This document shows, in pieces, positions 1 to 64,000 of a stretch of DNA of 64,000 bases. The notes below the pieces were generated by a model. The model worked only from the letters and a program-made list of their open reading frames with translations, was not told where the DNA came from and ran no database searches. The position numbers and the translations under genes were made by a program. Positions within the stretch are counted from its first letter, which is position 1; the number at the start of each line of letters is the position of its first letter. This DNA comes from an uncultured Flavobacteriales bacterium (lineage in GTDB: Bacteria > Bacteroidota > Bacteroidia > Flavobacteriales_D > CAJJDF01): positions 1,021 to 65,020 of the forward strand of contig CAKZNB010000005.1 in the NCBI GenBank assembly GCA_937129365.1, read 5' to 3'.

Positions 1-1575
1 TCCAATATGTTTAAGCCTGCTCTTGCAAGAGGTGAGATTCAAGTAATTGGAGCTACAACATTAGATGAATACAGACAATACATTGAAAAAGATGGGGCTT
101 TAGAAAGAAGGTTTCAAAAAGTATTGGTGGAACCAACCTCAGTAGAGCAGACCATTGAGATATTGAACAATATCAAAAACAAATACGAAGATCATCATTT
201 AGTTACTTACACTCCTGAAGCTATTGAAGCTTGTGTAAAATTAACTGCTCGTTATATGACTGACAGATTTTTACCAGACAAAGCTATTGATGCCTTGGAT
301 GAAGTAGGTTCTAGAGTACATATTACTAACATTAATGTGCCACAAGCAATTATTGATGTGGAAAAAGCAATTGAAGAGGTAAAAGAAAAGAAATCTTCGG
401 TGGTGAAAAGACAGAAATATGAAGAAGCAGCTCAACTAAGAGACGAAGAAAGGCAATTACAAGAAAAACTTGAGGCTGAGAAGAGAAAATGGGAAGAAGA
501 AACTGAAAACGAAAGAGAAACTGTAACCGAAGATAATGTTGCTGAAGTAGTTTCTATGATGACAGGAATCCCTTTGCAACGAGTTGCTGAGAAGGAAACT
601 GGTAGATTAAAAGAAATGGCCAAAAACCTTCAGGGGACAGTAATCGGTCAAGATGAAGCAATAAAAAAGATTGTAAAAGCTATCCAAAGAAACCGTGCTG
701 GATTAAAAGACCCAAACAAGCCAATTGGTTCATTTATATTTTTAGGGCCAACAGGAGTTGGAAAAACTCAATTAGCTAAGGAATTAGCTAAATACTTATT
801 TGATACCGAAGAATCACTCATACGAATTGACATGAGTGAATACATGGAAAAGTTTTCTGTATCAAGATTGGTGGGAGCTCCTCCAGGATATGTGGGATAC
901 GAAGAAGGCGGACAACTGACTGAAAAAGTGAGAAGAAAGCCTTACTCTATTATCTTATTAGATGAGATTGAGAAAGCTCACCCAGATGTGTTCAACCTGT
1001 TGCTACAAGCTTTGGATGATGGTCAATTGACGGATAGCTTGGGAAGAAAAATTGATTTCAGAAACACAGTGATTATTATGACTTCCAACATTGGAGCTCG
1101 TCAGTTGCAAGATTTTGGAACTGGTGTTGGTTTTGGGACTAAAGCCAAGCAAGATAGTATTGATAAAGACACACAAGCGGTAATTCAAGGTGCTTTGAAA
1201 AAGGCTTTTGCTCCTGAATTCTTAAATAGAATTGATGATTTGATTTTGTTCAACTCATTAAGCAAAGAGGATATACACAAGATTATTGATATTGAATTAT
1301 CAAAACTCTACAAAAGAATTGATGAGCTTGGCTTCAATATTGAATTGACTGACAAAGCAAAAGATTTTATTGCTGAAAAAGGGTATGATGCTAAATATGG
1401 AGCAAGACCACTTAAGCGTTCTATCCAAAAATACTTGGAAGATCCTTTGGCTGAGCAAATAATTCAACACGAAATTGGTGATGGAGATAAATTAGTAGTT
1501 GATTACGATAGTAAAAAAGACGAGATTGTTATCAAACCTAAAAAAGGAAGAAAGAAAAAGACTACTGAGGAATAA
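1..1575 (+). CDS. clpC: ClpC-type AAA+ chaperone (Clp protease ATP-binding subunit), C-terminal part. The 5' end lies outside the window.
   Basis: The frame is open from base 1. There is a UVR-like linker (KYEEAAQLRDEERQLQEKLE). The second AAA+ module has Walker A GPTGVGKT and Walker B ILLDEIEKAH, plus a C-terminal small domain (GARPLKR). Confidence 0.9.
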   Translation, partial: SNMFKPALARGEIQVIGATTLDEYRQYIEKDGALERRFQKVLVEPTSVEQTIEILNNIKNKYEDHHLVTYTPEAIEACVKLTARYMTDRFLPDKAIDALDEVGSRVHITNINVPQAIIDVEKAIEEVKEKKSSVVKRQKYEEAAQLRDEERQLQEKLEAEKRKWEEETENERETVTEDNVAEVVSMMTGIPLQRVAEKETGRLKEMAKNLQGTVIGQDEAIKKIVKAIQRNRAGLKDPNKPIGSFIFLGPTGVGKTQLAKELAKYLFDTEESLIRIDMSEYMEKFSVSRLVGAPPGYVGYEEGGQLTEKVRRKPYSIILLDEIEKAHPDVFNLLLQALDDGQLTDSLGRKIDFRNTVIIMTSNIGARQLQDFGTGVGFGTKAKQDSIDKDTQAVIQGALKKAFAPEFLNRIDDLILFNSLSKEDIHKIIDIELSKLYKRIDELGFNIELTDKAKDFIAEKGYDAKYGARPLKRSIQKYLEDPLAEQIIQHEIGDGDKLVVDYDSKKDEIVIKPKKGRKKKTTEE

Positions 1576-1596
1576 AAATAATAATTAGTAACTTAG

Positions 1597-1629
1597 AAGC
1601 CCATTCGTAATAGTACGGATGGGCTTTTT
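1597..1629 (+). terminator. Rho-independent terminator after clpC
   Basis: A 13-bp stem (aagcccattcgta / tacggatgggctt, one G-U pair) with a 4-nt loop, followed by a T-run. Confidence 0.8.
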
Positions 1630-1643
1630 AAATTTATTTCAAT

Positions 1644-2921
1644 ATGAAAAATATACTATTCATTCTTTTTATTTCAACTTCAATACTTTCTTTTTCACAA
1701 AAATCAAAAACAATTTATCTAAATTGTAATTATGAACCTGTAAGAAAGAAAAAGGCCTTGTATAAACAGATAGTTTCTACCAAAGAAGTAGAAATTAGAT
1801 TGAATGGAAGTAATACATTAATAAAAAGAATTGAACTTATTAATGGAATTAGTGAAACTAAAGAAACTGATTTTTGGAAAAACGGAAATAAATATTCTGT
1901 AATCCATTATAAAAATAAGCAAAAACACGGTGAAGCAACTTTGTATCAATGGACTGGTGAATTAAAACAAACTTCCCAATATGTTGATGGTGTTAAACAA
2001 GGTAAAGAGATTAACTATAATTTTGATAAAGAAATTATAAGCAAGTATACTTATAAAAGAGGGAAGAAAAATGGTGAGGCCATTTTTTTTGTGGATGATA
2101 GTACCAAGAAATATTATAACTACAAAAATGGAAAAAGACATGGCTTATATTTAAAAAAGAAGCTTCCAAACATTACTATTGATTCTGCCAATTACAAAGA
2201 TGGCAAATTAGATGGAGTGTTTACTACCTTTTATGAAAGTGGTAAATTGAAATATTCTATTAATCAAAGAAAAGGAAAAAGGGACGGTTGGTTCAAAAGA
2301 TATTATGAAACTGGTGAACTAATGGACATTGCACATTACGAAAACGGTTCTATTTTGAAAATTGATAAGGGTTACCATATAGATGGCTCTCTCAAAGATT
2401 TTACTAATTATTTTGATGGAAAAAAGTCAGGATTATCTGTAGGTTTCTATTCTAATGGAAATCCTGAGTGGAGAAGAAACTATAAAAAAGGAAAGCTAAT
2501 TGGAGTGAATATTGATTATTGGGAAAATGGGAAAATGAAATTCAAATCGGTATATGAAGATGGTGAAAGAACTTCTCAAACTTGTTATGATGAAGAAGGG
2601 AAAGAAATTGAATGTGGATTTGATGAGATAAATCCAATGTTTAAAGGAGGTGAGCAAAAATTATTCGAATATTTAAGTAAAACAATCAGCTATCCTCAAG
2701 AAGTAAAGGAATGTGGCATTAGAGGGAAAGTCTATGTAAAGTTTTATGTGGAAAAAGATGGTAGCTTAACTAACTTCGAAATCATTAGAGGAGTTCATAG
2801 GTCTCTTGATGAAGAAGCATTAGAAGCAATCAAGAATATGCCTAAATGGAATCCTGGAGAGCAGAAAGGAAAGAAAGTAAGAGTAAGGTTTATTTTGCCA
2901 GTTAATTTTACTTTGAGGTAA
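1644..2921 (+). CDS. Secreted protein with MORN-variant (YwqK-like) repeats fused to a TonB C-terminal domain
   Basis: The N-terminus is signal-peptide-like. There are many degenerate Y-x-NG-K/G-x-G repeats (e.g. YKDGKLDGVFTTFYESGKLKY). The last ~90 aa fit the TonB_C pattern (PMFKGGEQKLFEYLSKTISYPQEVKECGIRGKVYVKFYVEKDGSL). Confidence 0.75.
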   Translation: MKNILFILFISTSILSFSQKSKTIYLNCNYEPVRKKKALYKQIVSTKEVEIRLNGSNTLIKRIELINGISETKETDFWKNGNKYSVIHYKNKQKHGEATLYQWTGELKQTSQYVDGVKQGKEINYNFDKEIISKYTYKRGKKNGEAIFFVDDSTKKYYNYKNGKRHGLYLKKKLPNITIDSANYKDGKLDGVFTTFYESGKLKYSINQRKGKRDGWFKRYYETGELMDIAHYENGSILKIDKGYHIDGSLKDFTNYFDGKKSGLSVGFYSNGNPEWRRNYKKGKLIGVNIDYWENGKMKFKSVYEDGERTSQTCYDEEGKEIECGFDEINPMFKGGEQKLFEYLSKTISYPQEVKECGIRGKVYVKFYVEKDGSLTNFEIIRGVHRSLDEEALEAIKNMPKWNPGEQKGKKVRVRFILPVNFTLR

Positions 2922-2926
2922 TATGT

Positions 2927-4228
2927 CTATCTAAAGGCAAATTCTTCTTCGTAAATACTTTTATTACTCACACCTTCTTTTTTTAATTGACTTGTGATTG
3001 CATCTTTAAGAGGTTTTGGCCCACATAATAAATAACCACAATTTTGATAATTGTCAATACCCATTTTGTCAATTGATAAATGTCCTTTATCCTCTGAAGT
3101 CCATATTGTAACTCTGAAGTTTGGATTACTCTCCCCTATTTTATTTAATTCATCTTTGTACACAGCTTCTTCCTCAGAATTTACACACCAGAATAAACTT
3201 ATTTTATTAGTTCCAGAATCTTTTGCTAATGATAAAAACGGTGTGATTCCAATTCCTCCAGCAATCCAAACCTGCTCTTTGTCTTGAATGTAATCTGCAT
3301 GAAAATGTCCATAAGAACCTTCAACAAAAGCTGTATCTCCTGCACTTAATTTATTCGCAATATCATCTGTAAAATCTCCTAGCCCTTTTATAGTAACTCT
3401 TATTTCACTAGAATTTGGATGGCTACTTATTGTAAATGGATGATTTTCTTTTTTACTGATAGAAGGAAAATTAAAAAAAGCAAACTGACCAGCTTTAAAA
3501 CTCAAGCTTTTTTCACTAGCACTCATTATTATCTCTGAAATTCCATTTCCTAATTCTCTTACTTCCTTTATTGTATATGGAAGTTTCTTATTAAATAAAT
3601 TGAACAAAAATGCTCTATAAATCCAAGCAACTATCCCAATGAAAGACATTCCGAAAACATAAATCCTTGTAATTGGTAGTTCCTTGATTAAACTATTTAC
3701 CATCAGACCATGAAACACAGCCATCACATAGAATGCCCCCATTAGTTTATGAATATTAATCCATTTATGGTAAGGAATTTTTCTTTTAAAAACTGGTGCT
3801 GCAGATAAAATTACTCCTATTAAAATAAGAACTAATGCATAAAATCCTAACGGTTTTCCAGGAGTAAAAGCTGTTAAATCTCTCGGTACTGCAATAAAGT
3901 GGGCTAACAATAAAAAAACTGCGATAACTCCTGATCTTCTGTGTATTACATACATTTTGTCTAACCCTCCAAATAATCTTTCAACCCATTTGGCTCTTGT
4001 AGACATTAAAAAGTTAAAAGCAAAAACTGTAACAACCCAAGAAGAAAAGACTTCACCAATTATTCTATGGCCATTTTTCCATGACACATTATTTAATTCT
4101 CCAAAGAACAAGGTGTCAGAATTTACTTCTGTAAAAGTTCCCTTATAAAAATACAGATCAATAGTCCAGAATAAAAAATGAATTATTACAATGATTGGAA
4201 AATAAATCTCCCCTTTTAAAACTTTCAT
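2927..4228 (-). CDS. NOX/FRE-family membrane oxidoreductase (ferric-reductase-like haem domain plus FAD/NAD(P)H dehydrogenase domain)
   Basis: Multiple TM helices. H-x13-H sits in one helix (HRRSGVIAVFLLLAH) and H-x12-H in a later helix (HKLMGAFYVMAVFH). The FAD motif HPFTISS and the NAD(P)H motif AGGIGITPF are present. Confidence 0.8.
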   Translation of the reverse strand: MKVLKGEIYFPIIVIIHFLFWTIDLYFYKGTFTEVNSDTLFFGELNNVSWKNGHRIIGEVFSSWVVTVFAFNFLMSTRAKWVERLFGGLDKMYVIHRRSGVIAVFLLLAHFIAVPRDLTAFTPGKPLGFYALVLILIGVILSAAPVFKRKIPYHKWINIHKLMGAFYVMAVFHGLMVNSLIKELPITRIYVFGMSFIGIVAWIYRAFLFNLFNKKLPYTIKEVRELGNGISEIIMSASEKSLSFKAGQFAFFNFPSISKKENHPFTISSHPNSSEIRVTIKGLGDFTDDIANKLSAGDTAFVEGSYGHFHADYIQDKEQVWIAGGIGITPFLSLAKDSGTNKISLFWCVNSEEEAVYKDELNKIGESNPNFRVTIWTSEDKGHLSIDKMGIDNYQNCGYLLCGPKPLKDAITSQLKKEGVSNKSIYEEEFAFR

Positions 4229-4240
4229 ATAAACAGGTTT

Positions 4241-4996
4241 TTATTTTGTTTGTCCTAGAAAAAAAACACCCACCTCGTGAATAGAATAAGAAGCTATATT
4301 CTCTTTAGAAAAAGGCAATGAGTTACATATTTCTTTTGCTTCTTCTTCACTATTCGCATTCACGAAAAACACAAAATCTGTTACTTCATTGTCTAATTGA
4401 GTTCCTTCAATATCAAAATAAGCATTCTCTATTTTTCCTTTGTTCCAAAGCTCCATCACTTTGTCATTTTGAGATTTTACTTGTTCGTCAGAATAATCTT
4501 TATTTTGCGAATTCCAAACTGCTACATAAGATTTAGTTAGCCCGTTCTTTTTTAGAGCCTCATTGTTTCTTTTAAGCCACAACTGACCTACAGGATAAAT
4601 AATGTAAGTAGCAATTCCTTTTTTAACAATTTTTAATCTATTTAGTTCTGTTTCAGCATCCTCCTTGTTTTTTGCTTTAAGGGTAAATACAATATTTGGA
4701 AAATATGAAAATTTATCTGTCTGGGATTGTGCATTATAATAAAAATTTTCGGCCTTACCATCTTCCCAAAGTTTAGTCATTTCTTTAGCAATGCTTTCCA
4801 TACTATTTGTTACTTTCTCTTCGTCTTCTGTTGCCCATTTCCAAACTACAGCATAATTAGAATTCCCAATGGATACATTCTCATTCGTTTCTTCAATTTT
4901 GCCGCTAGTATTATCTGAAGATATTTTTTTTTGTGGTTCATTTCCACAACTTATAATAAAGAAGCCTAGTGTTAAGTATATTATATATTTGTGCAT
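4241..4996 (-). CDS. Lipoprotein with two tandem ~100-aa alpha/beta domains, possibly muconolactone-isomerase-like
   Basis: Lipobox (FFIISCG). There is an internal duplication (YAVVWKW...LWEDGKAENFYY... versus YVAVWNS...LWNKGKIENAYF...). The second half ends NSLPFSKENIASYSIHEVG, which resembles the MIase C-terminus. Confidence 0.55.
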   Translation of the reverse strand: MHKYIIYLTLGFFIISCGNEPQKKISSDNTSGKIEETNENVSIGNSNYAVVWKWATEDEEKVTNSMESIAKEMTKLWEDGKAENFYYNAQSQTDKFSYFPNIVFTLKAKNKEDAETELNRLKIVKKGIATYIIYPVGQLWLKRNNEALKKNGLTKSYVAVWNSQNKDYSDEQVKSQNDKVMELWNKGKIENAYFDIEGTQLDNEVTDFVFFVNANSEEEAKEICNSLPFSKENIASYSIHEVGVFFLGQTK

Positions 4997-5023
4997 AATT
5001 ATTAGTTTTATGCTACAAAATTA

Positions 5024-5776
5024 TCAACTCTTAATGTCCTTTAATTGTATAAAACGGTCGTTTTGTTTGTTGTGAAGATTTTGTGGAGTTTCGCCAGTAT
5101 GTTTTTTAACCTCACGAATGAAATGCGCTTGGTCAAAATAATTTTTATCAGGAAAAAATTCACCTTTACTAATAGCTTCGAATGAAGAATACACTTTCTG
5201 TATGTTCAAATATTTTTTTAATGAAATTCCAATATGATTATTTAAATATCTATTAATTTGTCTGTTACTCCAAAACACTTTTTCAGAAACTTCTTTTGCC
5301 CTAATATCTCCTTTGTAAGCATCTAATAATCTAGACAAATTCAATTTTTTATCAGCAACAGAAGTGGGAACCAATTTTAAAAATTCATTCTCCCATTGTT
5401 TTACAATAGATTCGAAATCTATTAAGTCAAATTCAATCAAATTTAAAAAAGAGGTATCTAATTTTTTCATTCCTTGCAACAATGAAGCCACCTCCATTTT
5501 TACTAAAAATTCTGGAGCCAAAATTTTTAATCTACATCCATAAACAGTAACATTTGGCGGAATATTTACTTCTTTTTTCTCAGTAAAGAGACCAGTAATA
5601 AAATAACTAACAACTTTTTTGTCTTTTACAAAAAATACTATTTTAAAAAAACTATCTGGAACAATTGGTTTTTTTAATGTCTTATTAGTTGAATTATTAA
5701 ATTCCCAAAACGAATCAATAAAGTCTTGTAACTCTTTACAAGGCTGTATCTGTGAATATTTATTGTTTTTTGGCAT
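5024..5776 (-). CDS. AraC-family transcriptional regulator
   Basis: The C-terminus carries a double HTH pattern (NRQINRYLNNHIGISLKKYL ... FDQAHFIREVKKHTGETPQ). Confidence 0.8.
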   Translation of the reverse strand: MPKNNKYSQIQPCKELQDFIDSFWEFNNSTNKTLKKPIVPDSFFKIVFFVKDKKVVSYFITGLFTEKKEVNIPPNVTVYGCRLKILAPEFLVKMEVASLLQGMKKLDTSFLNLIEFDLIDFESIVKQWENEFLKLVPTSVADKKLNLSRLLDAYKGDIRAKEVSEKVFWSNRQINRYLNNHIGISLKKYLNIQKVYSSFEAISKGEFFPDKNYFDQAHFIREVKKHTGETPQNLHNKQNDRFIQLKDIKS

Positions 5777-5931
5777 TAGGTAACATTATTGACAAATAAA
5801 AATACAAAGTTTTTGCACATATTGAAAATAAAAAAAGACTAATTTGTCTTTTAATAAGTTTTTGAATGATAAAAAACTATTGGATATAAATCTATTTTCC
5901 GTATTTTCAACCTTCAAAAAACTAACCAATA

Positions 5932-8241
5932 TTGAAAGTCTGTATTGCCGAAAAACCAAGTGTAGCAAGAGAAATTGCAAACATCTTAGGAGCCAACACC
6001 AAGCGTGATGGATTTTATGAAGGCAATGGCTATGCAGTAACTTACACTTTTGGACATTTATGCACTTTGTTGGAACCAAGCGATTACAAATCCGAATGGA
6101 AGAATTGGCATTTGAATTTATTACCCATGTTGCCCGAACGGTTTGATACTAAAGTAAATTCCAATGCTGGTATCAAAAAACAGTTTGATGTTATAAAATC
6201 CTTATTTGATAAGGCATCTGTGGTTATAAATTGTGGGGATGCAGGAACTGAGGGAGAATTGATTCAGAGGTGGGTGATTAATCAATGTGAATACAAAGGC
6301 GAGGTTCAACGATTATGGATTTCTTCGCTTACAGAAGAAGCTATAAAAGAAGGATTTAACAACCTAAAACCCGCTTCTCAATATGATAATTTGTATTATG
6401 CAGGTTATTCTAGAGCTATTGGCGATTGGTTATTGGGATTAAATGCAACGCGATTATTTACAGTAAAATATGGAGGCTACAAGCAAGTCTTGTCTGTCGG
6501 GAGAGTGCAAACACCTACTCTAGCTATGCTGGTGAATCGATTTAAGGAGATTGAAAATTTTAAACCTGAGCCCTATTGGGAATTACAAACTACGTATCGC
6601 GATACACTTTTTAATTACGAAGACGGAAGATTTACTAACAAAGAAGAAGGACAAAAATTAGCTGATAAAGTAAAAGAAGATAATTTTGAGATTGTTTCGG
6701 TAACCAAAAAGAAAGGAAAAGAATATGCTCCTAAATTATTTGACTTAACTGGACTTCAAGTTTATTGTAACACTAAGTTTGGATTCTCAGCTGACGAAAC
6801 TTTGAAGACTGTTCAAAAACTTTACGAAATGAAAGTAGTGACTTACCCAAGAGTGGATACTACTTTTCTGCCAAATGATGTATACCCAAAAATTGGTGGG
6901 ATTTTGTCAAAACTTACTAACTACAATACTTTAACTCAACCACTTTTAAATGACAAAATAAAAAAATCTAAAAAGATATTTGACGATAAAAAAGTAACTG
7001 ACCACCATGCTATTATTCCCACAGGAATTCAAAATCACTTACAACACAACCAAAAACTGGTTTATGATATAATTACACGAAGATTTATTGGCGTATTTTA
7101 TCCAGACTCGGATGTTTCAAACTCAGCAGTGATGGGAAAAGCTGCTGAAATTCCTTTTAAAACCACTGGAAAAGAAATACTGACTAAAGGGTGGCGAATT
7201 GTATTTGAAACGGAAACTAGTAAAACCAAAGAAGATTCTATTTTACCTAATTTTGAAAAAGGAGAAAAAGGAGATCATGAACCTTCATTTTTGGAAAAGG
7301 AAACCAAACCACCTAGAAATTTTACCGAAGCAAGTTTGTTGAGAGCTATGGAAACCGCTGGAAAACAAGTGGATGATGACGAAATGAGGGAGTTAATGAA
7401 GGAAAATGGAATTGGAAGACCTTCTACTCGGGCGAGTATTATTGAGACTTTGTTTCGAAGAAAATACATCGAGAGAAACAAAAAACAAGTGCTCCCAACT
7501 GAAACAGGAATTGCCTTAATTGATTTGATAGATAACGAGTTACTTAAATCAGCAGAATTAACAGGAAGATGGGAAAAGCGATTGAAAGAAATTGAACGAG
7601 GCGAATTTAAAGCAGGGAAATTCATTCATAACATGAAAAAAATGGTATATGAATTGGTGCAAGAAGTAAAATTGGATACAACAGTAAAACGAATTACTTC
7701 TAATATTCCTGAGAAAAATACAGTCGCTTCAAAAAATACTTCACCAAAAAAAACAACCTCAAAAGGTAAAAAAGAATTAGTAGGAAAAACCTGCCCAAAA
7801 TGCAAAAAAGGAAACTTGATAAAAGGGAAAACTGCCTATGGTTGTTCTGAGTATAAGAATGGTTGTAAATTTCTACTTCCATTTAAAATTCTTGGAAAGA
7901 AAATCTCTGAAAATCAAATAATAAGATTGATTGATAAAGGAAGTACGACTAATTTGAAAGGGTTCACTACAGAAACTGGAAAAGTAGAAGGACTAATAAA
8001 ATTTGATGATGAGTATAACTTAGAATTTGAACAAAAAGAAAACAAGCTGAAAAAAAAATCATCTGAAACAATACTATGCCCAAAATGTAAAAAAGGAACT
8101 ATCCTGAAAGGGAAAACTGCTTACGGTTGTTCAGACTATAAAACGGGTTGTGATTTTGTTTATACTTTCCAAAAAATTAAAGAAACAGCTAATGGAAAGC
8201 CTTTGACCAAAGAACTTGTGCTGGAAATCATAGCTAATTAA
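5932..8241 (+). CDS. topB: DNA topoisomerase III with two C-terminal C4 zinc-ribbon modules. TTG start.
   Basis: TOPRIM N-terminus (KVCIAEKPSVAREIA), a type IA core, and a duplicated CPKCKKG...GKTAYGCS.YK.GC module. The conserved N-terminus requires the TTG at 5932. Confidence 0.9.
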   Translation: MKVCIAEKPSVAREIANILGANTKRDGFYEGNGYAVTYTFGHLCTLLEPSDYKSEWKNWHLNLLPMLPERFDTKVNSNAGIKKQFDVIKSLFDKASVVINCGDAGTEGELIQRWVINQCEYKGEVQRLWISSLTEEAIKEGFNNLKPASQYDNLYYAGYSRAIGDWLLGLNATRLFTVKYGGYKQVLSVGRVQTPTLAMLVNRFKEIENFKPEPYWELQTTYRDTLFNYEDGRFTNKEEGQKLADKVKEDNFEIVSVTKKKGKEYAPKLFDLTGLQVYCNTKFGFSADETLKTVQKLYEMKVVTYPRVDTTFLPNDVYPKIGGILSKLTNYNTLTQPLLNDKIKKSKKIFDDKKVTDHHAIIPTGIQNHLQHNQKLVYDIITRRFIGVFYPDSDVSNSAVMGKAAEIPFKTTGKEILTKGWRIVFETETSKTKEDSILPNFEKGEKGDHEPSFLEKETKPPRNFTEASLLRAMETAGKQVDDDEMRELMKENGIGRPSTRASIIETLFRRKYIERNKKQVLPTETGIALIDLIDNELLKSAELTGRWEKRLKEIERGEFKAGKFIHNMKKMVYELVQEVKLDTTVKRITSNIPEKNTVASKNTSPKKTTSKGKKELVGKTCPKCKKGNLIKGKTAYGCSEYKNGCKFLLPFKILGKKISENQIIRLIDKGSTTNLKGFTTETGKVEGLIKFDDEYNLEFEQKENKLKKKSSETILCPKCKKGTILKGKTAYGCSDYKTGCDFVYTFQKIKETANGKPLTKELVLEIIAN

Positions 8242-9367
8242 CTTTCTTTAAATCAGTAAATTGTTCGCTTCTTAAATTATCCAAAACTTTAGTTTGTTTT
8301 AAAAACTGAGGCCAATGTTTTTCTGAGAGATTCTCATGATTCATAAAATCCAGACACTCCTGAAAAGATTGAATAACCTCTTGAGGGACTGAATTTAATT
8401 TTGCCCAAGTAAAAAAGTCTTTAAAAACAGATTCAATTTCTTGTTTTTGTTCTTTTGGAAAAGCCTTAATGTTATAATAAAAAGGCCGTTCCAAAATGTT
8501 AATATAAAAGTCAATTGGCTCTATTAAATTAAGCTCCAATCCTGTTTTATACACTTCAGGTAACTGTTTCATATTCAATATAGAAACAGTTGGCGAAAGC
8601 TTAAATGCAACCTTCGATAATTCTCTAATTGCTTCACGATTTTTAAGAAATTGCGTCCAATTAAATTCTTTACGAATGTATTCTCCTAATTGCTCAACAG
8701 CATCTATACTGGCCATTACCTCTACTTTATCAAACTGTTTCCAATATTCCAACACCTCGTAATTTTTGAATTTCAATAGAGAAAAATTAGTGCTATATCT
8801 CAAATGCACATTCGTTACCTCGTTTTTAATCAACCAATCGAGCAATAAATAATGTTCCTCAGTTACAAGTGGTTCTCCTCCAGCAAAATATATTTCTTTG
8901 GCTCTTAGTAGAGCTTCACCAGTTTCAGTAATAAATTTTTTGAAATCTGTAATGTTTTGAATAATAGCTTTCTCTGAGACATTTCTTTCGAGAGCTTTAG
9001 CATCCGCGAACCACTTGGAACTGGCTCCATGCCAGCAAGTTCTACATCTAAAATTACAGATGTTAGAAAACCGAATATCAAAGTAAATTGGTTTTTCTTT
9101 TACCTCAATTTCGGTTGGTTGTATCTCAGGAAATTTCTCGAAGGTTTCTTGGCGAATACTCTTCCCTCCTGCTGCTTCTAATTTGTAGCAACCTGCACAC
9201 CGATTGTCTTTCTCTCCTTTCAGGAATTTAGTTCTCAATTCCTGAATCGGTTTTCCATTCCATATATTCTCAAATGAATCTTCGTTTACATTTCCAAAAG
9301 GAATGTTAGCAATGCAACAAGCTTTTGCTTTTCCATTATCACTTACATGATAATGAATCCAAGGCAT
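8234..9367 (-). CDS. Radical SAM protein with an N-terminal twitch/SPASM-like Cys cluster
   Basis: CNFRCRTC (CX3CX2C) lies ~100 aa into the protein. It is preceded by a Cys-rich auxiliary-cluster-like segment (KACCIAN...NRCAGCYKLE). The GGEPL motif is present. Confidence 0.8.
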   Translation of the reverse strand: MPWIHYHVSDNGKAKACCIANIPFGNVNEDSFENIWNGKPIQELRTKFLKGEKDNRCAGCYKLEAAGGKSIRQETFEKFPEIQPTEIEVKEKPIYFDIRFSNICNFRCRTCWHGASSKWFADAKALERNVSEKAIIQNITDFKKFITETGEALLRAKEIYFAGGEPLVTEEHYLLLDWLIKNEVTNVHLRYSTNFSLLKFKNYEVLEYWKQFDKVEVMASIDAVEQLGEYIRKEFNWTQFLKNREAIRELSKVAFKLSPTVSILNMKQLPEVYKTGLELNLIEPIDFYINILERPFYYNIKAFPKEQKQEIESVFKDFFTWAKLNSVPQEVIQSFQECLDFMNHENLSEKHWPQFLKQTKVLDNLRSEQFTDLKKVN

Positions 9368-9397
9368 TAGGCAGTATGGTTTGGAAATAGAAATAGG

Positions 9398-10642
9398 TTA
9401 TCTCTTCTTTTTATTCTTCTTTTTTACCTTATTCTCAATATCTTCAATTTCCCCCATCAATTCCTTGATAGAAAGGCTTGTGTCTTCACTAAAATCAATT
9501 GTTTCTGTGTATTCCTTTTGTTTAAGCTCTAATTCTTTAATAGGTTTACCAACAAATTTTTCAATTTCATCCAATAGTGGTTTTTCTTCTTTAGAACAGA
9601 AAGAAACTGCATCCCCCTTTTCTCTTCCTCTTCCCGTTCTTCCAATTCGGTGCACATAGTTTTCAGCAACATCTGGTAAATCATAATTCACTACATAATC
9701 CACATTGGCAATGTCAATTCCCCTTGCAGATACATCCGTAGCAATCATCACATTTACTTTTCCTGTACGGAAAAAATTCATCACCGAACTTCTGTCTTTC
9801 TGGGCTTTATCGCCATGGATGGTCATAGATTCAATCTCTACCCTGTCCATCGCTTTTTTTACCCTTTCTGCTCTTACCTTAGTTCGCACAAATACTAAAA
9901 TTTTACTCTTAGGATTTTCTTTTATCAATCTTTCTAAGAAAAAACGCTTATCATCCATCTTCACAAAAGCCACCGAGTGTTTAATGTTTTTAGATACAGG
10001 ATCTTTAGGTGCAATTTGAATTCTGATTGCATTACTTTTTATTAAATCGTAGGCAGTTTTCTTTATCTTTTGATTAATTGTTGCCGAAAAGAAAAGAGTT
10101 TGCCTCACTTTGGGCATTCTCTCCATTACATCTTCAATGTCTTTCTTAAATCCTAAATCCAGCATGTGATCAGCTTCATCCAGCACCAAAGTCTGTACTT
10201 TATCCAAACTCAAAAATCGCTGATGATGCAAATCAAACATTCTGCCTGGTGTGGTTACCAACACATCAACCCCTTTTAGTAATTTTTCAATTTGTCCTTC
10301 CTGTTCCACTCCGCCATACAATGCCAAAGTTTTTACTCGGGTTCCTTTCCCAATTTTAGAAAAAACCTCGCTTATTTGCTGAGCTAATTCACGCGTAGGA
10401 ACCATTACCAAAGCTCTAATTACTGGTTCTTTGTGGTTTCTTTTTTTCTTTTGAATGTCATTAATAATAGGAATTGCAAAAGCAGCAGTTTTTCCAGTAC
10501 CTGTTTGGGCAATTGCCAACAAATCTTCCCCTTTCATAATTGCAGGAATCGATTTATACTGAATATCGGTAGGTCTTTTAAACCCCATTTTCTCCAGGTT
10601 ATAAATAATCTCGGGTGTAAAACTATATTGACTGAATTTCAT
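9398..10642 (-). CDS. DEAD-box ATP-dependent RNA helicase with a Lys-rich C-terminal tail
   Basis: Q-motif region, AQTGTGKT, DEAD (VLDEADHMLD), SAT, HRIGRTGR. Confidence 0.9.
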   Translation of the reverse strand: MKFSQYSFTPEIIYNLEKMGFKRPTDIQYKSIPAIMKGEDLLAIAQTGTGKTAAFAIPIINDIQKKKRNHKEPVIRALVMVPTRELAQQISEVFSKIGKGTRVKTLALYGGVEQEGQIEKLLKGVDVLVTTPGRMFDLHHQRFLSLDKVQTLVLDEADHMLDLGFKKDIEDVMERMPKVRQTLFFSATINQKIKKTAYDLIKSNAIRIQIAPKDPVSKNIKHSVAFVKMDDKRFFLERLIKENPKSKILVFVRTKVRAERVKKAMDRVEIESMTIHGDKAQKDRSSVMNFFRTGKVNVMIATDVSARGIDIANVDYVVNYDLPDVAENYVHRIGRTGRGREKGDAVSFCSKEEKPLLDEIEKFVGKPIKELELKQKEYTETIDFSEDTSLSIKELMGEIEDIENKVKKKNKKKR

Positions 10643-10725
10643 AGAGCAAAGATACAGTTAAATGATTCAGATTTTTAATTCTGATGGAATTTCCTTAAAT
10701 TTAACTGACTTCAAACTATTTAGTT

Positions 10726-11580
10726 ATGAAATTTATTGTTGCTTTTCTTTTCTTAATACCTTTTTCATTGAGTTCACAAGCTTATGTAGATAGTGTCTAT
10801 GAATTTGAAGTTGGGGATGAGTTTCATTATAAATTAGAGAATACATATAATACATTATTATATTACCGATATACAAGAAATAAGATTATTTCAAAAAACA
10901 TTACATCTTCAAAGATATATTACATAATCCAATCTGACGGATATATAGATTATATAGGAGGTGTGAACACTTTTTTTAATTCTACTTTCGTAGATAGTTT
11001 TCCTGTATTAGACACTATTAAAGATACTATTCCACCATGCTTAGATTCTACTCATCCTTATTTTGACTCTGTTACTTCTCAATTTGGAAATGTCAATTGC
11101 TATTTAATAGATACTATTTATTTCGATTCCTCATATAACTCTTTAGTATATAAAATTAGTTATAATGCTATCGAACATATTTCATTTAAAATATATGCCA
11201 AGGGTATCGGTAAAGTATTTGACAAAGACAGAACTTGGACACCAATAATTGAAACAATTAATGAATTAGTTTATTACAAAGATTCGTCAACAGGTTTTAC
11301 TTGGGGAACACCAGTAATTTTTAATGTTGGTTTAAAAGAATTTAAACAACTTAATTTCACAGTTTACCCAAATCCCACAACAAATTTTATTCAGTTAAAC
11401 GGTCTTGAGAATTCAACAAACAACTTTCAGCTTATTAATTCTATTGGCAAAGCCATCTTAACTGGAAAAATAGAATCCAACCAAATTGATTGTTCTACTC
11501 TGCCTAGCGGGATTTATTTCCTTAAAATAATCAATAAAACTGGAAGTTCTGGGATTAAACGGATTGTAATTTCAAGATAA
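10726..11580 (+). CDS. Secreted protein with a T9SS type A C-terminal sorting domain
   Basis: Signal peptide. The C-terminus reads FTVYPNPTTNFIQL...LPSGIYFLKIINKTGSSGIKRIVI. Confidence 0.7.
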   Translation: MKFIVAFLFLIPFSLSSQAYVDSVYEFEVGDEFHYKLENTYNTLLYYRYTRNKIISKNITSSKIYYIIQSDGYIDYIGGVNTFFNSTFVDSFPVLDTIKDTIPPCLDSTHPYFDSVTSQFGNVNCYLIDTIYFDSSYNSLVYKISYNAIEHISFKIYAKGIGKVFDKDRTWTPIIETINELVYYKDSSTGFTWGTPVIFNVGLKEFKQLNFTVYPNPTTNFIQLNGLENSTNNFQLINSIGKAILTGKIESNQIDCSTLPSGIYFLKIINKTGSSGIKRIVISR

Positions 11581-11585
11581 TTGTT

Positions 11586-13121
11586 TTACCAACTAATCGG
11601 TTTGTAATCTTTTAAAAACTGTCCATTCCAATGTTTTCCTGTGTTGATTCCATCAATTAATGGGTCCAACACTCTGGCAGCTCCATCTACAATGTCAAGC
11701 GGTGGCTGAAAGTCGTGTTCTTCCACTTTCTTTTTGGATAACTGAACTGGATCTTCATCAGTTACCCAACCAGTGTCCACAGCATTCATAAAAACTCCAT
11801 CTTTAGCAAATTCACTTGCTGAAGTATGTGTCATCATATTCAAAGCCGCTTTTGCCATATTGGTATGCGGATGTCGTGATATTTTATGAAAAGTATGGAA
11901 TTTACCTTCCATTGCCGACACATTGATAATGTGTTTGTTACCCGTATTTTCTTTACGCATTAAATTAGACAATCTGTTGCATAAAACGAACGGAGCAACT
12001 GCATTTACTAATTGCACTTCCACCATTTCTAGGGTTTCAATTTCTCCTAGTTTCAATCTCCAACTGTTTGTTTTTCTCAAATCTACTTGTTGTAAATCTG
12101 CATCTAATTTTCCTTCAGGAAATACCTCTTTACTCGCAATTGCATTATCAAAGCTATAAGGAATCTGAGATAGCTTTGCCGAAGCACTTATCCCAATTCC
12201 TGGGCGGTTGCTATGCCAAGACACTGGTAAATTTTTCTTATCAACCGTTTTATCAGAAAAAGAATTCAATTCATCCAAACAGGCCTTGTGGTCTTTCAGT
12301 AATTCTTGAGCTTTAACAGGTAATTCCTCAAAGGGTTTTTCTTCCATTTCCATCATATGAGAATAGAATCCTGCTGGTCTTCTCACTGTTTGAGCTGCAT
12401 TATTAATCAAAATATCTAATCGCTTGAATTTAGATTCAATGAAATTGCAAAAAATCTCCACACTAGGAATGTGCCTTAAATCTAACCCATGAATGTGTAG
12501 TCGATGGCTCCATTCATGATAATCCTCTTCTTTTGCAAAACGCAACGCAGAATCAACAGGGAAACGAGTAGTTGCAACAACTTCAGCTCCCGAACGCAAT
12601 AAAATTAACGTAATGTGATAACCAATTTTTAGTCTAGAACCTGTCACCACAGCCACTTGATCAGTTAAATCAGCTGTTTGGAAACGCTTGGCATAATTAA
12701 AATCCCCACAATCCATGCACATGGTATCATAGAAGTGATGTAAGTCGGTAAATTCATCCTTACAAACATAGCAGTTTCTTGGACTTTCAAGTTTTCCTCT
12801 AGTTTTAAAAGTAGCATCTTCCAACATTTTTGGAGCTATAAAAACTTCTGCTTCTCTTGCACTCCGTATACCAGTGTTTTTTCGAGCATGTTTTTCTCGT
12901 TCTCTTTTCTTTCTTTGAGCAGCTTTCTTGGCATCTTTCACTCTCCTATCCTGCTCTTCTTTTGTGGGTCTGGAGAGTTTTCCCGCAGCCATCATTAGTT
13001 CCTTTCTCTTTTCTTTCGAAAGTTCGAATAATTGGTTTGTATCATCCAGCAATTCATTGAGTGTGTCAATACAGTTGTCAATTTCTTCTTGAGATAGTTC
13101 TTTTTTCTTTTCTTCCTCCAT
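11586..13121 (-). CDS. Atypical SDR-fold oxidoreductase with a Lys/Glu-rich N-terminal extension and a CxxC...CxxC zinc ribbon
   Basis: Rossmann start [13 protein letters not shown] and NNAA motif. The usual YxxxK position reads TNMAK. The N-terminal 100 aa are highly charged, followed by [22 protein letters not shown]. Confidence 0.7.
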
Positions 13122-13123
13122 TT

Positions 13124-13771
13124 CTACTTTGCTACTTCTTGTTGAACATTTTGATATACTTCTTCTAAATCAGCTACTTCTCTATATCCATTAGAAATCA
13201 TATAAAACTTACCGTTGATTTTTAATACAACTGAAGGAAACCCTTTTACTCCCATTTCTGAAGATAATTGAAAATCAGTTTTGGTAGTATATTTAGCTTC
13301 TTCACTATTAAATAACTCCGAGAATTTTTCTTTGTCTAACTCTAATTTTTCAGCAATTTCTTCAAAAGTAGAAAGCCTGTTAATGTCCTTTGTTTGAGTG
13401 TAAAAAGCATGTTGAACAGCTTTAAAAAATTCTAATTCCTTTTCTGGTTTCATTATTCTACAAACCACTACCGCTCGTGAAGCTGGCTCTGTATCAAGCA
13501 CAAAATTTTCTTTTTCAAACATCTGTTTGTCAAAGGACTGTCCAGTTCTTTTTTCAATTTCTGTATAGTGTGATTGAAGGAAATCTTTCATATCATGCAA
13601 CATTTCCGTACCAAAAGGTCTTAATCCACCTTGCACCATTCGCAGTTTAAGTTCAGGATGGTTGGCAATAAACTTATCCAATTCGGGTGCAAATCCGTAA
13701 CACCAAGAACATAAAGTGTCGCCAATATAAATTAGCGAATTTTCTTCGCTTTGTATCCAATCTAAATTCAT
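13124..13771 (-). CDS. DsbA-family thioredoxin-fold protein
   Basis: A CSWC active-site motif near the N-terminus, a helical insertion, and a C-terminal GFPS (cis-Pro) region. It ends 3 nt upstream of the SDR gene. Confidence 0.75.
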
Positions 13772-13839
13772 GGAGCAAAGGTAATTCTTTTAAGTTTTAA
13801 TTGAAATAGATTTTTATATCTTTGCCAATAACAAATTTT

Positions 13840-13922
13840 GCCCAGGTGCTGAAATTGGTAGACGGGCACGCTTGAGGGGCGTGTGTATTATGTACGTGCG
13901 GGTTCGACTCCCGCTCTGGGCA
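13840..13922 (+). tRNA. tRNA-Leu (anticodon GAG), type II with a long variable arm
   Basis: Acceptor gcccagg/tctgggc. Anticodon stem cacgc/gcgtg with loop ttGAGgg. T-arm gcggg-ttcgact-cccgc. Confidence 0.9.
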
Positions 13923-13973
13923 CAATTTCTAAAAAATTTATTTTCATTCTTATTAAAAATCTTATATTTAAGA

Positions 13974-14984
13974 ATGAAAAAAAATATTTTATTATTTTGT
14001 TCAGTTGCTTTCTTAGCATCTTGCAAACCAGAACCACCAAAAGATTATGTTACCCTTTCAGGAAAAATAACAAACCCTAACGATGATTTAATCTTAGAGA
14101 TAAGAAAAGGGAAAGACTATTTAAAAACAATTACTCTGAAAGAGGATGGTAGCTTTTCTGATACGCTAAAATTAGTTGAAGAAGGAAAATATTTTTTGAT
14201 TCACAATAAAGAAAATGCATCTCTATATCTAGCAAATGGAGATATAACATCTTTTACATTAAACACTAAAGAATTTGATGAAACATTGAAGTTTGAAGGT
14301 GGCAATGCAGACAAAAGTAATTTTCTAATTGAGAATTATCTGTTAAATGAGACTTTACTAGGAGAATCAGCAAGTGAAAATGTAATAGCTTTTACCAAGC
14401 AATTTGACTTATACAAAGAACAGTATAATGAGCTAAAAGCAAAATATAAATTGGATACTTCTTTCACTAACCCAGAAGATCAAAACATAGACGATACAGA
14501 AGGATATTATTTAGAATATTTTAAAAAGAAAGCTAATTTAATAAAAGAGTTTGCTGGAAAGCCTTCCGCTAATTTTAATAATTATGAAAATTACAGAGGT
14601 GGAACTACTTCTTTATCAGACTTAAAAGGGAAATATGTGTATGTGGATATTTGGGCAACTTGGTGCGGACCTTGTAAAGCTGAAATTCCTGCTTTAAAGA
14701 AAGTTGAAAAAGCTTACGAAGGGAAAAATATTGAGTTTGTGAGTATTTCAGTAGATGATTTAAAAGACAAAGAAGCTTGGAAAGCAATGGTAGCTGATAA
14801 AGAATTAGGTGGAATTCAGTTATTTGCGGATAATAGCTGGGAATCAGATTTCACAAAAACATTTAAGGTGAATAGTATTCCTCGTTTTCTTCTTATTGAC
14901 CCTAACGGGAATGTAGTATCTCCAGATGCCCCTAGACCATCTAGCGCTAAACTATTAGAGATGTTAGATGCACAGAATATATAA
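13974..14984 (+). CDS. TlpA-like thiol:disulfide oxidoreductase lipoprotein
   Basis: The start was moved to the ATG at 13974 (MKKNILLFCSVAFLASC lipobox) because the longer ORF overlaps tRNA-Leu. The thioredoxin motif WATWCGPC is present. Confidence 0.85.
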   Translation: MKKNILLFCSVAFLASCKPEPPKDYVTLSGKITNPNDDLILEIRKGKDYLKTITLKEDGSFSDTLKLVEEGKYFLIHNKENASLYLANGDITSFTLNTKEFDETLKFEGGNADKSNFLIENYLLNETLLGESASENVIAFTKQFDLYKEQYNELKAKYKLDTSFTNPEDQNIDDTEGYYLEYFKKKANLIKEFAGKPSANFNNYENYRGGTTSLSDLKGKYVYVDIWATWCGPCKAEIPALKKVEKAYEGKNIEFVSISVDDLKDKEAWKAMVADKELGGIQLFADNSWESDFTKTFKVNSIPRFLLIDPNGNVVSPDAPRPSSAKLLEMLDAQNI

Positions 14985-15007
14985 TATTAAAAATTTATAT
15001 AACCAAA

Positions 15008-15042
15008 AAACCCTCTCAAACATAAAGTTTAAGAGGGTTTTT
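15008..15042. terminator. Bidirectional hairpin terminator between the trx-like gene and tRNA-Lys
   Basis: Stem ccctctcaaac/gtttaagaggg (one mismatch), flanked by an A-run upstream and a T-run downstream. Confidence 0.7.
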
Positions 15043-15049
15043 CTCTAAG

Positions 15050-15122
15050 TGATTCAGCAGGGATTCGAACCCTGGACCCACGCCTTAAAAGGGCGTTGCT
15101 CTACCAACTGAGCTACTGAATC
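15050..15122 (-). tRNA. tRNA-Lys (anticodon UUU)
   Basis: The reverse complement gives gattcag...gctcagttggtagagc...cctTTTaagg...ggttcgaatcc...ctgaatc plus discriminator A. Confidence 0.9.
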
Positions 15123-15193
15123 GCTAACGGAGTGCAAATATATAAACCTCTATTTTTATTCCAAAACAATTCACGTTTTTTTTCATTTTTTTT

Positions 15194-16063
15194 TCAATTC
15201 ATTTTTCTCAACTTAGATTCCAAGGTTTTATTTACTGGAACTAAAGGCAATCTGACTTCGTTCTCCATAACTCCTTGCTCGTTCAAAAGTACTTTTACTC
15301 CTCCAGGGTTCCCATCAGAAAATATTCCATCAATCAAATCCAATAACTTGTAATGCGATTTTCTTGAAGAATCGTAATCTCCAATCATTGCTTTGGAAAC
15401 TAAATTATTAGTTTCCTCAGGATGAGAATTAGCAATTACAGAAATCAGTCCTTCGGCACCGCAAGCAATCATTGGTAAAGTAAGAGCATCATCACCAGAA
15501 ATAAGTAAAAATCCATCAGGGCGGTTATTAATAATATCCATTACTTGAATTAAATCTCCTGAGGCTTCCTTTATTGCTACAATATTATCAAAATCATTAG
15601 CTAATCTTACCGTTGTTTCAGCAGTCATGTTACTTGCTGTTCTGCCAGGAACATTGTACAAAATAATATCGTGAGCCATATTCTCAGCTAAATACTTATA
15701 ATGCTGGTAAATGCCTTCTTGACTTGGTTTGTTATAATAAGGACTTGCAGAGAGAATAGCATCTACGCCTTCTAAATTAAATCCATTGTAATCATCCAGC
15801 ATTTTAATTGTGTCATTCCCTCCTATCCCAAAAACAATGGATAATCTTCCATTATTTATTTTAAGTACAAAATCGAGTACTTGCTGTTTTTCTTTGGCAG
15901 AGAGTGTTGCTGATTCTCCAGTAGTTCCCATCACTACTAAATAGTCTAACCCTCCATCAATCAATTTATTGGTTAATTTTTCCAACGCAGGAAAATCTAT
16001 TTCTTTATTTGATTTGAATGGTGTAACCATTGCTACTCCTAATCCTGTTAATTTGCTCATCAC
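15194..16063 (-). CDS. dapA: 4-hydroxy-tetrahydrodipicolinate synthase
   Basis: MVTPF, GTTGES, YNVPGRT, and the active-site Lys context IVAIKEASGD. Confidence 0.9.
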   Translation of the reverse strand: MMSKLTGLGVAMVTPFKSNKEIDFPALEKLTNKLIDGGLDYLVVMGTTGESATLSAKEKQQVLDFVLKINNGRLSIVFGIGGNDTIKMLDDYNGFNLEGVDAILSASPYYNKPSQEGIYQHYKYLAENMAHDIILYNVPGRTASNMTAETTVRLANDFDNIVAIKEASGDLIQVMDIINNRPDGFLLISGDDALTLPMIACGAEGLISVIANSHPEETNNLVSKAMIGDYDSSRKSHYKLLDLIDGIFSDGNPGGVKVLLNEQGVMENEVRLPLVPVNKTLESKLRKMN

Positions 16064-16617
16064 TTTGGATTTACTTGTTTTAAAAATGTATTTACTTGGT
16101 CTATAAATTGACTTACAGGAGCAGTTTTGTCTATCTCCACCATAAAATCAAAATATGATTCGTTTTCATCTGATAACCTTCCTATCTTTAACCCAGCACT
16201 AGAACTTGCTACTAAGTGCTTGATTGGCGTACAATATTCTCTAGATAAATCTACCAATATATCAAAGTTTTCTTTTTCAAAATCTGATGCTTCACGGTTT
16301 TTCCCAAATTGGTAAAAATCTAAATCTTTCTTAGTAAAGTACTGATACTTCATAGAATGGTTAATAATGAAATTGGGTAATTGAGGCCCATCAAAATAAC
16401 CTAATGCGATAATTTTTTTGAACCCTACTTCTCCTCTCAAATAATCAATGTATTTATGTACAAAATCTTGATAATCAGTAGTAGTAATGGGATAAATTAC
16501 ACCAATAGATTTTGCAGTTGCAAAGCTATTTACCCGCACTTTTCTCTTCTGAGTTTTCAAAATCTTCTCGATTTTTCTCTTACCCAGTTTTGCTTTTATG
16601 TTGTCTAAAAATTTCAT
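16060..16617 (-). CDS. Conserved hypothetical protein, translationally coupled to dapA
   Basis: Intact 185-aa ORF with a 4-nt overlap on the dapA start. I recognise no motif. Confidence 0.5.
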   Translation of the reverse strand: MKFLDNIKAKLGKRKIEKILKTQKRKVRVNSFATAKSIGVIYPITTTDYQDFVHKYIDYLRGEVGFKKIIALGYFDGPQLPNFIINHSMKYQYFTKKDLDFYQFGKNREASDFEKENFDILVDLSREYCTPIKHLVASSSAGLKIGRLSDENESYFDFMVEIDKTAPVSQFIDQVNTFLKQVNPK

Positions 16618-16658
16618 TGATGGTTAAAATTACCAAAGTAATTTTTCTTTAGTCTATT

Positions 16659-19329
<2,671 letters not shown>

Positions 19330-19340
19330 TTACCTCTAAA

Positions 19341-19985
19341 TTAATCAATCCAAGGAGATTTCCTATATTCTTTGTTAAAAGTTAATTTCCAAGCTTCAGC
19401 AAGAAAAATTTTTATTCCAAATGAATAGAATGGAGCGTTCAGTGCTTTACGAGTGGGTTTATCTCTGTTTAACATTACGTTATATCCAAAACCACCATGT
19501 AAACCAATCCATCTGAATACTTTGAAATGACTTTTTACTGAAAGTGTAATAGAAGAAGCAGGTTCGTCTAAATACTTTTTGAATTTTCTTCCTGTGCTTA
19601 AATATTCTCCTTTTAGGGAGCCTAAATTTAGGTGAACGGGAGCTGAAAACTCCCATCTTTTTGATCGATATAAAATTCTTTCGTAAAAGAAACTTAGAAA
19701 ACCAAAATTATATCGATTAGTATCAGTTGCATCAACAGAATCAACCCTTCTATCGTAAGTTACAACTGGCTCACGAAGTCCATAAATCCCAATACCAAAT
19801 CGGTGTTTGGAATTTCCAATCCCTATTTTTACTCCATTAAATTTTACTTTATGTCCAATTACTACTGAATTACGCATATCAAATGTCCCCACAAACTTAT
19901 ACTTGTCTCTTTTAGCTGTATCTGATTGACAAAAGGACAATACACTTAGGAGTAAACCGAATACTATGAGAAATAATTGTTTCAT
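19341..19985 (-). CDS. Secreted hypothetical protein, putative small beta-barrel (paralog B)
   Basis: Signal peptide, and the same conserved blocks as 18655..19329. Confidence 0.6.
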   Translation of the reverse strand: MKQLFLIVFGLLLSVLSFCQSDTAKRDKYKFVGTFDMRNSVVIGHKVKFNGVKIGIGNSKHRFGIGIYGLREPVVTYDRRVDSVDATDTNRYNFGFLSFFYERILYRSKRWEFSAPVHLNLGSLKGEYLSTGRKFKKYLDEPASSITLSVKSHFKVFRWIGLHGGFGYNVMLNRDKPTRKALNAPFYSFGIKIFLAEAWKLTFNKEYRKSPWID

Positions 19986-19986
19986 A

Positions 19987-20862
19987 TTAATTTTTTATCC
20001 CTTTTATAATTCGTTCTTTCCCTTGCATATCTTTAATTATCTGAATTTCATCAAAATTATTTTCAGATAACAATAAAGAAGTTTCTTGTCCATATTTTTC
20101 ATTTATCTCAAAATACAACTTTCCTTTTTTTATCAAGTTCTTTTTACAAAAATTCATAATACTTTTGTAAAATAATAAAGGATCAGAATCTTTCACAAAT
20201 AAGGCTATATGCGGTTCGTACTCCAACACATTGGGGTGCATCAATTTCTTCTCACTTTCTAACACATAAGGTGGATTACTCACTATTATATCAAAAAATT
20301 CACCTGAATAAGTTGGTTTTAAAATGTCTTGCAATTGAAATTCAACTTTCGCATCTATTTCATTATTATTAAGTTGAGCGGTTTCAATGGCTTTTTCAGA
20401 AACATCAAAGGCAGTTACTTTTGACTTTATAAGAGCTTTATCGAGTGAAATTGCAATAGCTCCCGAACCTGTTCCAATATCCAACATATTTCCTTCAAAA
20501 TTAGGATTCTCTTTTATTATCAAATCTACTAATTCTTCGGTTTCTGGTCTGGGAATTAGGGTGTGTTCATTTACCTTAAACTCATGATTATAAAAGAATT
20601 GCATTCCTGTAATGAACTGAATAGGTTTATTCTTTTTTAACTCTTTTAAAGCATAATGAAATTTGAGGAGCTCAGACTCACTTAAGTTTTTTTCGCTTTT
20701 AACTATTAAATCAGTTTTTGACAAACCAAGAAAATATTCGCACAAAATTTCATAAAAAGAGTGTATCTCTTCCTTTGGATAGAATCCATCTAAAGAGCTA
20801 AAAAAGTAATCTTTAATAGCGGAAAGGGTATTTTCTTTTACAAACATTATATTAAAAATCAA
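19987..20862 (-). CDS. prmC: Release-factor glutamine N5-methyltransferase
   Basis: SAM motif LDIGTGSGAI and catalytic NPPY (VSNPPYV). Confidence 0.85.
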   Translation of the reverse strand: MIFNIMFVKENTLSAIKDYFFSSLDGFYPKEEIHSFYEILCEYFLGLSKTDLIVKSEKNLSESELLKFHYALKELKKNKPIQFITGMQFFYNHEFKVNEHTLIPRPETEELVDLIIKENPNFEGNMLDIGTGSGAIAISLDKALIKSKVTAFDVSEKAIETAQLNNNEIDAKVEFQLQDILKPTYSGEFFDIIVSNPPYVLESEKKLMHPNVLEYEPHIALFVKDSDPLLFYKSIMNFCKKNLIKKGKLYFEINEKYGQETSLLLSENNFDEIQIIKDMQGKERIIKGIKN

Positions 20863-21245
20863 TTTAACTCTTTAACAACTAATCTATAAGATAATTTATT
20901 CCATTTTTTAGTTAATTCTCTTAGGAAAACTAAATTTCCGAACTCATCCATGTTATTATCTCTATTTGAAATTTTGAGCCATTTTTTATAAAATAAGTCA
21001 AACTGTTCTTCATTATATTCTGGAAATTTATAATCAGATAAATCCCAATATTTACTAAAGTAAGTTCCTTCAATATTTACAGTATTTAATTTTCTAATTT
21101 CAATAAGATTTAAAAGTAAATTTAACTCTGATTCATTTTTCAAAAATACAGTTTGAAAATCTGGAAATGAATTGACAAATTTTTCAATATCCTCAAAAAC
21201 GGTATTGTCAAAACTATCGCAAGCTATAAAATTATAGTTTTCCAT
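20859..21245 (-). CDS. Hypothetical protein
   Basis: 128-aa ORF with a 4-nt overlap on the prmC start. I recognise no motif. Confidence 0.45.
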   Translation of the reverse strand: MENYNFIACDSFDNTVFEDIEKFVNSFPDFQTVFLKNESELNLLLNLIEIRKLNTVNIEGTYFSKYWDLSDYKFPEYNEEQFDLFYKKWLKISNRDNNMDEFGNLVFLRELTKKWNKLSYRLVVKELN

Positions 21246-21256
21246 TAATTATTAGA

Positions 21257-22066
21257 TTATACTGCTACTTCATTTTCTCTCAAAGCATCATTCAAGGATG
21301 TTTTAAGATCAGTACTCGCTTTTCTCTCGCCAATGATTAACGCACAAGGAACATTGTATTCTCCCGCTCCAAATTTCTTTGGGTAAGAACCAGGAATCAC
21401 CACTTTTCTTGGCGGAACAATTCCTCTGTATTCAATTGGTTCGCTTCCTGTTACGTCAATAATTTTGGTAGATTTTGTAAGTGTAACTCCTGCTCCAAGT
21501 ACTGCCTCTTTTCCAACTCTCACTCCTTCTACCACAATACATCTAGAACCAATAAAAGCTCCATCTTCGATAATTACTGGAGCTGCTTGCAAAGGTTCCA
21601 ATACTCCACCAATACCTACTCCTCCACTTAAGTGTACGTTTTTACCAATTTGTGCACAAGAACCCACTGTAGCCCAAGTATCAACCATAGTTCCCTCATC
21701 TACATAAGCACCAATATTTACATAACTCGGCATCATAATTACTCCTTTCGACAAATACGCTCCATATCGTGCAACTGCATGAGGCACAACTCTTACGCCT
21801 AATTCTGCATAGTTCTTTTTAAGTGCCATTTTATCATGGAATTCCAAAGGTCCCATTTCAATAGTTTCCATTTTTCTTATTGGGAAATACATCACCACTG
21901 CTTTTTTAACCCATTCATTTACTTGCCAATCTCCATTTTCAAGTGGTTCTGCCACTCTCAATCTTCCTTTGTCAATTTCTTCTATTACTGCTTCTATTGC
22001 GTTTCTTGTTGCTTCTTCTTTTAATAATTCTCGGTTATCCCAAGCTTTTTCTATAATTTCTCTCAT
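21257..22066 (-). CDS. dapD: Tetrahydrodipicolinate N-succinyltransferase
   Basis: Left-handed beta-helix hexapeptide repeats (IGAYVDEGTMVD...IGKNVHLSGGVGIGGV) and a DapD-type N-terminal domain. Confidence 0.85.
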   Translation of the reverse strand: MREIIEKAWDNRELLKEEATRNAIEAVIEEIDKGRLRVAEPLENGDWQVNEWVKKAVVMYFPIRKMETIEMGPLEFHDKMALKKNYAELGVRVVPHAVARYGAYLSKGVIMMPSYVNIGAYVDEGTMVDTWATVGSCAQIGKNVHLSGGVGIGGVLEPLQAAPVIIEDGAFIGSRCIVVEGVRVGKEAVLGAGVTLTKSTKIIDVTGSEPIEYRGIVPPRKVVIPGSYPKKFGAGEYNVPCALIIGERKASTDLKTSLNDALRENEVAV

Positions 22067-22067
22067 T

Positions 22068-22664
22068 CTATTTTCTATATTTATCGTTTAATCCAACACC
22101 TTTTTCAATCATTGGAATTATTTTTTCTATTCTGCTTAATTTTGTTTTTTCTTGCTTTGCTCCTGAAATGTATTCGCTAAATTCATTTTGTTTCGATTGA
22201 GAAAATTTTTCAAACAAGTGAAAAACATTTCTCTTTTTTAACTCATTCATCAATATTTCAGGGGTTTCAATCACTTTTCCCCTTTCAATCTTAATTTCCA
22301 TTCCAGCTTTCTGGTTTTCAATAGCTTCAGCAATATAATCTCTCAAAATTTCTTCCGAAACTTCATTTACCTTAGTTAATCTTATACTCCTCATCCCCTT
22401 TGTTTTCTCTTCATTGGCATTGATAAGCAAATTATGTCTATCACTCAAAAACACTCCTTGATGAAACCAAATATTTACTCCCTCTTTCAATCTTATTAAA
22501 CCAATAACATTCTTATTATTAATACAATAAGTTGGAATATACCATTTAATGGTTTCTTCTAATTCTGTAGAAATAAAAATATCTCGTAACCAATTTAGTT
22601 CGTCTTGAAAGGAATCTTCCAACATAATATATTCTTCAACTGAGTTTACTTTTGGGATTATCAT
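22068..22664 (-). CDS. DUF1801 / YdeI-type protein
   Basis: The C-terminal pattern F..FS.S.QNEFSEYISGAKQEKTK..RIEKIIPMIE is typical of the YdeI/OmpD-associated family. Confidence 0.6.
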   Translation of the reverse strand: MIIPKVNSVEEYIMLEDSFQDELNWLRDIFISTELEETIKWYIPTYCINNKNVIGLIRLKEGVNIWFHQGVFLSDRHNLLINANEEKTKGMRSIRLTKVNEVSEEILRDYIAEAIENQKAGMEIKIERGKVIETPEILMNELKKRNVFHLFEKFSQSKQNEFSEYISGAKQEKTKLSRIEKIIPMIEKGVGLNDKYRK

Positions 22665-24148
22665 ACTCTCACAAGTGTTTGGACGAATGCAATGGATTTT
22701 TTCATCTCTACATGCAGTTCTACGTCATTTTCAATAAAAGGAATTTTCTCTCTATATACTTGCTTTAAATTCTCAATAGCAACAGAAGATTTTTTATCTT
22801 TTCTAAACTCTAATGCTTGAAAACCAGCTAACAACTCTATCCCCAACACCTTTTCTAAATTTTCAAAAACCTTATAACATTTGGTTGCAGCATTGGCACC
22901 CATACTCACATGATCTTCCTGTCCGTTGGAGGAATCAATAGAGTCAACAACAGCTGGTGTGCAAAGTTGCTTATTCTGGCTCACAATACCAGCGGCAGTG
23001 TATTGCGGAATCATAAAACCTGAATTAAGACCTGGTTTGTTAACCAGAAAAGCTGGCAAACCTCTGTAACCAAAATTCAATTTATAGACTCTTCTTTCAG
23101 AAATACTGGCTAGCTCAGCGAGTGCCAAAGCCAATGAATCTAAAGCAATGGCTAAAGGTTGACCATGAAAATTTCCTCCAGAAATGATAATATCTTCATC
23201 AGGAAAAATAGTAGGATTGTCTGTAACGGAATTTATTTCCGTTTCAAAAACTTGAGTTGCATAGTCAATCATATCCTTTGAAGCCCCATGAACTTGAGGA
23301 ATACAACGCAAACAATAAGGATCTTGAACATCTAATTTTTCGTTTTCAAAAATTTCACTTCCTTCAAGGAAATTTAATACATTCCTTGCTGTTTCTGCCT
23401 GTCCTTTTTGATTACGAACCTTATGAATCAAAGGATTGAAAGGGGATTTATGTCCATTATACCCTTCAATTGATACGCATGCAACCAAATCAGCAATGGA
23501 TTTATATTTGTTTGCATACATCAAAATATACACTCCAAATGCTTGCATAAACTGTGTTCCATTTAATAAGGCTAATCCTTCTTTCGATTGTAATTGAACA
23601 GGTTTCAACCCTAATTCATTCAATACATCCATCGAGTTTCTTCTTTGTCCTTTGTAATAAACTTCACCTAATCCAATTAATATAAGTGAGACGTGAGCCA
23701 AAGGTGCTAAATCTCCACTTGCTCCTAAAGAACCTTGAGAATACACAATTGGATATACTTGATTATTAAATAGTTCAATTAATAAACTTAAAGTATCAAT
23801 TGAAATTCCCGAATGACCGTAAGAGAGTCCTTGAATCTTCAAAAGAAGCATAATTCTTACAATTTCTCGTGGGATTTCGTCCCCCAATCCACAAGCATGA
23901 GATTTTACTAAATTATGTTGAAGCTCTCCTAATTCTTCTGCTGAAATAACCGTGTTACACAAAGAACCAAATCCAGTATTGATTCCATAAATCACTTCAT
24001 TTCCAGAAGCCATTTTATTATCTAAATATGTTCTACACTTAACTACTTTTTCTTTTGATTCATCCGACAAAAAAAGTTTTTTGTTATTCTGAATAATATC
24101 TTCTATCGTAGATAGGGTAATCGTTTTGGATGAAATATGATGTTCCAT
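22661..24148 (-). CDS. hutH: Histidine ammonia-lyase
   Basis: MIO-forming motif GSLGASGDLAPLAH, with full-length HAL-like organisation. Confidence 0.9.
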   Translation of the reverse strand: MEHHISSKTITLSTIEDIIQNNKKLFLSDESKEKVVKCRTYLDNKMASGNEVIYGINTGFGSLCNTVISAEELGELQHNLVKSHACGLGDEIPREIVRIMLLLKIQGLSYGHSGISIDTLSLLIELFNNQVYPIVYSQGSLGASGDLAPLAHVSLILIGLGEVYYKGQRRNSMDVLNELGLKPVQLQSKEGLALLNGTQFMQAFGVYILMYANKYKSIADLVACVSIEGYNGHKSPFNPLIHKVRNQKGQAETARNVLNFLEGSEIFENEKLDVQDPYCLRCIPQVHGASKDMIDYATQVFETEINSVTDNPTIFPDEDIIISGGNFHGQPLAIALDSLALALAELASISERRVYKLNFGYRGLPAFLVNKPGLNSGFMIPQYTAAGIVSQNKQLCTPAVVDSIDSSNGQEDHVSMGANAATKCYKVFENLEKVLGIELLAGFQALEFRKDKKSSVAIENLKQVYREKIPFIENDVELHVEMKKSIAFVQTLVRV

Positions 24149-24154
24149 ATTAAT

Positions 24155-25531
24155 TTAAAAGTCTGATTTATTAAAGAATTTGACAAGCTGTACAATGGAA
24201 TACGAATTTTGCTCACCCGATTCCATATTTTTTACCAATATTTCTTGATTTTTCATTTCGTTTTCTCCTACCAATGCAACAAATGGAATGTTTTTGTTAT
24301 TGGCATAGTTCATTTGTTTTTTCAATTTGTGAGAATCTGGATATAATTCGGACGAAATTCCATTATCTCTCAATCTCTTGAGCCAAATAGCTGACTGAAA
24401 GGCTTCTTCCTCACCAAAATTAGCAAACATTAATTGGGTCGAAGCTTCTAATTCTGTTGGGAATAAGTTTAGTTCTTCCAATACATCATAAATTCTATCT
24501 GCACCAAAAGAAATTCCAACTCCAGATAAATTTTTCATCCCAAAAATACCAGTTAAATCATCATAACGTCCACCACCACATATACTTCCGATATTTACAC
24601 CGTTAGCTTTTACTTCAAATATTGCTCCTGTGTAATAGTTTAATCCCCTTGCCAACGATGGATCAAATTCAAGTTTAGCATTTGACAATCCAAGTTTTTC
24701 AATCATATCAAGAACTGAAGTCAATTCTTCTATTCCTTTCGCTCCTATTTCAGAACTAGAAACAATTGTTTTAATTGCTTTCAAAACATCTTTGTTGCTT
24801 CCAGTAATTGACAAAAGTGGTTTCAACTTTTCAATAGCAAATTCAGACACTTTTCTTTCTCTAAGTTCTTTTACTACTCCTTCCTCTCCTATCTTGTCCA
24901 ATTTATCAATCGCTACTGTTATCGGAATTAATTTGTCAGCCTCACCTACAACTTCTGCTAATCCGCTTAATATCTTTCTATTATTAATTTTGATTGTAAA
25001 ATCTTCTAATCTCAATCCTGAAAGAACTTCATCAAATATTTGAATCAATTCCACTTCATACAAAAGTGAATCACTTCCTACCACATCCACATCACATTGG
25101 TAAAACTCACGATATCTTCCTCTTTGCGGTCTATCAGCTCTCCAAACAGGCTGTATTTGGTATCGTTTGAAAGGAAAGCTTAATTCATTTTGATTCTGTA
25201 CAACAAATCTTGCAAATGGAACTGTAAGGTCGTAACGCAGGGCTTTTTCGGAGATTGAATTTGCAAATCGCACATTATTTTCCTCAGAAAAAGAATCTTT
25301 ATCCGATTTTTTTAAATACTCTCCAGAATTCAACACTCTAAAAATTAATCTATCTCCTTCTTCTCCATACTTTCCCATCAAAGTTTCGGTCTTTTCCATA
25401 GCAGGGGTTTCGATTGGGAGATACCCATATTTTTGAAAAACCGATTTAATGGAATCAAAAATATAATTTCTTCTTCTCATTTCGTGAGGCAGAAAATCTC
25501 TCGTTCCTTTTGGTATGGAAGGTTTAGACAT
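24155..25531 (-). CDS. hisS: Histidine--tRNA ligase
   Basis: Class II motifs ([14 protein letters not shown]...REFYQCD, GGGRYD) and a C-terminal anticodon-binding domain. Confidence 0.9.
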
Positions 25532-25643
25532 GTTAACTGTGTTGGTTATTAGTTAGACTAACAAAAATAGGAATAATTGTGGGTTTTGCCATATATAGTT
25601 TCAAAGCTTGAAAAAAATATTCAAAATCAAACTCTCTTAAAAC

Positions 25644-25681
25644 CAAAAAAAGCCTCACAATAAAATTGTAAGGCTTTTTTA
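25644..25681 (-). terminator. Rho-independent terminator after tRNA-Pro
   Basis: 11-bp stem agcctcacaat/attgtaaggct (a G-U pair on the minus-strand RNA), followed on the minus strand by TTTTTTT. Confidence 0.75.
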
Positions 25682-25685
25682 TTTG

Positions 25686-25760
25686 TCGGGGTGGCAGGAT
25701 TCGAACCTGCGACCTCCACGTCCCAAACGTGGCGCGATAACCGGGCTACGCTACACCCCG
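25686..25760 (-). tRNA. tRNA-Pro (anticodon UGG)
   Basis: The reverse complement gives cggggtg-ta-gcgtagcccggttatcgc...ccacg-ttTGGga-cgtgg...gcagg-ttcgaat-cctgc-caccccg-a. Confidence 0.9.
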
Positions 25761-25910
25761 AGTGTAGTATAAATTTTCTTAATCTTAGTTATAAAAACTC
25801 CCGATATTGAATTAAGAAATAATGTGATTTTTAGAACTTTTTCAATACATTTCTGTATTGAGATTGCAAATATAGAACTCTATTTTTATTCTGCAATACA
25901 AAATCGAAAT

Positions 25911-27863
<1,953 letters not shown>

Positions 27864-27894
27864 TTAGCTTAAAATTGTTAAATTCATTAAAGAA

Positions 27895-27902
27895 CAAATA
27901 TA
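27895..27902 (-). promoter_or_regulatory. Candidate Bacteroidota -7 promoter box (TATATTTG) for gyrB
   Basis: The minus strand matches the TAnnTTTG consensus ~35 nt upstream of the gyrB ATG. Confidence 0.35.
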
Positions 27903-28033
27903 ACCAATTTGCCTACCAATAAGAAGCTAAAAGGGTTGACTTTTCAACAATTTAACCCCTTATTTTTACTGAATTTGTTGATAAATTATTAATCAAGAAA
28001 TAATGACTATTTATTCCTAGAAAAAGGGTGGAA

Positions 28034-29281
28034 TTAAGCTTTTCTTTTTAAAGTAATTTCTGTGATTTCTGGTTTGATTCCAACTCTACCCGGAAAGCCA
28101 ATATGACCAAAACCTCTGTTTACATATAAATATTGATTTTGCTTCTTGTACAAGCCTGCCCATTTTTTATATCGAAGCGATACAGGACTCCATTTAAAAC
28201 CTGGTAACTCAATACCCATTTGCATACCATGAGTATGCCCACTGAGTGTTAAATGAATTTTTTGAGAGTGATTTAACACAATATCTTCCCAGTGATGGGG
28301 ATCGTGAGACAAAAGAATATTCAAATTTTTAGATTCTATTCCTTCAATAGCTTTATTTAAATTTCCTTTTGGAGGAAAAGGAGGTCTTCCCCAATTCTCA
28401 ACTCCAACAAGGTTTATTGAAGAATTATCGATTGTTATTTGCCTATTCTCATTTTCCAATAAATCAAATCCTATTGATCGATGATGATTTCTTATTCTTT
28501 GCTCATTATCAGACTTTTCCTGCTCACTACCCCATTTATAATACAACCCATAATCATGATTACCAAGTATTGAAAACTTCCCGTGTTTAGCTGAAAGATT
28601 ACTTAAATAAGGGATGAATTTATCAAATTCTTCAGAAGTATTATTTACCAAATCACCAGTAAAAAGAATTAAATCAGGGTTTAGATTTTGGATTTTATTC
28701 AACCCTAGTTTAACCTCCTCTAAATCATCTAAACTTCCTGCATGAAAGTCTGAAAATTGCACAATTTTAAACCCATCAAATTCTTTGGGTAAGTCATCAA
28801 ATTCAAGTGTTTCTTTAAACACAGTAAAATCATATCTGGTTTTGAACATTCCATATAAGAAAGAAGCAAATGGAATTGCTGCTACCCCAAGTCCTATTTG
28901 GGTTATTGCTTTTCTCCTTGATGGGAAATCAACACCGTTTTCTGAACTAAAAAAGGAAAAAATCCATCTAAAAATTCGAGTTACATCTTCAAAAAACAAA
29001 ATTGAGATAAACACTAATTTTGCCACAGCAAATGTTACAAATAATCCCATTAATAAATTTACGGGTTTAGTTGTTTGAGAAAGTCCATGTCCTAAATTAC
29101 TTGATGTGTAAATTAATGAGATGGCTATAAAAAGAGCTATAATAAGCTGTATTGCAAGTGCAATAAATAATTGATTACCAGAATAAACAGATCTTAATAT
29201 AAAGAATATATAAACTTCGACTAAGATTAAAAAAAAGATGATAAAATTTAGCATAGAACTATGACGACCAATTAATTTCAA
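28034..29281 (-). CDS. Membrane-anchored metallophosphoesterase
   Basis: About 5 N-terminal TM helices, then the calcineurin-like motifs FSDFHAG, GDLVN, GNHD and SGHTHG. Confidence 0.85.
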   Translation of the reverse strand: MKLIGRHSSMLNFIIFFLILVEVYIFFILRSVYSGNQLFIALAIQLIIALFIAISLIYTSSNLGHGLSQTTKPVNLLMGLFVTFAVAKLVFISILFFEDVTRIFRWIFSFFSSENGVDFPSRRKAITQIGLGVAAIPFASFLYGMFKTRYDFTVFKETLEFDDLPKEFDGFKIVQFSDFHAGSLDDLEEVKLGLNKIQNLNPDLILFTGDLVNNTSEEFDKFIPYLSNLSAKHGKFSILGNHDYGLYYKWGSEQEKSDNEQRIRNHHRSIGFDLLENENRQITIDNSSINLVGVENWGRPPFPPKGNLNKAIEGIESKNLNILLSHDPHHWEDIVLNHSQKIHLTLSGHTHGMQMGIELPGFKWSPVSLRYKKWAGLYKKQNQYLYVNRGFGHIGFPGRVGIKPEITEITLKRKA

Positions 29282-29283
29282 CC

Positions 29284-30216
29284 TTACTTAGATTTAAAAG
29301 TATCAATGTGTCTTTCTGTTTTAGATTTATGCATATCGGCAATAGTTACTAAAATACCTGTTTCTTCTACTCCACCAAAATCAGGATTACTTGCTGTTCC
29401 AAAGGTTTTCATGGTGTCAGAAAGATTCATGTACGAATTGATAAGTGGAGGAATTCTTTCTCCTCTTTCTTTTAATTCTGCTCCTAATAATTTATGAGCT
29501 TCTTTGTACTCCAATCCTTCAATAGATTCTATAAAGGCTGATGTGTCATAATTTATTTCAAGTGAATGGATTGGCAAAACTAGATTATCTTTATCAGGAA
29601 AATATTGATTCATAAATGAAAGCAAGATGTCTCTGGCTTCTGAATTATAATCAGTATACATGGTTACTTTACCAAAAAAGTAATTTACTTCAGGATTTAA
29701 GACAATTAAAGCTCCTAATCCATCCCATAAATTATCTAAGGTAAAAAGTCCTTTTCTGTTAGTTGCTGATGGCTGATAATCGGGCTGAACCCATGATCTT
29801 CCCAATTCAATTGTGGTAGGTAAATAGTTATTTATAAATTTCTCAGAAAAATTAAAATAATGTTTAGTTGATAAATCTAATTTTTCTAAGTTTTGATCAG
29901 TTTTTGTACAATCAAAAAAACGATATCCTCCTAAAATTTCCTTATCTTCTGGTGACCAAACGATAAGCTGGTCATAATTATTTTCACAAATATCCAATTC
30001 ATCAATATCAACAGGTTCGCCTGTTCCACCTCCTGCAGAGGCAAATGTTACTTCTCTCAATCTCCCAATTTCTTTCATCACATTTGGTGAATCATGGTGA
30101 TTGATAATATAAATTTCGTTTTCTCCTTTATTGGTTTTTCTAACAAACTTATTATTTGATAATTCTTCCTTAATAAGGTCTCTAGAAATAGGTGAAATGA
30201 TATAACTTAAATCCAT
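29284..30216 (-). CDS. Hemolysin-like GNAT N-acyltransferase (OlsB/GlsB-type amino-acid lipid synthase)
   Basis: The block RLREVTFASAGGGTGEPVDIDELD...YDQLIVW is typical of the OlsB/GlsB (Acetyltransf_5) family. It lies adjacent to a PlsC-type acyltransferase. Confidence 0.7.
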   Translation of the reverse strand: MDLSYIISPISRDLIKEELSNNKFVRKTNKGENEIYIINHHDSPNVMKEIGRLREVTFASAGGGTGEPVDIDELDICENNYDQLIVWSPEDKEILGGYRFFDCTKTDQNLEKLDLSTKHYFNFSEKFINNYLPTTIELGRSWVQPDYQPSATNRKGLFTLDNLWDGLGALIVLNPEVNYFFGKVTMYTDYNSEARDILLSFMNQYFPDKDNLVLPIHSLEINYDTSAFIESIEGLEYKEAHKLLGAELKERGERIPPLINSYMNLSDTMKTFGTASNPDFGGVEETGILVTIADMHKSKTERHIDTFKSK

Positions 30217-30232
30217 AAATGAAAATTAACAA

Positions 30233-31054
30233 TTATTGTAATGAATTTGGCAAATTGTAGGCAATATTTTTTATTTCTTCTGCAATTTGTTTGTCATTTT
30301 TATCAGAATTAAGTTTATTTAGCTCAATGGGTTCTCCAAAATATAGATGAAGTGACTTGTTTTTTTGTTTAAACATCTCATTAGCAAGATACAACATTTC
30401 AACATTTACCTTAATCCCTAATCTTTCTCTAAAGTTTGATAAACGATAAAAAAAGTTAGAAAGTTCTCCATCAATAAACACAGGAACTATTTTTTTATTC
30501 TCTTTTTTTGCTCTTGTAACGAATGTCTTTTTCCATTCTAAATCCCTTACCTTTCCTTTCTTTTTTCTACTAACCAAGCCAGCAGGAAATAGAAAAACTG
30601 CTTTATCCGAAGAGAATAATTCATTGACTTTTTGTAAAGACTCTTTAGCATTTGCCCCATGCTTATCTACTCCTACAAACATCCCTTTAAGATTACTTAA
30701 ATTAAGTAATAAATCATTGACTATGAACTTAATATCATCACGAATAGGGTTTACTTCTGTAACTATAGCCATTGCATCCATACCTCCTAATGGGTGATTA
30801 GAGGCAAAAATAACACCTTCGTTTTTAGGGATGTTCTCTAACCCATGAGAAACCACCTTTATATTAAATCTCTTGATAATGTCATCACAAAAATCTGCTC
30901 CGTATATATTCTCATTTTCATTAAGAATTTGATTTATTTCTTCTTGATGAATAATTTTTTTGAGATATTTAATGATAAATTTTGGAAGTCGCTTTAGCAA
31001 TTTTGGATTTTTGCTAGCAATTAAGCGTTCAATATCTATAAATTTCTCTTTCAT
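30233..31054 (-). CDS. Lysophospholipid/PlsC-family O-acyltransferase (OlsA/GlsA-type)
   Basis: HX4D motif (NHPLGGMD) and the FPAG block (FLFPAGLVSR). Confidence 0.75.
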   Translation of the reverse strand: MKEKFIDIERLIASKNPKLLKRLPKFIIKYLKKIIHQEEINQILNENENIYGADFCDDIIKRFNIKVVSHGLENIPKNEGVIFASNHPLGGMDAMAIVTEVNPIRDDIKFIVNDLLLNLSNLKGMFVGVDKHGANAKESLQKVNELFSSDKAVFLFPAGLVSRKKKGKVRDLEWKKTFVTRAKKENKKIVPVFIDGELSNFFYRLSNFRERLGIKVNVEMLYLANEMFKQKNKSLHLYFGEPIELNKLNSDKNDKQIAEEIKNIAYNLPNSLQ

Positions 31055-31075
31055 AAACTAAAGATAAAAAATAAT

Positions 31076-31876
31076 CTAATATGCCCTAATGCTATCAATT
31101 TTCACCTCTTGTTTTGGCCAATTATATTTGTCAACTTTAGTTCTTGAAATTTTATCTAACGTACCAAATCCACTAATCATTTCTCCAAAAACAGTGTAAT
31201 CTCTATCTAAGTGAGGAGCTCCACCAACAGTTGTATATATTTTTTTTTGACTCTCAGTATATTTCTTGCCATCATTTCTCTTTTTTGAAAAATAACTAAC
31301 ATTTATTTTTCTACCTTCTACAATATAAAAATTGATAGCACTAGATTTTTTACCAAAATCTTGCTCTTCCGTTGGAACAGCCATAGCAATTGCTCCTTTT
31401 TTATGAATATTATTACGATTTATTTCATTTGGAATTCTATATCTACCAATTGAACTAAATTTAATCCCCATTTGCTCATCGTCAGAGTTTCCTCCTTGAA
31501 TCATAAAATTGTCTATTATTCTATAAAATAAAGTGTTGTCATAAAATTTTAGTTTAGAAAGCATAATAAAATTTGCTCTATGAAGTGGTGTGTTTGTATA
31601 GAGGCGGAATTTCATTCTACCATGTTTTGTATAAATAACAACCACTCTTTCGGTATTAACATCGCCATACTCCGACAGTTTTTTTTCTACATTTCTGTTG
31701 GTGATAATTCTTTTTGCTAATTCATCAATTTGAAGTTGAATAGAGTCAATTTCAATTAATTCTTCATTTTTTTCGATAATATCCGTTGATTGAGAAATTT
31801 GAGGCAATTCATTTTCACCACAATTATAGAGTGTAGAGATCAAAATTAAAGATAGAAAGTAGTAGAATAATTTCAT
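31076..31876 (-). CDS. Cyclophilin-type peptidyl-prolyl isomerase, secreted
   Basis: Signal peptide, plus FYRIIDNFMIQGG and the HLD..YTVFGE blocks. Confidence 0.85.
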   Translation of the reverse strand: MKLFYYFLSLILISTLYNCGENELPQISQSTDIIEKNEELIEIDSIQLQIDELAKRIITNRNVEKKLSEYGDVNTERVVVIYTKHGRMKFRLYTNTPLHRANFIMLSKLKFYDNTLFYRIIDNFMIQGGNSDDEQMGIKFSSIGRYRIPNEINRNNIHKKGAIAMAVPTEEQDFGKKSSAINFYIVEGRKINVSYFSKKRNDGKKYTESQKKIYTTVGGAPHLDRDYTVFGEMISGFGTLDKISRTKVDKYNWPKQEVKIDSIRAY

Positions 31877-31902
31877 GAATCGGGATAAAGAAAAGATTAC
31901 AT

Positions 31903-32008
31903 AAAAAATGGCAAGCTACTCATATCGCACCGCTACAACCACCTACCCTTGCTACGTTCCCGTCCTGGGGGATTCAGTAGGAGCTGGTCGTATGAGACTT
32001 GCCACTGC
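31903..32008 (-). ncRNA. ffs: Signal recognition particle RNA (small 4.5S-type)
   Basis: The minus-strand RNA folds into one long hairpin (GGCAAG..CUCAUA.. / ..UAUGAG..CUUGCC). Its apex is CCAGG-ACG-GGAA-CGU-AGCA-AGGG, which is a GGAA tetraloop flanked by the conserved domain IV AGG/AGCA loop. It ends in a U-run. Confidence 0.7.
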
Positions 32009-32214
32009 AAATATACAACTTGACTATGTATAAGCAAATTTTACATCATAACTTTTTTGTTTTTTCTGATTGAACAATTGATAGTTAATATTTGTACTCG
32101 TTTTTTGTTAATATATTAAGAATAAATTGTTATTTTTAACATTAGTTTTTGGCAACCAATAAGAAATATTGCTCGTTAATTGTAAAACTATTAAAGATAA
32201 TTGAAACAACTTTT

Positions 32215-35200
32215 ATGAAAAAGAAAATACTCCCCTTACTAATAATTTTATTTTTAGGAATTCAAAGCTTTGCTTCGCACTTTGCCGGAGGGAATATTTA
32301 CTACGATTGTTTAGGAAATAACCAGTACCGTTTATGGGCTGAAATTACACTGGATTGTGGAGGAGCTTCCAATCCAACCACACTTCCTATTACTCCAACT
32401 AACACTTGTGGTTTAACAAATCCTACTATTAGCTTACCTCTTGTAAATACTTTGACAAAAAATGTATCGCAAGTATGCTTTAGAGATAGTATGAATACTA
32501 GTTGTATTAATTCAAGTAATACATTGCAAGGAAGAAGAAGATATATTTATTCTGCTGTAGTAACTCTACCACCTTGTAATAATTGGACTTTTGGTTGGTC
32601 TTCTTGTTGTAGAAATGGAGGTGCAGGTGGTGTAGTAAATCTTACAGCTGCTGGAAATATATATTTGGAAACAAAAATGTATAGTGCAAATGATTCATGT
32701 AATAATTCAGTAAGATATACAGGGGTTCAAAACCCTTATGTATGTATTAATCAGCCTGCTAGTTACAATTTTGGAGCTTTTGATCCTGATGGAGATAGCT
32801 TGTCTTATGTACTAATTCCTGCAAAATTAGCTGCAGCTACGAATGCAGCATATAACGCTCCTTATTCTGGACAAAATCCAATAAATGGAATTTTATTAGA
32901 TAGTGCTACTGGAACTATCACTTTTACACCTAATGCACTTGGTTCATTTGTAGTAGTAGTTATGGTTTCTGAGTGGGACAGTGCAGGTAATTTACTTGCA
33001 ACAACCATGAGAGATATACAAATAGTTGTATATAATTGTGCGGCAAATATTGCTCCAGATCCAGCCTTAACTTCATTATTCAACTTAAGAGGTCAAGGTA
33101 CAATTGCAGGGTCCAAATTATTAGAGGTATGTGAAGGTGACACATTCTGTGTTGATTTTCAAGTATATGACTCTAATGCAATGGATACTTTAACACTTTG
33201 GAGTACAAATATTAGTTCTGTTCTGCCAGGAGCAACATTATCATATACTGGAACAAATCCAATAACTGGAACAATATGCTGGACTGTTCCAACTAATGCG
33301 GCTTCTAATAGTTCTGTAAGTTTAACAGTTGATGATGGACATTGTCCAATTCCGGCAAGAGCTTCTTTTAGTATTTCCATTAAAGTGATTAAAAGTACTT
33401 ATGCTTCCCCTGATGTAACTATATGTTTGGGAGATAGTACACAATTATCTGCCTCTGGTGGTAATAGATTTACATGGACAACTATTTCTGGGCCAGCTAT
33501 TAATTTAGGAACAAACTTTGATTGTGATACCTGTAACCCAGCAATGGCAAAGCCTAATGCTACTACTATTTATGAAGTTACTAGTGATTTATCTGGAGGA
33601 TGTAAAAATAAAGATACTGTGGCCGTTACTGTTGCATCTAATTTTACCTATTCTTTAACTCAAACAGGAACTGCTAGTTGTAAATTAGATCCTATTAATT
33701 TCAACATCACACCATTAGTTCCAGATACTTATACATACTTATGGACTCCTGCATCAATGCTTAGTGGAAATAATATTCCAAATCCCACTTTGAATCCTAC
33801 GCAATCAGGTTTATTTACTTACGTAATTACTGCTACAAATTCACAAGGATGTGTAAAATATGATACAGTAAGTGTTTATGTATCAAATGGAGTAAAACCA
33901 TCAATAAAAGCAAATACCGATAAGGATACAGTAAAATGTAATGATATTGCAAATTTATCTGCATGGGTAGATACTGCTGCTTCTGTAAGTAACTTAGAAG
34001 ATGATTTTGATAATGCATTAAGTCCATTTGCTTTTGTAAGTAACATAACTGGTGGAGCAATTGGAAACGGATGTGGAGCAAACTCTCCGCCTAATTCATT
34101 AAATTTTAATGGTTTTGGTGCTAGAGAATTAAGAACATCATCTATTCAAGTTGGTAGTTGTTCACAAGTTACTTATTCTATTAGATTGGGTAACTCATCA
34201 TCAGGATTTGCTTGTGACAATGTTGAAAGTACAGACCCTGTTTACTTCCAATATTCAACCAATAACGGGACAACTTGGGTAAATTTAAGAACACATACTT
34301 ATTTAGGTTGGTTAGTAAGTTTTGGATGGCAAACATTTACTTCTCCTGTTCCTACAGGAGCTACTAACATTATTTTTAGATGGCACCAACCTGCAAATGG
34401 TGGTCCTGGTCAAGACAACTGGGCATTAGACGATATAAGAATAGATTGTAGTTCTTTAAATAATTATGCATATAGTTGGACTCCAACTGCTAGTTTAGGA
34501 ACTCCTAATTCTCCTAACACTACAGCACAGCCTCAAGTTGGTACAAATTATCAATTAATAGTTACAGATACAACTGGTGGATGTTCAGATACAACTTATG
34601 TATATGTTGAGGCTTCAACTGATTACCCAGATATTGATGTTACAATAGATACTACTAATGGTTGTGAGCCTGTTACTGTAACATTTACAAATAATACTGA
34701 TCCATCAAGAATTGGGACAATTGAATGGGATTTTGGAGACGGTAACACGAGTACATCATTAACAAATCCTATGATACACACTTATACATCAAATGGGACG
34801 TATTCGGTGTATGTAAAAATTACTTCGCCAAATGGATGTGTTTCGGATACAACTTATACTAATCTAGTAGAAGTATATGATATTCCGGTTGCTTTTTTCA
34901 ATGCTAATCCTCAACCAACAAATATTTCTAACACTAATATTAATTTTACTGATTTGTCAAGTAGTTTTGTAAACCAATGGACATGGGATTTTGGAATAAA
35001 CTTGCCAGGTTTCCCTACAACATCAAATTTACGTAACCCTAGTATTAAATATCCAGATGTAAATAGTGGTGTATATCCAGTAACTCTTATTGTGGGATCA
35101 CCTCAAGGTTGCTATGACACGATTACTAAAGATGTAATTATTGATGGATTATACACTCTTTATTTACCAAGCTCATTTACACCTAATGGAGATGGACTTA

Positions 35201-35454
35201 ACGAAGAATTTGGTCCTAGTGGAGAGAAAATTTCACCTGATAATTATAAGTTCATGATATTCAACAGATGGGGTGAATTAATGTTTACAACAACAGACAT
35301 TAATGAAAAGTGGAATGGTAAAAAGAATAATTCTGGAGATTTATTACCTGAAGGAACATATGTATGGAGAGTTCTTGCAACTGATGGTAATAGTGGTGAA
35401 GAACATGAATACATTGGTCATGTAATTATGTTAAGAAAACAAATTCAAGAGTAA
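32215..35454 (+). CDS. Large secreted protein with a PKD domain and a gliding-motility-associated (T9SS type B, CHU_C-like) C-terminal domain
   Basis: The start is set at the ATG at 32215 (MKKKILPLLIILFLGIQSFA signal peptide). PKD block: WDFGDGNTS...HTYTSNGTYSVYV. C-terminus: LYLPSSFTPNGDGLNEEF...FNRWGELMF...WNGK...GTYVW. Confidence 0.8.
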   Translation: MKKKILPLLIILFLGIQSFASHFAGGNIYYDCLGNNQYRLWAEITLDCGGASNPTTLPITPTNTCGLTNPTISLPLVNTLTKNVSQVCFRDSMNTSCINSSNTLQGRRRYIYSAVVTLPPCNNWTFGWSSCCRNGGAGGVVNLTAAGNIYLETKMYSANDSCNNSVRYTGVQNPYVCINQPASYNFGAFDPDGDSLSYVLIPAKLAAATNAAYNAPYSGQNPINGILLDSATGTITFTPNALGSFVVVVMVSEWDSAGNLLATTMRDIQIVVYNCAANIAPDPALTSLFNLRGQGTIAGSKLLEVCEGDTFCVDFQVYDSNAMDTLTLWSTNISSVLPGATLSYTGTNPITGTICWTVPTNAASNSSVSLTVDDGHCPIPARASFSISIKVIKSTYASPDVTICLGDSTQLSASGGNRFTWTTISGPAINLGTNFDCDTCNPAMAKPNATTIYEVTSDLSGGCKNKDTVAVTVASNFTYSLTQTGTASCKLDPINFNITPLVPDTYTYLWTPASMLSGNNIPNPTLNPTQSGLFTYVITATNSQGCVKYDTVSVYVSNGVKPSIKANTDKDTVKCNDIANLSAWVDTAASVSNLEDDFDNALSPFAFVSNITGGAIGNGCGANSPPNSLNFNGFGARELRTSSIQVGSCSQVTYSIRLGNSSSGFACDNVESTDPVYFQYSTNNGTTWVNLRTHTYLGWLVSFGWQTFTSPVPTGATNIIFRWHQPANGGPGQDNWALDDIRIDCSSLNNYAYSWTPTASLGTPNSPNTTAQPQVGTNYQLIVTDTTGGCSDTTYVYVEASTDYPDIDVTIDTTNGCEPVTVTFTNNTDPSRIGTIEWDFGDGNTSTSLTNPMIHTYTSNGTYSVYVKITSPNGCVSDTTYTNLVEVYDIPVAFFNANPQPTNISNTNINFTDLSSSFVNQWTWDFGINLPGFPTTSNLRNPSIKYPDVNSGVYPVTLIVGSPQGCYDTITKDVIIDGLYTLYLPSSFTPNGDGLNEEFGPSGEKISPDNYKFMIFNRWGELMFTTTDINEKWNGKKNNSGDLLPEGTYVWRVLATDGNSGEEHEYIGHVIMLRKQIQE

Positions 35455-35496
35455 TAAAAAAGCTTGCTTAACTCTCTCTAAAAAGCTTTTTTTTTC

Positions 35497-35527
35497 AAGC
35501 TCCACAGCAATGTGGGGCTTGTTTTTT
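35497..35527 (+). terminator. Rho-independent terminator
   Basis: Stem aagctccaca/tgtggggctt with loop gcaa, followed by gTTTTTT. Confidence 0.75.
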
Positions 35528-35545
35528 ACATACTAACTTATAGTA

Positions 35546-36970
35546 TTATTGATTTAAAACTCCCAGAGAATATTTCATTTTTACTTCAGCCTTTCTATTA
35601 TTTGCTAGACTATTTACATATTCTATTTGAGAATAAATATAGTTTTTCTCTCTTGAATTAATCATAAAAATCGAGCTTTCCCCAATATTAAATAGCCTAA
35701 TTTCTGCATCGAGCAATTTTTCATAATTGTTTTGAGTAGAATTATAAAGTAAAGCTTGATTATAAGAAGTATTCCAAAAATTATATGAACTTGTTACTTT
35801 ATACTTTATAAATTGAGATTTATCTGCAAAGCCTGCTTCCATATCTCTTATTTCAAGTTTCGATAATTTTAGCTCTCCCCTTTCTTTTCGGATAAAAATA
35901 GGAAAACTAAATTCTGCTCCCCATTTATAATTGTTTACATTATAAGTGTCAAAAGTATTCTCGAAAGTATTTTCGGCCAACGCATTGTATTTCAATTCAA
36001 TAGTTGGTTTTAGATTTTCTCTGTTTAATCTTAAATCAATCCTTTCAATATCAATCATATAGGCATACTTAACCAATTCTGGGTGTGTTGCAATTAATGA
36101 ATCTGATTGAGAGAAGAGTTGAGAGCTTGCGGCTTTTATAAGCGAAGTATCCAAATCATGAGGCACAACCGTTGAATCAATTTCAAGAGGAATTATTCCT
36201 TCTTGCCATAGATAAATCTCAAGTAAATTGGTATTATTTCTATATTCAAGTAAAGCCTCTTGTAATCCAATTTCTCTGTTCTGAAAAACTATTAGAGATT
36301 CCAACGTATCAATATAGGGCTTATTTCCTAGCATTGCCTCTCTTTTTATTCCAAGAAATCTTGTTTGAGCATTTGATACTGCATTTTGATAAATAGCTAC
36401 TTTATGATAGGATTTGAACCATTCCCAATAAATAATTGATGATTTATATAGCAAATCATTTAGCATTACTTTTTGTTGAGCTTCGGTGCTATTTGCATAA
36501 ATTTTAGCTTTTTTTAGCTCCGCTCTTCGTTCATCAATAAATAGCCCTTTACCAAGATTAACTGAAACTCCTGCATTCCATAGTCCATTAAGTGGGTTTT
36601 TGTTTTCAGGATTTAAAAAAATCCCTTCATTAGTTTGATAACCAGCATCTACAGTAATTCCAAACCATGTAGGGACTTTTACCCCTCCATTAATTAAACT
36701 GTAATATTGTTTATCATCAAAGTACTTTTGTCCAGCAGTACCATATAGTTTTGGATCAAATCCTCCTCTAGACTTCATTATATAAGCTTGCCCCTTTTCA
36801 ATTTGCAAATTGGCTTGTATGGCAACTGGGTGATTACTTTTAATTAAATTAGTGTATTCCTCAAAAGTAAATATTACCTTGTTTTTTTGACCAAAAGATT
36901 GACCAATGAATAACATTAAAAAAACCGCAAAAAACAATGCTTTTCTGTATGTAATAGAGATAATTGTCAT
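35546..36970 (-). CDS. TolC-family outer-membrane channel
   Basis: Signal peptide and the size and two-repeat organisation of OEP-family proteins. It overlaps the upstream HlyD-like gene by 4 nt. Confidence 0.75.
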   Translation of the reverse strand: MTIISITYRKALFFAVFLMLFIGQSFGQKNKVIFTFEEYTNLIKSNHPVAIQANLQIEKGQAYIMKSRGGFDPKLYGTAGQKYFDDKQYYSLINGGVKVPTWFGITVDAGYQTNEGIFLNPENKNPLNGLWNAGVSVNLGKGLFIDERRAELKKAKIYANSTEAQQKVMLNDLLYKSSIIYWEWFKSYHKVAIYQNAVSNAQTRFLGIKREAMLGNKPYIDTLESLIVFQNREIGLQEALLEYRNNTNLLEIYLWQEGIIPLEIDSTVVPHDLDTSLIKAASSQLFSQSDSLIATHPELVKYAYMIDIERIDLRLNRENLKPTIELKYNALAENTFENTFDTYNVNNYKWGAEFSFPIFIRKERGELKLSKLEIRDMEAGFADKSQFIKYKVTSSYNFWNTSYNQALLYNSTQNNYEKLLDAEIRLFNIGESSIFMINSREKNYIYSQIEYVNSLANNRKAEVKMKYSLGVLNQ

Positions 36971-38316
36971 TTTTTAATTCCCTTAAGAGATTTTTGATTT
37001 TTGTAAAAATCTGGTGGAAATCCATTAATATTTCGCCATAATTCATACCAAATTGGCACATCATTGAGTAAAATCATATTGTTTGTACCTCCTCCAAACA
37101 TCAATGCATCAGGCCATTCATGATCTGTAGTATCTGGTTTTACAAGTACTCTGTATTTTCCGTTATCACCTAAAAACATATCCATTGCATATACAGTCCC
37201 GCCATAAGTTCCATAACTGGTATTTGGCCAGCCCGCAAAAACAACTGCAGGCCATCCATCAAATTGAATTCTAACTTCTTGTCCAATTTTTAAAAGAGGT
37301 AAATCAATAGGATCTACAAATAATTCAACAGCCAGCTGGTATTGAGTGGGCATTATTCTTACTAAAGGAGCTCCTTCCTTAATAGTTTCACCTATTCCAG
37401 TATATATCAAACTTGAAATGTAACCATTTTGCGGTGCCAAAATATAATATAAACTATTCCTTTTAGAGTAGTTAGATAACTCATTCATCATTTTTGTAAC
37501 AGTTCCTTCAGAATCAAATTGAGTTGATAGAGTAGAAAAAATTTCGGAATTGACCTTCGCAATATCTGAATCAAATTTTACCTTGATATTTGATAATTCA
37601 ACCTGTGTATTGATTATTTCATTTTGGCTAGTTAACCATTTATTCTGGGTCTCTATTCTGTAAGCTAAAGCTTTTTGTTCTTTTACTCTCCTGTTTTCCA
37701 AATCAGTAAGCGATTTCAAACCTTCTTGATACAAACTATCCATTCTATTAAATTGACTACTTGCAGCTTGATAGTTAGCTATTGCAGCCTGATAATTATT
37801 AGAATCATTTTGTGCCTTTAGCCTAGCTTGCATTAATTTGTTTTTCCCTTGTTGAATTTTTAGTTTTCTCAATTCTTCAAGTGCTCTTTTTTGACCATTT
37901 AACGCTAGCACTTTACTTTTATAAGAGTCTACAGACGAATTCTTTAGATCCATTTGGCTTTGAGTCCTAGAAAGTAGACTAGTATCAAAGAATTTATCTT
38001 TTACTTCAGATAAAAAAGCAATTGTATCTCCTTTTTTCACAAAATCTCCTTCTTGCACATACCATTTTTCTATCCTTCCAGGAATTACTGAATTTATAGT
38101 CTGAGGTCTTTGATCTGGCTTTAAAGTTGTTACACTACCGTTTGTACGAATATTTTGAGTCCAAGGTAGAAATAATAGAATTACTGAAACAATAGAAATA
38201 ATAAACAAAAAACGAATAAATGTTTTTCGAGAACTCTTACTTTCAACTTTCTTTAGAGTCATAAAATTATTTTCATCAACCCTTGATATTATGCTATTTT
38301 TTGAAATATTTAACAT
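36967..38316 (-). CDS. HlyD-family membrane-fusion (periplasmic adaptor) protein
   Basis: A single N-terminal TM helix, a lipoyl-like motif (GRIEKWYVQEGDFVKKGDTIAFL), a long coiled-coil and a beta-barrel C-terminus. Confidence 0.8.
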   Translation of the reverse strand: MLNISKNSIISRVDENNFMTLKKVESKSSRKTFIRFLFIISIVSVILLFLPWTQNIRTNGSVTTLKPDQRPQTINSVIPGRIEKWYVQEGDFVKKGDTIAFLSEVKDKFFDTSLLSRTQSQMDLKNSSVDSYKSKVLALNGQKRALEELRKLKIQQGKNKLMQARLKAQNDSNNYQAAIANYQAASSQFNRMDSLYQEGLKSLTDLENRRVKEQKALAYRIETQNKWLTSQNEIINTQVELSNIKVKFDSDIAKVNSEIFSTLSTQFDSEGTVTKMMNELSNYSKRNSLYYILAPQNGYISSLIYTGIGETIKEGAPLVRIMPTQYQLAVELFVDPIDLPLLKIGQEVRIQFDGWPAVVFAGWPNTSYGTYGGTVYAMDMFLGDNGKYRVLVKPDTTDHEWPDALMFGGGTNNMILLNDVPIWYELWRNINGFPPDFYKNQKSLKGIKK

Positions 38317-38326
38317 GCTCTATAGT

Positions 38327-40036
38327 TTATAATAAATCTTTTATCGTATTATAACTCCCTATCCCTGAAATAGTTCCTTCTTTAATTACTATAATTTTAT
38401 CCATTTTTTCAGCTAAAGCAGAATTTGAGGAAGCTAAAACCAAAGTCCAACATCTATCCTTATGAGTTAAAAAATTTAAAATTCTATTTCTTTCTTCTGG
38501 GGAAATCGCCCCAAAAGCATCTTTAATTAATAATAACTTAGGTTTGTCAGCTATACTCCTTGCTAAAAGTATTTTATCAATAATTCCTTTCGAAAATTTT
38601 TGTCCTCTTGAGTCTATTAAAGTATCATAACCAAGAGGTAATTTTTTTATTTGCTCTTCTAATCCAATATTTTTTACAGCCCATTTAATATTTTCAAAAG
38701 TGGCATTCTCTCTACCCATTTTAATATTATCATATATGGTTCCATCAAACAATAATTCCTCTCTTAAACAATCTCCTATTACATTTCTTAATGTACTTAA
38801 TTTTAAATTTCCTTGAGGTAAATCATTGTAAGTAATATAACCACTTGAAGGAGCATAAAGAGCTGATATCAAGTATAATAAAGTGGACTTTCCTGAGTCA
38901 TTATCTCCAATTAATAATACTTTCTCATTGGGGTTAAGTGAGAAACTTATATCCTTAATAACAGGTTCAGTTTCATCTGTATAACTAAAATTCACTTTAC
39001 TCAACTCAATTTTTAATCCTCCTTCTTCAAGATTCTCAAGAATACAGAGTCCTTCACTTTTTTCAAGTTCTAAATCAGTTACTTGGCCTATTTTTTCAAG
39101 AGAAGTAAGAACATCATATATAGTTTCAAGACTTACGATAAGTTTTTCTACTGAACTTAAAACCAATAAAATAATAATCTCAGCGGCAACAAATTGACCT
39201 ATATTCATTTGCTGTTCCATTACCAATAGACTTCCTATTATTAATAATCCCGCAGCAACTATAGCTTTAAATACAACCAAAAGTGAATACTGTTTTAGCA
39301 GTATTTTAAAATGATTCTCTCTAGCATCAATGTACTTTTCGGTTCTTTCATCAGTAATTTCAAGAGGCAGTGAAGTTTTTCCAGCAAGTTTAAAACTAAT
39401 GTTTGTTCTTGCCATTTCTTGTAACCAATGAGCAACATTGTATTTATTTTTAGACTCTATAAGACTAGTTTGTAGACCAATTTTTGCAGTATATTGAAAA
39501 ATAGCCCAAACTAAGATTACCAAAATCAAACTAAAAATGATAAAGAAAGGATGGTAAAGAGAAAGAAGAATTAACCCAAAAATTACTTGAATAGAGGCGG
39601 AAGAAAAATCGATAAGTATTTTAGATATTCCTTTTTGAACAGAAATAATATCAAAAAATCTATTCATTAACTCTGGAGCATAGTGCTTATATAGTGCAGA
39701 CATCTTTATGTTTGGAATTCTAAATGCAAACTCAAATGCAGCACGAGTAAATAATCTCTGTTGCAAAATTTCAGTAATTTTGAGTTGGCTTATCTGTAAA
39801 ATACCTGAAAATACAATCCCCAAAATTACAAAGGTAACGAGTACAATCCAGGCTGTACTTACTTCTCCACCTTGAATTAGGTTTATAATTGCCTGAATAC
39901 CAATTGGTAAAGAAAGATTTACTAAACCATTAAAAATTGCATATAAATAAACATAGCGTATCTCTTTTTTATCCCTACTCAAAAGTTTCCAAAATCTTTT
40001 GACTGGAGTCAAACTATTTTCCATTGTTTTTGTCAT
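38327..40036 (-). CDS. ABC exporter half-transporter (TMD-NBD) with a degenerate nucleotide-binding domain
   Basis: An N-terminal six-helix exporter TMD. In the NBD, Walker A is GDNDSGKST. The other motifs are non-consensus: Q-loop position R, signature FSKGI, Walker B region LLLIKDA, and H-loop position S (LASSN). Confidence 0.8.
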   Translation of the reverse strand: MTKTMENSLTPVKRFWKLLSRDKKEIRYVYLYAIFNGLVNLSLPIGIQAIINLIQGGEVSTAWIVLVTFVILGIVFSGILQISQLKITEILQQRLFTRAAFEFAFRIPNIKMSALYKHYAPELMNRFFDIISVQKGISKILIDFSSASIQVIFGLILLSLYHPFFIIFSLILVILVWAIFQYTAKIGLQTSLIESKNKYNVAHWLQEMARTNISFKLAGKTSLPLEITDERTEKYIDARENHFKILLKQYSLLVVFKAIVAAGLLIIGSLLVMEQQMNIGQFVAAEIIILLVLSSVEKLIVSLETIYDVLTSLEKIGQVTDLELEKSEGLCILENLEEGGLKIELSKVNFSYTDETEPVIKDISFSLNPNEKVLLIGDNDSGKSTLLYLISALYAPSSGYITYNDLPQGNLKLSTLRNVIGDCLREELLFDGTIYDNIKMGRENATFENIKWAVKNIGLEEQIKKLPLGYDTLIDSRGQKFSKGIIDKILLARSIADKPKLLLIKDAFGAISPEERNRILNFLTHKDRCWTLVLASSNSALAEKMDKIIVIKEGTISGIGSYNTIKDLL

Positions 40037-40167
40037 ATTTTCTGACCTTAAAATACTGTAATGATATTATTGCTCTGCAAAATAATAGTATTACTATCAA
40101 TTTTGCAAGTAATTTAAGTTTTTTATTTTAAAATAATAATCTTATAATTTAGGAATAAATAAAAATT

Positions 40168-40186
40168 ATCAATCAATAATATTGAT
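40168..40186. promoter_or_regulatory. Candidate ArsR operator (inverted repeat ATCAAT-N7-ATTGAT)
   Basis: A perfect 6-bp inverted repeat with a 7-bp spacer lies ~40 bp upstream of the arsR ATG. It sits just upstream of a near-consensus -7 box (TAATATTG, 40204..40211). Confidence 0.4.
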
Positions 40187-40223
40187 TTAAAATTTATTAA
40201 TCGTAATATTGCAATATATAATT

Positions 40224-40559
40224 ATGGGATTAACAAAAACAACTTTATTTACCGAAGAGCAAAATAAAATAGCTCAATTAGCTAAAGCACTAGGACATCC
40301 AGCCCGAATAGCAATTTTGCAACAGATGCTAAATACTAGCTCTTGTATAAATTCTCAATTGGTAGAAGAATTAGGACTTGCACAAGCTACTATTAGTCAG
40401 CATTTGAAAGAACTTAAGTCTATTGGCATTATAAAAGGAACCATTGAAGGAACATCAATGAGTTACTGTATTAACCCCGAAAATTGGACAAAAATTAAAG
40501 AAATATTTAATCAATTATTTAATCAACATGCATGTTGCGGAGGCAATAAATGTTGTTAA
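40224..40559 (+). CDS. arsR: ArsR/SmtB-family metalloregulator with a Cys-rich C-terminal tail
   Basis: The start is set at the ATG at 40224. Winged HTH (LGLAQATISQHLKELKSIGII). The C-terminus reads HACCGGNKCC. It is the first gene of an ars-like operon. Confidence 0.8.
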   Translation: MGLTKTTLFTEEQNKIAQLAKALGHPARIAILQQMLNTSSCINSQLVEELGLAQATISQHLKELKSIGIIKGTIEGTSMSYCINPENWTKIKEIFNQLFNQHACCGGNKCC

Positions 40560-40571
40560 AAACTTACAATT

Positions 40572-41042
40572 ATGAAATTATCAGAATTTAAAAATCAGCT
40601 TACTGGATTAGAAAACTTACAGTTTGAATTACCAAATGGAGAAAGAGTTCCAGCACATTTCCATGTAACCGAAGTGGGGCAAATTACCAAAAAATTTATA
40701 GATTGTGGCGGAACCATAAGAGATGAAAGAGTTGTAAATTTTCAACTTTGGAAAGCCAATGATTATGATCACCGTTTACATCCTGAAAAATTATTAAACA
40801 TCATTAATCTATCTGAAAGTAAACTTGGTATACAAGATGATGAGATTGAAGTAGAATATCAAGGAGACACAATTGGAAAGTATGGAATAGAATTTAAAAA
40901 TGGGATTTTTAACTTAACTTCAACACAAACTGATTGCCTAGCTAAAGATGATTGTGGAATTCCTCCAGCTAAAATAAAAGTATCAATGGCATCTTTATCA
41001 GAGGAATCAACAAGTTGTACTCCCGGAGGCGGATGTTGTTAA
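40572..41042 (+). CDS. Ars-operon-associated protein of unknown function (DUF6428-like) ending in CTPGGGCC
   Basis: It lies between arsR and arsC. The family call is from memory of similar operons. The Cys-rich C-terminus is visible in the sequence. Confidence 0.6.
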   Translation: MKLSEFKNQLTGLENLQFELPNGERVPAHFHVTEVGQITKKFIDCGGTIRDERVVNFQLWKANDYDHRLHPEKLLNIINLSESKLGIQDDEIEVEYQGDTIGKYGIEFKNGIFNLTSTQTDCLAKDDCGIPPAKIKVSMASLSEESTSCTPGGGCC

Positions 41043-41052
41043 TTTTAAATTT

Positions 41053-41661
41053 ATGTTAAACCAAATTAAGCAAATAATCCATGATTTTGACTACTCAAGA
41101 ATTAGCCTGAGTAGAAAAAAAGAATTACACTTATTAATAGATTATTTGACTGATAAATTGAAAAATTATTCAGAGATAAGTCTAGTATTCGTTTGCACAC
41201 ACAATTCCCGAAGAAGTCAATTTGCACAAGTTTGGGCTCAAGTTGCTGCAACTTATTACAATCTTCCTTTTTACTCTTTCTCTGCAGGAACAGAGGTGAC
41301 TGAAGCAAATAAAAGGACTATCTCTTCGCTTGAAAGATTAGGTTTTATTGTATCAAAAGAAGGTAAAGAAAATCCGCATTATGGTGTTAAATATGATGAG
41401 TTAAAAAATGAAATTTTATTATTCTCTAAAGATTTATCTCATTCTTCTTTGCCAAAAAACAATTTTGCAGCAATAATGACTTGTTCACATGCAGATGAGA
41501 ACTGCCCATTTATTTCTAATTGTGATGCTCGAATCCCTTTGCGATATGAAGATCCAAAAGCATTTGACAATACAGAATTGGAAAAAACAAAATATGACGA
41601 AAGAGCCAAAGAAATAGGAATCGAAATATTTTATATTTTTTCACAACTAACTAATAATTAA
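41053..41661 (+). CDS. arsC: LMW-PTP-fold, thioredoxin-coupled arsenate reductase
   Basis: P-loop CTHNSRRS (CX5R-S), plus a downstream Cys pair C-x6-C (TCSHADENC) equivalent to the Cys82/Cys89 relay of pI258 ArsC. Confidence 0.75.
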   Translation: MLNQIKQIIHDFDYSRISLSRKKELHLLIDYLTDKLKNYSEISLVFVCTHNSRRSQFAQVWAQVAATYYNLPFYSFSAGTEVTEANKRTISSLERLGFIVSKEGKENPHYGVKYDELKNEILLFSKDLSHSSLPKNNFAAIMTCSHADENCPFISNCDARIPLRYEDPKAFDNTELEKTKYDERAKEIGIEIFYIFSQLTNN

Positions 41662-42437
41662 TGATTAAAAAATCATTTGGAGAATTATTGGGTACATTTA
41701 TTTTAGTGTTTATTGGTTGTAGTTCCGTAGCAATTTCAACTCTTGGTTTAGCATTAACGAGTTTACTTGAAGTAGCTTTAGTTTGGGGAGGAGGAGTTAC
41801 TTTAGCTATTTATTCGGTAAGAAAAATTTGCCCAGCTCACCTTAATCCTGCTGTAAGTTTAGCAGAATTTATGGAAAAAAAAATTACTCCTCCTACTCTA
41901 CTATCTTTTATTATTTTTCAATTAGTTGGAGCTTTTTTAGCAGGAACCTTAATTTATTTCTTGTTCAATTCTCACATTATGGAATATGAACAAACCAATC
42001 AAATTATCAGAGGTGAACCCGAATCTAGAGTTTCCGCAAGGATGTTTGGCGAATTTTTTGATAATGGTAATTGGTTTGGGAAATTTGGAGATTTAACTAG
42101 TGCAATTTTTGCAGAGGCAATAGGAACTTTTATATTAGTTTTTGTTATCCTAATTATTGGTAATACAAAAAGAAAAATAAGTGTTTTAGCTCCTATTTTA
42201 ATTGGAATAACTATCACATTATTAATACTTTGTTTAGCGCCAATAACTCAAGGAGGGTTTAATCCTGCTCGTGATTTTGGCCCAAGATTAGTGGCCTATT
42301 TTGGAGGTTGGGACAAAGCTGCTTTTCCAGTAATTGAGTATAGTTTTTTTTTGGTATATATTCTTGCTCCTTTTATTGGAGGAGTTTTGGCTACAATGTG
42401 TTATTGGCTGTATAAAAAAATATCCAATACAAAATAG
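41661..42437 (+). CDS. MIP-family channel (aquaglyceroporin-like), last gene of the ars operon
   Basis: Two NPA boxes (HLNPAVS, FNPARD) and six TM helices. Its ATG overlaps the arsC stop (TAATG). Confidence 0.85.
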   Translation: MIKKSFGELLGTFILVFIGCSSVAISTLGLALTSLLEVALVWGGGVTLAIYSVRKICPAHLNPAVSLAEFMEKKITPPTLLSFIIFQLVGAFLAGTLIYFLFNSHIMEYEQTNQIIRGEPESRVSARMFGEFFDNGNWFGKFGDLTSAIFAEAIGTFILVFVILIIGNTKRKISVLAPILIGITITLLILCLAPITQGGFNPARDFGPRLVAYFGGWDKAAFPVIEYSFFLVYILAPFIGGVLATMCYWLYKKISNTK

Positions 42438-42453
42438 TGACCTCAAAACATAG

Positions 42454-42487
42454 CAAAAAAAAGACTTTCATTTCTGAAAGTCTTTTT
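42454..42487. terminator. Bidirectional hairpin terminator
   Basis: Stem agactttca/tgaaagtct with loop tttc, an A-run upstream and a T-run downstream. Confidence 0.8.
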
Positions 42488-42496
42488 AAAATTAAG

Positions 42497-42571
42497 GGTG
42501 GATGATGGGATTCGAACCCACGACCCCCGGCACCACAAACCAGTGCTCTAACCAACTGAGCTACAACCACC
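42497..42571 (-). tRNA. tRNA-His (anticodon GUG) with genome-encoded G-1
   Basis: The reverse complement gives g-gtggttg-ta-gctcagttggttagagc-a-ctggt-ttGTGgt-gccgg-gggtc-gtggg-ttcgaat-cccat-catccac-c. The extra 5' G lies opposite C73. There is one U-U mismatch in the acceptor stem. Confidence 0.85.
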
Positions 42572-42750
42572 ATTTTTTCGGTCTGCAAATATAGATAATT
42601 ATAATTATTTCTTGCAAGTTTTAATCCTAAGATTTTATTCTACTATTTAATTTCGAATTTTATTAAATTTGGCACACTAAATGCATTAGTGTTATCGATG
42701 TGTTAACGCAAGCAACATTATTTAAATCACATCGTAACTATGTATGAACT

Positions 42751-42758
42751 TATTTTTG
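42751..42758 (+). promoter_or_regulatory. Candidate -7 promoter box (TATTTTTG)
   Basis: Matches TAnnTTTG 23 nt upstream of the ATG at 42781. Confidence 0.35.
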
Positions 42759-42780
42759 ATAAAAAATAGAAACTGACCCA

Positions 42781-44250
42781 ATGAAAAAAATAGTATTTAC
42801 TTTTTTAGCGATTTCAATTTATGCGCTATCATTTACACAAACTACATATAAAATTAAGGTAAAAGTAAAAGGAATTACAGATTCTTTGGCTTATTTAGGG
42901 ACTTACACAGGTAAAAATTTATTTTTATATGATACAGCTGTAGTGCAACCAGATGGAAGTTTTATTTTTGAAAACACTGACCTTCCTCATGGTGTTTATG
43001 CTATCATTCCATCAATGAAACCTCCAAAATATTTTGATATATTGGTTAACGAAACTAATATTGAATTAGAAACCACTATAGATAATCTAGCTGGAGATGT
43101 AGTAGTTAAAAAATCTAAAGAAAATAAGCTGTTTTTTAAGTATGTAAGTTTTTTAAGTTCACAAGCAAAGAAAAAAGAACCAATTCTTAAAGAACGAAAA
43201 ACTGCTCAAGACTCAAATGATATTGAAAAAGTAAAAGCACTTGAAAAAGAAATAATAAAAATTGATTCTGCAGTAATTCTTTACCAAAAGAATGTTGCAA
43301 AAAAACATAAGGATAAGTTTTTTGGGAAATTAGTTAATATGTCTGTTGAGATTGATATTCCTGATCCAGATAAAAAAGTAAAAGATTCTAACCAATGGCG
43401 TTATAATTATTGGATGAATAATTTTTGGAACAATGTAGATTTATCTGATGATAGACTAGGTAAGTCAGCTCTTTTCTACAATCAAATGGAAGCTTATTTT
43501 ATGAAAGTAATTCCACAAGTACCCGATTCAATTATCAAGCGAATAGACTGGTTTTTGGCACAACTAAAACCTAATGGATTTATGATGAAATCTGCTATTG
43601 AGTTTTTAGCTTATGCTCATGCCAAAACAAAAATAATGGGGATGGAATCGGTATACGTTCATGTGTGTGACAATTATATTTTAAATGGAAAATCGGAATG
43701 GATTGACAATGGAAGGATTGAAAAACTGAGACCCAAAGTTGATAAACTTAGACCTACTCTTATTGGTAAAATTGCTCCAAACCTAATATTACCAGACTCT
43801 ACTAAAAAGAATTGGATAAATCTTAATAACGTAAGTAATGAATATACAATGCTAATATTTTGGTCTGATGACTGCGGGCATTGTAAAACAGAAATACCAA
43901 AGTTCAAAAAGTTTTATGATAGCATAAAGAAAAATACAAAAATAGATTTAGAAGTATATGCTGTTTGTACAAACATTAAAAATGAAGGATGGATTAAATT
44001 TATAAACGATAAAGACCTCAATTGGATCAATGTCTCTGATTTTCAAGATATGAGAGTAAACCATATGCTCTACTTAAATTCAGGAAAAACAACTTTAAAT
44101 AGTATAAATTATAGAAACATCTATGATGTATATGTAACACCGGTTGCCTATTTATTAGATAAAAACAAAAAGATTATTGCTAAGCAATTTGATTCAGAAC
44201 AAGCTACAGAAATTCTAAAGGTGGTTGAAAGGAATAAAAAAAACAATTAA
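42781..44250 (+). CDS. Secreted thioredoxin-fold (TlpA/redoxin-like) protein with a large N-terminal domain
   Basis: Signal peptide and the CxxC motif WSDDCGHCKTE in a C-terminal thioredoxin-like domain. Confidence 0.75.
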   Translation: MKKIVFTFLAISIYALSFTQTTYKIKVKVKGITDSLAYLGTYTGKNLFLYDTAVVQPDGSFIFENTDLPHGVYAIIPSMKPPKYFDILVNETNIELETTIDNLAGDVVVKKSKENKLFFKYVSFLSSQAKKKEPILKERKTAQDSNDIEKVKALEKEIIKIDSAVILYQKNVAKKHKDKFFGKLVNMSVEIDIPDPDKKVKDSNQWRYNYWMNNFWNNVDLSDDRLGKSALFYNQMEAYFMKVIPQVPDSIIKRIDWFLAQLKPNGFMMKSAIEFLAYAHAKTKIMGMESVYVHVCDNYILNGKSEWIDNGRIEKLRPKVDKLRPTLIGKIAPNLILPDSTKKNWINLNNVSNEYTMLIFWSDDCGHCKTEIPKFKKFYDSIKKNTKIDLEVYAVCTNIKNEGWIKFINDKDLNWINVSDFQDMRVNHMLYLNSGKTTLNSINYRNIYDVYVTPVAYLLDKNKKIIAKQFDSEQATEILKVVERNKKNN

Positions 44251-44275
44251 ACCTTAAATCTCATTCGCGTATTTT

Positions 44276-44283
44276 TTATCTTT
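44276..44283 (+). promoter_or_regulatory. Candidate -7 promoter box (TATCTTTG) for hutU
   Basis: Matches TAnnTTTG 22 nt upstream of the hutU ATG. Confidence 0.35.
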
Positions 44284-44304
44284 GGTTTACAAAGAAAAAA
44301 GGAT

Positions 44305-46284
44305 ATGCTAAACGAGATTAAAATTGGAATTCCTCAGGAATTACCTCCTAAAAGAGAATTTGATAATTCTATAAGTCACGCACCAAAAAGAAAGAAAATT
44401 CTTTCTGATAAAGAAGAAAAATTAGCGCTAAGAAATGCTTTGAGATATTTCCCAAAATCTCTACACCCTACTCTAGTTAAGGAATTTAAAGAAGAATTGG
44501 ATACTTATGGAAGAATCTATATGTACCGATATAGACCTGAATATAAAATGTATGCCAGGCCAATTGAAGAATATCCTGCAAAATCTAAACACGCAGCTGC
44601 AATCATGCTAATGATTCAAAATAATTTGGATTATGCAATTGCTCAACATCCTCATGAATTAATTACTTATGGTGGAAATGGCGGAGTATTTTCAAACTGG
44701 GCTCAATATCTTTTAACTATGCAGTATTTATCCGAAATGACGGATGAACAAACATTAGTTATGTATTCTGGACACCCAATGGGATTATTCCCTTCTCATA
44801 AAGATGCACCAAGAGTTGTAGTAACGAATGGAATGATGATTCCAAACTATTCAAAACCTGATGATTGGGAGAAATTTAATGCGTTAGGAGTTACTCAATA
44901 CGGGCAAATGACAGCAGGAAGTTACATGTATATTGGTCCCCAAGGAATTGTACATGGGACTACAATTACTGTACTAAATGCTGGAAGAAAGATTTCTAAA
45001 CATGGTGAAGGATTAGCAGGTAAACTATTTGTAACCTCAGGACTTGGCGGAATGAGTGGAGCTCAACCAAAAGCAGGAAATATTGCAGGTTGCATTACTG
45101 TTTGTGCAGAAGTAAACGACCATGCTTCGGTAAAAAGACACGAGCAGGGTTGGGTAGATGAATTGATAGGAGATATTGATGAATTAGTTGCTAGAGTTAA
45201 AAAAGCAAAAGAAAACAAGGAAGTTGTTTCAATCGCCTTCCAAGGAAATATTGTGGAGGTTTGGGAACAATTTGAAAAAGAAAACATCTATGTAGATTTA
45301 GGTTCGGATCAAACTTCTTTGCACAACCCATGGGCTGGAGGCTACTACCCTATTGGGTTATCGTATGAAGAAGCCAATGAAATGATGGCAAATAATACTG
45401 ATGAATTTAAAGAATATGTGCACAAATCATTGAGAAGACAAACTGATGCAATTAATAAACATGCTGCAAAAGGAACTTATTTCTTTGATTATGGAAATGC
45501 ATTTTTATTAGAAGCTTCGAGAGCAGATGCAAATATAATGGCAGAAAATGGTATTGACTTTAAATACGCATCTTACGTTCAAGATATTATGGGACCAATG
45601 TGTTTTGATTATGGTTTCGGTCCATTTAGATGGGTATGTGCCAGTGGAAAGGACAGTGATTTAGACAAAACAGATGAAATAGCCTGTGGAGTGTTAGAAA
45701 AAATGGCTGCAACTTCTCCTGATGAAATTAAGCAACAAATGTTGGATAATATTCAGTGGATAAAAGGGGCAAAAAAAAATAAGCTGGTTGTGGGTTCTAA
45801 AGCTAGGATTTTGTACGCCAATGCTGATGGAAGAATAAAAATTGCTGAAGCTTTTAATAATGCTATAAAAACTGGTGAAATTGGCGAAGTAATTCTTGGT
45901 AGAGATCACCATGATGTTTCGGGAACGGATTCTCCTTACAGAGAAACTTCTAATATTTATGATGGCTCACAATTCACAGCAGATATGGCTATTCATAATG
46001 TAATTGGTGATTCGTTTAGAGGAGCCACTTGGGTGTCTATCCATAATGGCGGTGGAGTTGGCTGGGGCGAAGTGATTAATGGAGGTTTTGGAATGTTACT
46101 TGATGGTTCATCCGATTCTGATAGAAGATTAAAATCTATGTTATTTTGGGATGTAAACAATGGTATTGCACGAAGAAGTTGGGCAAGAAACGAAGAGGCT
46201 ATTTTTGCTATAAAACAAGCTATGAAAGATAATCCCGAATTGAAAGTTACTTTACCTAACTTGGTGGATGATAATTTGTTGTAA
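44305..46284 (+). CDS. hutU: Urocanate hydratase
   Basis: Full-length urocanase-like sequence (YGGNGGVFSNW, GLGGMSGAQ NAD-binding block, GRDHHDVSGTDSPYRETS). Confidence 0.9.
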   Translation: MLNEIKIGIPQELPPKREFDNSISHAPKRKKILSDKEEKLALRNALRYFPKSLHPTLVKEFKEELDTYGRIYMYRYRPEYKMYARPIEEYPAKSKHAAAIMLMIQNNLDYAIAQHPHELITYGGNGGVFSNWAQYLLTMQYLSEMTDEQTLVMYSGHPMGLFPSHKDAPRVVVTNGMMIPNYSKPDDWEKFNALGVTQYGQMTAGSYMYIGPQGIVHGTTITVLNAGRKISKHGEGLAGKLFVTSGLGGMSGAQPKAGNIAGCITVCAEVNDHASVKRHEQGWVDELIGDIDELVARVKKAKENKEVVSIAFQGNIVEVWEQFEKENIYVDLGSDQTSLHNPWAGGYYPIGLSYEEANEMMANNTDEFKEYVHKSLRRQTDAINKHAAKGTYFFDYGNAFLLEASRADANIMAENGIDFKYASYVQDIMGPMCFDYGFGPFRWVCASGKDSDLDKTDEIACGVLEKMAATSPDEIKQQMLDNIQWIKGAKKNKLVVGSKARILYANADGRIKIAEAFNNAIKTGEIGEVILGRDHHDVSGTDSPYRETSNIYDGSQFTADMAIHNVIGDSFRGATWVSIHNGGGVGWGEVINGGFGMLLDGSSDSDRRLKSMLFWDVNNGIARRSWARNEEAIFAIKQAMKDNPELKVTLPNLVDDNLL

Positions 46285-46778
46285 TGCTTGAATTGCCGTT
46301 AATTGATAATTCTAACTCTAATTTTTTAAGAAGTAGATTTTCCACATTTATTCAAAGAAGAAAATTAGGTTCAGTTAAAATAACTGAAAATAATATTTGT
46401 GTTAAATATAAAAAAAACACAATTCATTATTATTTTTCTGATGTTGATTATCTAGAAATTCATGGCTCATTATATTGGGATTATAATCCTTCTATGATTT
46501 ATTTAGTGGAAGAATTAGCAAAAAGAAAATATACTGGAAAGACAAAATTAGAACTGAAATTTAAAGACCAAAATGTTGTAATTTCTTTCAGAATCATATC
46601 AGAACAAGATTTTATTTCATTCAATAGTTTGTTAACCAAATGGTATCAAAAAGGAACCTTTAAAATAAAAGAATATCATTTAGGTGAAGAGAGAATGCTT
46701 CTTTTAAACCCTTTCCATTCTTATGAAATCATCCAAGGAATAAAGAAAAAACTTGGAATTAAAAGTATGTATGAATAA
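46284..46778 (+). CDS. Hypothetical protein, translationally coupled to hutU
   Basis: Its ATG shares one base with the hutU stop (TAATG). 164 aa, with no motif I recognise. Confidence 0.5.
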   Translation: MLELPLIDNSNSNFLRSRFSTFIQRRKLGSVKITENNICVKYKKNTIHYYFSDVDYLEIHGSLYWDYNPSMIYLVEELAKRKYTGKTKLELKFKDQNVVISFRIISEQDFISFNSLLTKWYQKGTFKIKEYHLGEERMLLLNPFHSYEIIQGIKKKLGIKSMYE

Positions 46779-46811
46779 ACTAGCTTATTAACTTCTATAT
46801 AAAATTAGCAT

Positions 46812-46846
46812 AAAAAAAAGGCTTGAGCAATTGCTCAAGCCTTTTT
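46812..46846. terminator. Bidirectional terminator between convergent genes
   Basis: A perfect 22-nt palindrome ggcttgagcaattgctcaagcc, flanked by A8 upstream and T5 downstream. Confidence 0.85.
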
Positions 46847-46866
46847 GATTTGATAGTTTCTGTGTT

Positions 46867-49800
46867 TTATTTTACAACAGTCAATTTCTTAGTAGTATTA
46901 AAGAATTCATTAGAAACTGAAACGGTATACAATCCATTTTCTAATCCGTCTAAGTCAATTACTACTTTATTATTTTCTGTACTTACTTGTTTAGAGTAAA
47001 TCATTTTACCGATAGCATCAAATAATCTGATTGTTACTTCTTCATTGATGTTTTGAGAAAGTACATCAACCGTTACAAAATCAGTTGCTGGATTAGGATA
47101 TACTGAGATATTATCTTCATCAATTACATATTCTTCTAAATCTACACTCATTATTGAGGTACACGCAGATGTATCTCTACATCCTTCTGGTGTTACTACA
47201 ATAACAGCGTAATTACCATTTCTTACTGGAGTGAAAGATTTTGCAGTATCAGTTATAAAGTGTGAGAAATTATTATCACAATCTGCCCATTTGTATTTAA
47301 CTCCTGTTTGATTAGCAGTAAGTGTAATCCCAGATACAGATACTGTTCCAGCATTTGCAAGGTTAATCGTAAGGTTGGTAGTTATAAAGAAACTACATCC
47401 AAAAGCATTTGTTGCAGTATCCTTATAAGTTCCGCTTGTTGTATATACATTCCCAGTTTCTGGAACTGTATAAGTAAAACAAGATGAAATGTTTCTTGTA
47501 GTTGATGAATTAGGGCTTATAGATAAGGTAATTGATATAATACTATCACATCCAACTTTTGTTGAAATTGTATCTAACCTTGTTCCTGATGTAGTCCATA
47601 CTTTTCCACTTGGAGAAGTATAACTTCCACAAGCTGCTATTGTATCAACAGTTCTTTGAGTATAGTTTACAGTTAAATTAGTTCTAATTACACTATCACA
47701 TCCTGATGTTGCAGTTAATGTGTCAAAGAAAATACCCGTAAAATTAACTGTGCTTCCGTCAACTAAGGTATAAGAGTCACAAGCTTGGATATTTAATACT
47801 GTTGTTGCATAAGTAATTACTGTTAAATCTAGTACACTAATTGAATCACATCCAGCAGCGTTTTGAACTGTATCGGAATATATTCCAGTTGCATTGTAAA
47901 ACTTAGTTCCTAATTGAACGCTATCTCCAGAACAAATAGTACTTGAAACAGTATCTCTGTTAATTGATTTTACAAATAAATTTAACGTAGTTATACTATC
48001 ACATCCTGCTGAATTTTGAGTGGTATCTGAATACTGTCCAGTAGTCGAAAGCATTTGAGAACCTAATATATAAGGTGAATTTGCACAAGTTGTATCTGCA
48101 ATGGTATCTCTGATGTAATCATTCACCACCAATTCCATTACTGTAATTGAATCACATCCTGCTGCATTTTGTGCTGTGTCTGAATATGTTCCAGTCATTG
48201 TCAATGTCTGTGTTCCAAATGTAATGCTTGCTCCTTGGCAAATAGTATCTGCAATGGTATCTCTGATGTAATCGTTCACCACCAATTCCATTACTGTAAT
48301 TGAATCACATCCTGCTGCATTTTGTGCTGTGTCTGAATAGGTTCCAGTCATTGTCAATGTTTGTGTTCCAAATGTAATGCTTGCTCCTTGGCAAATAGTA
48401 TCTGCAATGGTATCTCTGATGTAGTCATTCACTACCAATTCCATTACTGTAATTGAATCACATCCTGCCGCATTTTGTGCCGTGTCAGAATAGGTTCCAG
48501 TCATTGTCAATGTTTGTGTTCCAAATGTAATGCTTGCTCCTTGGCAAATGGTATCGGCAATGGTATCTCTGATATAATCATTCACTACCAATTCCATTAC
48601 TGTAATTGAATCACATCCTGCTGCATTTTGTGCTGTGTCTGAATAGGTTCCAGTCATTGTTAATGTCTGTGTTCCAAATGTGATGCTTGCTCCTTGGCAA
48701 ATAGTATCGGCAATGGTATCTCTGAAAGTAGCTCTTACGAATAATTCTAATACTGAAATACTATCACATCCTGCTAAATTTTGTGAAGTATCCGAATATG
48801 TTCCAGTCATTGATAAAGTTTGACTTCCCAGCATTACTGTTGTTCCTTGGCAAATTGTGTCTTGTATTGTATCTCTTTCGATTGATAAAACAGTAAGATT
48901 TAAAACTCTAATACTATCACAACCATTAGCTAAAGTCTGAACTGTATCAGAGAAAATTCCTGTTGTATTATAATATTTAATTCCATTAGTTGCACTATCA
49001 CCTTGACATATAGATTGTGTAGTTGTATCTCTTTTTGTAATACAAGTATAACAGTCGTTTTTATGTCCTCCAATCAATGAATCAGTATCATTTCCTAATA
49101 CTTCCCATTCAGAAGCAGAATAAATAATACTTCCTTGCTGAACTGTTGATTTTCTTACTAAAGTTGTATTAGCAGCAAAATTGGAAGAACTACCCAATGG
49201 TCCAACAATATCAATAGTTACCATATTTTTTTGAAGTGCTACTGGATCATTTCCATTAAAAGAAATACTACCAGAAGTCATATTTGCTTTTGCAACAAGA
49301 TTTGGAAGAGTAGCAGAAGAATTACGGATTACAAAAACTCCATAAGGTGCTATTGAAGTTGATCCTAAACTAATATTATTAGGGCTTGATGCATTTCCAT
49401 TTGTATATCTTACCAATCTGTAATTTGATAGGCTGATTGACGAAGCAGTAGGGTTATAAATCTCAATTCCCTTATTATTAGAACTACCTTCAATGTATTC
49501 AGAAATTATAAGGTCATTACAAGGTTTTGGGCAATACTTAGTTGACAACATTAATTGAACTATACTATCACAGTTACCAGCTCTAGTAATAGTATCAAAG
49601 TATGTTCCTGCTGTTTTTAAATAGACTCCATTAAAAAGTAGGCTATCCTCTTCAGAACAAATTGTATCAAATGCATTGTAAACAACTTCAGTAGTAGTGG
49701 TTAAGTCTAAAACAAAAATTGTATCACAAGTTGAAATTACTGTATCACTATAAAATCCTGCAACCTTGTAAAACTTATTTCTAAATTCTGTGGAATCAAA

Positions 49801-50337
49801 TGAACAAATAGTAGTTTTTATAGTATCTCTCAAAAATCCTGAACAACCAGCTGAGGCATCAGTAATACTAAATTCATCAAGAAGAAGCATTTTTTGACCA
49901 GAGCTTACAATCTTAATATATTTTGCAGATGCATCATTTACAAGCTTTGAAAAGTTTGAATAAGTAGTGTTTGTTAATCCTTTTACAGAATCAACCACGG
50001 TCCAAACAGAACTATCAGGTGAAGTGTATACATAGAAATCAATAGCTGGAGAACTCCAATTTCTGTAGTAAAAAGAAATAGTTCCTATACCTCCCGCTTT
50101 TGAAGGGCTAGTCAAAGAAGATCCATTATCGTCATCCAATCTTACTGCTCGTCCAGAACCTCCAAAAGAATTAGAACCATTTGTCTCAGCCAATCCATCA
50201 AAAATGTACCATCCATTGTAAGAATAATTTCCGTAACCTCCTGAAGAAAATGAATTGAAATTTTCAGTTATCGGGGCTGCTAACATTTTTAATGATAACA
50301 AAAGGCTTATTCCAAGTATTAAGATTCTTTTTGACAT
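46867..50337 (-). CDS. Giant T9SS-sorted adhesin-like protein: N-terminal beta-rich domain, lamin-tail (LTD)-like domain, ~14 two-Cys GCDS modules, and a type A sorting domain
   Basis: The start is set at the ATG at 50337 (MSKRILILGISLLLSLKMLA signal peptide). LTD-like block: LIISEYIEGSSNNKGIEIYNP...LSNYRL. Repeated modules: DT.C.G....G......G.Y.DT.....GCDSI..L.L.V. C-terminus: VYPNPATDFVTV...GLYTVSV. Confidence 0.85.
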   Translation of the reverse strand: MSKRILILGISLLLSLKMLAAPITENFNSFSSGGYGNYSYNGWYIFDGLAETNGSNSFGGSGRAVRLDDDNGSSLTSPSKAGGIGTISFYYRNWSSPAIDFYVYTSPDSSVWTVVDSVKGLTNTTYSNFSKLVNDASAKYIKIVSSGQKMLLLDEFSITDASAGCSGFLRDTIKTTICSFDSTEFRNKFYKVAGFYSDTVISTCDTIFVLDLTTTTEVVYNAFDTICSEEDSLLFNGVYLKTAGTYFDTITRAGNCDSIVQLMLSTKYCPKPCNDLIISEYIEGSSNNKGIEIYNPTASSISLSNYRLVRYTNGNASSPNNISLGSTSIAPYGVFVIRNSSATLPNLVAKANMTSGSISFNGNDPVALQKNMVTIDIVGPLGSSSNFAANTTLVRKSTVQQGSIIYSASEWEVLGNDTDSLIGGHKNDCYTCITKRDTTTQSICQGDSATNGIKYYNTTGIFSDTVQTLANGCDSIRVLNLTVLSIERDTIQDTICQGTTVMLGSQTLSMTGTYSDTSQNLAGCDSISVLELFVRATFRDTIADTICQGASITFGTQTLTMTGTYSDTAQNAAGCDSITVMELVVNDYIRDTIADTICQGASITFGTQTLTMTGTYSDTAQNAAGCDSITVMELVVNDYIRDTIADTICQGASITFGTQTLTMTGTYSDTAQNAAGCDSITVMELVVNDYIRDTIADTICQGASITFGTQTLTMTGTYSDTAQNAAGCDSITVMELVVNDYIRDTIADTTCANSPYILGSQMLSTTGQYSDTTQNSAGCDSITTLNLFVKSINRDTVSSTICSGDSVQLGTKFYNATGIYSDTVQNAAGCDSISVLDLTVITYATTVLNIQACDSYTLVDGSTVNFTGIFFDTLTATSGCDSVIRTNLTVNYTQRTVDTIAACGSYTSPSGKVWTTSGTRLDTISTKVGCDSIISITLSISPNSSTTRNISSCFTYTVPETGNVYTTSGTYKDTATNAFGCSFFITTNLTINLANAGTVSVSGITLTANQTGVKYKWADCDNNFSHFITDTAKSFTPVRNGNYAVIVVTPEGCRDTSACTSIMSVDLEEYVIDEDNISVYPNPATDFVTVDVLSQNINEEVTIRLFDAIGKMIYSKQVSTENNKVVIDLDGLENGLYTVSVSNEFFNTTKKLTVVK
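48094..48705 (-). repeat. Four tandem 153-bp in-frame units, each encoding an identical 51-aa module
   Basis: Unit boundaries are at 48094, 48247, 48400, 48553 and 48706. Each unit translates to RDTIADTICQGASITFGTQTLTMTGTYSDTAQNAAGCDSITVMELVVNDYI. The DNA differs at 13 positions among the units. Confidence 0.95.
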
Positions 50338-50414
50338 TGTTGTTTTTTTAATTTGCAACAAAAGTATAAATCTTAAAATCAAATAGTACAATGTTTTATG
50401 TTAAATAATTATTA

Positions 50415-50448
50415 AACAAAAAGAGCCCCTAGTAAAACTAGGGGCTCT
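50415..50448 (-). terminator. Rho-independent terminator after the 1384-aa gene
   Basis: Stem agagcccctag/ctaggggctct with loop taaaa. On the minus strand it is followed by TTTTGTTT. Confidence 0.8.
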
Positions 50449-50476
50449 GAAAGTAATATGTTAATAAGTCACTTTA

Positions 50477-53400
50477 TTAGTTAATAACAGTAACTTTTTT
50501 TGTTGTTACAAAGAACTCATTTGAAACTGATACTGAATAGATACCAGCCTCTAAAGAAGATACATCAAATGTAACCTTACTGTTTAGACTAGAAATCTCT
50601 TTTGAGTATACTAATTTACCAACTGCATCGAATAACTTAACAGTTACATTTTCGTCAGCATTTAGTTTTGCAATATCAATAGTAACAATGTCATTAGCAG
50701 GGTTAGGGAATATTGAAATATCAGAAGCTGAAACTTCATATTCATCTAAACTAACACTCATAATCATTGTACATGCCGAAGTATCTTTACATCCATCAGT
50801 AGTTTCAACCTCTACTGCATAGTTACCATTTCTAAATGGAGTAAACGATTGTCCTGTTTCTCCTAATAAATAAGAGTAATCATTGTTACAATCAACCCAC
50901 TTGTATGATACACCTGTTACAGATGAAGTAAGAGTAATTCCTGATACAGAAACTGTTCCAGCATTTGCAGAATTAATAGTTAACACTGTAGTTATAGTGT
51001 GATTACATCCATAAGTGTTTGTAGTTACATCAGTATAAGTTCCGCTTGTAGTGTAAACTGAACCAGTTTCTGGAACTGTATAGCTAAAGCAAGAAGATAT
51101 AGTTCTTGTTTCTGATGTTACTGGACTTATAGATAAACTAATTGTCATTAAACTATCACAACCTGAAGCATTAGGTATAGTATCAAATCTAGAACCTGAA
51201 GTAGACCAAACTTTTCCACTTGGAGAAGTATAAGTTCCACAGGCAGCTACAGATATTGAAGAACTAGTAGTATAGTTAATAGTTACGATAGAAGTAATAA
51301 TACTATCACATCCTAATGAAGTAGGAACAGTATCTTTAAATGTTCCAGAAATTGGAGTTACATATCCATCTGGTAGTGTATAACTATCACATGCTGTTAC
51401 AGTATTTGTAACAGAGATAGCATTATTAACCGTTAAGTTAATTGTAATGATACTATCACAACCAATAGAATTAGAAATTGTATCCATATACATACCAGTT
51501 GTATAGAATGTTTTTCCACTTGGAGCAACCATTGAATCACAAACTGTAGGTGATACAGTAGCAGTAGTATTATTTACTACAAGTGTAATAACTAATATAC
51601 TATCACAACCTCTCACTTTTTGTAAAGTATCGTTATAAGTACCTGGCATGTTCCAAATTTTTCCACTTGGGGATACATAAGTACCACATGCAGTATCTGT
51701 ATAAGAAATCGTACTTGGAACACATAAATTAGTTACTAAGAAATTATCAATGTGTACATCATAATCAGCATTAGATACTGTAGAGGCAGCATAAAATCCA
51801 AACTTAACAACTCCAGTATATGCACTTAAGTCAATAAATTCTCTACTTCCTGCATTTGTTGGCTCATCACCAGATACATAGTTTCTAAGAATATTTGCTG
51901 AAGTCCATGTTTGACCAAAATCAGTTGAAATTACAAAAGCTAATGTGTCATCAGACCCCATTGCATCTGATGATGTAGAAGCATAATCAGTTAATGCAGC
52001 ATCAAATTCAACTTGGTAAGGAACAGATCCATCTCCTAAGTCGATTGGATTAGAAATAATCCAGTCATTTTTACCTGTACTCCATATATTCATACTAACA
52101 GCACCAGTAGATCCAACATTAGCAAATCCATCAGCTTTCCAATCAGAATTACCTGAGACAACATTAGATGATGTAGTTAAAAAACCATTTGCTTCTTCCC
52201 AACAAGTTGGGGTATAAGTAGCGAAATCTTGAGAGTATGTTGGTACATCAGGATTACATTGTGTAGTGAATGTAATTGGTCCAACCCAAGCAGTAGTATC
52301 TCCTACTCCACAATAAGCTCTTACATAATAGTCATAAGTAGTAGAAGCAGTTAATCCTCCTAGCCCTTTAGTAGTTGTTGTTGTAGAATCTAAAGTCCCT
52401 GCTCCAGGAGTAAATCCGGTCGCACCATACTCTATATAGTATTTTGTAGGGGTTCCAAATTGTTGAGTCCAAGACGCAGTTGTAGAATCATTAATTGTTC
52501 CATTTGCCATAGCCATTGAAGGGGTAAAACATGTTGGAGATTCAATTACAGCAATATCATCTAAACAGATATCACCTTCGTATGATCCATTACTCACTGC
52601 AACAAATCTTAATTGAATAATACCAGAATATGAAGATAAATCTACAAATTGTTGGTTCCAAGGAGAAGCTTGTGTTGCTTGTTGTGCACCTGTAATAGTC
52701 AATTCATTACTCCAAGTTGTACCGTCAAAAACTTCAACACTAACTGACCCTATTTGATTTCCAAACATATGGTAATAAAATTCTAAAAATGGTGTTGTTA
52801 AAGAAGTTAAATCAATAGATGGAGAAATTAAAGTTGTAGTATCAGAAGTACCTGCACCAGAAGCTTCGGTATAGAAGAAATTTGTTCCGCTATTGGCAGA
52901 TAAAGCTCCCGTAAAACTTGAACCAGTTGTACCAGAATTAGTTATCTCCCATTCAAAACTAGAACCAGTTTTAGTTCCAGACCAACAGTTTGCAATACCT
53001 GTAATAGTATTTGTTGAAGGATGTCCTTCAACATCGTCCATCCATGGACCTAAGTTTGTATCATTACATAATGTAGTAAAGCTGTAAGGACCAGCCCAAG
53101 GACTTGAGTCTGTTGGTGTACAAATAGCAGTTACATAAAATTCATATGTAGTAAAAGGAGATAATCCTGTTAATGGAACAGTATCATTTGACTCTATTGT
53201 AGAAGTACCAGTTCCTAATGTAAATCCTGGTGCTCCAATTTCAACTCTCCATGATGTTGCTGTTCCTGCCTCTGTCCAATTGATACTAGCTGTAGTTGCA
53301 GTTATAGCATGAGCTCCAAGAGATGTATTTGAAGGTTCTGGACAGTTTGGAATTTTTTCAGCTTTAAAATCATCTATTCCAAATCCCCATGATGAGGAAG

Positions 53401-54631
53401 TAGAATAAGTTTGGTGAAAGGCTACATAAATCTTTTGATTAGTGTATGCTGATAAAGCAACGATATGCTCAACCCAACTAGTATTAGAACAATCTATTGT
53501 AGTAATAGAATCAGTAAAATCAGCAATTGCTGTTCCTGTGGTTGAAACTCTTACTGTGTAGGTATTATTTCTTGTTGCAGATTCAACAATATCCCAGAAA
53601 CGCAATCTAATTGGATCAGCTCCAATAGTAAATTGTGGAGTAATTAAATAATCATCATTATTACCCATACCATGTGCCGTCCAAGATCCTGACCTTGCAG
53701 TAATGTATGTACTAGACTGAGACCATGTTGGTCCTCCATCGTTATTAATAACTTTCCAACAATCCCAAACTCCAGCAGTTAATGTACCATCAAAATTTTC
53801 GGTGTATGGAAATGTGCTTACTGATAAACAAGGAGTTGTAAATGTAAATGGTCCAGATATAACACTAGTATCTCCAATTGCACATAACACTCTAAAATAA
53901 ACATCATAAGTTGTGTTGGCAGTAAGTCCAGCTATTGTATCTGAAGATGCAGAGGTCAATCCCTGAGTTCCTGTTCCTAAAGTGAAACCAGTTGGTCCAT
54001 ATTCGTATCCATATCCTAAAGGAGTTCCTGAATAAGTCCAAGACATTATTGCAGAATCAGCAGATGGAGTTGAAATATTAACTGTATTAAGTTTAGGACA
54101 ACTAGGAACAAAAACTTTTGGTCCTTCTAAACTATCTATATATAGATAATATTCATAGTTAGCAGTATATCTAATTGAAATGTATTTTGTTCCAGAAGGT
54201 ACAACTTCAACATGCTTTTGCCAACCAGTTGTTGTAGCATTGGTTACTGTAGTTCCATATGTAAAACTTGCTAAAGCACTGTCTGTAGAAGAAACACCCA
54301 CAGCAAAAGGTTCAGTACCAAATGTTGACGATTTTCTGTAATAGAAAGTAACACTATCAGCAGCAGTAACATCCAAAAGCGGACTAATTAAATATTGATC
54401 ATATGGAGAACCTGAAGAAAATGAACTAAATCTAAATGATCTTGATCCAGCATATGCCTGGTCAGTTGAATGAGTCATTATGTTTCCAGATGCTGGAGTT
54501 GCGTTTGCGTATTCTAATCTCCAATCAATTGCTGGAGGAGTTGAGCTTTCAAAACTTTCTGATAACCTTTGAGAATAGGTTAAAGATGTTATCAAAAACA
54601 GCGATAACAATACAATGTAATTTTTCTTCAT
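50477..54631 (-). CDS. Giant T9SS-sorted surface protein: four alternating beta-sandwich (MAM / choice-of-anchor-J-like) and Fn3-like pairs, ~6 GCDS modules, and a type A sorting domain
   Basis: The start is set at the ATG at 54631 (MKKNYIVLLSLFLITSLTYS signal peptide). Fn3-like blocks recur (W......Y.VEYG..GFT.G.G......T...L.GL...T.Y..YV...C). The C-terminal ~290 aa are paralogous to 46867..50337. C-terminus: IFPNPANDIVTI...GIYSVSV. Confidence 0.85.
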   Translation of the reverse strand: MKKNYIVLLSLFLITSLTYSQRLSESFESSTPPAIDWRLEYANATPASGNIMTHSTDQAYAGSRSFRFSSFSSGSPYDQYLISPLLDVTAADSVTFYYRKSSTFGTEPFAVGVSSTDSALASFTYGTTVTNATTTGWQKHVEVVPSGTKYISIRYTANYEYYLYIDSLEGPKVFVPSCPKLNTVNISTPSADSAIMSWTYSGTPLGYGYEYGPTGFTLGTGTQGLTSASSDTIAGLTANTTYDVYFRVLCAIGDTSVISGPFTFTTPCLSVSTFPYTENFDGTLTAGVWDCWKVINNDGGPTWSQSSTYITARSGSWTAHGMGNNDDYLITPQFTIGADPIRLRFWDIVESATRNNTYTVRVSTTGTAIADFTDSITTIDCSNTSWVEHIVALSAYTNQKIYVAFHQTYSTSSSWGFGIDDFKAEKIPNCPEPSNTSLGAHAITATTASINWTEAGTATSWRVEIGAPGFTLGTGTSTIESNDTVPLTGLSPFTTYEFYVTAICTPTDSSPWAGPYSFTTLCNDTNLGPWMDDVEGHPSTNTITGIANCWSGTKTGSSFEWEITNSGTTGSSFTGALSANSGTNFFYTEASGAGTSDTTTLISPSIDLTSLTTPFLEFYYHMFGNQIGSVSVEVFDGTTWSNELTITGAQQATQASPWNQQFVDLSSYSGIIQLRFVAVSNGSYEGDICLDDIAVIESPTCFTPSMAMANGTINDSTTASWTQQFGTPTKYYIEYGATGFTPGAGTLDSTTTTTKGLGGLTASTTYDYYVRAYCGVGDTTAWVGPITFTTQCNPDVPTYSQDFATYTPTCWEEANGFLTTSSNVVSGNSDWKADGFANVGSTGAVSMNIWSTGKNDWIISNPIDLGDGSVPYQVEFDAALTDYASTSSDAMGSDDTLAFVISTDFGQTWTSANILRNYVSGDEPTNAGSREFIDLSAYTGVVKFGFYAASTVSNADYDVHIDNFLVTNLCVPSTISYTDTACGTYVSPSGKIWNMPGTYNDTLQKVRGCDSILVITLVVNNTTATVSPTVCDSMVAPSGKTFYTTGMYMDTISNSIGCDSIITINLTVNNAISVTNTVTACDSYTLPDGYVTPISGTFKDTVPTSLGCDSIITSIVTINYTTSSSISVAACGTYTSPSGKVWSTSGSRFDTIPNASGCDSLMTISLSISPVTSETRTISSCFSYTVPETGSVYTTSGTYTDVTTNTYGCNHTITTVLTINSANAGTVSVSGITLTSSVTGVSYKWVDCNNDYSYLLGETGQSFTPFRNGNYAVEVETTDGCKDTSACTMIMSVSLDEYEVSASDISIFPNPANDIVTIDIAKLNADENVTVKLFDAVGKLVYSKEISSLNSKVTFDVSSLEAGIYSVSVSNEFFVTTKKVTVIN

Positions 54632-54792
54632 GTTTATTTTTTTAATTAATATTTTTTGTAAAAGACACAACATATCCATTACAGTTTGTTAAATTAATAA
54701 TTCTTGTGAGTTAACTTAATAGTAAGAAGTATTAAAGTTTTGAACAAAATAAGTAAAATTGTTGGTAACTACAAATTGGATATAAAATTAAA

Positions 54793-55818
54793 TCACCTAA
54801 CTAACTGAGGTATAATAGACGAAGTAACCTTGTTAATCTTTAAACCATCATTGTTAAAAATGTTAATATCTCCAGATTGATTGTAATTTTTTGCGTCAGT
54901 TGCATAAATTATTCCTTGAATAACAGATAACCCATAAAAATTCTCCGTTGTTTTTTGGAAAAAGAGAATTGGATTAAATGAACTTGTATCATTGGTGACT
55001 TTATAAACTGAAGAATTAATAAAATATAATTCATCCTTTACATCATCATAACATAACCTTGATGGATTATCAGAATAAGAAGGAAATGTGTAAGAAAAAT
55101 CTATTGAATCTCTCAATACATTCATTCTTTGTAATTTAGGTTTTTCAATAGTTCCTTTTCCAGAAGATAATACCCATAAATTATTATTATCCAAAATCAT
55201 ACTATTAGGATTAGTTCCGACTTGAATACTATCTTCTTTTATTAATGAAATTGGATTTATTTCATAAATGTAATTTGGTCCAGAATTACTGAGATAATCT
55301 CCTCTATCCATTACATATAATCTATTTTGATATAATACAATATGCTCTGTCCAACCTTGAGTTGGGATTTGATTGGTTATTTGATAATTCAATAAGTTAA
55401 CCACATACACTGCTTTTTGTTTCAAATCGGTAACAAATGCTTTGTTACCATAAAACTCGATGTAGCGTGGACTATTGAAACCAGGAATCTCTGTTATCAA
55501 TTTTAGGTTAGTATCTGTAACCACAACTTTACCAGAGTTGTTTACAACAAAATATAATCTGTCTTGGTATCGATTCACAGATTGTAATACATCTCCTATC
55601 CCAACTCCATTTGCAGCTCGATATTGATTATTTGCTATCTCACCAGTGCTTGGGTTGTAAATTGAAACTGAAGCATTACCAAATCCAAAATTCCCCTCAT
55701 TGATGACAATTAACTTTCCCGAACCTTTTTCATCAGGATTTACTGATTGCGGACCAATTTCCTTTTTACAGCCAAAAAGCAATAAAATTATACCTATATA
55801 TATATGTATGTTTTTCAT
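54793..55818 (-). CDS. Beta-propeller-like surface lipoprotein, last gene of the B12-riboswitch operon (BtuG/DUF5074-like by pattern)
   Basis: Lipobox (LLLFGC). N-terminal block LIVINEGNFGFGNASVSIYNP. Repeated ~45-aa strands. Its ATG overlaps the receptor stop (ATGA). Confidence 0.65.
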   Translation of the reverse strand: MKNIHIYIGIILLLFGCKKEIGPQSVNPDEKGSGKLIVINEGNFGFGNASVSIYNPSTGEIANNQYRAANGVGIGDVLQSVNRYQDRLYFVVNNSGKVVVTDTNLKLITEIPGFNSPRYIEFYGNKAFVTDLKQKAVYVVNLLNYQITNQIPTQGWTEHIVLYQNRLYVMDRGDYLSNSGPNYIYEINPISLIKEDSIQVGTNPNSMILDNNNLWVLSSGKGTIEKPKLQRMNVLRDSIDFSYTFPSYSDNPSRLCYDDVKDELYFINSSVYKVTNDTSSFNPILFFQKTTENFYGLSVIQGIIYATDAKNYNQSGDINIFNNDGLKINKVTSSIIPQLVR

Positions 55819-57725
55819 CAGAATGATAAAGTTACATTAATTGAATAATTTCTTCCAGGAATCGGTCTATTTGCAACTACTTGATAGGGTTCATTGAATA
55901 CATTTTTTATCCTTCCTCCTATTTTGTAGTTAATGTTTTTCAGCTTATTAGAATAACTTAACCCAGTATTTGCAGGGAAATAATGAGGCAAATAAGTTGA
56001 GTTGCTTTCATCTATAAATACTTTGCCGTTGTATATTTGAGAATAAAACGCAGTGAATTTGTTTCTCGAATAAGAGAAATACGCGTTTGCCTTATGAGTA
56101 GGAATGTAAACTGGGATTCTATTCGCTCGTTCATCATCTTCAATAAGAAAGTCTTTGTTTCGAGAATGAGTGTAAGTATAAAACAGTTTTGTTTTAATAT
56201 TGGTTTTTTTTGAATAATATTGCCAATCAATTTGGGCTTCAACACCTTTATTTTCAATTTGTTTCACATTGGTTGGCGACCAATAACCAAAATCCGTAGG
56301 AACCCATTGAATCCAGTTTTCGGTTTGGTTAATAAACGTACTTAAGGAATAAGTAGATTCAATTAAATATCCTCTTCCATCTTTAGCTTTAGTTTTACTT
56401 CCGGAGTTAAGGACTAATCCAAATTCACCACTCCACCCATTTTCAGGCAACAAATCCACATTTCCCCCCTCAGCCCAATACAAATCATTGAGAGTGGGAA
56501 CTCTGTAATTGCTAGAAATATTTCCTTTTAGTTTTATCCAATTTTTAAAGGGATTATAAACAAATCCTCCTCCAAAAACGAATGGAGAAAAATCATCATC
56601 AATCAATTCTTGCCTTCCAAATACTTCGTAATATCCTTTATTCAAAGTTTTAGATATTTTCACATAAGCTCCTGCCTCATTTCTTGTTTTCAATTCTTCA
56701 AATCCAGTTGAATTTGCTTCGGCATAAGAATTCTGAAGAGAAGTTTCCACATCAAAAGCCTTGAATAACTTAAAACTCATTCTGTGCTGGGCTTGATATG
56801 TTTTGACTGATACTTCTGAGAAAATTGACGAAACACTATCTGTAAAATTCAACTTCTCATTAAAAAAAGAAACTCTAAAATCAGACTTAAATTTCTTTTG
56901 GTAAGACTTCCAACTTATAAAACTTCTTATCGCTTTATCTTCTTGAGTTTCTTGGTTGGAAACTCCTCCTATTATGGGTGGAATTTCTCTCCAACTATCA
57001 AAATATACAGCAGTTGCTTGAATGATATTATTCTCATTAATTATATACCCAAATTCGTATTGTCCTCCCCATTGCCAGAGTTTATTATTTATTTGATTAT
57101 CAACAGGATTATTAAGCTTACTGGAGTTAGGAAAAGAAAAATTATTCTCGCCTTTTTTAGTTAAAAATTTGAATTGTTGATATAGTTTTTTTGTCCCAAA
57201 TGAAAGTTGATAACGCGAGGTAGAATTCAAGAAACTTCCAAATTGTTTTTCATAACTTCCGTGTAATCCTTTTTTCCAGTTCAGTTTGTTAGATAAATCC
57301 AAGCTACCTCCTATTCCACCACTACCATTCACTGAACTTCCTCCCGAATAATTCAATTCCAGCTCTGAAATAAAAAAACTTGGAATCAAAGATAAATCGG
57401 TTTGCCCCAAAGTGGGAGAATTCATCTTAAACCCATTCCAAAATAATTGTGTTTGGGAAGCTCCATTTCCTCTGATAGAAAGTGTTGCCAATTGCCCTTG
57501 TCCATAATTTTTGAGGTAAACTGGAGAGTTTTGTTCCAGTAATTCATCCAGGCTAGAAAAATTGGAAGAATCAACAGTAATTTCAATACTTGAAAAGGAT
57601 TGAAGCGAAGTCAACATTTCTTCTTTGGCAAATATTTTGAGCGTATCTGTTCTTTGAGAAAATCCAATAGAAACTGAAAACACTAAGAGGGATAAACCAC
57701 TATTTTTTAACCACTTTCCTAACAT
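55818..57725 (-). CDS. btuB: TonB-dependent outer-membrane receptor, BtuB-like by size and context
   Basis: Signal peptide, a plug domain (LATLSIRGNGASQTQLFWNGFKMNSP), a ~22-strand-sized barrel and a terminal aromatic residue (LSF). It lies downstream of a cobalamin riboswitch. Confidence 0.75.
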   Translation of the reverse strand: MLGKWLKNSGLSLLVFSVSIGFSQRTDTLKIFAKEEMLTSLQSFSSIEITVDSSNFSSLDELLEQNSPVYLKNYGQGQLATLSIRGNGASQTQLFWNGFKMNSPTLGQTDLSLIPSFFISELELNYSGGSSVNGSGGIGGSLDLSNKLNWKKGLHGSYEKQFGSFLNSTSRYQLSFGTKKLYQQFKFLTKKGENNFSFPNSSKLNNPVDNQINNKLWQWGGQYEFGYIINENNIIQATAVYFDSWREIPPIIGGVSNQETQEDKAIRSFISWKSYQKKFKSDFRVSFFNEKLNFTDSVSSIFSEVSVKTYQAQHRMSFKLFKAFDVETSLQNSYAEANSTGFEELKTRNEAGAYVKISKTLNKGYYEVFGRQELIDDDFSPFVFGGGFVYNPFKNWIKLKGNISSNYRVPTLNDLYWAEGGNVDLLPENGWSGEFGLVLNSGSKTKAKDGRGYLIESTYSLSTFINQTENWIQWVPTDFGYWSPTNVKQIENKGVEAQIDWQYYSKKTNIKTKLFYTYTHSRNKDFLIEDDERANRIPVYIPTHKANAYFSYSRNKFTAFYSQIYNGKVFIDESNSTYLPHYFPANTGLSYSNKLKNINYKIGGRIKNVFNEPYQVVANRPIPGRNYSINVTLSF

Positions 57726-58665
57726 ACGTTTGGTTTTTGGTGGTTATTCTCACAATATAAATTCCTGAAGGTAAATTTCTTACATCAATTTCATTTGAAA
57801 CCGAAAAGAAAGTAGTTTTGCCAGAAATATCTATGCATTGAATGGATTCAATAGGAGAATCTATTTTAATATTCAAAACATTTTGAACTGGATTTGGATA
57901 AATTGTTAGTTCATTTTCAACTTCCTCTTTCAAAGTATTGATGCCATTTACATGAATAAGACCAACTGCATCCAAATCAAAACCTGAACTAGCAAAAGGA
58001 GTTGGCCAAGGATCATTGATTACTTTACCCGAAGAATCTTTTGTAGAAAAAGGTTCATTAATATTACCCACCACATCAATAATTCGGATATGAGTAATCG
58101 CAAATTTATTGAGCAACGAAGTATCTGGCAACTCACTCAAATCAAAAGGAGTTCCATAATTTACTTGGTACTTTCCAGCCAAATTATAGATTTCAGTAGC
58201 ATCCACAGCTCCAAAAGTTCCAATCTGATTGGTGTCTTGAGTTTCAGTTACAGCAGGAAATCGAAAATAATCAACCCCATTGGAACTTACTTCCACAAAA
58301 GCTAATTCCAAAAAAGTAGCAGAAAATCCATTCTCAAAAACTGCAAAATCTGGTCCAGGTCCATTAAATATTACTTGATATAAATTTAAAATTGCTTCTC
58401 CTCCATCTCCTAAACTCACAACTACACCATCTGCTCTGCCAAACGCATCTGAACTATCTCCTTGAGAAGCTTTGCCCAAAGAAGGACTATCAATTTGTTG
58501 AAAACCCCTTCTTACAGAACAATCCGTTGCCCAAGCTACAAAAGTATTGCTATCCTTATGCATTGCTGTTGTTCCAATTTGACCAACGGCAGGTGCAAAA
58601 CTTCCTTGTCCCATAGAGAAATGAGACAAGAAAAATAAAATTAATATTTGAAAAATTTTACTCAA
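57700..58665 (-). CDS. T9SS-sorted secreted protein of unknown function in the B12 operon. TTG start.
   Basis: Signal peptide (kept only with the TTG at 58665). Conserved-looking core: GDGGEAILNL...GPGPDFAVFENGF...ELAFVEVSSNGVDYFRF. Type A sorting domain: IYPNPVQNVLNI...GIYIVRI. Confidence 0.7.
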   Translation of the reverse strand: MSKIFQILILFFLSHFSMGQGSFAPAVGQIGTTAMHKDSNTFVAWATDCSVRRGFQQIDSPSLGKASQGDSSDAFGRADGVVVSLGDGGEAILNLYQVIFNGPGPDFAVFENGFSATFLELAFVEVSSNGVDYFRFPAVTETQDTNQIGTFGAVDATEIYNLAGKYQVNYGTPFDLSELPDTSLLNKFAITHIRIIDVVGNINEPFSTKDSSGKVINDPWPTPFASSGFDLDAVGLIHVNGINTLKEEVENELTIYPNPVQNVLNIKIDSPIESIQCIDISGKTTFFSVSNEIDVRNLPSGIYIVRITTKNQTYVRKVVKK

Positions 58666-59649
58666 TTATTGTTTGATGATTTTTTTGGTAATTACTTTAT
58701 TGTCAATTGTTATTGTTAGAAAATATACTCCATTATTCTGGTTTGACAAATCTAAATTCAACGAGTTAACTCCATTAACAGAAGAGCTTATAACCTCTCT
58801 TCCGGTAATATCAATTAATTTGTAAGAAGCGTTATTAATTATTTCATCAAACTGAACATTAAGCTTGTTTTTAGTAGGATTCGGGAACACAGAAATTGAG
58901 TTTTCCGAAAGTTCATTTATTGAAAGTACTCCTTGATATTCAAAATTATCCATACAAAAATACTTGGGTGTATTCATGCCCCAAGTTCCTACATCAGAAG
59001 AACTCATCTTGAATTTTAAGCTTCTAGTATTTCTATTTAAACTAGATAAATCTACATAAGTCCAATCTTTAAGAATGTAATCCGAAGAATCTGGCCCACT
59101 GAAATCTGCTAAATAAAATTCTACAGAATCGGAATAATCTCCATAAATTGTCAATTTAAACCAATCGTTTCCATTTGTCCCATCATTAATTCCCGCTGCA
59201 TTTAAAGTATCTCCAAATTTTTTGGCGAACGAATCGCCATTTTTCATAGACAGATAGGCATAAGTAGAGTTATTAATCCAAAATCCAGAAATAAATACAG
59301 CACTAGTTGGAACTACCAAAGCTGTATCGTTATTTGGTGTAAACACCGCATAAGTTTGACTTGAATTGTATCCTTCTCCAGCTATACAACTATATTGATT
59401 ACCAGAACCAGCAATTGAGTCATTTCTCATGGTTGAATAAGAAGCTCCAGCTGACCAAAAACCTCCCCAAGCTGTATCATATATATTCCTAAAAACAACT
59501 GTATTTGATGTGAATTGACCAGTTTGGTCTACACCATTCCAAAATGTGTCAACGGCAAGACTTAAGTCTTCAAAATCAGTATTATAGGTTTGAGAATAAG
59601 CAGAGAGCGAGAAAAATATCCCTAAGATTAAAATGTAGTTTTTTTTCAT
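58666..59649 (-). CDS. T9SS-sorted secreted protein, first gene after the cobalamin riboswitch (possibly DUF4465/BtuH-like)
   Basis: Signal peptide. A ~230-aa N-terminal domain (FWNG...WGGFWSAGASYS...WFKLTIYG). Type A sorting domain: VFPNPTKNKLNV...GVYFLTI. Confidence 0.7.
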   Translation of the reverse strand: MKKNYILILGIFFSLSAYSQTYNTDFEDLSLAVDTFWNGVDQTGQFTSNTVVFRNIYDTAWGGFWSAGASYSTMRNDSIAGSGNQYSCIAGEGYNSSQTYAVFTPNNDTALVVPTSAVFISGFWINNSTYAYLSMKNGDSFAKKFGDTLNAAGINDGTNGNDWFKLTIYGDYSDSVEFYLADFSGPDSSDYILKDWTYVDLSSLNRNTRSLKFKMSSSDVGTWGMNTPKYFCMDNFEYQGVLSINELSENSISVFPNPTKNKLNVQFDEIINNASYKLIDITGREVISSSVNGVNSLNLDLSNQNNGVYFLTITIDNKVITKKIIKQ

Positions 59650-59779
59650 GTGTTGTATTTATTATTAGTTGTTTATATCTCTAATTAATAAATACTATTT
59701 GCGAAAAATGCAGATGAGAATACTTCTCACAAAGAGAAGAAATAATCACTTGTTTTTATCCCGAAAACAGTACTTATAG

Positions 59780-59945
59780 TGTAAATTGGCAGGTCTCCTG
59801 ACTTACTTCATTACTTGTTTTCCTTCCCATCCCAATCATTTGAAACAGTGGTAATAAAACAAGCTTTACAAAGCTTACAGTTGCGGGAACAGTCTAGGTT
59901 TTTCACCTAATTCCCTTTTAATCTCGATTTCTCGAAAACCAAATA
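59780..59945 (-). promoter_or_regulatory. Cobalamin (B12) riboswitch
   Basis: The minus-strand RNA contains the conserved core GGGAAUUAGGUGAAAAACCUAGACUGUUCCCGCAACUGUAAGC (reverse complement of 59873..59915), then CCACUG and GGGAAGG. The B12 box AGUCAGGAGACCUGCC is the reverse complement of 59788..59803. Confidence 0.9.
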
Positions 59946-59950
59946 CTATG

Positions 59951-59958
59951 CAAATATA
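59951..59958 (-). promoter_or_regulatory. Candidate -7 promoter box (TATATTTG) for the riboswitch operon
   Basis: The minus strand matches TAnnTTTG immediately upstream of the riboswitch 5' end. Confidence 0.4.
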
Positions 59959-60029
59959 ACACTATTTTAGTCTTAATAACTAATGAAAGTTATTTAGTTC
60001 AAGAGCAACTTGTAACAATATATTTATCC

Positions 60030-60037
60030 TATTTTTG
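60030..60037 (+). promoter_or_regulatory. Candidate -7 promoter box (TATTTTTG)
   Basis: Matches TAnnTTTG 18 nt upstream of the ATG at 60055. Confidence 0.3.
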
Positions 60038-60054
60038 TTAGAATTCTAATAATT

Positions 60055-61386
60055 ATGAAAAAAATTCTCCTCATCCCATTTATACTTTCCGTTTGGATGT
60101 GTTCTACCACTTCACCTTCAAATAGTAATACATCCAATAATGAGGATACAATTGAAGATGAAATAGATGCAGTAGAAAAACCGATTGAAAATAAAATATA
60201 TGATAAGAATATAAAAACAATTTGGGCACACAAAAAAGGGTGGAATTTAAGCAACCCAGCTATGGAATTGAGTGCTGGAGATGTTATGAATTTTTCTTTC
60301 GATTTATTGGGTTCCGATTTGGGGGATTATTATTACACCATCGTTCACTGTGATGCAGGGTGGAAAAAATCAGATCTAATTCAATCTCAATACATAAAAG
60401 GCTTCTTTCAAGACTTTATTCAAAGTTTTAAATTTTCCTTTAATACCTATAAAAACTTTATTCATTATGAAGTAGATATTCCTAACAAGAATATGCAAAT
60501 AAAATTGACAGGTAACTATATTTTTAAAGTGTTCAAGGACAATGACCCTGAACAAGTAGTATTCACAAAAAGATTTCAAGTATATGACAATAAAGTTATT
60601 ACGAGAGCTAAATCTAATAGACCTAGTACTATTAAAAACAGAAACTACAAGCAAGAAATTGATTTTGAACTTGACCTAAAAGATTTAGTTATTCCAGACA
60701 TTAATAGAGATTTGAAAGTAATTGTGCAGCAAAATAACAGATGGGATAATGCAAAGTACAACTTAAGACCTCTATTTATAAGGGGTAATAAACTTATTTA
60801 TGATTATGATAATGGAAGCAATGTATTTGACGGAGGAAATGAATACCGTTTTCTAGACACAAGAAACATGCGTTTTAGAGGACAAAAAGTACAACAAATA
60901 ACATTAGAAAACAGACAAACAAGTGTGTATTTATTTGCTGAAGAAAAAAGAAGATTTAAAAACTACATTTTTTATGAAGATATAGATGGTAAGTTTTATA
61001 TCAGAAATCAATTTGGTGTTAATCAAGCTCTTGAGGCAGATTATATACAAACTAATTTTGCTCTCAATTACCCTCAAAAAATTGAAAACGGAGAGGTTTA
61101 TGTATTTGGCGGAATGAGTGATAATGAATTTAGAGAAGAATTTAAAATGACTTACAATGTATTAGCTAAACAATATGAAGCCAATGTATTATTAAAACAA
61201 GGCTATTATGATTATATGTATGTATTAAAAAAGAAACACGATTTTGTAGCAGATGTTCCAATATTTGAAGGGGATCATTTTGAAGCTGAAAATATGTACT
61301 CAATTACTACATATTTCAGTGACCCAATATGTAACTGTGACAAAATAATTGGCTATTATACTTTTAAAAGTAATTTACCTCAGTAA
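60055..61386 (+). CDS. Lipoprotein, possibly of the T9SS plug-protein family (DUF5103-like)
   Basis: Lipobox (SVWMC). The size (~440 aa) and N-terminal pattern (NIKTIWAHKKGWNLSNPAMELSAGDVMNFSFDLLG) recall DUF5103. This assignment is from memory only. Confidence 0.45.
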   Translation: MKKILLIPFILSVWMCSTTSPSNSNTSNNEDTIEDEIDAVEKPIENKIYDKNIKTIWAHKKGWNLSNPAMELSAGDVMNFSFDLLGSDLGDYYYTIVHCDAGWKKSDLIQSQYIKGFFQDFIQSFKFSFNTYKNFIHYEVDIPNKNMQIKLTGNYIFKVFKDNDPEQVVFTKRFQVYDNKVITRAKSNRPSTIKNRNYKQEIDFELDLKDLVIPDINRDLKVIVQQNNRWDNAKYNLRPLFIRGNKLIYDYDNGSNVFDGGNEYRFLDTRNMRFRGQKVQQITLENRQTSVYLFAEEKRRFKNYIFYEDIDGKFYIRNQFGVNQALEADYIQTNFALNYPQKIENGEVYVFGGMSDNEFREEFKMTYNVLAKQYEANVLLKQGYYDYMYVLKKKHDFVADVPIFEGDHFEAENMYSITTYFSDPICNCDKIIGYYTFKSNLPQ

Positions 61387-61388
61387 TT

Positions 61389-61829
61389 ATGGAAATAAAA
61401 GTCGTAAAACATTATAGCAAAGACTATTGGAAATGCGTTCGATTGAGAGATAAAATCCTCAGAGAACCCATAAATCTGATGTTTTCTGAAGAAGAATTGT
61501 ACCTGGAAAACGATCAAATTCATATAGGGTGTTTTGAAGATGAAAAAGCAGTAGGATGTTTTTCTTTTGTAAAATTAAATTCCAATACACTCAAAATGAG
61601 ACAAGTGTGTGTTCACTCTGACCAACAGCAAAAAGGAATTGGAAGCAAAATGATTGAATTCTCTGAACAATGGGCAAAAGATAATGGATACTCAACCATA
61701 ATGTGTCACGCCAGAGAATCTGCTGTTCCTTATTATGAAAAACATGGTTACAAAACTGAGGGGAAATTATTTCGAGAAGTAAGTTTGCCTCATTTAAAAA
61801 TGAAAAAATCACTACAAACTAATAATTAG
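61389..61829 (+). CDS. GNAT-family N-acetyltransferase
   Basis: Acetyl-CoA motif A (QQQKGIGSKMIEF) and a C-terminal YEKHGY block. Confidence 0.8.
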   Translation: MEIKVVKHYSKDYWKCVRLRDKILREPINLMFSEEELYLENDQIHIGCFEDEKAVGCFSFVKLNSNTLKMRQVCVHSDQQQKGIGSKMIEFSEQWAKDNGYSTIMCHARESAVPYYEKHGYKTEGKLFREVSLPHLKMKKSLQTNN

Positions 61830-61873
61830 TTAAATTTTTAACCAACTCATTTTACATTGGCTATATAAAAATG

Positions 61874-61881
61874 TACCTTTG
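61874..61881 (+). promoter_or_regulatory. Candidate -7 promoter box (TACCTTTG)
   Basis: Matches TAnnTTTG 29 nt upstream of the ATG at 61910. Confidence 0.35.
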
Positions 61882-61909
61882 TGTGAATTAAAATAAACAA
61901 TTAAAAATC

Positions 61910-63454
61910 ATGGCAGAAACTGCATTACAACTCGAATTTTTAGCCGAATTAGGCTTACAAGATATTAATAATGGAACCTCTACAGGAATAAATAATTTTT
62001 CAAATGGAGAATTGATAGAATCCTACTCACCAGTTGATGGTCAACTGATTGGAAAAGTAAAAGCTACTACTAAAGAAGATTATGAAAGAGTAATAAAATC
62101 TGCAGAAAAAGCATTTGTAGACTGGAGAATGATGCCAGCTCCAAAAAGAGGAGAAATTGTAAGACAATTTGGAGAAAAATTGAGAAAATATAAAGAGTCT
62201 TTAGGTAAATTGGTTTCTTATGAAATGGGGAAATCTCTGCAAGAAGGTTATGGAGAGGTTCAAGAAATGATTGACATTTGTGACTTTGCTGTTGGATTAT
62301 CTAGACAATTGGATGGATCTACACTGCATAGTGAAAGACCGCTACATAGAATGTATGACCAATATCACCCATTGGGAATTGTAGGAATTATTTCTGCATT
62401 TAACTTTCCTGTGGCTGTTTGGGCATGGAACACAGCATTGGCCTGGATTTGTGGAGATGTTTGTGTCTGGAAACCAAGTGAAAAAGCACCTATGTGTGGA
62501 GTTGCTTGCCAAAACATAATGGCAGAAGTATTAAAAGAGAATGACTTGCCAGAAGGTATTTGTGGATTGATAAACGGAGATTACAAAGTAGGTGAAATGA
62601 TGACTACAGACCATAGATTGCCTCTAATTTCTGCTACAGGAAGTACAAGAATGGGAAGAATTGTAGGGGCTACAGTTGCCGAAAGATTTGGAAAATCATT
62701 ATTGGAATTAGGAGGAAACAATGCCATTATTATCACTCCAAGTGCAGATTTGGAGATGACTATTGTAGGTGCCTTATTTGGAGCAGTGGGAACTGCCGGG
62801 CAGAGATGTACATCTACGCGTAGGTTGATTATTCACGAATCAATGTACAATACAGTAAAAGAAAAATTAGCTTCTGCTTATGCACAAATTAAAATTGGAA
62901 ACCCTTTGGACGAAAGCAACCACATGGGGCCACTAATTGACAAAGATGCTGTAAATACTTACTTAGATGCTATTGAAAAAGCAAAAGCCGAAGGAGGAAA
63001 AGTAGTGGTAGAAGGTGGAGTGCTTGAAGGAGAAGGATACGAAACTGGTTGTTACGTTAAACCTTGTATCATTGAAGCTAAGAACGAAATGGATATCGTT
63101 CAATCAGAGACCTTTGCTCCTATTTTGTATTTATTGAAATACTCTGGAGATGTAAATAATGCCATTGCTCAACAAAATGGTGTTGCACAAGGATTATCTT
63201 CGGCAATTATGACTACAAACATGAGAGAAAGTGAATTATTTTTATCACACAAGGGAAGTGACTGTGGAATTGCCAATGTAAACATTGGAACTTCTGGAGC
63301 GGAAATTGGTGGAGCATTTGGTGGAGAAAAAGAAACTGGAGGCGGAAGAGAATCTGGATCTGATGCTTGGAAAATCTACATGAGAAGACAAACTAACACC
63401 ATTAATTATTCTACTGAATTACCTTTAGCACAAGGGATAAAATTTGAGTTTTAA
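61910..63454 (+). CDS. Aldehyde dehydrogenase, ALDH7 / aminoadipate-semialdehyde dehydrogenase-like
   Basis: Catalytic Glu (LELGGNNA), catalytic Cys (AGQRCTSTRR), and an antiquitin-like N-terminus and C-terminus. Confidence 0.8.
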   Translation: MAETALQLEFLAELGLQDINNGTSTGINNFSNGELIESYSPVDGQLIGKVKATTKEDYERVIKSAEKAFVDWRMMPAPKRGEIVRQFGEKLRKYKESLGKLVSYEMGKSLQEGYGEVQEMIDICDFAVGLSRQLDGSTLHSERPLHRMYDQYHPLGIVGIISAFNFPVAVWAWNTALAWICGDVCVWKPSEKAPMCGVACQNIMAEVLKENDLPEGICGLINGDYKVGEMMTTDHRLPLISATGSTRMGRIVGATVAERFGKSLLELGGNNAIIITPSADLEMTIVGALFGAVGTAGQRCTSTRRLIIHESMYNTVKEKLASAYAQIKIGNPLDESNHMGPLIDKDAVNTYLDAIEKAKAEGGKVVVEGGVLEGEGYETGCYVKPCIIEAKNEMDIVQSETFAPILYLLKYSGDVNNAIAQQNGVAQGLSSAIMTTNMRESELFLSHKGSDCGIANVNIGTSGAEIGGAFGGEKETGGGRESGSDAWKIYMRRQTNTINYSTELPLAQGIKFEF

Positions 63455-63476
63455 GAGTTGAAATAACTTTGGAAAT

Positions 63477-63512
63477 AAAAAACCTCAATCATAACTGATT
63501 GAGGTTTTTTTT
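63477..63512 (+). terminator. Rho-independent terminator after the ALDH gene
   Basis: Stem aacctcaatca/tgattgaggtt with loop taac, followed by T8. Confidence 0.85.
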
Positions 63513-63557
63513 ATGGTCATTTATTTTTAATAACTTAGAGTAATTAAAAATGACTGA

Positions 63558-64000
63558 ATGAAAAAACTTCTACTCCCAATCCTATTCGTATTTCTTTATT
63601 CTTTATCTCAAGCACAAACCTGTGACCCAGACTCTTTGCAAACTATAATTACCAGAGCCAGTCAAACTGACCCAAATATTTCTTTTGAGTTAAAGCAACA
63701 TTATTCATACTACAACCCTACTTGTGTTTCAAGAAATACCTTATTACTTCATCTTGGGGGTTCATTTGGTAAACCTGGAAATTATCAGTTATTCCCAGAA
63801 TTAGCGGGGAACAATGGATTCAATGTAATCAACTTACATTATCCAAACGGAACCGCCTCAAAAACTGCTTGTGGCTCAAGTACAGATACTACTTGTTTTG
63901 TAAAATTCAGAAAAGAAATTTTGGAAGGAATTGATTACAGTACAACCGTATCAGTTGATTCAAATAACTGTATTTACAATAGAGTTATAAAATTATTAAA
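63558..64000 (+). CDS. Secreted hypothetical protein, N-terminal part. It runs off the window end.
   Basis: ATG at 63558, signal peptide MKKLLLPILFVFLYSLSQA, and a frame that stays open to base 64000. It is missing from the ORF track only because no stop codon is reached. Confidence 0.5.
   Translation, partial: MKKLLLPILFVFLYSLSQAQTCDPDSLQTIITRASQTDPNISFELKQHYSYYNPTCVSRNTLLLHLGGSFGKPGNYQLFPELAGNNGFNVINLHYPNGTASKTACGSSTDTTCFVKFRKEILEGIDYSTTVSVDSNNCIYNRVIKLL

What the first reader, a model, noticed from the sequence alone, without database searches (positions are those of the whole stretch)
38327..40036. The ABC component of the ABC/HlyD/TolC exporter has a nucleotide-binding domain degenerate in almost every catalytic motif
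I read the NBD against the canonical exporter pattern. Walker A is retained (GDNDSGKST). The Q-loop Gln position is Arg (IGDCLREELLF). The LSGGQ signature reads FSKGI. The Walker B/catalytic-Glu region reads LLLIKDA, so there is no Asp-Glu pair. The D-loop reads GAIS. The H-loop His position is Ser (LVLASSN). A half-transporter normally homodimerises, so both ATP sites would be crippled. No second ABC gene is present in the operon, which also encodes the HlyD-like and TolC-like proteins with 4-nt and 10-nt junctions. Three explanations are possible. The protein may pair with a partner encoded elsewhere. It may act as a non-hydrolytic scaffold or channel. Or the tripartite system may be energised differently. 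No obvious substrate gene (small peptide or RTX-type protein) is adjacent.
Basis: seen in the sequence. Interest (0 to 1): 0.6.

Follow-up and report, generated by a model that had tools for sequence, protein, structure and literature searches.

The report
Export pump with dead ATPase domain
This intact three-gene export pump looks like an ATP-driven ABC system, but its ATP-splitting residues are gone in this gene and in hundreds of Bacteroidota relatives, and some relatives have deleted the ATPase domain entirely, so the pump probably runs or is gated without ATP hydrolysis.

Summary
The 569-aa protein (38327-40036, minus strand) has an ABC-exporter membrane domain and a nucleotide-binding domain (NBD). 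Walker A and the A-loop Tyr are kept. The other motifs are replaced: Q-loop Q to R, LSGGQ to FSKGI, Walker B D-E to K-D, no D-loop, and no H-loop His.

This is not decay. The same substitutions are fixed in 119 close homologues, and NBD dN/dS is about 0.05. The ABC-HlyD-OEP gene order held in all 80 related loci wherever the contig reached far enough. Only 1 of 80 has a second ABC gene nearby.

Conservation is inverted relative to a normal exporter: membrane domain 61% identity and NBD 37%, against 40% and 64% in a control.

A tree shows a gradient. Basal clades keep D-E and His. A crown clade of 153, which includes this gene, keeps neither. Pedobacter and Mucilaginibacter carry NBD-less 334-aa forms, still followed by HlyD and OEP.

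A TetR regulator precedes the operon in 59 of 80 loci. Here it is unlinked.

The most likely reading is that the membrane domain does the transport without ATP hydrolysis, possibly driven by proton-motive force.

This scan has found the family before, on at least seven other genomes. I found no paper describing it.

The parts
38327..40036 (-). ABC-fold inner-membrane component, 569 aa: type IV exporter membrane domain plus a non-catalytic NBD
   Evidence: ORF. Pfam PF00664 and PF00005. AF2 model with pLDDT 89 and pTM 0.80, showing six long TM helices plus an NBD. Foldseek TM-scores of 0.87-0.89 to HlyB, PCAT1 and TmrAB.
39077..39979 (-). Transmembrane domain (residues 20-320), the most conserved part of the protein. 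It carries family-specific motifs: LSLPxGxQAIxNL in TM1, PELxNRFFD in TM3, YHPFF in the TM3-4 turn, ESKxKY in TM4 and GQFVAAE in TM6.
   Evidence: Mean identity to the query is 61% here, against 37% in the NBD. A canonical exporter control shows the reverse, 40% and 64%. Signature residues are kept in 160-191 of 191 family members and are absent from canonical outgroups.
39179..39181 (-). E286 codon: a carboxylate inside the hydrophobic stretch of TM6 (FVAA-E-IIILLVL). It is family-defining and a candidate proton or substrate site.
   Evidence: E in 189/191 family members, including the basal ATPase-competent and the NBD-less forms. Canonical outgroups have I/I/V here. The helix spans residues 279-320 in the AF2 model. 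Membrane depth is inferred from sequence, not from coordinates.
38330..39010 (-). Nucleotide-binding domain (residues 343-569). The fold is kept and the catalytic motifs are replaced.
   Evidence: PF00005 at 67 bits. phmmer alignments to P-gp. dN/dS about 0.045 against the 93% orthologue.
38882..38908 (-). Walker A, GDNDSGKST (residues 377-385). It is retained, but Asp replaces the fourth-position Gly.
   Evidence: G377, G382 and K383 are kept in 118-119 of 119 homologues. D/N at position 380 goes with K at 505.
38762..38764 (-). R425 at the Q-loop Gln position
   Evidence: Alignment. The column is M/R/S and never Q in 119 homologues.
38582..38596 (-). FSKGI in place of the LSGGQ signature (residues 481-485)
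   Evidence: None of the 145 aligned of the 150 best cluster representatives has LSGGQ.
38519..38536 (-). LLLIKD in place of Walker B hhhhDE (residues 501-506): Asp to Lys505 and catalytic Glu to Asp506
   Evidence: K505 in 112/119 and D506 in 117/119.
38423..38434 (-). H-loop region A-S-S-N (residues 535-538), with no His
36967..38316 (-). HlyD-type periplasmic adaptor, 449 aa, starting 10 nt after the ABC stop
   Evidence: Pfam HlyD_3, HlyD_D23 and Biotin_lipoyl_2. Best NCBIfam match is type_I_hlyD, below its cut-off. Found directly downstream of the ABC gene in 79 of 80 related loci.
35546..36970 (-). TolC-like outer-membrane factor, 474 aa, overlapping the HlyD stop by 4 nt
   Evidence: Pfam OEP, two stretches, 114 bits. 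Third gene wherever the contig reaches, in 74 of 80 loci.
35485..35520 (.). Terminator-like hairpin (AAGCCCCACA...TGTGGAGCTT) with A and T runs, lying between the OEP stop and the convergent T9SS-sorted gene
   Evidence: Read from the sequence. Not tested.
40037..40208 (-). 172-nt AT-rich control region shared with the divergent arsR gene. It holds a weak Bacteroidota-type promoter candidate: TTG at 40106-40108 and TAttTTG at 40078-40084.
   Evidence: Read from the sequence. This is inference only. No TetR gene is present here, unlike in 59 of 80 related loci.

Best explanation
The three genes form an intact tripartite envelope-spanning exporter: an ABC-fold inner-membrane protein, a HlyD-type adaptor and a TolC-type duct. 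It belongs to a large Bacteroidota family in which the ABC 'motor' no longer hydrolyses ATP.

Shown here:
- The catalytic residues are replaced, and the replacements are fixed by selection.
- The membrane domain is the most conserved part of the protein.
- The family runs from basal members that keep Walker B D-E and the H-loop His, through a crown clade with neither (this gene), to lineages that deleted the NBD and still keep the adaptor and duct genes.

Inferred:
- Transport is done by the membrane domain and is not paid for by ATP hydrolysis.
- The most likely energy source is the proton-motive force, acting through family-specific charged residues such as E286 in TM6 together with E297, E89, K135 and K198. 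SbmA and NBD-less LmrA are precedents.
- In this lineage the NBD survives as a constrained non-catalytic module. It could be a dimerisation or structural clamp, or a nucleotide sensor, still coupled to the membrane domain.
- The substrate is probably a small molecule, because a TetR regulator heads the operon in most genomes.
For: - Motif register and substitutions.
- Replacement residues fixed in 119 homologues.
- No LSGGQ, Q-loop Gln or H-loop His at the aligned positions in the 145 aligned of the 150 best 50%-cluster representatives. The Walker A Lys is kept in only 106/145, and a few have lost Walker A altogether.
- NBD under purifying selection (dN/dS 0.045, against 0.023 for the membrane domain).
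- Inverted conservation (membrane domain 61% and NBD 37%, against 40% and 64% in a canonical exporter of the same phylum).
- ABC-HlyD-OEP order held in the 80 loci wherever the contig reached far enough (HlyD in 79, OEP in 74), with a second ABC gene within 10 kb in 1 of 80.
- Tree on the membrane domain. Basal clades keep D-E plus His. The crown clade of 153 (support 0.99) mostly keeps neither, and it contains the query and the NBD-less forms.
- NBD-less 334-340-aa proteins end just after the VTDLELE linker, about 10 residues on, and overlap the HlyD start. No NBD-like sequence lies within 17 kb. pN is 0.19 against pS 0.77.
- NBD-less forms fill the top 120 clusters of a homologue search, across Pedobacter, Mucilaginibacter and a Chitinophaga. 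The Pedobacter gene context is the same.
- Family-wide membrane-domain residues (E286 in 189/191) are absent from canonical exporters.
- P121, R210 and Q249 are kept in most NBD-bearing members (167-179 of 191) but changed in both NBD-less ones. This fits an NBD contact surface that is still under selection here.
- TetR regulator upstream in 59 of 80 loci.
- Precedents for ABC-type membrane domains driven by protons: SbmA (PMC8442886, PMC13316013), proton coupling in MsbA (PMC4979069) and ion-motive force in LmrA (PMC6155054).
Against: - Nothing here measures ATPase activity, nucleotide binding, transport or expression.
- The conserved membrane-domain carboxylates are already present in the basal clade that keeps D-E and His. 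They are therefore not an adaptation that arose when the ATPase was lost, and they could serve substrate binding or adaptor docking instead of proton relay.
- Walker A and the A-loop Tyr are well kept in this clade, so a nucleotide-dependent step cannot be excluded.
- The membrane depth of E286 is inferred from sequence and secondary structure only.
- An orphan NBD or partner encoded far away cannot be ruled out by genome context alone.
Confidence: 0.55

Rival explanations
1. Nucleotide-gated passive conduit, a 'broken pump' in the manner of CFTR. The NBD still binds ATP through Walker A and the A-loop but does not hydrolyse it. Binding and release open or close a pathway through which a substrate made in the cell leaves down its own gradient via the HlyD-TolC duct.
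For: Walker A G377, G382 and K383 and the A-loop Y352 are nearly invariant in the close clade. The NBD is under purifying selection. Residues that look like NBD contacts are conserved only where an NBD exists. Degenerate sites of heterodimeric exporters are known to hold ATP for minutes without hydrolysis (PMC7756269).
Against: In the wider family the Walker A Lys is lost in about a quarter of representatives, and some have lost the whole P-loop. NBD-less forms persist across genera, so nucleotide binding cannot be essential to the family's core function. In this protein the P-loop carries Asp at the Gly4 position, and Lys replaces the Mg-coordinating Asp. Both changes may disfavour Mg-ATP.
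Confidence: 0.2
2. Heterodimer with a canonical ABC half-transporter encoded elsewhere in the genome, which supplies the ATPase activity.
For: The genome encodes four other type IV exporters. Heterodimeric exporters with one degenerate site are common (PMC7756269).
Against: This protein is degenerate on both faces, the Walker B/H-loop side and the signature side, so both composite sites of any heterodimer would be impaired. Only 1 of 80 related loci has a second ABC gene within 10 kb. Two of the genome's other exporters (L002 and L003) look like partners for each other: LSTGQ in one and a D-D Walker B in the other. NBD-less relatives keep only the adaptor and duct genes.
Confidence: 0.07
3. 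Residual, non-canonical ATP hydrolysis using substitute residues, for example D506 as a weak general base or K483/K505 as phosphate ligands. On this reading the system is still a slow primary pump.
For: Exporters with Asp at the catalytic Glu position keep low activity at degenerate sites (established knowledge; PMC7756269). K483 and K505 are conserved in the close clade.
Against: The Mg-coordinating Walker B Asp, the H-loop His, the Q-loop Gln and the signature Gly-Gly-Gln are all missing together. The replacement residues differ between subclades (K-D here; E-D, D-D, N-D and others elsewhere), which argues against a shared alternative catalytic solution. NBD-less forms exist.
Confidence: 0.08
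4. The protein is not itself a transporter. It anchors or assembles the HlyD-TolC duct as an inner-membrane scaffold for another process or another transporter.
For: There is no recognisable energy-coupling site. The strongest conservation includes periplasm-facing motifs (TM1 LSLPxGxQ, the TM3-4 YHPFF turn, TM6 GQF), which could be adaptor-docking surfaces.
Against: The whole six-helix exporter fold, including the cytoplasmic helical extensions and the coupling-helix regions, is conserved much more strongly than in real exporters. That is more than an anchor would need. TetR control is typical of efflux pumps.
Confidence: 0.07
5. Strain-specific decaying gene or pseudogene.
For: None beyond the loss of the motifs.
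Against: The frame is intact. dN/dS is 0.02-0.05. The same substitutions occur in 119 homologues. The operon is conserved in the 80 species-level loci wherever the contig reached far enough.
Confidence: 0.01

Closest known systems
Type I secretion and peptide-export ABC proteins with HlyD and TolC: HlyB (PDB 8dck, 7sgr), PrtD (5l22), PCAT1 (4ry2, 8vow), LssB and NHLP-type exporters (TIGR03375, TIGR03796/7)
   Same: The operon has the same make-up: ABC, HlyD-type adaptor and outer-membrane factor. The fold is the same half-transporter, with TM-scores of 0.87-0.89 to ATP-bound HlyB and PCAT1. These families are also the best NCBIfam matches.
   Different: All scores fall far below the family cut-offs, for example 190 bits against 853. 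This protein has no C39 or C39-like domain. No cargo gene is adjacent. The Q-loop Gln, signature, Walker B D-E and H-loop His are all missing. Most relatives are under TetR control. The membrane domain carries its own invariant motifs.
SbmA/BacA (SLiPT) proton-driven peptide transporters (PMC8442886, PMC13316013)
   Same: These are ABC-exporter-like membrane domains that work without ATP, and their conserved glutamates are proposed to relay protons. The NBD-less 334-aa relatives of this gene are a comparable membrane-domain-only state.
   Different: There is no sequence membership: Pfam finds ABC_membrane, not the SbmA_BacA family. SbmA is an importer, lacks coupling helices and is not part of a tripartite system. 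The protein here keeps an NBD and coupling-helix regions. Proton drive is untested here.
Heterodimeric type IV exporters with one degenerate ATP site: TM287/288 (PDB 3qf4, 6quz), TmrAB, TAP1/2, CFTR (PMC7756269)
   Same: The same kinds of substitution occur: catalytic Glu to Asp, loss of the H-loop His and an altered signature. Walker A is retained. TM287 is the top Foldseek hit.
   Different: Those proteins keep one fully competent site, supplied by a partner chain encoded next door. Here a single chain is degenerate on both faces, and no partner gene is present.
LmrA and MsbA ion-motive-force coupling, including NBD-less LmrA-MD (PMC6155054, PMC4979069; LmrA-MD as cited in PMC8442886)
   Same: This is experimental precedent that a type IV ABC membrane domain can use the proton gradient, even after its NBD has been removed.
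   Different: Those are engineered truncations or dual-coupled, fully catalytic pumps. Here the loss of the ATPase is natural, ancient and family-wide.

Membership tests
ABC transporter, type IV (type I exporter) half-transporter | Six-helix ABC_membrane domain fused to an ABC_tran NBD fold | tested here: met
   PF00664 (32 bits) and PF00005 (67 bits). AF2 model. Foldseek TM-scores up to 0.89.
ABC transporter, type IV (type I exporter) half-transporter | Walker A P-loop GxxGxGK[ST] | tested here: met
   GDNDSGKST. It fits GxxxxGK[ST], with Asp at the usual fourth-position Gly.
ABC transporter, type IV (type I exporter) half-transporter | LSGGQ signature (C-loop) | tested here: not met
   FSKGI aligned to MSGGQ/LSGGQ. 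Conserved as F-S-K-G-[IV].
ABC transporter, type IV (type I exporter) half-transporter | Walker B hhhhD followed by the catalytic Glu | tested here: not met
   LLLIK505-D506.
ABC transporter, type IV (type I exporter) half-transporter | Q-loop Gln and H-loop His | tested here: not met
   R425. No His in A-S-S-N 535-538.
ABC transporter, type IV (type I exporter) half-transporter | ATP hydrolysis drives transport | not testable with these tools
   Needs an ATPase and transport assay. The sequence argues against it.
Type I secretion system (HlyB/PrtD/LssB type) | ABC, HlyD-type adaptor and TolC-type OMF genes together | tested here: met
Type I secretion system (HlyB/PrtD/LssB type) | Score above the curated family cut-offs (TIGR01846, TIGR01842, TIGR03375) | tested here: not met
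   147, 138 and 187 bits against cut-offs of 726, 510 and 693.
Type I secretion system (HlyB/PrtD/LssB type) | Cognate secreted substrate (RTX or other C-terminal-signal protein) encoded nearby | tested here: not met
   No such gene in the window around the operon. No gene other than TetR recurs in more than 8 of the 80 loci.
Peptidase-containing ABC transporter (PCAT, bacteriocin exporter) | N-terminal C39 peptidase domain and a double-glycine-leader peptide gene | tested here: not met
   The protein starts about 20 residues before TM1 and has no C39 hit. The longer relatives carry an N-terminal domain of about 160 aa with no Pfam hit. TIGR01193 scores 150 bits against a cut-off of 524.
SbmA/BacA (SLiPT) secondary transporters | Sequence membership in SbmA_BacA, with no NBD and no coupling helices | tested here: not met
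   Only ABC_membrane is found, even for the NBD-less relative. This protein has an NBD and short helices at residues 112-115 and 212-218.
SbmA/BacA (SLiPT) secondary transporters | Transport driven by the proton gradient | not testable with these tools
   Needs proteoliposome or whole-cell assays with protonophores.
Heterodimeric ABC exporter with one degenerate site | Two different ABC chains encoded together, leaving one consensus ATP site | tested here: not met
   A single ABC gene in the operon. A second ABC gene within 10 kb in 1 of 80 loci. Both faces of this NBD are degenerate.
MacAB-TolC type tripartite ABC pump | MacB/FtsX-type (type VII) membrane domain with a periplasmic domain | tested here: not met
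   The fold is type IV. There is no FtsX or MacB_PCD hit.

The most novel reading that the evidence does not exclude
The membrane domain of this family is a proton-motive-force-driven efflux engine. That would add an energisation class of tripartite-pump inner-membrane component beside ATP-driven ABC, RND and MFS. It arose when an ancestral, perhaps dual-coupled, T1SS/PCAT-like ABC exporter lost ATP hydrolysis. The family preserves every stage of that transition in living genomes: an NBD that keeps the catalytic residues D-E and His, a dead but retained NBD, and a deleted NBD.
Probability: 0.35. Interest if true: 0.85.

Novelty: new variant of a known kind. Interest (0 to 1): 0.68.

Why it matters
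ABC exporters are defined by ATP hydrolysis, and how chemical energy couples to alternating access is still debated. Proton coupling in LmrA and MsbA, and the proton-driven SbmA, are the main hints that the membrane domain can use another energy source.

This family is a natural experiment on that question. It comprises hundreds of species in which a T1SS-like exporter keeps a highly conserved membrane domain, its adaptor and its outer-membrane duct, while the ATPase is first crippled and then deleted. Showing what powers it would say whether a type IV ABC membrane domain can act as a secondary or passive transporter inside a tripartite machine. It would also identify what the retained dead NBD is for.

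There is a practical point too. Genome annotation currently names these genes 'ABC transporter ATP-binding protein' or 'bacteriocin exporter with peptidase domain', which is probably misleading for environmental and marine Bacteroidota.

Tried and rejected
- **Mis-registration of motifs.** Rejected by the residue-level phmmer alignments to P-gp.
- **Decay.** Rejected.
- **Partner ABC in the operon or genome.** There is none in the operon. The four other exporters in this genome are ordinary and lie on other contigs.
- **Curated family names.** No NCBIfam model reaches its cut-off for this protein, for basal relatives or for NBD-less relatives.
- **Conserved cargo or accessory genes.** Clustering about 2,000 neighbouring ORFs from 80 loci gave only the TetR regulator (59 loci). 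SulP and carbonic anhydrase recur in 5-8 loci. Everything else is local synteny.
- **Literature.** Six full-text searches found no description of a doubly degenerate or NBD-less T1SS-like ABC family in Bacteroidota. Two reviews that I searched by keyword (PMC8277102, PMC7756269) showed no mention of one in the passages returned. The library is open-access only.
- **Mapping conserved residues onto the model.** Model coordinates are not exposed to the Python box, so membrane positions rest on sequence and DSSP only.
- **Homodimer or ATP-sandwich modelling.** Not possible, because the structure tool takes single chains only.
- **dN/dS beyond the closest pair.** Synonymous sites are saturated.
Full report
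**What is there.** Three co-directional genes lie on the minus strand:
- an ABC half-transporter, 38327-40036, 569 aa;
- a HlyD-type adaptor, 36967-38316, 449 aa, starting 10 nt after the ABC stop;
- a TolC-like outer-membrane factor, 35546-36970, 474 aa, overlapping the HlyD stop by 4 nt.

Pfam assigns ABC_membrane plus ABC_tran to the first, HlyD_3/HlyD_D23/Biotin_lipoyl_2 to the second and OEP to the third. Upstream there are only 172 AT-rich bases before a divergent arsR gene. Downstream there is a terminator-like hairpin before a convergent T9SS-sorted gene. The three genes therefore form the whole unit. No peptide or RTX-type gene is attached.

**Check of the observation.**
- Walker A is GDNDSGKST and is retained.
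- The A-loop Tyr352 is retained.
- R425 sits at the Q-loop Gln position.
- FSKGI replaces LSGGQ.
- LLLIK505-D506 replaces hhhhD-E.
- GAIS replaces SALD.
- The H-loop has no His.

PF00005 still matches, at 67 bits. An AlphaFold2 model built on 75 orthologues is confident (pLDDT 89, pTM 0.80). It shows the six long helices of a type IV exporter plus an NBD. Its best structural neighbours are ATP-bound HlyB, PCAT1, TmrAB and TM287/288, with TM-scores of 0.85-0.89. The fold is a complete ABC exporter, and the catalytic chemistry is missing.

**Decay or conserved state.** This is a conserved state.
- Among 119 homologues of at least 61% identity, the replacement residues are fixed. K505 occurs in 112, D506 in 117 and S536 in 111. 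F-S-K-G-[IV] is largely invariant. The Q-loop position is M/R/S and never Q. Walker A G377, G382 and K383 and Y352 are kept.
- Against the 93%-identical orthologue, dN/dS is 0.023 for the membrane domain and 0.045 for the NBD. Synonymous sites are near saturation, so these values are rough.
- In a search of 1.84 billion cluster representatives, 2,699 score below 1e-30. Of the best 150 (36-56% identity), the 145 full-length ones were aligned. None has LSGGQ, a Q-loop Gln or an H-loop His at the aligned positions. A looser scan later found a His nearby in about two dozen of them. The Walker A Lys is kept in only 106 of the 145, and several have lost the P-loop altogether.

**Distribution and context.**
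Of the best 80, nearly all are Bacteroidota: Flavobacteriales, Cytophagales, Chitinophagales and Saprospiraceae.
- In a phylum-wide sample, 68 of 301 genomes have a homologue at E below 1e-60.
- Among the 80 best loci, HlyD follows the ABC gene in 79. OEP follows in 74, which is every case where the contig reaches that far. Only one locus has another ABC-like gene within 10 kb.
- Clustering about 2,000 neighbouring ORFs gave one recurrent partner. It is a roughly 228-aa TetR-family regulator in 59 of 80 loci, and in 54 of these it lies on the same strand as the ABC gene, mostly just upstream of it.
- In this window that gene is absent. Its orthologue (57% identical to that of the 86% relative) lies on another contig, directly upstream of a SulP permease.
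- This genome has four other ABC exporters. Three have canonical catalytic motifs; L003 has D-D in place of Walker B D-E, and L002 has LSTGQ in place of LSGGQ. All lie on other contigs.

**Where the selection acts.** Ordinary ABC exporters conserve the NBD and let the membrane domain drift. I measured this with an MsbA-like exporter from the same genome and 20 orthologues from the same phylum, at matched overall divergence (44-52%). There the membrane domain is 40% identical and the NBD 64%. For the family studied here the figures are 61% and 37%, so the pattern is inverted.

The membrane domain carries invariant or near-invariant polar residues that canonical exporters lack: E89, E122, N125, R126, K135, S195, K198, H242, E286, E297, K298 and K315. 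E286 lies in the hydrophobic stretch FVAA-E-IIILLVL of TM6. It is Glu in 189 of 191 family members and I/I/V in the outgroups.

**An evolutionary gradient.** I built a tree on the membrane domain alone, with 191 family members plus three canonical outgroups.
- The basal clades are mostly 690-830-aa forms with an unassigned N-terminal domain. They keep Walker A Lys, Walker B D-E and an S-H-D H-loop, though their signatures are already odd (ISIGM, LPLGL, LSTGQ).
- An intermediate grade keeps the His, has D-D in Walker B, and has replaced the Walker A Lys with Q, R or E.
- A crown clade of 153 sequences (support 0.99) mostly has neither D-E nor His. The query lies in this clade.
- Also inside the crown are proteins of 334-340 aa that end about ten residues after the VTDLELE linker, with no NBD at all. 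Their stop overlaps the start of a HlyD gene, which an OEP gene follows. No NBD-like sequence lies within 17 kb. The two copies I fetched differ at pN 0.19 against pS 0.77.
- A homologue search with one of them returned 120 top clusters. All are 316-360 aa, nearly all 330-340, with identity from 94% down to 73%. They come from many Pedobacter and Mucilaginibacter species and one Chitinophaga. A Pedobacter chromosome shows the same context.

Losing the NBD is thus a stable, selected state across genera. I tested that claim here and it holds.

P121, R210 and Q249 are kept in most NBD-bearing members (167-179 of 191) but are changed in both NBD-less proteins examined. This is what one expects of NBD-contact positions. 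It suggests that where the NBD is retained, as here, it is still mechanically coupled to the membrane domain.

**Mechanism.**

What is shown:
- The catalytic set is absent.
- The state is under selection.
- The unit is ABC-HlyD-OEP without a partner ABC.
- The NBD can be deleted in relatives.

What I infer:
- Transport resides in the membrane domain and is not paid for by ATP hydrolysis.
- The most likely energy source is the proton-motive force. SbmA, a relative of ABC membrane domains, is proton-driven through a glutamate ladder (PMC8442886, PMC13316013). NBD-less LmrA can use the proton gradient (cited in PMC8442886). MsbA and LmrA are ion-coupled even when intact (PMC4979069, PMC6155054).
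- A coherent scenario is a dual-coupled ancestor that later dispensed with hydrolysis.

The main caveat is that the conserved carboxylates predate the loss of the ATPase. They may instead bind substrate or dock the adaptor.

The chief rival is a nucleotide-gated passive conduit, because Walker A and the A-loop are well kept in this clade. In this subclade the P-loop Gly4 is Asp or Asn exactly where Walker B Asp is Lys: 112 of 138, against G380 paired with D/E505 in 108 of 126. This could be a charge swap that fills the Mg-phosphate site. However, the association may be phylogenetic, and I could not inspect model coordinates.

TetR control in most genomes suggests a small-molecule substrate rather than a secreted protein.

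**Comparison with known systems.** By fold and operon the system is closest to T1SS/PCAT exporters (HlyB, PrtD, LssB, PCAT1, NHLP type). It fails their curated cut-offs by a wide margin. It also lacks a C39 or C39-like domain, any cargo gene, and four of the five catalytic motifs. It resembles the degenerate half of heterodimeric exporters such as TM287, but it has no competent partner. In its proposed working it resembles SbmA or LmrA-MD, but it is not a sequence member of SLiPT. I file it as a new variant of the tripartite ABC-type exporter.

**Prior work.** Six full-text searches and keyword searches within two reviews found no description of such a family. The library covers open-access literature only. 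Within this scan, the same family has been reported and followed up on at least seven other genomes, with the same general conclusion. This window is a further member, not a first sighting.

**Limits.**
- There is no biochemical, transport or expression evidence.
- Dimer modelling and residue mapping on coordinates were not possible.
- The organism is known only as a Flavobacteriales genome. Its closest named relatives are uncultured Flavobacteriales MAGs and Crocinitomicaceae.

Noticed in passing
G000:C48:4805-5467 (L107:1480-2169) and the gene after it (L107:2189-3661); also L029, L050 and L006: The TetR regulator that heads the ABC-HlyD-OEP operon in most genomes is unlinked here and sits directly upstream of a SulP-family permease. 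In several Crocinitomicaceae-like relatives the same TetR heads a SulP plus beta-carbonic-anhydrase operon beside the pump operon. The pump and a putative bicarbonate or anion transporter may share one regulator.
   Followed up: partly
L138:10893-15224 (-) and L165:824-5155 (+), Pedobacter: Next to the NBD-less pump operon lies a 1443-aa ORF that combines a full AcrB-type RND transporter (ACR_tran, residues 4-1033) with a C-terminal OEP repeat (residues 1262-1441). This is an apparent fusion of an inner-membrane pump with part of an outer-membrane factor, which is topologically odd.
   Followed up: no
Own genome: L002 (G000:C20:6709-7581 region) and L003 (G000:C49:90588-91448 region): Two canonical-looking exporters carry complementary single-site degeneracy: LSTGQ signature in one and a D-D Walker B in the other. 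This is the pattern of a TM287/288-type heterodimer, yet they lie on different contigs.
   Followed up: no
Residues D380 and K505 of the ABC protein (window 38897-38899 and 38522-38524): Across about 300 family members, Asp or Asn at the fourth Walker A position goes with Lys at the Walker B Asp position. This may be an internal charge pair occupying the Mg-phosphate site. It may also simply reflect shared ancestry.
   Followed up: partly
Representative proteins P0204, P0221, P0236, P0237, P0243, P0244 and P0267 (about 725-775 aa): An intermediate grade of the family keeps the H-loop His and has a D-D Walker B, but has replaced the Walker A Lys with Gln, Arg or Glu (GxxGxG[QRE][ST]T). This is a different route of NBD degeneration from the one in the query's clade.
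   Followed up: partly
L032 (labelled Akkermansia MAG) and L068 (labelled Halioglobus MAG): Two loci with 49-59% identical copies of this otherwise Bacteroidota-only operon sit in MAGs assigned to other phyla. This is probably contig mis-binning rather than horizontal transfer.
   Followed up: no
N-terminal 150-190 residues of the long (about 690-830 aa) relatives, e.g. L144:5461-7635 and L141:4294-6615: The long forms carry an N-terminal cytoplasmic domain with no Pfam hit. Only the LssB and HlyB NCBIfam models extend into it, which suggests a diverged, probably non-catalytic C39-like domain. The query's clade lacks it.
   Followed up: partly

Follow-up and report, generated by a model that had tools for sequence, protein, structure and literature searches.

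Identical peptides with silently diverged codons in the tandem repeats of a Bacteroidota T9SS cargo protein: a probable case of old repeats under strong purifying selection

Near-identical repeats in bacterial surface proteins are usually taken to be young, recombination-prone DNA in which the identity of the protein is incidental. Periscope Proteins and fibrillar-adhesin stalks (SasG, Aap, Rib, and Sgo_0707 with its SHIRT domains) carry a distal head on a stalk of tandem, highly similar folded domains, and their repeat number varies between related strains (PMC8201768). For these proteins, it was proposed that length variation requires high DNA identity and that the identity of the protein follows from it (PMC8201768). 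A survey by Persi, Wolf and Koonin (2016) described spread by tandem duplication under purifying selection (dN/dS below 1), with repeats of one protein diverging faster from each other than from their orthologues (PMC5120217). In eukaryotic polyubiquitin genes, head-to-tail coding units specify one peptide while their silent sites differ, the units are more similar within a genome than between species, and unequal crossing-over alters copy number. Strong purifying selection combined with slow concerted or birth-and-death evolution is the accepted explanation (Sharp and Li 1987; Nei et al. 2000; reviewed in PMC10457151). Among Bacteroidota, GhpA of Aureispira is a T9SS substrate made of disulfide-linked, glycosylated Ig-like repeats (bioRxiv 10.1101/2024.01.29.577165).

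The window examined here is a 64,000-nucleotide stretch from a metagenome-assembled genome (MAG) of a marine Flavobacteriales bacterium. On the minus strand, in frame within the ORF at 46867..50391, it contains four 153-nt units at 48094..48705 (boundaries 48094/48247/48400/48553/48706), each of which translates to the same 51-aa peptide, TICQGASITFGTQTLTMTGTYSDTAQNAAGCDSITVMELVVNDYIRDTIAD. The units vary at 13 sites, with plus-strand offsets 3, 21, 24, 27, 33, 69, 81, 87, 93, 108, 114, 129 and 150. All of these (13/13) are synonymous differences at third codon positions, comprising 10 transitions and 3 transversions. The units, their boundaries and the silent sites were described in an earlier sequence-only reading, and a recount reproduced every number, including pairwise differences of 3 (units 1 and 2), 7 (units 2 and 3) and 6 (units 1 and 4). 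The remaining pairs differ at 8 (units 1 and 3), 7 (units 2 and 4) and 10 (units 3 and 4) positions, for an overall range of 3–10. Tandem Repeats Finder independently reported a period of 153 nt with 4.7 copies at 48092–48812. According to the translation and the unit table, the full amino-acid-identical block (48091..48723, minus strand) is slightly longer than first described because the preceding unit likewise ends in RDTIAD. The block consists of that ending, the four units and the first T of the next unit.

The two levels of identity are uncoupled in this array, which sets it apart from the Periscope Proteins: DNA identity between units is 93.5–98% and protein identity is 100%. Since all differences are silent and dS reaches 0.36, the protein identity cannot be a by-product of DNA identity. 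The array protein also differs from Periscope Proteins in being Gram-negative T9SS cargo built from an unrelated, unnamed 51-aa module.

The gene (46867..50337, minus strand) encodes a 1156-aa surface protein that was assigned to the type-A T9SS cargo from the ORF list, its translation, and matches to Pfam LTD, Por_Secre_tail and TIGR04183. The ATG at 50337 was used as the start; the database gene call adds 8 codons upstream (start at 50361), and a TTG at 50391 opens the mechanical ORF. An identical protein is present in a public collection (P0029/P0123). By inspection of the translation, the N-terminus, MSKRILILGISLLLSLKMLAAP, reads as a putative Sec signal peptide. The lamin-tail domain (LTD; 49201..49524, minus strand) was identified by PF00932 (E 3e-16, residues 290–397 of P0001), and the same region partly matches the N-terminal part of the ExeM model NF033680. 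The type-A C-terminal sorting domain (46876..47103, minus strand; residues 1097–1172 of P0001) matches PF18962 (E 1.5e-14) and TIGR04183 (E 7.9e-10), both with scores exceeding the model cut-offs. SprA, the component of the T9SS machinery that was searched for, is encoded in the genome (translocon, 2479 bits), as are 84 type-A tails.

Following the LTD is a run of about ten 50–51-aa two-cysteine modules (47488..49011, minus strand; C-x27-GCDS, G-x-Y-x-DT), delimited with a motif scan, the NG86 table and AlphaFold models. The flanking modules in the run are 30–70% identical to the four central units. No Pfam or NCBIfam model covers the run. The motif scan placed two more copies of the 51-aa module upstream of the LTD (approximately 49516..49818, minus strand; CDT at residue 222 and CDS at residue 274 of P0001), and the whole protein has about 12 two-cysteine modules. 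In protein order the N-terminal head and the LTD are distal to the array. Each unit contains two invariant Cys and four copies of the O-glycosylation sequon D-(S/T)-(A/I/L/V/M/T), a motif taken from PMC8550257; 48 sequons were observed compared with 9.1 ± 2.8 in shuffled sequences. The modules probably carry both disulfides and O-glycans, judging from these residues. The neighbouring gene (50477..54631, minus strand) encodes a paralogous T9SS cargo with a different head (choice-of-anchor J / Cleaved_Adhesin, fn3, MAM) and the same module type, and its C-terminal ~390 aa are 57% identical to the array protein. The other genes within 3 kb encode a 164-aa protein with no Pfam match, urocanase and a thioredoxin-like protein.

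An AlphaFold model of three units, with an alignment built from the window and fetched loci, is all-beta and elongated (pLDDT 87), and its strands run across the unit boundaries. A 460-residue array model based on a 25-sequence alignment was poor (pLDDT 63) and served as a lead only. The modules are thus predicted to be small, interlocked beta modules, and the array may form a rod-shaped stalk that projects from the cell. A Foldseek search of the PDB with the 3-unit model gave the neck and stem of the GhpA grappling hook as best matches (9flp_A, E 1.8e-6, TM 0.35; 9flw_A, E 3e-4, TM 0.43), and the longer, poorer model matched GhpA with E 1e-13. GhpA and SprB (PDB 9flp, 9flw, 9fly) are likewise Bacteroidota T9SS substrates in which small beta (Ig-like) modules follow one another in long runs and which carry disulfides and D-S/T-x O-glycan sites, the last two features being predicted from sequence in the array protein. 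The likeness has limits. TM-scores are only 0.35–0.43, and neither the 460-aa array nor a 50-row profile matched any PDB sequence, GhpA included. GhpA is 5898 aa long, whereas the array protein has 1156 aa and a type-A tail. Dedicated PorP/PorE-like anchor genes adjoin the genes for GhpA/SprB-like filaments, but there are none among the neighbours within 3 kb of the array gene. Finally, GhpA forms a parallel homo-heptamer; the model of the array protein covers a monomer fragment.

All of these results derive from assemblies, not raw reads. In principle a shorter or more homogeneous repeat could have been mis-assembled, in which case the 13 sites would be silent polymorphisms among the strains of a mixed population. 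Most strain polymorphism in coding DNA is silent, the source is a MAG, the matching ENA metagenome contig NODE_622 has a k-mer coverage of only 5.25, and assemblies of relatives break within these arrays. However, NODE_622 is 100% identical over 9.5 kb, array included; two assemblies that differ in contiguity (a 328-kb and a 43-kb contig) match base for base across that distance. The longest exact direct repeats within the array are 65, 74 and 59 nt, so reads of 100–150 nt can resolve it and phase neighbouring sites. Strain variants would give a de Bruijn assembler bubbles or a collapse instead of additional in-frame units, and no stray array fragments were found elsewhere in the bin. The same pattern also occurs in a sister species, in an isolate of Taibaiella helva (L026) and in long-read-style contigs (L019 and L027). 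We regard an assembly artefact as the least probable of the explanations considered.

With a transition/transversion bias of 1–10, neutral mutation is expected to make 23–31% of changes in the unit synonymous. The probability of 13/13 synonymous sites is then 5e-9 to 2e-7, so the all-silent pattern is more than chance, and neutral mutation of the array is rejected. The sequence-only reading had argued that such a pattern is not what recent neutral duplication predicts. That much is correct, but neutrality is too weak a null, and compared with realistic purifying selection the pattern is only moderately unusual: the probability of no nonsynonymous change is 0.11 at an omega of 0.05 and 0.03 at an omega of 0.08. 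The same reading had offered strong purifying selection on an exact peptide as one alternative, and codon-aware dN/dS estimates (NG86) for the central and flanking units bear this out. Among the four units dN is 0 at dS 0.09–0.36, giving an omega of 0 with a 95% upper bound of 0.068, and low omega recurs in independent arrays. The flanking units differ from the central four by dN 0.24–0.5, with omega ~0.3–0.4.

We therefore favour strong purifying selection on repeats that expanded fairly long ago as the best explanation for identical peptides with silent differences, with a probability of about 0.68. Tandem duplication by unequal recombination would have produced the four copies in this lineage, well after its split from the sister species, and the copies of a small disulfide-containing beta module would build the stalk of a T9SS-exported cell-surface protein. 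Each copy would since have gathered ~0.1–0.2 substitutions per silent site. Every amino-acid-changing mutation would have been purged by purifying selection on the module (omega below ~0.07), while silent changes drifted freely and units exchanged sequence occasionally at most. The patterns of two sites (GAAG and AAGG in gene order) are incompatible with each other, so there was either a single exchange between units or a recurrent mutation. The constraint may arise from the predicted interlocking of the last and first strands of adjacent units; with the four glycosylation sequons and two cysteines that each 51-residue unit also holds, few positions would be left free. The outcome matches the regime long known from polyubiquitin genes: one peptide, codons that have diverged, and a closer likeness of units inside a genome than across species. 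The likeness is one of evolutionary regime only and implies no homology. Ubiquitin is cleaved to monomers and is almost invariant across eukaryotes. In contrast, the array units stay within one secreted bacterial surface protein with no recognisable processing site, and the strands predicted to cross unit boundaries argue against release of single units. Two other candidates were dropped. The changes are all silent and show no adenine specificity, as would not fit a diversity-generating or hypermutation mechanism, and no ORF of at least 100 aa was found on the opposite strand as an overlapping gene.

Other arrays of the same module, from a sister species, long-read-style metagenome contigs and the Taibaiella isolate, have omega of 0.02–0.11 at dS up to 0.6, and DNA identity between their units falls to about 88%. 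The sister species G001 has two amino-acid-identical unit pairs, each with 6 synonymous and 0 nonsynonymous differences, and its five units together give an omega of 0.066. The nine units of L019 vary at 14 synonymous and 3 nonsynonymous sites. None of its silent sites is a singleton; balancing selection for silent diversity was considered and dropped, as a three-unit higher-order repeat in the site patterns explains this better. None of the 22 units of L028 are identical in DNA (pS 0.40, pN 0.028), and L027 and L026 have omega of 0.02–0.11. Arrays L025–L028 were picked for exact protein repeats of at least 40 aa and are thus biased towards low dN.

Between related species the unit sequence differs by 12–45%. 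Units of one genome share lineage-specific residues, Q4/A25/N27/V40/Y44 in this array and M4/V25/T27/L40/I44 in G001. Freely varying amino acids in the units of related strains had been named beforehand as evidence against an exactly conserved peptide. Variation of this kind was seen in some sister species. For the species of the array, JGI metagenome contigs scanned for a protein pattern and for an exact 33-nt DNA match yielded no second strain, and the one further record of the protein has 100% identical DNA. Copy number also changes. Members of one 90% cluster in a sister species have 1112 or 1163 aa, one unit apart, and differ in unit order. The locus had been described as the opposite of a contingency locus; this holds in that protein identity is no by-product of DNA identity, but the module family still changes copy number.

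The sequence-only reading had also proposed that DNA divergence itself is selected. Silent differences would be favoured because they reduce homologous recombination or slippage and stabilize copy number where stalk length matters. Units that are identical in protein and only 93.5–98% identical in DNA are compatible with this idea, as are the 22 DNA-distinct units of L028. Relatives' assemblies break exactly within such arrays, a hint that there are more homogeneous arrays which are unstable or difficult to assemble. Yet adjacent units are no more diverged than non-adjacent units in this array (6.7 vs 7.0 differences), L019 (8.0 vs 7.6) or L028 (16.7 vs 17.3), and in L027 adjacent units are much more similar than distant ones. 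The spacing of silent differences is no more even than random in 6/6 pairs, pS is within the bounds of codon-usage saturation, and two adjacent units differ at just 3 sites. Adjacent units still share exact in-register runs of 44–65 nt, and the longest run overall is 74 nt. Shen and Huang are said to have found in 1986 that RecA-dependent recombination in E. coli has a minimum of ~25 bp, and the surviving runs are well above that length. L025, a long-read-type contig, holds 82 DNA-identical unit pairs, which means that homogeneous arrays persist too, and the sister arrays differ by whole units. Ordinary silent-site drift accounts for the data without an extra force, and selection for DNA divergence is improbable.

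A different possibility is that the sameness of neighbouring units is itself under selection, so that a changed unit is removed or overwritten while silent sites remain free. Within the array omega (0, <0.07) is below the between-species omega of the unit (0.08–0.2 at dS 0.6–1.4), although dS between species is near saturation, so that the vertical omega is overestimated, and the within-array sample is four units only. This order is the reverse of the general rule, in which divergence is faster between repeats than between orthologues (PMC5120217). Elsewhere in this genome, two tandem-domain arrays have an omega of 0.16–0.22, and none of their pairs has a dN <0.04. In other sister arrays, unit pairs that are young and near-identical split 16:19 between synonymous and nonsynonymous differences, compared with 13:0 here (Fisher P = 5e-4). 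The omega of ~0.3–0.4 between flanks and block makes a sharp step between a block held identical and the rest. In L019 all 3/3 nonsynonymous sites are singletons, compared with 0/14 synonymous sites, and in the structural model strands cross unit boundaries.

On the other side, zero nonsynonymous changes fits a uniform omega of 0.03–0.05 (P 0.11–0.27), and the pre-selected family arrays do not differ in ratio from this array (182 synonymous to 40 nonsynonymous, P = 0.13). Mixed unit types are tolerated within one stalk in sister species. Possible grounds for selected sameness, a shared beta-hairpin interlock, in-register packing between chains (cf. the GhpA heptamer) or a regular multivalent or glycosylated surface, depend for oligomerisation and inter-unit contacts on modelling and analogy. 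We consider selected sameness, on any of these grounds, unlikely. On the most far-reaching view, the amino-acid identity of neighbouring units would be directly selected and long maintained (dS 0.2–0.6), and neither recent duplication nor DNA homogenisation would account for it; we give this a minor but real chance. If true, the arrays would be a bacterial, structural counterpart of polyubiquitin. They would be a counter-example to the Periscope-Protein logic and to the rule that adjacent domains diverge against misfolding, and uniform units would be functionally needed, for example for interlocked or in-register packing or regular glycan display. Several reasonable baselines are looser than the constraint seen in the array, among them the head domain of the orthologue, with an omega of 0.27 between strains of one sister species, so to speak of "ordinary" purifying selection may be an understatement. 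The underlying mechanism is nevertheless ordinary population genetics.

With old repeats under purifying selection as the preferred reading, this array and related ones from several Bacteroidota lineages indicate that the protein and DNA levels of repeat identity can be uncoupled. A peptide held exactly while its DNA drifts implies that each stalk unit is selected for its protein sequence. The array is a natural test case for why some stalks stay uniform despite the supposed misfolding cost of identical neighbours, for how old "identical" repeats can be, and for a short-read assembly bias in which only arrays with silent differences assemble. The array also draws attention to the 51-aa two-cysteine module itself, which is abundant and widespread in Bacteroidota, rich in glycosylation sequons and without a Pfam or NCBIfam model.

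The open reading frame that carries the array occupies 46867..50391 on the minus strand, with a likely ATG at 50337. Within it, four tandem units of 153 nt (48094-48705) each encode the same peptide, TICQGASITFGTQTLTMTGTYSDTAQNAAGCDSITVMELVVNDYIRDTIAD, in frame with the boundaries drawn in the sequence-only reading. The 153-nt period was also recovered by Tandem Repeats Finder. That reading had counted differences of 3, 7 and 6 between three pairs of units and a total of 13 variable sites, every one silent. Recounting and translation confirmed the units, their boundaries and these numbers; the remaining pairs differ at 8, 7 and 10 nucleotides. All 13 variable offsets (13/13) are third codon positions and synonymous, with 10 transitions and 3 transversions. 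Random mutation is expected to be synonymous in 23-31% of cases, depending on transition bias, which gives P(13/13) = 5e-9 to 2e-7. The silent-only pattern is therefore correct and not a product of chance, and its excess over neutral expectation was rightly noted. Two of the 13 sites are informative for parsimony and group the units in incompatible ways, which means a single inter-unit exchange or a single recurrent mutation.

The genome containing the window (G000) has 54 contigs, and the window's contig is 328 kb. A 9.5 kb segment including the array is base-for-base identical in the ENA metagenome contig NODE_622 (43 kb, coverage 5.25), so at least two assemblies of this metagenome-assembled genome agree with each other. 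The longest exact repeats within the array are 65, 74 and 59 nt, and no array fragments were found on the other contigs of G000. That the array is an assembly artefact is very improbable, mainly because the silent-only pattern recurs in independent assemblies of other organisms.

Values of dN and dS were obtained by Nei-Gojobori counting. Among the four units dN = 0 and dS is 0.09-0.36, and the flanking units compared with the four gave dN 0.24-0.5 and dS 0.6-1.5. With 13 changes at ~35 silent sites and 0/118 replacement sites changed, the 95% upper bound of omega (dN/dS) is 0.068. The pattern had been attributed either to strong purifying selection on an exact peptide or to selection for DNA divergence between copies. 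The bound on omega supports the former, while no signature supporting the latter was found.

Neighbouring units differ from each other no more than units further apart do, both in G000 and in two arrays of the same module from other contigs, L019 and L028. In a third, L027, adjacent units are clearly more alike, as predicted for simple tandem duplication. The longest identical run was shorter than under random placement of an equal number of silent changes in 0/6 unit pairs. RecA-dependent recombination in E. coli needs roughly 25 bp. Identical runs of 44-74 nt persist between units, one adjacent pair having only three differing sites, and these runs exceed that length, which argues against selection for DNA divergence. 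Among sister-species members of one 90%-identity cluster, both copy number (1112 vs 1163 aa) and unit order vary. Between the sister-species strains L021 and L023 (proteins P0129 and P0134) the orthologue is strongly mosaic in dS, which is 0.106 for the head, 0.038 across the array and 0.000 over the C-terminal 315 aa. This suggests inter-strain recombination, with the breakpoint inside the array or close to it.

Short-read assemblies carry only arrays whose units differ in DNA, and silently differing arrays are therefore over-represented among assembled ones. DNA-identical arrays also exist, as on the long-read-type contig L025. Contigs of same-genus genomes end inside the orthologous array (G001:C21 end, G001:C63 end, G002:C10 start, G002:C94 start and G004:C53 end), so copy numbers there are minimum values. 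The more homogeneous arrays are probably under-assembled.

Other arrays of the same module were examined, those of G001 and L019 being orthologous arrays from the same genus and those of L025-L028 belonging to more distant proteins. In G001, a sister species whose array breaks two contigs, two pairs of amino-acid-identical units have 6 silent differences in each pair, and omega over five closely related units is 0.066. The nine units of L019, which to judge by its contig name comes from a long-read metaMDBG assembly, vary at 14 silent and 3 replacement sites, and 3/3 replacement sites are singletons. None of the 22 units of L028 are DNA-identical (pS 0.40, pN 0.028, omega 0.05). Omega is 0.09 and 0.02 in the 8- and 4-unit arrays of L027, 0.08-0.11 in the 7- and 6-unit arrays of a Taibaiella helva isolate (L026), and 0.06 over the 23 units of L025, which include 82 DNA-identical unit pairs. 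Pooled, and with G001 and L019 included, these arrays have 182 silent and 40 replacement sites; against them 13:0 is unremarkable (P = 0.13), L025-L028 having been chosen for exact protein repeats of at least 40 aa, which biases them to low dN.

Two of these loci have features of their own. L025:301-4950 (ENA ERZ25039464 contig_47105) encodes a 1549-aa protein made nearly entirely of 52-aa units, and the 23 near-identical units have just 8 distinct DNA versions. It exemplifies the young, DNA-homogeneous end of the module family. In the nine-unit array at L019:3480-4860 (ENA ERZ26052287 ctg20739_2.55x_l) several silent sites have a three-unit period (ATTATTATT, GAAGAAGAA), and units 4 and 7 are DNA-identical; together these point to a three-unit higher-order repeat amplified as a block. 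At L019:5255-6084 the reading frame of the gene breaks off after 1084 aa, leaving the type IX secretion system (T9SS) tail in a separate 267-aa ORF, probably through an indel error at 2.55x coverage and not a real truncation.

Stricter comparators set the array apart. In further sister arrays (G010, clusters 3 and 4), young pairs of near-identical units have 16 silent and 19 replacement differences, against which 13:0 gives P = 5e-4. Strains of a sister species, compared over the head of the orthologue, give omega 0.27. In G000 itself two unrelated arrays of tandem domains, G000:C25:84104-86053 (8 units of 73 aa) and G000:C30:16632-22837 (25 units, each 80 aa long, in which Cys and DT/DS motifs are conserved), gave omega 0.16-0.22 with no pair at dN < 0.04. 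Between species the unit itself has omega 0.08-0.2, with dS near saturation. The family shows two regimes, units long held identical or nearly so and units that are diversifying, and the window array belongs to the first. A 120-nt repeat at G000:C19:19071-19343, two 40-aa units rich in Ala, Lys and Val, has 11 silent and 4 replacement differences and so is a further pair whose changes are mostly silent.

The simplest account that fits everything would begin with a tandem expansion, specific to the lineage because the units have species-specific residues in common, followed by a time long enough for silent drift during which replacement changes would be efficiently purged. In polyubiquitin genes synonymous substitutions likewise build up among repeats of the same protein, which are closer within than between species (PMC10457151), and the window array resembles them in its identical peptides and diverged silent sites. 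For Periscope Proteins, protein identity was proposed to follow from high DNA identity that permits length variation (PMC8201768); here, in contrast, peptide identity exists without DNA identity. As a general rule, the repeats of a protein were found to diverge from one another more quickly than from their orthologues (PMC5120217), and the array does the opposite. It is a genuine, clean and recurring example of an evolutionary regime that is already known, in an abundant stalk module without a name, and a counter-example to the view that surface-protein repeats match because their DNA matches.

The gene product (P0001; 1156 aa from the ATG) has a signal peptide and a head of about 170 aa without domain assignment. 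Two 50-51-aa two-cysteine modules and a lamin-tail domain (PF00932, E 3e-16) follow, then some ten further two-cysteine modules, the four identical ones central among them, and finally another beta domain and a C-terminal type-A T9SS sorting domain (PF18962, TIGR04183). The genome encodes SprA and 84 type-A T9SS tails. The adjacent upstream gene is paralogous; its head differs, but its modules are of the same type. The two-cysteine module is covered by no Pfam or NCBIfam model, and a PDB sequence search with it found no relative. More than 5000 proteins matched it, the majority from Bacteroidota and carrying the annotation gliding-motility-associated or T9SS C-terminal-domain protein.

An AlphaFold model of three units was built from 50 aligned three-unit windows (mean pLDDT 87). 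It has five strands per unit, and the last strand of one unit is predicted to form a hairpin with the first strand of the following unit, so in the model the units look interlocked and not like beads on a string. Among PDB structures its fold is closest to fragments of GhpA (E 1.8e-6 and 3e-4, TM 0.35-0.43), the T9SS-secreted grappling hook of Aureispira, whose stem consists of disulfide-linked, O-glycosylated Ig-like repeats (bioRxiv 10.1101/2024.01.29.577165). This match is a lead to a rigid-stalk function and not proof of homology. The Bacteroidota O-glycosylation motif, D-(S/T)-(A/I/L/V/M/T) (PMC8550257), occurs 4 times per unit and 48 times in the whole protein, compared with 9.1 +/- 2.8 in shuffled sequence. 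Dense glycosylation, which is reported for GhpA, may also occur on this stalk. On the evidence of four units, direct selection for uniformity between neighbouring units is rather improbable; the constraint may instead come simply from each unit being a small module that is glycosylated, disulfide-bonded and tightly packed.

The most conserved motifs of the module at 46867-50337 (minus strand), Y-x-DT-A, GCDS-I, R-DT-I and A-DT-I, all fit the sequon. At 49000-49524 (minus strand; residues 292-469 of P0001) the lamin-tail domain and ~70 following residues match the NCBIfam model of ExeM, an extracellular nuclease, over its N-terminal positions 24-200 (E 4.6e-37, far under the full-length cut-off). 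The nuclease part of ExeM is missing from P0001, and the piece common to both may serve as a head that binds DNA or a surface.
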